From: an uncultured Clostridia bacterium
GTDB lineage: Bacteria; Bacillota; Clostridia; TANB77; CAG-508
Direction of reading: 5' to 3'
Length of the DNA stretch: 32,000 nt
Assembly (NCBI GenBank): GCA_934121885.1
Contig: CAKOVH010000004.1
Span: 63,064 to 95,063, forward strand
Made by a program: the position numbers and the translations under genes. Below, one piece after another: positions 1 to 32,000 of the stretch. The first letter of the stretch is position 1. The number at the start of each line of letters is the position of its first letter. The notes beneath the pieces were generated by a model. That model worked only from the letters and a program-made list of their open reading frames with translations, made no database searches and was not told the DNA's origin.

Positions 1-346
1 CTCCTGGAAGTCCTATTACCCTTTTCATATATCTCTTTTTAAATGTATTAATTTCAAAATTAAACCTGTTATCATATTTTGCCATTACATTTGTTATATC
101 AAATTCTTCCTTTGATATATATAATTTACTAGGTTCATCCAAAACAATTATATCTCCCCTTTGTATATTTCTTCTATTTGAAACTATTTTCCATCTATTT
201 GTGTTTTTTATTTCCTTTGGTGAAATTGTTGGATACATTGACATTCCTGCTGTCGTTACAGGATATACAAAATAACTTGTAATTAATATGTATATTATAA
301 ATGCACTGGCAGTACTTATAAGAATTTTTAAAATAGTTTTTTTCAT
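1..346 (-). CDS. lepB: Signal peptidase I (S26 family), N-terminal part; C-terminus lies beyond the window start
   Basis: Minus-strand ATG at 344-346. My translation reads MKKTILKILISTASAFIIYILITSYFVYPVTTAGMSMYPTI...KRVIGLPG. It has an N-terminal TM anchor, the catalytic-Ser motif (G-x-S-M-x-P-T) and the KRVIGLPGE-type box typical of SPase I. Confidence 0.75.
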   Translation of the reverse strand, partial: MKKTILKILISTASAFIIYILITSYFVYPVTTAGMSMYPTISPKEIKNTNRWKIVSNRRNIQRGDIIVLDEPSKLYISKEEFDITNVMAKYDNRFNFEINTFKKRYMKRVIGLPG

Positions 347-462
347 ATATTTTCCTTATTATATTAATATTTTAATTTATTATATATATTATCTATTCAA
401 CATGCAACTATATTTATGGTTATAAAGTTACATTTAGTAACTATTGTTTTTCATCAAAAATA

Positions 463-491
463 TTGATACTTAACTCATATTGTTATATAAT
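463..491 (+). promoter_or_regulatory. Sigma-A-type promoter candidate for the ECF sigma operon
   Basis: TTGATA (463-468), 17-nt spacer, TATAAT (486-491). Confidence 0.45.
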
Positions 492-577
492 ACTAGTTGG
501 TAAAATAATACCATATATTTATAATAATGTAAAATTTAATATGAAGTCAGAGGTTTAGCCTCTTTATGGCTTATCTT

Positions 578-606
578 AAGACTTGCTTATGCCAAGTCTT
601 TTATTA
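578..606 (+). promoter_or_regulatory. Terminator-like hairpin in the 5' leader of the sigma-factor gene (possible attenuator)
   Basis: AAGACTTG (578-585) pairs with CAAGTCTT (593-600), followed by a T-rich tract. A second small hairpin AGAGG/CCTCT lies at 549-563. Both are upstream of the likely TTG start at 638. Confidence 0.3.
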
Positions 607-637
607 TAAATGTAAAATCTATGAAGGAGGTGGTTGT

Positions 638-1168
638 TTGGAGGATCTTGTGAAAAGAGCTAAAAAAGGTGACTCAGAAGCCTTTACAAATTTAATTCTT
701 AGTATAAGAAATGATTTGTATAAATTATCTAAAGCTAGACTGTCGAATGAAGATGACATTCAAGATGTAATACAAGAAACAATGATAGAAGCATATCAAA
801 AGCTTTATCAATTAAGAGATGTTTCAAAATTTAAGTTTTGGATAATTCGTATCTTAATTAATAATTGCAATAAAAAATATAATAAATCTAAAAAGGAAGA
901 TATTTTAAACGAACCATATGAAGAATCAAATTATCCAGTAAATTGCGATAATATGGATATTGTTGAAAACACGCTCGATTTTTATAAGTTAATTTCTCCA
1001 TTAGATTCTGATGAAAGACTCATTATAATACTTTACTATAATGAGAACTACACAACTAAAGAAATAAGCAAAATATTATCAATGAAAGAAAACACTGTAA
1101 AAAGTAAATTATTTAGAGCAAAAGATAAAATTAAAAATAATTGTAAAGGAGGTATAAAATATGGATAG
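638..1168 (+). CDS. ECF-type sigma-70 family RNA polymerase sigma factor
   Basis: Region 2 motifs (DIQDVIQETMIEAYQKL, FKFWIIRILIN) and a region 4 HTH (YTTKEISKILSMKENTVKSKLFRAKDKI). GGAGG at 626-630 precedes the in-frame TTG at 638. The ORF-track start at 566 would place leader hairpins inside the CDS. Confidence 0.85.
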   Translation: MEDLVKRAKKGDSEAFTNLILSIRNDLYKLSKARLSNEDDIQDVIQETMIEAYQKLYQLRDVSKFKFWIIRILINNCNKKYNKSKKEDILNEPYEESNYPVNCDNMDIVENTLDFYKLISPLDSDERLIIILYYNENYTTKEISKILSMKENTVKSKLFRAKDKIKNNCKGGIKYG

Positions 1169-2384
1169 TTTAGACCAATATATACAAGGCGTTGTTACCA
1201 AAGAAATTTATGAGCCTGAAAATTACATAAGAACAATACAAAATTCCCTTGATACAAATGATTGTCATCACAAATACTTTAATCTTTATAAAGTTGCAAT
1301 TATAGTAATATGCTTACTATGTACATCTGGTATAGCTTATGCTACATACAATTATGTAAAAAATAACTTTAACCGTAGAAAAGGTATAGAAACTGCAATT
1401 AATAACGGATATATTATGAATGTTGATGGTGAACCTATAACTTCAAATGATGTTAGTTTAAAGATAAATCAAATTCTACTTGATGATTATAACTTAGACA
1501 TTAGTTTTGGTCTTGAGTTTAAAAATATGGAAATACCTGATAATGTGCAAGCTGTTGAATTTGAAAATATTCTAATAGCTGATGAGAATAATAATATTCT
1601 TTATCATTTAGGAAGTAGAGATATTTTTGATAAATTTGTAAAATCAAATAATCTAAATGTAGAGTACAGAAAGTATTCTGATAATTATATTAATTCGAAT
1701 TCAAGTAATAAGTCTAATTGTACTAACTCAAATAATTATAATTTAGTGTATAATATTTCTGTAAATAATGGAACTTTTCCTAAAAGCAATTCATTACATA
1801 TCTATATAGAAAATGTCGTTCTACGTATGGAGAATGATAATAGTGTTATTAATGCTAATTGGAATTTAACCTCTTCTTTGTCATCATTTTTTCAAAATAG
1901 AGATACTGTAAATTATACTTATGTAAGTAATGAAGATAATGATATTATTAGTGTTACTGCAACCACATATACAACTGGTACTGACCTTAGACTTGAGATG
2001 AAGATACCGACTAGTGAAACAGAAATAGAAGACTTAAAAGAATTAATAAGAAATACAAAGAATTCTAAAAATTCTTATGATACTCAAAATACAGAGTATT
2101 ATAATGGAGATTATATTACCGAAAATGAAAGGTATATCTATACTGAAATTAAACGTATCTATAATTCTATTAGTAATATTTATATTAAAAATTCTAAAGG
2201 AGAAAAGTTCAACATTACCAACAATACAAATGCGAACGATAAAATCTATAGATCAATAGAAAAAGATTATATTTTATATACTTGTACATTTGATATGACT
2301 ATTTATAATTGTTCGGATAATATTTCATTGCATTTTGACTATAATAATGAGGAGTATATCTTACCATTATCTACATTAAATTAA
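1161..2384 (+). CDS. Putative anti-sigma factor: single-pass membrane protein with a large N/S-rich extracytoplasmic domain (DUF4179-like architecture)
   Basis: Overlaps the sigma gene by 8 nt, suggesting translational coupling. Short cytoplasmic N-terminus, one TM (YKVAIIVICLLCTSGIAYATY), then about 340 aa outside. Function is inferred from position and topology only. Confidence 0.5.
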   Translation: MDSLDQYIQGVVTKEIYEPENYIRTIQNSLDTNDCHHKYFNLYKVAIIVICLLCTSGIAYATYNYVKNNFNRRKGIETAINNGYIMNVDGEPITSNDVSLKINQILLDDYNLDISFGLEFKNMEIPDNVQAVEFENILIADENNNILYHLGSRDIFDKFVKSNNLNVEYRKYSDNYINSNSSNKSNCTNSNNYNLVYNISVNNGTFPKSNSLHIYIENVVLRMENDNSVINANWNLTSSLSSFFQNRDTVNYTYVSNEDNDIISVTATTYTTGTDLRLEMKIPTSETEIEDLKELIRNTKNSKNSYDTQNTEYYNGDYITENERYIYTEIKRIYNSISNIYIKNSKGEKFNITNNTNANDKIYRSIEKDYILYTCTFDMTIYNCSDNISLHFDYNNEEYILPLSTLN

Positions 2385-2397
2385 ATAATATATTAGC

Positions 2398-2430
2398 AAA
2401 AGACGTGTCTTTAATAGACACGCCTTTTTT
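2398..2430. terminator. Bidirectional rho-independent terminator between convergent genes
   Basis: AGACGTGTCT (2401-2410) pairs with AGACACGCCT (2416-2425), with an A-run before and TTTTTT after. Confidence 0.7.
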
Positions 2431-2454
2431 ACAAGAACAAATAAGCTTTATTTC

Positions 2455-2946
2455 TCATCCTAATGAATAATTTAAGGATATCTTTGCTTCTGTCGAAGGA
2501 GTCGAAGTATAATACGTATAAATCTGTATCTTCTGTCCCTTCGTGACATTCAAATCTATTATGTAATACTGGTGATTATATGACGAACCAGTTGTATAGT
2601 CCGTTGCAAGTACAGAGCCTGTGTAGGCATCACGTATCTGCACACAAATCTGCCAGTATTTACTGCTACTGCACTCCGCTGTACCAAATAGCGAAAAAGA
2701 TCCAGACGCCCCCATAGTCTTTACGGGTGTCATGTTGTTTCCTTCCAGGTAAAAATCTCCAATACAACCGGTTCCCGCATACAGCGTTTCCGTTCCCGCT
2801 CTTGCCACGGCATCAGTTGTTACATCAGCCGTAAGCGCTGCCGCCGTCGTTGTTTCTTCTGCATAGGACATGCCTGTAAGGCACATAGCTGAGAGCACCG
2901 CTAAAAGGATGCTCGCAAGTTTCCGCATGAACGATTTCATTTTCAT
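2455..2946 (-). CDS. Secreted hypothetical protein (signal peptide, about 135-aa beta-rich mature part) encoded on a GC-richer island
   Basis: AGGAGG lies 6 nt upstream of the ATG at 2946 (MKMKSFMRKLASILLAVLSAMCLTGMSYA|EE). Codons are G/C-ending, unlike all neighbours. I recognise no family motif. Confidence 0.7.
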   Translation of the reverse strand: MKMKSFMRKLASILLAVLSAMCLTGMSYAEETTTAAALTADVTTDAVARAGTETLYAGTGCIGDFYLEGNNMTPVKTMGASGSFSLFGTAECSSSKYWQICVQIRDAYTGSVLATDYTTGSSYNHQYYIIDLNVTKGQKIQIYTYYTSTPSTEAKISLNYSLG

Positions 2947-3009
2947 AGTAATCCTCCTCATTGTTTGTGGTTCATAGGGTTCCTTAGCTTATTTGACCTT
3001 GTATATCTA

Positions 3010-3035
3010 AAATTAGAGGTATTCACCTCTAATTT
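3010..3035. promoter_or_regulatory. Perfect 11-bp inverted repeat (operator or leader hairpin candidate) in a divergent intergenic region
   Basis: AAATTAGAGGT (3010-3020), ATTC loop, ACCTCTAATTT (3025-3035). Confidence 0.4.
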
Positions 3036-3180
3036 AAGACAAAGTATAAATAGAATATGGCTGTATTCTACTATTTTTTTCTATTTTTCGACACTAAGTT
3101 GTAGCAAGTTACAAAATTTTATTTTTTTGCAACTTTTTGCTATATCATTTGTATCTATATAAATGGAGGAGATGATACAA

Positions 3181-3927
3181 ATGTTAAATATATTAATAGC
3201 CGATAGTAATATAGATTACGCAATAAACTTAATGTCGCATATTAATTCATTATCAGATAATATAAGAGTAATCAATATTACTTTGGACGGAAAGGAAACA
3301 TTAAACTTTTTAAATGATGTAAATAATTCTGTAGATATTGTGTTGTTAGATTACAATACACCTATGTATAATGCAATGGAAATATTAGATAAAGTTTCTG
3401 AAAAACAACAAAATAAATATCAAAAATCTTTTATTATTACTTCTGATAATCCAAAAATTATAGAAAAGCTAAACTCTACTAACAATAACTTAATATATAC
3501 TTGTCTTTCTAGAGAATTAGATGTGTCTGAAATAGTTTCTTATATCAACGATGTAATTGTTTGTAAAAGACTTCAAGATAATGTTAATTCATTAAGACCA
3601 TCTATTCAAAGTGAACTACTTTACCTTGGATATGATTTCTCTCATAAAGGTACTCAATATTTATTAGACATTATTAACATGATATATTTGCGTGGAGAAT
3701 CTTTATTAGAAAATTTAAATAAACTTGTTTACCCAGTTATTGCTAGAAAATATCATCAATCTTGCAATAATATAAAGTGTAATGTTATCCGTTCAACTGA
3801 ATATATGTATTATAATTGTGACGAAAAGAAACTTTTAGAATATTTTTCATTTTGTGAACCCGCAAAACCAAATATGAAAACTGTTATTAATGCAGTCATC
3901 ACAAAAATTAATACTGCATCTGCATAA
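3181..3927 (+). CDS. Divergent Spo0A-like response regulator (receiver-like domain plus Spo0A C-terminal-type DNA-binding domain)
   Basis: N-terminus NILIADSN...DIVLLDYNTP is receiver-like. The C-terminus (SHKGTQYLLDIINMIY...LVYPVIARKY...AKPNMKTVINAVITKI) is colinear with Spo0A_C (HIKGYxYLREAI...LYPxIAKKY...KPTNSEFIA). GGAGGAG at 3165-3171 favours the ATG at 3181 over 3163. Confidence 0.7.
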   Translation: MLNILIADSNIDYAINLMSHINSLSDNIRVINITLDGKETLNFLNDVNNSVDIVLLDYNTPMYNAMEILDKVSEKQQNKYQKSFIITSDNPKIIEKLNSTNNNLIYTCLSRELDVSEIVSYINDVIVCKRLQDNVNSLRPSIQSELLYLGYDFSHKGTQYLLDIINMIYLRGESLLENLNKLVYPVIARKYHQSCNNIKCNVIRSTEYMYYNCDEKKLLEYFSFCEPAKPNMKTVINAVITKINTASA

Positions 3928-3955
3928 GTAATTGAATTAATTTACATACAAAAAA

Positions 3956-3988
3956 GGCTGTAGATTTAAATATCTACAGTCTTTTTTC
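3956..3988 (+). terminator. Rho-independent terminator after the Spo0A-like gene
   Basis: CTGTAGAT (3958-3965) pairs with ATCTACAG (3972-3979), followed by a T-run. An A-run upstream makes it potentially bidirectional. Confidence 0.7.
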
Positions 3989-4368
3989 TTAGAAATATTT
4001 GCTATTAGAATATTTCTAAAAGGAATGGAAATATATAATAGTTAAAAAATATAAATGATTTTTGTCGAATTTCATTATTACATCTGTAACTATTGTAGTT
4101 ATAAGTCGGTACCATATATTAAATTTATGATTTTATACTTAAGATTTTTCATTCCTTGATGTGATTTTCACATAACATTATTATAACATCTTTTTCTACA
4201 AATTTCTTTTATTTCGTTGTAACTTATTGTAACTGCTATTTTTCTTCAATTAATCTTCTCTTTTATCATACAAATATAACTTATATTCTTTTATTAAAAG
4301 TATTTCATTATATATAATTGAATTAAAAATATATAAAACTCACAAATTCTATAATTATAAACAATATT

Positions 4369-6327
4369 TTATTGTATAGTATTTGTTGTAGGTGTAGTAG
4401 GAGTTGTTGTTGCCGGTGTAGTTTCTGGTGTAGTAGGAGTTGTAGGAGTACTTGGTTCTGTAGGAGTTGTAGGCGTACTTGGTGTTGTTGGAGTAGATGG
4501 GGTTGCCACCTTCTTTTTTGTTCCTCTTCTAATAATTGTTTGCATTGCATCATATGTATCTCTTGAAAGTAATGTTTTAGATACAACTTTACCATTTAAT
4601 TTTAATATTCTGTATGCCTCACTTTGGCAACCATTATGTCCAGATTGCTCTACAACTTCTTTTCCCTCTTCTAATGAACTATCTTCTATATATTTTGTAG
4701 TATTCGGAATATATGATAATACTTTTGATTGTATAACAACCTCATATTCTGTTTCTTCCTTTATACCATATATACTTATTTTAGCCACACCACTTTTAGC
4801 TGATGCTACTATTTTTATAGGATATGTTCTTGTATTTTTAAATTTAAAGTCTAAACTTGGCCATGCAACTGTAGCATCTCTACTTGCTGCTACGTACCCT
4901 GTTTCGAATTGATGGTTACTTCTATCTACTATTTCTAAGTTTGCAAGTAGTGCTGTGTTATATAATGTAGAAGATATTTGGCAAATTCCCCCTCCTACTG
5001 ATTGTATAACTTTTCCACCTGCATATGCTCCTGCTTCCTTATATCCTGCTGCAATTGTTCTTTCTCCTACAACCTTGTTGTAGGAAAATGTTTCACCAGG
5101 CATTAAAACTGTTCCATTTACTTTTTTAGCTGCAATCGATAAATTGTTGCTTCTGTTATAATTACTTGCATCATATCTAGTTGTATATGTAGATATTAAA
5201 TCTGGGAAAGCTTCTTCTCCCAAATTTTTTATAGTCTTTTTTGGTATTGTTATTTTCAAAGGTATAGTATATTCTTCCTTGTCTTCTTCTATTAGCTTTT
5301 GTGCTTCTTCAATTGATATTTTAAAATCTACACCATTTACATGTGGATGAACTGTTGTAGGATTTTTTGATACATATGCATCTTGTGGTTCTTTGTAGAT
5401 TTCTTCTTTAATTTTATTTAAGTCTATAGCATCTGCTTCAACTGTTTCTACTGGAATTGTAACAATTTCATTTTTATTTAATATGTTTTCTAATTGTTTG
5501 AAAATGATTTCTTTTATTTCTGCTTCTTTTATTTTTAAACCAGCTTTGCCTTTTACTATTATTAAGTTTTCATCTTCTATATAATAGTTGCTTTGTTTAA
5601 CAGCTCCTGGTATTTTTGCAGATACATCTTGCAATTTACTGCTAAATAGTTTTTCATCATAATTAATCTGAATATCAATATTCTTTTTAAATAATTTAGC
5701 AAATAATATGCTATAATTATTTACTATAATATTTCCATCTCTTCCTATGTTATATGCTTGTGCAACTGCTTTTTCTACATCATAGCTTATATTAAACTGG
5801 TTACCATTTATAGATGTTTCAAATTCCTCATATTTTAAACTTATATCTTCTGATGCTTTATTCTCAGTTAATTCTTGTAATTTCTTTGTTGCTTCTTCTT
5901 TTCCGAATCCCGAAACATCAATCCCCATAATGCTTATTCCTGACATAATTTTGTCATTATTTATATTTAATAAAGCAAATATTACTGAAAATAAAAGAAT
6001 TATGCATATAAGTACTGTTGAAACTATAATTGGCACTATTTTCTTATTCTTTTTACCTTTAATGTATGTTGCACCTTCTTTAACATTTTCGATTGGCTGG
6101 GTTTCATAGTCTTCCTTTTCTTCTGTCTTATTTTCTTCTTTTACTATTTCTTCGTCTTTTACTTCATCATCTTTTATTTCATCATTTTTTAATTCTTCAT
6201 TTATTGTTTCTTGTTTTTCCTCGTTTAAATCGCTTTTATCTTCCTCTTTAATTTTCCCTATTTCTTCAGTAAACTCCTCTTGTTTTTTATCTTTTTGGTT
6301 TTTTACCTTTTTTTCTTTATCCCCCAT
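4369..6327 (-). CDS. VanW-family protein (YoaR-like): N-terminal acidic/K-rich region, TM anchor, VanW domain, G5 domain, C-terminal Pro/Thr-rich tail
   Basis: VanW core (GETFSYNKVVGERT...GGGICQISSTLYNTALLANLEIVDRSNH) and a G5-like segment (EEGKEVVEQSGHNGCQSEAYRILKLNGK...). TM is IVPIIVSTVLICIILLFSVIFALL. Confidence 0.85.
   Translation of the reverse strand: MGDKEKKVKNQKDKKQEEFTEEIGKIKEEDKSDLNEEKQETINEELKNDEIKDDEVKDEEIVKEENKTEEKEDYETQPIENVKEGATYIKGKKNKKIVPIIVSTVLICIILLFSVIFALLNINNDKIMSGISIMGIDVSGFGKEEATKKLQELTENKASEDISLKYEEFETSINGNQFNISYDVEKAVAQAYNIGRDGNIIVNNYSILFAKLFKKNIDIQINYDEKLFSSKLQDVSAKIPGAVKQSNYYIEDENLIIVKGKAGLKIKEAEIKEIIFKQLENILNKNEIVTIPVETVEADAIDLNKIKEEIYKEPQDAYVSKNPTTVHPHVNGVDFKISIEEAQKLIEEDKEEYTIPLKITIPKKTIKNLGEEAFPDLISTYTTRYDASNYNRSNNLSIAAKKVNGTVLMPGETFSYNKVVGERTIAAGYKEAGAYAGGKVIQSVGGGICQISSTLYNTALLANLEIVDRSNHQFETGYVAASRDATVAWPSLDFKFKNTRTYPIKIVASAKSGVAKISIYGIKEETEYEVVIQSKVLSYIPNTTKYIEDSSLEEGKEVVEQSGHNGCQSEAYRILKLNGKVVSKTLLSRDTYDAMQTIIRRGTKKKVATPSTPTTPSTPTTPTEPSTPTTPTTPETTPATTTPTTPTTNTIQ
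4372..4506 (-). repeat. Low-complexity coding repeats for a (T/S)P(T/S)TP tail
   Basis: The C-terminal about 45 aa read TPSTPTTPSTPTTPTEPSTPTTPTTPETTPATTTPTTPTT. The DNA shows reiterated GGTGTAGT/GGAGTTGT-type units. Confidence 0.6.
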
Positions 6328-6440
6328 ATTTTTCTCCTTTTATACATTGTATACTTTTGTATGAAATAATATTACCACAATTTAATTCGATTTACAATAT
6401 CATTTTTCGTTTGTTTTTTACAAAAAAATACTAATTATAC

Positions 6441-6469
6441 TAGACATTTATTTTATTTTTCGATATAAT
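6441..6469 (+). promoter_or_regulatory. Sigma-A-type promoter candidate for the XRE/S24 repressor gene
   Basis: TAGACA (6441-6446), 17-nt spacer, TATAAT (6464-6469). Confidence 0.5.
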
Positions 6470-6502
6470 GATGGAAAATATTGAAAAAGAGGTAGGTTGC
6501 GT

Positions 6503-7090
6503 ATGATCGGGGATATGATAGCAAGAATACGTAAAGAAAAAAAAGTGTCTAAAACTGACCTTGCAAAAGAGACAAATATAAATATTGGACATCTTACACA
6601 TATAGAAAAAGGGGAAAGAAATCCAAGTCATAAAGCTTTAAAGAGTATCTGTAAAGCTTTAGAAGTTCCTTATCAACCTTTAATGTATACATATGATAAA
6701 TATTTAACAGATGACCAAGAATACTACAAAGCTCCAAATCATATGGCATATAATAAAGTTTTAGCTGTTGACTCTATAAATTCTTTTATGGAATGTCCTG
6801 CTATTCTTCCAAGTGCTGCTCTTGCTGTGAAAATTCCTGACAACTCAATGGAGCCAAAGCTTGTAAAAGATGTATATGCATATGTAGAACTTAACTCTCC
6901 TCTTAATAATCGTGACATAGGTATTTTTGAATACGAAGGTAAAGTACTTATTAGAAGGTTTATTGTAAGAAGAGATAAACTGGTATTAAGACCTGAAAAT
7001 AAAGAATTCGAGGAAATATCACTTTCTTCAAGAGATGATTTTACAATCATAGGTAAAATTATTGGAACAAATGATGGACTTGTTTTATAA
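6503..7090 (+). CDS. XRE-family HTH transcriptional repressor with a C-terminal S24 (LexA/CI-like) peptidase-fold domain
   Basis: N-terminal HTH_3 (IRKEKKVSKTDLAKETNINIGHLTHIEKGERNPS). The C-terminus has DNSMEP (the GDSM-type Ser motif) and GKIIGT. The ATG at 6503 follows AGAGG. Confidence 0.8.
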   Translation: MIGDMIARIRKEKKVSKTDLAKETNINIGHLTHIEKGERNPSHKALKSICKALEVPYQPLMYTYDKYLTDDQEYYKAPNHMAYNKVLAVDSINSFMECPAILPSAALAVKIPDNSMEPKLVKDVYAYVELNSPLNNRDIGIFEYEGKVLIRRFIVRRDKLVLRPENKEFEEISLSSRDDFTIIGKIIGTNDGLVL

Positions 7091-7197
7091 TTTTTTACAT
7101 TTTTATGATGAATTTTGTAAAAAACTATTGAATATTTTTTTTATTAATAATATAATTTATATACTAAATTAAACAAGAGATAAACAAGGAGAAAAAA

Positions 7198-7662
7198 ATG
7201 GAATTAGTAAAAAATATTTTCTTTAACACAGATAAATTAGTAGAAAATACAAGTGTCAAAATTTCATATACAGGTAAACTTTTTCAAGATAATTGTGAAG
7301 AAGTTTATATTCATTATGGTTTTGGATTGAATTGGGATAATTTAAACGAAATAAAAATGCTTAAATCAGAACTTGGATACCAAGCAGAAATTGAATTAAT
7401 TTCTGGCGATACATTAAATTTCTGTTTTAGAGATGCTAATAATATTTGGGATAATAACAATGGAGCAAATTATATTTTCCCTATTGAAAAAGTAGAACTT
7501 GCATTAGTTGTACAAGAGCCAACTACAATTGCATCTCCTAGAAAACTTAGAAAAACTTATTTATGGAGTAAAAAAGTTAGACTTGCTGTTTATAAAATTA
7601 TTACTTATTTACCAAAAATTATTTCAGGAAATTATAAAAGAAAAATTAATACAGATGAATAA
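7198..7662 (+). CDS. Small protein with a CBM25/CBM53-like carbohydrate-binding signature and a basic C-terminal tail
   Basis: Good RBS (AAGGAGAAAAAA-ATG). The YIHYGFGLNWDN...FCFRDANNIWDNNNGANYIF pattern resembles starch-binding-module motifs (WDNNxGxNY). The family call is from memory only. Confidence 0.4.
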   Translation: MELVKNIFFNTDKLVENTSVKISYTGKLFQDNCEEVYIHYGFGLNWDNLNEIKMLKSELGYQAEIELISGDTLNFCFRDANNIWDNNNGANYIFPIEKVELALVVQEPTTIASPRKLRKTYLWSKKVRLAVYKIITYLPKIISGNYKRKINTDE

Positions 7663-7665
7663 AAG

Positions 7666-7692
7666 AGTTCTCTTAAAAAGAGAACTTTTTTA
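7666..7692 (+). terminator. Rho-independent terminator
   Basis: AGTTCTCTT (7666-7674) pairs with AAGAGAACT (7678-7686), followed by TTTTTT. Confidence 0.7.
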
Positions 7693-7754
7693 TTTGAATT
7701 ATATAATGTAGATTTTAATTTAGTCTCATATATTTAATAAATTAATTTTTTCTA

Positions 7755-8510
7755 TTATATTAACCATCCGCCATTAATAGAAATTACTTGTCCTGTTGTA
7801 TATTCATCTTTTATAAGCCATTCTACGCACCTTGCAATATCTACTTTTTTTCCTATTTTATTTAATGGAATATCTTCTATAATATCTTTAATTTCTTTAT
7901 CAGTATATGTTTTGTTCATATCTGTATCTATTATACCTGGGGCTATGCTGTTTACTCTTATATTTGAAGGACCTACTTCCTTTGCTAAAGCTTTTGTCAT
8001 TCCATCTATACCAGCCTTTGCCACACTATAATGAACCTCACATGATGAGCCTGTAACTCCCCATATTGATGATATATTAATGATTAAACCTTCTTTTCTG
8101 CTAATCATATTTTTTATAGCCTCTTGGGTACAATAAAAGGCTGATGTTAAATTAGTTTGTATCATATTATTCCAGTCTTCATCTGTTAAATCTGTAAAAA
8201 GCTTTGCTTGAGATATTCCGGCATTATTAATTAATACATCTATCTTTCCAAATTTATTTATTGCAAAATCTATAATTTTTTTTACTTCTTCCCTTTTAGA
8301 TACATCTGCTTTAAATATTTCTATATTAATATTATTTTTTTGCAAATCTTCTTTTATCTTTTTAGCTTCATTTTCTGATTTATTATAATTTAAAATTACT
8401 CTATAGTTATCCCTAGCAAGTTTTTTTACTATTTCTGCTCCTATTCCTCTTGATCCTCCAGTTACTACTATAACTTTATTTACTATATTTTTTTCTGCTT
8501 CTTCTTCCAT
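7755..8510 (-). CDS. Short-chain dehydrogenase/reductase, FabG-like (3-oxoacyl-ACP reductase family)
   Basis: TGGSRGIG cofactor motif, NNAG, and catalytic S...YSVAKAG (YxxxK). Confidence 0.85.
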   Translation of the reverse strand: MEEEAEKNIVNKVIVVTGGSRGIGAEIVKKLARDNYRVILNYNKSENEAKKIKEDLQKNNINIEIFKADVSKREEVKKIIDFAINKFGKIDVLINNAGISQAKLFTDLTDEDWNNMIQTNLTSAFYCTQEAIKNMISRKEGLIINISSIWGVTGSSCEVHYSVAKAGIDGMTKALAKEVGPSNIRVNSIAPGIIDTDMNKTYTDKEIKDIIEDIPLNKIGKKVDIARCVEWLIKDEYTTGQVISINGGWLI

Positions 8511-8865
8511 TATTAATATTCGCTCCTTTATATGTACTTGTTAATGAATGACAATTTGGACATAATAAAATTAAATTTTCTTCTTTATTATTTTTATAAT
8601 TTCCATCTATATGTTCTATTTCTAATGGAATATTATTAGTATAATTATTTCTTTCACCCCATCCACATCTTGCACATTTATTATTATATTTTTTAAATAG
8701 ATATGTTTTTATATATAAAGAAATTTGATATTCTCCTCTAAGTCCATCTTTTTTATCCATTTTCCATTCTTCTATATATTTTTTATATTCATACTCTTTC
8801 TGACATGTATTATTGCAGAACTTATTTCTTTTATTAATTTGTTCATTACAATTAAGACACCTCAA
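8476..8865 (-). CDS. Free-standing HNH endonuclease
   Basis: Zn-ribbon-like CLNC...C..C at the N-terminus, then the HNH core CARCGW...EIEHIDGNYKNNKEENLILLCPNCH. It overlaps the SDR gene by 35 nt and sits 70 nt downstream of the intron-containing tRNA. Confidence 0.8.
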   Translation of the reverse strand: MRCLNCNEQINKRNKFCNNTCQKEYEYKKYIEEWKMDKKDGLRGEYQISLYIKTYLFKKYNNKCARCGWGERNNYTNNIPLEIEHIDGNYKNNKEENLILLCPNCHSLTSTYKGANINNGRRSRKKYSK

Positions 8866-8935
8866 ATTTTCACCTTCTTCTTCATAAAAAACAAAGAACT
8901 AAGCAAGTTATACAACAAACCTAGTTCTAAGTAAT

Positions 8936-9245
8936 TGGAGCCACTTGTCCGAATCGAACGGACGACCTACTGATTCATACTACTATAATTTTCATTACCA
9001 CAAATGTGTTTGTAGTCTGGACTTTCTCTTTGCCTTAGCTTATGCCTTAGACACACCGTATAAAGTCTCTACACTCAGAAATTTCTTTCTTAGCTCGGGA
9101 TTAACATATATTATATACTTAGTCTTCCCCGAATTAGCGGTGTCCACTTTATATGTTTCCACATAAAGGTGCAAAATAGTTCAAAATAAGTTAAAAACTT
9201 ATCTATTCCACAAGTCAGTTGCTCTACCAGCTGAGCTAAAGTGGC
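8936..9245 (-). tRNA. tRNA-Thr(UGU) gene, CCA-encoded, interrupted by a 234-nt intron between positions 36 and 37
   Basis: 5' exon (9245-9210): GCCACTT TA GCTC AGCTGGTA GAGC A ACTGA CTTGT. 3' exon (8975-8936): AA TCAGT AGGTC GTCCG TTCGATT CGGAC AAGTGGC T CCA. Joined they give a canonical 76-nt cloverleaf with anticodon loop CT-TGT-AA. Confidence 0.85.
8976..9209 (-). ncRNA. Group I (IC3-like) self-splicing intron candidate inside tRNA-Thr
   Basis: The 5' exon ends in U and the intron ends in G. Candidate pairings: P3 GACACC/GGUGU(G)UC, P4 UCGGG/CCCGA, P6 AGAAA-GAAA-UUUCU, P7 GACUUU/AAAGUC, P9 GUAAU-GAAA-AUUAU. The core strings GUGUAGAGACU...ACGG and GGCAAAGAGAAAGUCCAGACUA resemble, from memory, the cyanobacterial tRNA-Leu and Azoarcus tRNA-Ile introns. 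No ORF inside on the intron strand. Confidence 0.75.
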
Positions 9246-9255
9246 ATTATTCAAT

Positions 9256-9330
9256 TGGTGACCCCGACGGGAATCGAACCCATGTCTCCGCCGTGAAAGG
9301 GCGATGTCTTAACCGCTTGACCACGGGGCC
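9256..9330 (-). tRNA. tRNA-Glu(UUC)
   Basis: GGCCCCGTGGTCAAGCGGTTAAGACATCGCCCTTTCACGGCGGAGACATGGGTTCGATTCCCGTCGGGGTCACCA. Cloverleaf folds, anticodon loop CTTTCAC. Confidence 0.95.
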
Positions 9331-9341
9331 AAAAATCTGTA

Positions 9342-9368
9342 CTAGGATCTAATTAAATTAGATCCTAG
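9342..9368. repeat. Perfect 27-nt palindrome (13-bp arms) in the tRNA-Lys/tRNA-Glu spacer
   Basis: CTAGGATCTAATT-A-AATTAGATCCTAG. Confidence 0.6.
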
Positions 9369-9370
9369 AT

Positions 9371-9446
9371 TGGTGAGCCATCGCGGACTCGAACCGCGGA
9401 CAACTTGATTAAAAGTCAAGTGCTCTACCACCTGAGCTAATGACCC
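9371..9446 (-). tRNA. tRNA-Lys(UUU)
   Basis: GGGTCATTAGCTCAGGTGGTAGAGCACTTGACTTTTAATCAAGTTGTCCGCGGTTCGAGTCCGCGATGGCTCACCA. Anticodon loop CTTTTAA. Confidence 0.95.
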
Positions 9447-9489
9447 AGATTTTAGACTTGCGTTTGCTCATTAGGTAAACGCAAGTACT

Positions 9490-9518
9490 ATTGTAAACTA
9501 TTTTATTGCTTTTGTCAA
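9490..9518 (-). promoter_or_regulatory. Strong sigma-A-type promoter for the tRNA Lys-Glu-Thr operon
   Basis: The minus strand reads TTGACA (9518-9513), 17-nt spacer, TACAAT (9495-9490). A 9-bp leader hairpin CTTGCGTTT/AAACGCAAG (9457-9485) follows. Confidence 0.6.
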
Positions 9519-9574
9519 TACAAATTATGAAATTTTTGTGAAATTTTGTATTTTTTTATTTTCTAGCTTTGCTT

Positions 9575-9760
9575 TTATGCATTTAACTTCTCTAGAAGCT
9601 CGTCAACATCAATTCCGTGTACCTCACATGCTTCTTCTAATGTCTCAGCTTGTGAAGTTGGACAACCTAAGCAATGCATTCCTGCTTCTAATAATATATC
9701 TGCTTTTTCTCCTGCAACTTGTAGTATTTCTCCTATAGTCATATCTTTATTTATCTTCAT
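9575..9760 (-). CDS. DUF1858-type small protein (hybrid-cluster-protein-associated redox disulfide domain)
   Basis: 61 aa with MTIGEIL...[26 protein letters not shown], the characteristic CxxC-containing DUF1858 pattern. Confidence 0.75.
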
Positions 9761-9818
9761 TTCATTTCCTCCTTTATATTTTAGATAATTAATTTTATCA
9801 TAATTTTTAAAAAAAGTA

Positions 9819-9847
9819 TAGACAAATTAAAAACTTTGTTATATCAT
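9819..9847 (+). promoter_or_regulatory. Sigma-A-type promoter candidate upstream of the T4SS-like plus-strand block
   Basis: TAGACA (9819-9824), 17-nt spacer, TATCAT (9842-9847). Confidence 0.4.
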
Positions 9848-10021
9848 TGTAAAAAATTGGAAGGTGGTGCTATTTATTAATTTAATTGATATCTTTTTTA
9901 TTGTTTTTATTATTAATCTTTTTATTACCTTTTATTCAATATATCTTTTTTTCGAAATAAAAATATTCCATAATAAACAAGGTGCAAAATTAAATATTAA
10001 ATCCAAGAAGGTGATTTTATA

Positions 10022-11764
10022 ATTCATATTTTTTCTATAATTATTATTTCAGTTTTATTTATATTTTTTGGATATCGTATTTTTTCTCCCATTTTATTTT
10101 CTTCATCAATAATTATAACATATGGTATTCATCCTTTTGACATCTGTATAAAAAATCCAGAATTATGGCAAATAATTAAAATACTATTTATTTTTACTTA
10201 TATTTTTTCTTCCCTCATTTTATCTAATTTAATTTATAATTATTTATTTATCCCTTTTTTTAAAATATTAATTTTTATTTTTAATAAATTAAAATTATAT
10301 TTTTCAATATTTAAAAAATCTAAAAGTAATAAGTTTAAAAATAGTATTTTAAATAGTATTAATAATTTACCACAATTAAATTTATTTATTGGTAACACTG
10401 AAAATAATAAAAATGCAATTTATTTACCAGAAAAAAGTTTATATCAAAATATTTTAATTACTGGAACAATTGGAACTGGAAAAACAAGTAGTGCAATGTA
10501 TCCATTTACTGAACAATTAATCTCAAATAAAAAAAATTTGCCTATGCTTATTTTAGATGTAAAAGGTAATTATTATTTAAAGGTAAAAGAATTGTGTCAA
10601 AAATATAATAGAATAAATGATTTAATTGTATTAGAATTAAACGGTAATTTTCGTTATAATCCTTTGCACAAACCTAATTTAAAGGCATCTGTTCTTGCTA
10701 ATCGATTAAAGGATATACTTCTCTTATTTTCTCCAAATAATTCTGAATCTTATTGGATTGATAAATCAGAACAAGTTTTAACTGAGGCTATAAAATTATG
10801 TAGATTATATAATAATGGATATGTAACCTTTGAAGAAATTCATAAGTTAATTACTATTGAAAATTATTACAAAGAAAAAATTTTAATTTTAAGAGATTTA
10901 TTTAATAAAAACAATTTATCATATTCACAAGTATATGATTTATTTTCATCAATTACTTTTTTTGAAAAAGAATTTTTTTCTTTAGATTCACGCACCCTTT
11001 CAATTTTAAAATCTGAAATAACAAGAATAACAAATTGTTTTATATCAGATTACTCTGTTTTTCAAACCTTTTGTCCACCCAAAAAAGACTTAAATTTTTT
11101 AGGATTTAAAGATGCTTTAATATCTGGAAAAATTATTGTTTTAAATTTAAATATAGCAGAATACAAAAATTTATCAAAAATAATTGCAGCATATTTAAAA
11201 TTAGATTTTCAGACAGAAGTCATGAATCGATTATCAAACAATAATTTTGAAGATTTCTCCCCTGCAGTTTTTATTTCAGACGAATATAGTGAGTATTGCA
11301 CTATATCAGATAGCAATTTCTTTTCTCAAAGTAGAGAGGCAAAATGTATTAATATAATTGCAACACAAAGTTATACCTCTCTTCTAAATACATTAAATAA
11401 CAAATATGCTACTGAAGTAATTATTCAAAATTTAGTAAATAAATTGTGGTTTCGAACTGATGATATGTTTACTATAGAATCGGCACAAAAACAAATTGGC
11501 AAGGAAGATAAAGAAAAAATATCAAAAAATATATCTGAAAATGCTAAAGAAACAAAATATAGTTATTTATCAAATTCATTAAATTCTACAAATTCTAGTA
11601 TTTCAGAAAGTATTAATACTTATTTACAATACGATTATATTTACGATACTAAATTTTTTACTCAATTTTTAGAAAATTTTACATGTCTTGCATTTTTATC
11701 TGACGGACAAAAAATTATGAAACCAGAAAAAATAATTTTAAAACCATTTTTCAAAAAAAATTAA
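10022..11764 (+). CDS. Type IV coupling protein (VirD4/TraG-like ATPase) with N-terminal TM segments; start codon uncertain (no in-frame ATG/GTG/TTG before 10496)
   Basis: The frame is open from 10001. My translation upstream of the ORF-track start gives TM helices and the Walker A ILITGTIGTGKTSSAMYPF (about 10451-10507). Walker B-like VFISDEYSEY and IIATQS follow. AGGTGA (10009-10014) sits 7 nt before the in-frame ATT at 10022. Confidence 0.7.
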   Translation: MHIFSIIIISVLFIFFGYRIFSPILFSSSIIITYGIHPFDICIKNPELWQIIKILFIFTYIFSSLILSNLIYNYLFIPFFKILIFIFNKLKLYFSIFKKSKSNKFKNSILNSINNLPQLNLFIGNTENNKNAIYLPEKSLYQNILITGTIGTGKTSSAMYPFTEQLISNKKNLPMLILDVKGNYYLKVKELCQKYNRINDLIVLELNGNFRYNPLHKPNLKASVLANRLKDILLLFSPNNSESYWIDKSEQVLTEAIKLCRLYNNGYVTFEEIHKLITIENYYKEKILILRDLFNKNNLSYSQVYDLFSSITFFEKEFFSLDSRTLSILKSEITRITNCFISDYSVFQTFCPPKKDLNFLGFKDALISGKIIVLNLNIAEYKNLSKIIAAYLKLDFQTEVMNRLSNNNFEDFSPAVFISDEYSEYCTISDSNFFSQSREAKCINIIATQSYTSLLNTLNNKYATEVIIQNLVNKLWFRTDDMFTIESAQKQIGKEDKEKISKNISENAKETKYSYLSNSLNSTNSSISESINTYLQYDYIYDTKFFTQFLENFTCLAFLSDGQKIMKPEKIILKPFFKKN

Positions 11765-11774
11765 GGAGGAACTT

Positions 11775-12131
11775 ATGAAAATTTATAAAATTCGAAAAAA
11801 ATATTTTTTATTTTATTTTACTTTTATTTTATCATTTATTATTTTAATATTTTTTAATTCTAATGTTTTTGCAGGTTTATTTGATGGAACCCCTACTCTT
11901 ATTACAAAACTAACTGATGCATTCGGAACAATAAAATCTTGGCTATTTACACTCTCTACTCCTGCCGCAGCAGTGGCAGTTGGTGTTGGTGTATTTATGA
12001 AAAAATTTAGTTTTGGAGACGAAGAAAGAATACGTGTAGCTAAAAAATTAATACGTGGATCTTTATTTTCTTATGCTTTTATTCTAGCTCTTGATCTTAT
12101 TCTTTCTGCAATTCAATCACTACTTGCTTAA
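11775..12131 (+). CDS. VirB2/TrbC-like pilin-type small membrane protein
   Basis: AAGGAGG RBS. Signal peptide ending NVFA|G, then two hydrophobic helices (TPAAAVAVGVGVFM; LFSYAFILALDLILSAIQSLL). Size and topology match T4SS pilin-like proteins of Firmicutes and Mollicutes. The call rests on topology only. Confidence 0.5.
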   Translation: MKIYKIRKKYFLFYFTFILSFIILIFFNSNVFAGLFDGTPTLITKLTDAFGTIKSWLFTLSTPAAAVAVGVGVFMKKFSFGDEERIRVAKKLIRGSLFSYAFILALDLILSAIQSLLA

Positions 12132-12148
12132 TTTTTAGGAGGTTTATT

Positions 12149-13042
12149 TTGGATAACACAATTGTAGCAACTTCAAACTCTGTTTCTCAAACAATTCTAG
12201 ATTCAATTAATCAAATTATTGGGAATTTATTTTCTTCTGTAGATACTACAATGTACGACTCCTTAGACAATTTAGTATTTACTGATATTTCAATTATTCA
12301 TGATAATTTTTTATCTAAATTAATTGGTACTAATTCTACAAATGGCCTTATATTAATTGCTAATGCATTATTAGTAGGTTTTACCTTATATTATTGTTTT
12401 AGATTAATATATTCCAGATTTGTTTCTATTGAAATAGAAACACCTTATCAATTTATTTTTAAATTAATAATTTTTGGTATTGCAATAAATTCTTCTTATT
12501 TTATTTGTGAAAAATTAATTTATTTAAATTCATTAATTTCTTCTTCTATTTTAGAAATTGGAAAAAGTATATTTGGACAAGAAGTTTCTTTTTCTTCTTT
12601 TATTTCTAATATTAATTCTATTATTTCTATTGAAAATGAAAACTTTAATTTATTTTCTTTTGATGGATTATTAAAAAGTTTTATTTCTGCATCTCTTTTT
12701 AATTTATTATTTTCCTATGCCTTAAGATATATCTTGATTAAAGTTTTTGCATTACTTACTCCTTTTTCTATTTTAACATTAATTAATCACTCAACTTCTT
12801 GTTTTTTTAGAAGTTGGTTTAAAACTTTAATTTCACTTTTAATTATGCAAAGTTTTATTGCAATTATATTATTAATTATTTTTTCTTTAAATTTTAATTT
12901 AGAAAATATATTTTCTAAATTAATTTGTATAGGATCTATTTATGCACTGGTTCGTGCTAATGGATATCTTCAGCACTTAATTGGAGGTATTTCCACTGAT
13001 ATTTCTACTAATATTTCTTTTATGAAAAATTTAATTAAATAA
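12149..13042 (+). CDS. Polytopic membrane protein, VirB6/TrbL-like candidate
   Basis: GGAGG RBS plus TTG start. At least 5 predicted TM helices across 297 aa, positioned between the pilin-like and VirB3-like genes. Confidence 0.45.
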   Translation: MDNTIVATSNSVSQTILDSINQIIGNLFSSVDTTMYDSLDNLVFTDISIIHDNFLSKLIGTNSTNGLILIANALLVGFTLYYCFRLIYSRFVSIEIETPYQFIFKLIIFGIAINSSYFICEKLIYLNSLISSSILEIGKSIFGQEVSFSSFISNINSIISIENENFNLFSFDGLLKSFISASLFNLLFSYALRYILIKVFALLTPFSILTLINHSTSCFFRSWFKTLISLLIMQSFIAIILLIIFSLNFNLENIFSKLICIGSIYALVRANGYLQHLIGGISTDISTNISFMKNLIK

Positions 13043-13059
13043 TTATTTAGGAGGTTATT

Positions 13060-13341
13060 TTGAAATTTATTTTTCCTCAGAATTATAATTTTAATTATAA
13101 ATTATTTGGATTTATTGATTATACTACTATTTTTTTAAATATATTTTTTGGATTTATTATTTATTTAATTTCAAATATATTTAATAATTTATATTTAAAA
13201 TTATGTTTTTTTATTATTTTATTTTTTCCTTTTTTATTAATTTCTATTATAGGATTTAATAACGAAAAAATTTTGTATATTATCAAATATATTTATTTGT
13301 ATATAAAATCACCAAAATACTATATTTACAAAAAATTTTAA
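13060..13341 (+). CDS. PrgI/VirB3-like small membrane protein
   Basis: GGAGG RBS plus TTG start. 93 aa with MKFIFPQNYNFNYKLFGFIDYTT followed by two TM helices, the usual PrgI-family layout. Confidence 0.5.
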   Translation: MKFIFPQNYNFNYKLFGFIDYTTIFLNIFFGFIIYLISNIFNNLYLKLCFFIILFFPFLLISIIGFNNEKILYIIKYIYLYIKSPKYYIYKKF

Positions 13342-13370
13342 TTTTATTGTATATATTTATCGCTGGTTTG

Positions 13371-13399
13371 TTGTAAAAACTTTTATAAAATGATATAAT
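13371..13399 (+). promoter_or_regulatory. Sigma-A-type promoter candidate for the dnaD-like/dnaI-like genes
   Basis: TTGTAA (13371-13376), 17-nt spacer, TATAAT (13394-13399). Confidence 0.5.
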
Positions 13400-13431
13400 C
13401 TGACAAATATACTTTTAAGGAGGAATAAATA

Positions 13432-14403
13432 ATGAAACTTGAACAATCTGATATCTTACCTTTATTTTCAAACACAGAAATCCCAGATATCTTTTTTTCT
13501 GAATATTTATCACAAGCAAGTGGTGACTATATAAAAGTATATTTATATATGTTATTTTTGTCTAAGTATGATAAGGATATTAAAATTAATGATTTATCTA
13601 AAAAACTTGTGCTACCTTTAAAAGTAATTCAAGATGCCGTTAAATATTGGGAAGAACAAGAAGTAATAACAAAAAAGAATACAGGGTATATTGTAAATAA
13701 TCTTCAAGAGATTGAATTACATAAGTTATATAAACCAAAAACTGCATTATCTGCTGAACAAATTCAAAAATCAGCTGAAAATCAACAACGTGCAAAGGCT
13801 ATTGAACACATTAATAGCAAATATTTTTCTGGTTTAATGCCTACAACATGGTATCCAGATATAGAATTATGGTTTAAAAAATATAATTTTGATGAAGAAG
13901 TTATGATTGCTTTGTTTGGTTATTGTTTTGATCGTTCTGCACTTCATAAAGCATATATTCAAAGGGTAGCAGAAACTTGGAATAAAAATAATATAAAAAC
14001 ATTTAATGATTTAGATACTTATTATGAAAAACAAGAAAAAGTTAAAACTATCGCAAATACAATATCTAAAAAATTAGGATTAAATAGACAACTTACTGAA
14101 TATGAATATGCCTATATTGAAACTTGGCTTAATGAATTTGGATATAGTTTAGATATTATAGAAATAGCTCTTAAAAAGACTACTTCAAAAGCAAATCCAA
14201 ATTTTGATTATTTAAATAAACTTTTATCTGACTGGCATGACAGAGGATTTAAAACATCAAACGAAGTTCAAACTTTCTTACAAGAAATGAAACAAAAGAA
14301 TAAAAACATTCAAACAATGGAAAAGAAAACAGGTTACAATAGATATGAGCAAAGAGAATATGATAATTTAAATAGTCTTTATGCAAATTTTGATTTAAAA
14401 TAA
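13432..14403 (+). CDS. DnaD-domain replication initiation / helicase-loading protein (B. subtilis DnaB/DnaD-like, two DDBH2-type repeats)
   Basis: An N-terminal winged-helix-like region, then two DnaD C-terminal-type repeats (MIALFGYCFDR...YIQRVAETW and YIETWLNEFGYSLDIIEIALKKT...NFDYLNKLLSDWHDRG). Confidence 0.8.
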   Translation: MKLEQSDILPLFSNTEIPDIFFSEYLSQASGDYIKVYLYMLFLSKYDKDIKINDLSKKLVLPLKVIQDAVKYWEEQEVITKKNTGYIVNNLQEIELHKLYKPKTALSAEQIQKSAENQQRAKAIEHINSKYFSGLMPTTWYPDIELWFKKYNFDEEVMIALFGYCFDRSALHKAYIQRVAETWNKNNIKTFNDLDTYYEKQEKVKTIANTISKKLGLNRQLTEYEYAYIETWLNEFGYSLDIIEIALKKTTSKANPNFDYLNKLLSDWHDRGFKTSNEVQTFLQEMKQKNKNIQTMEKKTGYNRYEQREYDNLNSLYANFDLK

Positions 14404-14432
14404 TTATAACTGAAAGTAGGTGAATTTTTATT

Positions 14433-15434
14433 TTGTCTAATACTATTTTAAAAGAACTTTTAATTGAATATAATAAACAAAAAATGCTAGCTGAAAGAGA
14501 TGCCGAATTAAGAAAAAGTGAAATTTATTCTAAAAAACCAGTTTTAGAGGAGATTGATAGAAAATTACATAATTTTGCTATTTCTTCTGCAAAATCTATG
14601 ATAAATAATCCTAGTGAAGATACTTTAATAGATTTACAAAATAAAATTCAAGAATTAAAAAATCAAAAAAAATCTATTTTAAATAAACTAAATATTAGCG
14701 AAGATTATTTTGAGCCAAAATATAGATGTTCAATATGTAAAGACACAGGATATATTACAAATTCTGATTATACTACCTCAATGTGTTCTTGTTTAAAACA
14801 AAAAATATTTGATATTGAATATAATAAATCAAATATATCAAATCTTAGTATTCAAACATTTGAAAACTTTTCAGATTTATTATACTCATCAGAAATAGAT
14901 GAACAAAAATATCATATGAAAGTTTCACCTAGGGATAATATTAATAAAATAAAAAAATTATGTTATAATTTTATTGAAAATTTTGATAATCCTAACGAAA
15001 AAAATCTACTATTCACTGGTAATACTGGTCTTGGAAAAACCTTTCTTTCAAGTTGTATTGCAAATGAATTATTGAAAAAACAAAAAAACGTTTTATATCA
15101 AACTGCACCAATTATGTTAGATACAATAATAGATTATAGATTTGGTAAAGAAAATACTGATAAAACAATTTATGAAAATATATTAAATGTAGATTTATTA
15201 ATTATTGATGATTTAGGAACCGAATGTATGAATAATATGAAATTTAGCGAATTATTTAATATTATTAATACTAGACTTTTAAATACAAATCATATTACTA
15301 AAACAATTATATCTACAAATCTTAGTTTAAAAAATTTATATGATAATTATGATGAACGTATAGTTTCTAGAATCGTTGGAAATTATAATATTTGTTATTT
15401 TTTCGGTGATGATATTCGTTTTAAAAAAAGATAA
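14433..15434 (+). CDS. DnaI/DnaC-like helicase loader ATPase
   Basis: N-terminal Zn-binding CSICKDTGYI...CSC, Walker A FTGNTGLGKTFL, Walker B LLIIDDLGTE. TTG start 9 nt after AGGTGA. Confidence 0.8.
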   Translation: MSNTILKELLIEYNKQKMLAERDAELRKSEIYSKKPVLEEIDRKLHNFAISSAKSMINNPSEDTLIDLQNKIQELKNQKKSILNKLNISEDYFEPKYRCSICKDTGYITNSDYTTSMCSCLKQKIFDIEYNKSNISNLSIQTFENFSDLLYSSEIDEQKYHMKVSPRDNINKIKKLCYNFIENFDNPNEKNLLFTGNTGLGKTFLSSCIANELLKKQKNVLYQTAPIMLDTIIDYRFGKENTDKTIYENILNVDLLIIDDLGTECMNNMKFSELFNIINTRLLNTNHITKTIISTNLSLKNLYDNYDERIVSRIVGNYNICYFFGDDIRFKKR

Positions 15435-15467
15435 ACACTTCAAATTAAATTTGAAGTGTTTTTATTT
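15434..15467. terminator. Bidirectional terminator between dnaI-like and gyrA
   Basis: AACACTTCAAATT (15434-15446) pairs with AATTTGAAGTGTT (15448-15460), followed by a T-run and preceded by an A-run. Confidence 0.75.
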
Positions 15468-15471
15468 TATA

Positions 15472-32000: not shown

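Follow-up and report, generated by a model that had tools for sequence, protein, structure and literature searches.

The third gene of a tRNA-Lys, tRNA-Glu, tRNA-Thr operon in the stretch of DNA analysed here (the window, 32 kb) is very probably a functional tRNA-Thr(UGU) gene that is interrupted after nucleotide 36 by a group I intron of the Azoarcus-like IC3 kind, 234 nt long and devoid of an ORF. The window has a GC content of 24.9%, lies near the replication origin and holds dnaA, gyrB and gyrA. The components of the operon are listed below.

9490–9518, minus strand: putative promoter-like site TTGACA-17-TACAAT, upstream of the tRNA-Lys/Glu/Thr operon (consensus scan 11/12, pattern match only)
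9371–9446, minus strand: tRNA-Lys(UUU), operon gene 1 (ARAGORN; Rfam tRNA, 66.5 bits)
9256–9330, minus strand: tRNA-Glu(UUC), operon gene 2 (ARAGORN; Rfam tRNA, 64.4 bits)
9210–9245, minus strand: 5' exon of tRNA-Thr(UGU), nt 1–36, ending in U36, which is U-1 of the intron (sequence; ARAGORN)
8976–9209, minus strand: group I (IC3-like) intron, 234 nt, no ORF, ωG at 8976 (RF00028; covariation; intronless alleles)
8936–8975, minus strand: 3' exon of tRNA-Thr(UGU), nt 37–76, CCA encoded (sequence; ARAGORN)
8886–8928, minus strand: terminator-like hairpin AGAACUAGG...CUUAGUUCU, then a U-run (read from the sequence; absent from the consensus-scan output)

The split gene and its splice sites

On the minus strand the 5' exon (9245–9210) reads GCCACUUUAGCUCAGCUGGUAGAGCAACUGACUUGU and the 3' exon (8975–8936) reads AAUCAGUAGGUCGUCCGUUCGAUUCGGACAAGUGGCUCCA. 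When joined, they form a 76-nt cloverleaf that ARAGORN accepts and calls as tRNA-Thr(UGU), exactly as the original prediction had proposed. On the genomic sequence ARAGORN called the gene, as tRNA-Thr(tgt), only when introns were allowed, and placed a 234-nt intron at position 37. It escaped both default ARAGORN and the Rfam tRNA model, which found the neighbouring tRNA-Lys and tRNA-Glu alone; no further tRNA-Thr was detected by default ARAGORN within the window. These two upstream genes, together with the Clostridia-type metagenome-assembled genomes (MAGs) in which relatives occur, bear out the reading of the locus as a Firmicute Lys-Glu-Thr tRNA operon.

The junction, CUUGU/g...g/AA, places the insertion after the fifth nucleotide of the anticodon loop (position 36) and has U-1 and ωG. 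Only with splice points at U36|...G|A37 is a canonical 7-nt anticodon loop obtained and the U-1/ωG rule respected, which fixes these points. The final U of the 5' exon and the final G of the insert had been claimed beforehand and can be read directly from the sequence; the claim that the insertion site is the one used in the Azoarcus tRNA-Ile gene holds as well. Guide candidates GUUUUU, GAUAAG and GUGGA and a shifted splice site were also tried by eye, and none of them gives a U·G pair together with a canonical 7-nt anticodon loop.

Group I identity

In a 501-nt search, the Rfam model RF00028 (Intron_gpI) matched positions 8998–9193 of the minus strand over its full length (1–253) with 52.0 bits (gathering 50, E = 1.9e-12), a margin of only 2 bits over gathering. 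In whole-window scans at both thresholds this match was lost to the speed filters of Infernal. We treat this miss as a filter artefact and not as counter-evidence, since the local scan passes gathering; the same loss accounts for the missing annotation of such loci. The intron is very AT-rich, with a GC content of about 36% over the Rfam match. Its identity to the Azoarcus tRNA-Ile IC3 intron is 65% over 178 aligned columns, and it reaches 71–75% with two other bacterial tRNA-intron seeds of the Williams alignment. The absence of P5abc, the GAAA tetraloops of P2 and P9 and the 11-nt receptor motifs in P5 and P8 are IC3-like traits. The insert thus resembles the IC3 subgroup, an assignment made from similarity and not with a subgroup-specific model. 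The strings GUGUAGAGACU and AAAGAGAAAGUCCAGACUA, quoted in the original prediction for their IC3 likeness, are indeed present in the insert. A BLAST search of phage genomes with the region matched the flanking tRNAs only and never the intron.

Fold and covariation of the intron

The fold was evaluated on an alignment of 31 pre-tRNAs (30 distinct sequences) in which the tRNA arms and P1, P1a, P2–P5, P6/P6a, P7, P8, P9, P9a and P9b were drawn. The positions of these elements in the window copy are as follows.

9203–9212, minus strand: P1 5' strand, exon UGU (9212–9210) plus intron GGAAUAG (9209–9203), pairing with 9170–9179
9170–9179, minus strand: P1 3' strand and internal guide sequence CUAUUUUGCA, its G opposite U-1 (covariation, RNAalifold)
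9186–9202, minus strand: P1a apical hairpin, AUAAGUU-UUU-AACUUAU (compensatory changes in 5/7 pairs)
9147–9168, minus strand: P2 hairpin with GAAA tetraloop (6/9 pairs covary)
9095–9143, minus strand: P3 5' strand (9138–9143), then P4 (9127–9132 with 9095–9100) enclosing P5 (9103–9124) (covariation)
9073–9094, minus strand: P6/P6a hairpin with GAAA tetraloop (5 covarying pairs)
9019–9069, minus strand: P7 (G(A)GACUU 9063–9069 with AAGUCC 9019–9024), P3 3' strand (9053–9058), P8 (9032–9052) and J8/7 (9025–9031)
8979–9016, minus strand: P9 enclosing P9a and P9b (GAAA tetraloop), then AUG with ωG at 8976 (covarying pairs in each)

In this alignment 97.9% of the cells are standard-paired, versus 34–39% when the 3' partners are slid by 1–3 columns, and 35 of the 96 pairs show changes on both sides. 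The observed values of four of five covariation measures were reached by 0/500 shuffles; the fifth, which counts further standard pair types, was not above the shuffles (372/500). Run without a supplied structure, RNAalifold recovered the tRNA arms, P1, P1a, P2, P3, P4, P5, P6a, P8, P9, P9a and P9b with 33 compensatory pairs, and found P1 with its U·G; the program cannot draw the P3/P7 pseudoknot.

P1 has three covarying pairs (variants GGAAUAG/CUAUUUU, GGGAUAG/CUAUCUU and AGGAUGA/UCAUCUU), and the U36·G pair at the 5' splice site is invariant in the 30 distinct sequences. The P1 first proposed, in which exon GACUUGU pairs with AUAAGUU and leaves a U-A at the splice site, has to be abandoned: AUAAGUU pairs with AACUUAU inside the intron, and the same stem is formed by AUAAAAC/GUUUUAU at one aligned locus (L003). 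Since AUAAGUU forms a hairpin in the loop of P1 and the true P1 contains the U·G pair, the caveat about a non-canonical U-A disappears. P3 and P8 have three covarying pairs each, and in P5 A-U pairs covary with G-C pairs. The core originally drawn, with P3, P4, P6, P7, P9 and GAAA tetraloops, therefore holds, P3, P6 and P9 by covariation, P4 and P7, both invariant, by agreement with Azoarcus and the seed sequences. P7, the presumed guanosine-binding helix, is identical in 30/30 sequences and matches Azoarcus and other seeds. As P4 and P7 never vary, they are outside the reach of a covariation test. The ωG at 8976 is invariant in all 31 aligned sequences.

L2, L6a and L9b are GAAA tetraloops, and these three tetraloops and the receptor-like motifs are conserved across the alignment. 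The segment ACUAAG...UAUGU in P5 is presumably an 11-nt-receptor-like motif, and we take P5 and the family-consensus P8 to carry motifs of the CCUAAG...UAUGG kind, as in Azoarcus; in the window copy, two positions of the P8 motif differ from the family consensus. P10 comprises about 2 bp at most.

Distribution of the intron and uninterrupted alleles

The intron is also present in metagenome contigs with identities of 100%, 96.7% and 94%, which represent this strain or near relatives. Scanning one genome per GTDB species with an IC3-core pattern returned at least 119 loci, and in at least 28 other species genomes a tRNA-Thr(UGU) gene is interrupted by a 218–243-nt intron at the same site. All 28 listed hosts are gut or rumen MAGs classified as Clostridia or Clostridium sp., including CAG:245, CAG:492, CAG:508 and UBA7001. 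Related introns, among the matches listed, occur in tRNA-Tyr(GUA), tRNA-Asn(GUU) and tRNA-Lys(CUU) genes of similar MAGs and in tRNA-Leu(UAA) genes of Gammaproteobacteria, Bacteroidota and Bacilli MAGs. The split gene recurs on several metagenome contigs and in the genomes of at least 28 other species, which, combined with the strong covariation, puts the locus far beyond chance.

A scan of metagenome contigs with the joined exons gave at least 120 loci, with many uninterrupted tRNA-Thr(UGU) genes among the matches listed. At least 11 contigs carry, at the syntenic locus, an uninterrupted gene whose sequence equals the predicted spliced product. It is followed by the same SDR (YmfI/FabG-like) gene in 11/11 of these contigs, which means that, among the matches listed, this tRNA-Thr sequence has a single genomic context. 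When the window was compared by BLAST with intronless syntenic loci, precisely the 234 nt of the intron were missing. The exons are also constrained: two pairs of the acceptor stem and three of the T stem show compensatory changes in the alignment, indicating that the tRNA is under selection.

Alleles with and without the intron are intermingled in a tree built from the downstream SDR protein. Two comparisons within species are informative. In CAG:508, locus L157 differs from L323, L316 and L284 by a 237-nt intron alone, with flanks 97.4–98.5% identical; an HNH gene is present there only as a remnant. In CAG:245, a 231-nt intron and a 392-nt HNH cassette of L183 are both absent from L294, with flanks 98.4–98.9% identical and the 101 nt between intron and cassette 100% identical. 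Uninterrupted syntenic alleles that equal the predicted product, same-species pairs included, show that the intron is real and that its presence varies within species. Intron identity correlates moderately with host SDR identity (rho 0.50).

An HNH endonuclease gene beside the tRNA

One further gene of interest lies downstream of the split tRNA.

8476–8865, minus strand: free-standing HNH endonuclease gene, 129 aa, TTG start (Pfam HNH PF01844, 24.9 bits; cutoff 21.4)

It begins 70 nt downstream of tRNA-Thr, past the terminator-like hairpin and outside the intron. The protein has an N-terminal Cys-rich Zn-ribbon followed by the HNH domain, with the CxxC...CxxC and H...N...H motifs present, and a PDB sequence search returned weak McrA-type matches only. 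Among the matches listed, 25 Thr-intron species loci have enough downstream sequence for comparison. A full-length HNH homolog stands 63–110 nt after the tRNA in 11 of them (one with an internal stop), a C-terminal remnant of 21–35 codons in 5, and in the remaining 9 the 1,600 nt examined contained no HNH. The CAG:245 cassette is located precisely at the start of the SDR gene, where it uses the original ribosome-binding site and ATG of that gene and supplies it with a new ribosome-binding site.

The same HNH family also occurs inside introns. At L102, from a Bacilli MAG, the same insertion site is occupied by a 659-nt tRNA-Thr(UGU) intron whose loop L5 contains a full-length HNH, 65% identical to the window protein; the 3' end of this HNH gene extends into P5', P4' and P6. 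A search with this protein gave 3852 relatives, and the genomic context was looked up for four (138–150 aa); all four are located inside 618–626-nt tRNA-Thr(UGU) introns, in a Val-Thr-Tyr-Gln-Lys tRNA cluster. The family is thus intron-embedded in all five contexts examined (introns of 618–659 nt). Related HNH domains are found inside 680–740-nt tRNA-Leu(UAA) introns of other phyla and share the motif PLExxHIxGN...NLxLLCPNCHxLT.

Among the 71 syntenic loci in the matches listed, 9 of the 22 intron-bearing alleles carry a full-length HNH, versus none of the 49 intronless ones (Fisher p = 7e-6). On one low-coverage contig, L283, an intact HNH adjoins an intronless tRNA-Thr; this locus is not among the 71, as its SDR gene is incomplete, and its inclusion gives p = 5e-5. 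Clades with full-length HNH are scattered over the SDR tree. HNH proteins are 65–77% identical where the SDR proteins are 54–69% identical, which suggests purifying selection; at this divergence the synonymous sites of the HNH genes are saturated. The close HNH homologs always occur in the same synteny and are uninformative on mobility.

Discussion

The likely course of splicing follows from the fold. Once transcribed, the intron would fold into P1–P9, and within P1 the last nucleotide of the 5' exon, U36, would form a U·G wobble with the G of the guide sequence CUAUUUUGCA. P7 would bind an external guanosine, which would then attack after U36. The terminal ωG (8976) would next occupy the same P7 site, and the freed 3'-OH of U36 would attack after ωG, ligating the exons into the 76-nt tRNA. 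As P10 is so short, the exons are probably held together by the anticodon stem of the tRNA, as is reportedly the case for the Anabaena tRNA-Leu intron. From the sequence and its fold we infer that the tRNA-Thr(UGU) intron catalyses its own splicing.

Two other readings of the locus were weighed against this one. The gene could be a disrupted pseudogene carrying a decayed, non-splicing relic, with tRNA-Thr(UGU) supplied by another gene. The marginal Rfam score would fit such decay and, given that the window holds no other tRNA-Thr, a second copy could lie elsewhere. The covariation of the exons, the identical uninterrupted alleles and the exact absence of the 234 nt from them argue strongly against it. 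Across 30 distinct sequences, from hosts whose SDR proteins are only 52–95% identical, the core either covaries or stays constant; the exon stems remain paired through compensatory changes, and no change occurs in U-1, in its partner G or in ωG. Moreover, in intronless relatives this locus is the sole context found for the tRNA sequence among the matches listed. We consider a pseudogene highly improbable. It is also conceivable that the intron needs a protein cofactor, a maturase or chaperone of host or HNH origin, in order to splice in vivo: so AT-rich an RNA, with a P10 of about 2 bp and a P8 receptor-like motif off the consensus at two positions, may fold poorly alone. This too appears unlikely, albeit less so than decay, as the intron is kept without any HNH gene in many species and its three GAAA tetraloops and receptor-like motifs are conserved. 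The related IC3 tRNA introns of Azoarcus and Anabaena self-splice. A functional split gene with a group I intron remains the best account of the locus.

The role of the HNH gene is less certain. The enzyme could be the homing-endonuclease partner of the intron, free-standing and still promoting co-conversion of intron and cassette, a proposal that, judged from sequence comparison, stands at about even chances. It would cut, near this locus, alleles that lack the intron, the HNH gene or both, and their repair by recombination would transfer the intron and the HNH cassette together ("collaborative homing"). The competing explanation, which we hold to be a strong contender though somewhat short of evens, is that the intron splices and the HNH gene has no part in its mobility, being an independent selfish or domesticated cassette that stays beside the tRNA by descent; intron presence and absence would then come from precise loss, by way of cDNA or of recombination between alleles, or from strains exchanging the region by ordinary homologous recombination. 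The constant synteny of close HNH homologs is in line with the latter. So is the divergence of intron and HNH, which tracks that of the host gene (rho about 0.5), so that much of the pattern could reflect vertical descent and linked loss. Several intron-bearing species have no HNH or a remnant only, which speaks against a partner role, as does the one intron polymorphism lacking an intact HNH (L157 versus L323, L316 and L284). L283, with its HNH beside an intronless tRNA, favours an uninvolved HNH and argues against a strict need for the intron as self-protection. An uninvolved cassette accounts less readily for three observations: in another lineage the orthologous intron contains the same family in its loop L5 (5/5 contexts examined), full-length HNH is confined to intron-bearing alleles among the 71 loci, in clades scattered over the SDR tree, and the CAG:245 haplotypes L183 and L294 have gained or lost intron and HNH jointly.

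Classical bacterial tRNA group I introns interrupt the tRNA-Leu(UAA), tRNA-fMet, tRNA-Ile(CAU) and tRNA-Arg(CCU) genes. With an ARAGORN and Rfam pipeline applied to about 80,000 genomes, Williams (2020, bioRxiv, doi 10.1101/2020.01.27.920355) brought the bacterial tRNA classes to 21, among them Thr.5Ug, Thr.3Ug, Thr.2Ug, Tyr.4Ug and Asn.4Ug. The window intron is of class Thr.5Ug as defined there (tRNA-Thr, loop position 5, U-1/ωG), a kind already catalogued. It shares with that class the tRNA-Thr host, the position after the fifth anticodon-loop nucleotide (36), U-1, ωG and the core architecture of the seed alignment, in which the seed Rba53.Thr.5Ug is 71% identical to it. That seed, as given in the alignment, comes from a GC-rich tRNA-Thr(GGU) and is about 260 nt long, whereas the window intron is AT-rich and interrupts a tRNA-Thr(UGU) of gut Clostridia-type MAGs. 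The preprint contains no splicing tests and leaves endonucleases aside beyond the remark that long introns may hold genes. The novelty claimed in the original prediction was accordingly overstated with respect to the class. As for Clostridia, a literature search, with the by-phylum counts of Williams (2020) outside its scope, found no description of the Thr(UGU) intron, its structure, its polymorphism or an HNH partner, and its initial matches for tRNA-Thr group I introns were organelle papers only.

The IC3 intron of Azoarcus sp. BH72 tRNA-Ile(CAU) (Reinhold-Hurek & Shub 1992; Ile2.5Ug) is inserted at the same site after nucleotide 36 and likewise has a 3-bp exon part of P1, GAAA tetraloops in P2 and P9 and CCUAAG...UAUGG-type receptors in P5 and P8. 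Its P7, G(A)GACUA with UAGUCC, and that of the window intron, G(A)GACUU with AAGUCC, have G(A)GACUx/xAGUCC in common. It differs in tRNA, in phylum and in its much higher GC content, and self-splicing, a property of the Azoarcus ribozyme, is predicted for the window intron. The latter is about 30 nt longer owing to the P1-loop hairpin P1a and the P9a/P9b extension.

Known cases of collaborative homing concern protein-coding genes of phages; those reviewed by Hausner et al. (2014, PMC3984707) include the psbA intron with F-CphI (2009) and that of Bonocora & Shub (2009). The present locus resembles them in having an ORF-less intron with an endonuclease gene directly beside the interrupted gene, the two being present or absent together in one same-species pair of haplotypes (L183/L294). 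The end state that the model predicts is an intron with an embedded endonuclease gene, and in another lineage the intron does contain a gene of this HNH family. The difference is that phage protein-coding genes are concerned there and a bacterial chromosomal tRNA with an HNH gene here, with L283 as an exception. Another point of comparison is I-SspI of Synechocystis PCC 6803, which is not known to belong to the HNH family. This endonuclease is encoded by the tRNA-fMet intron itself (Bonocora & Shub 2001), whereas the HNH gene of the window is free-standing.

Default tRNA finders and whole-contig Rfam scans miss the split gene, and gut genomes therefore seem to lack tRNA-Thr(UGU), which distorts MAG quality scores and the inference of codon decoding. 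This compact (218–243 nt), AT-rich family of IC3 ribozymes offers many natural variants for structure-function work and for permuted-intron circular-RNA tools, which build on tRNA introns. Its most interesting element is the putative association with an endonuclease, as suggested by comparison of the loci. A single HNH family may occur at one intron site in both states, free-standing in gut Clostridia-type bacteria and embedded in L5 in another Firmicute lineage, as a natural bacterial case of collaborative homing; we advance this tentatively, as slightly the weaker side of an open wager. If true, it would show, in bacterial chromosomes, mobile group I introns being assembled or taken apart, a transition so far argued mainly from protein-coding genes of phages. 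With intron variation within species, intact and decayed HNH genes and both free-standing and intron-embedded forms, the intron and its HNH neighbour make a tractable natural system for the study of how introns and homing endonucleases join and separate.

Related introns in other bacterial tRNA genes

Among the 119 genome loci recovered by the IC3 core pattern scan (L074-L192, one genome per GTDB species), related introns split tRNA-Tyr(GUA) in at least about 35 species, in metagenome-assembled genomes (MAGs) of gut Clostridia. tRNA-Asn(GUU) and tRNA-Lys(CUU) are likewise split by related introns in MAGs of the same kind, and some MAGs carry two split tRNAs, as in CANQGW01 with Thr (L091) and Tyr (L145). 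Among the matches listed, the Thr intron was most similar to the Lys(CUU) intron, at 82% over 159 nt, followed by the Tyr introns, at about 80% over 163 nt; such closeness in sequence suggests that these introns have spread from one tRNA gene to another.

In the window, the P8 helix of the intron lies at:
9032-9052 (-), P8, UCUAAG...UAAGG

The family consensus of P8 is CCUAAG...UAUGG, a canonical receptor-like motif, and the UAAGG variant seen in the window is common to at least 5 species. P5 is shortened and lacks the receptor-like motif, also in at least 5 species.

Split tRNA genes on viral contigs

The IC3 core pattern was also matched on 67 IMG/VR viral contigs (L007-L073). The majority of these matches are introns of about 202 nt inside tRNA-Arg(UCU) genes and some lie inside tRNA-Leu(UAA), while the sole tRNA-Thr(UGU) case (L067) has its intron at position 34/35. 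Two features were located on viral contig L013:
3825-3861, abiF RNA match, directly upstream of the split tRNA
3892-4086, example of the viral core pattern matches; RF00028 score of L013, 64.6 bits
According to a 2014 review (Hausner et al. 2014, PMC3984707), no group I intron was known in a phage tRNA gene.

HNH genes associated with the introns

In the tRNA-Leu(UAA) introns of Gammaproteobacteria (680-700 nt; L082, L092, L115, L156, L164 and L175), the HNH ORF is antisense to the intron. At three loci from Bacilli and Bacteroidota (L094, L114 and L080), by contrast, ORF and intron share the same strand. Two core pattern matches, the tRNA-Leu intron with HNH on the Klebsiella pneumoniae-binned L175 and a match on the Methanobacteriota archaeon-binned L140, near which no tRNA was detected, probably come from mis-binned contigs.

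Comparison of a same-species pair (CAG:245) with and without the HNH cassette (L183 versus L294) showed that the cassette, whose window counterpart is 8476-8865 (-), has inserted as one discrete unit of 392 nt, precisely at the start codon of the downstream SDR gene. It has taken over the ribosome-binding site and ATG of the SDR gene and provides this gene with a new ribosome-binding site. HNH C-terminal remnants of 21-42 codons are kept in many genomes without the HNH gene.

Type IV secretion/conjugation-like genes are also found in the window, at 10496-12131 (+) and 18759-21848 (-). They comprise a TraG/TrwB-like coupling protein, a T4SS pilin-like ORF, a ParA-like ATPase and a VirB4-like ATPase, and are interspersed with gyrA, gyrB and dnaA, housekeeping genes close to the origin. 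Synteny of the TraG-like gene is kept in three relatives (L001, L193 and L201).

Annotation of the split tRNA-Thr

Whole-window Rfam scans (1-32000), run with gathering and E-value thresholds, did not find the intron, although it scored above gathering when 501 nt were scanned. The split tRNA-Thr was likewise missed by default ARAGORN on the window. Under standard annotation, tRNA-Thr(UGU) would appear to be absent from the source genome.
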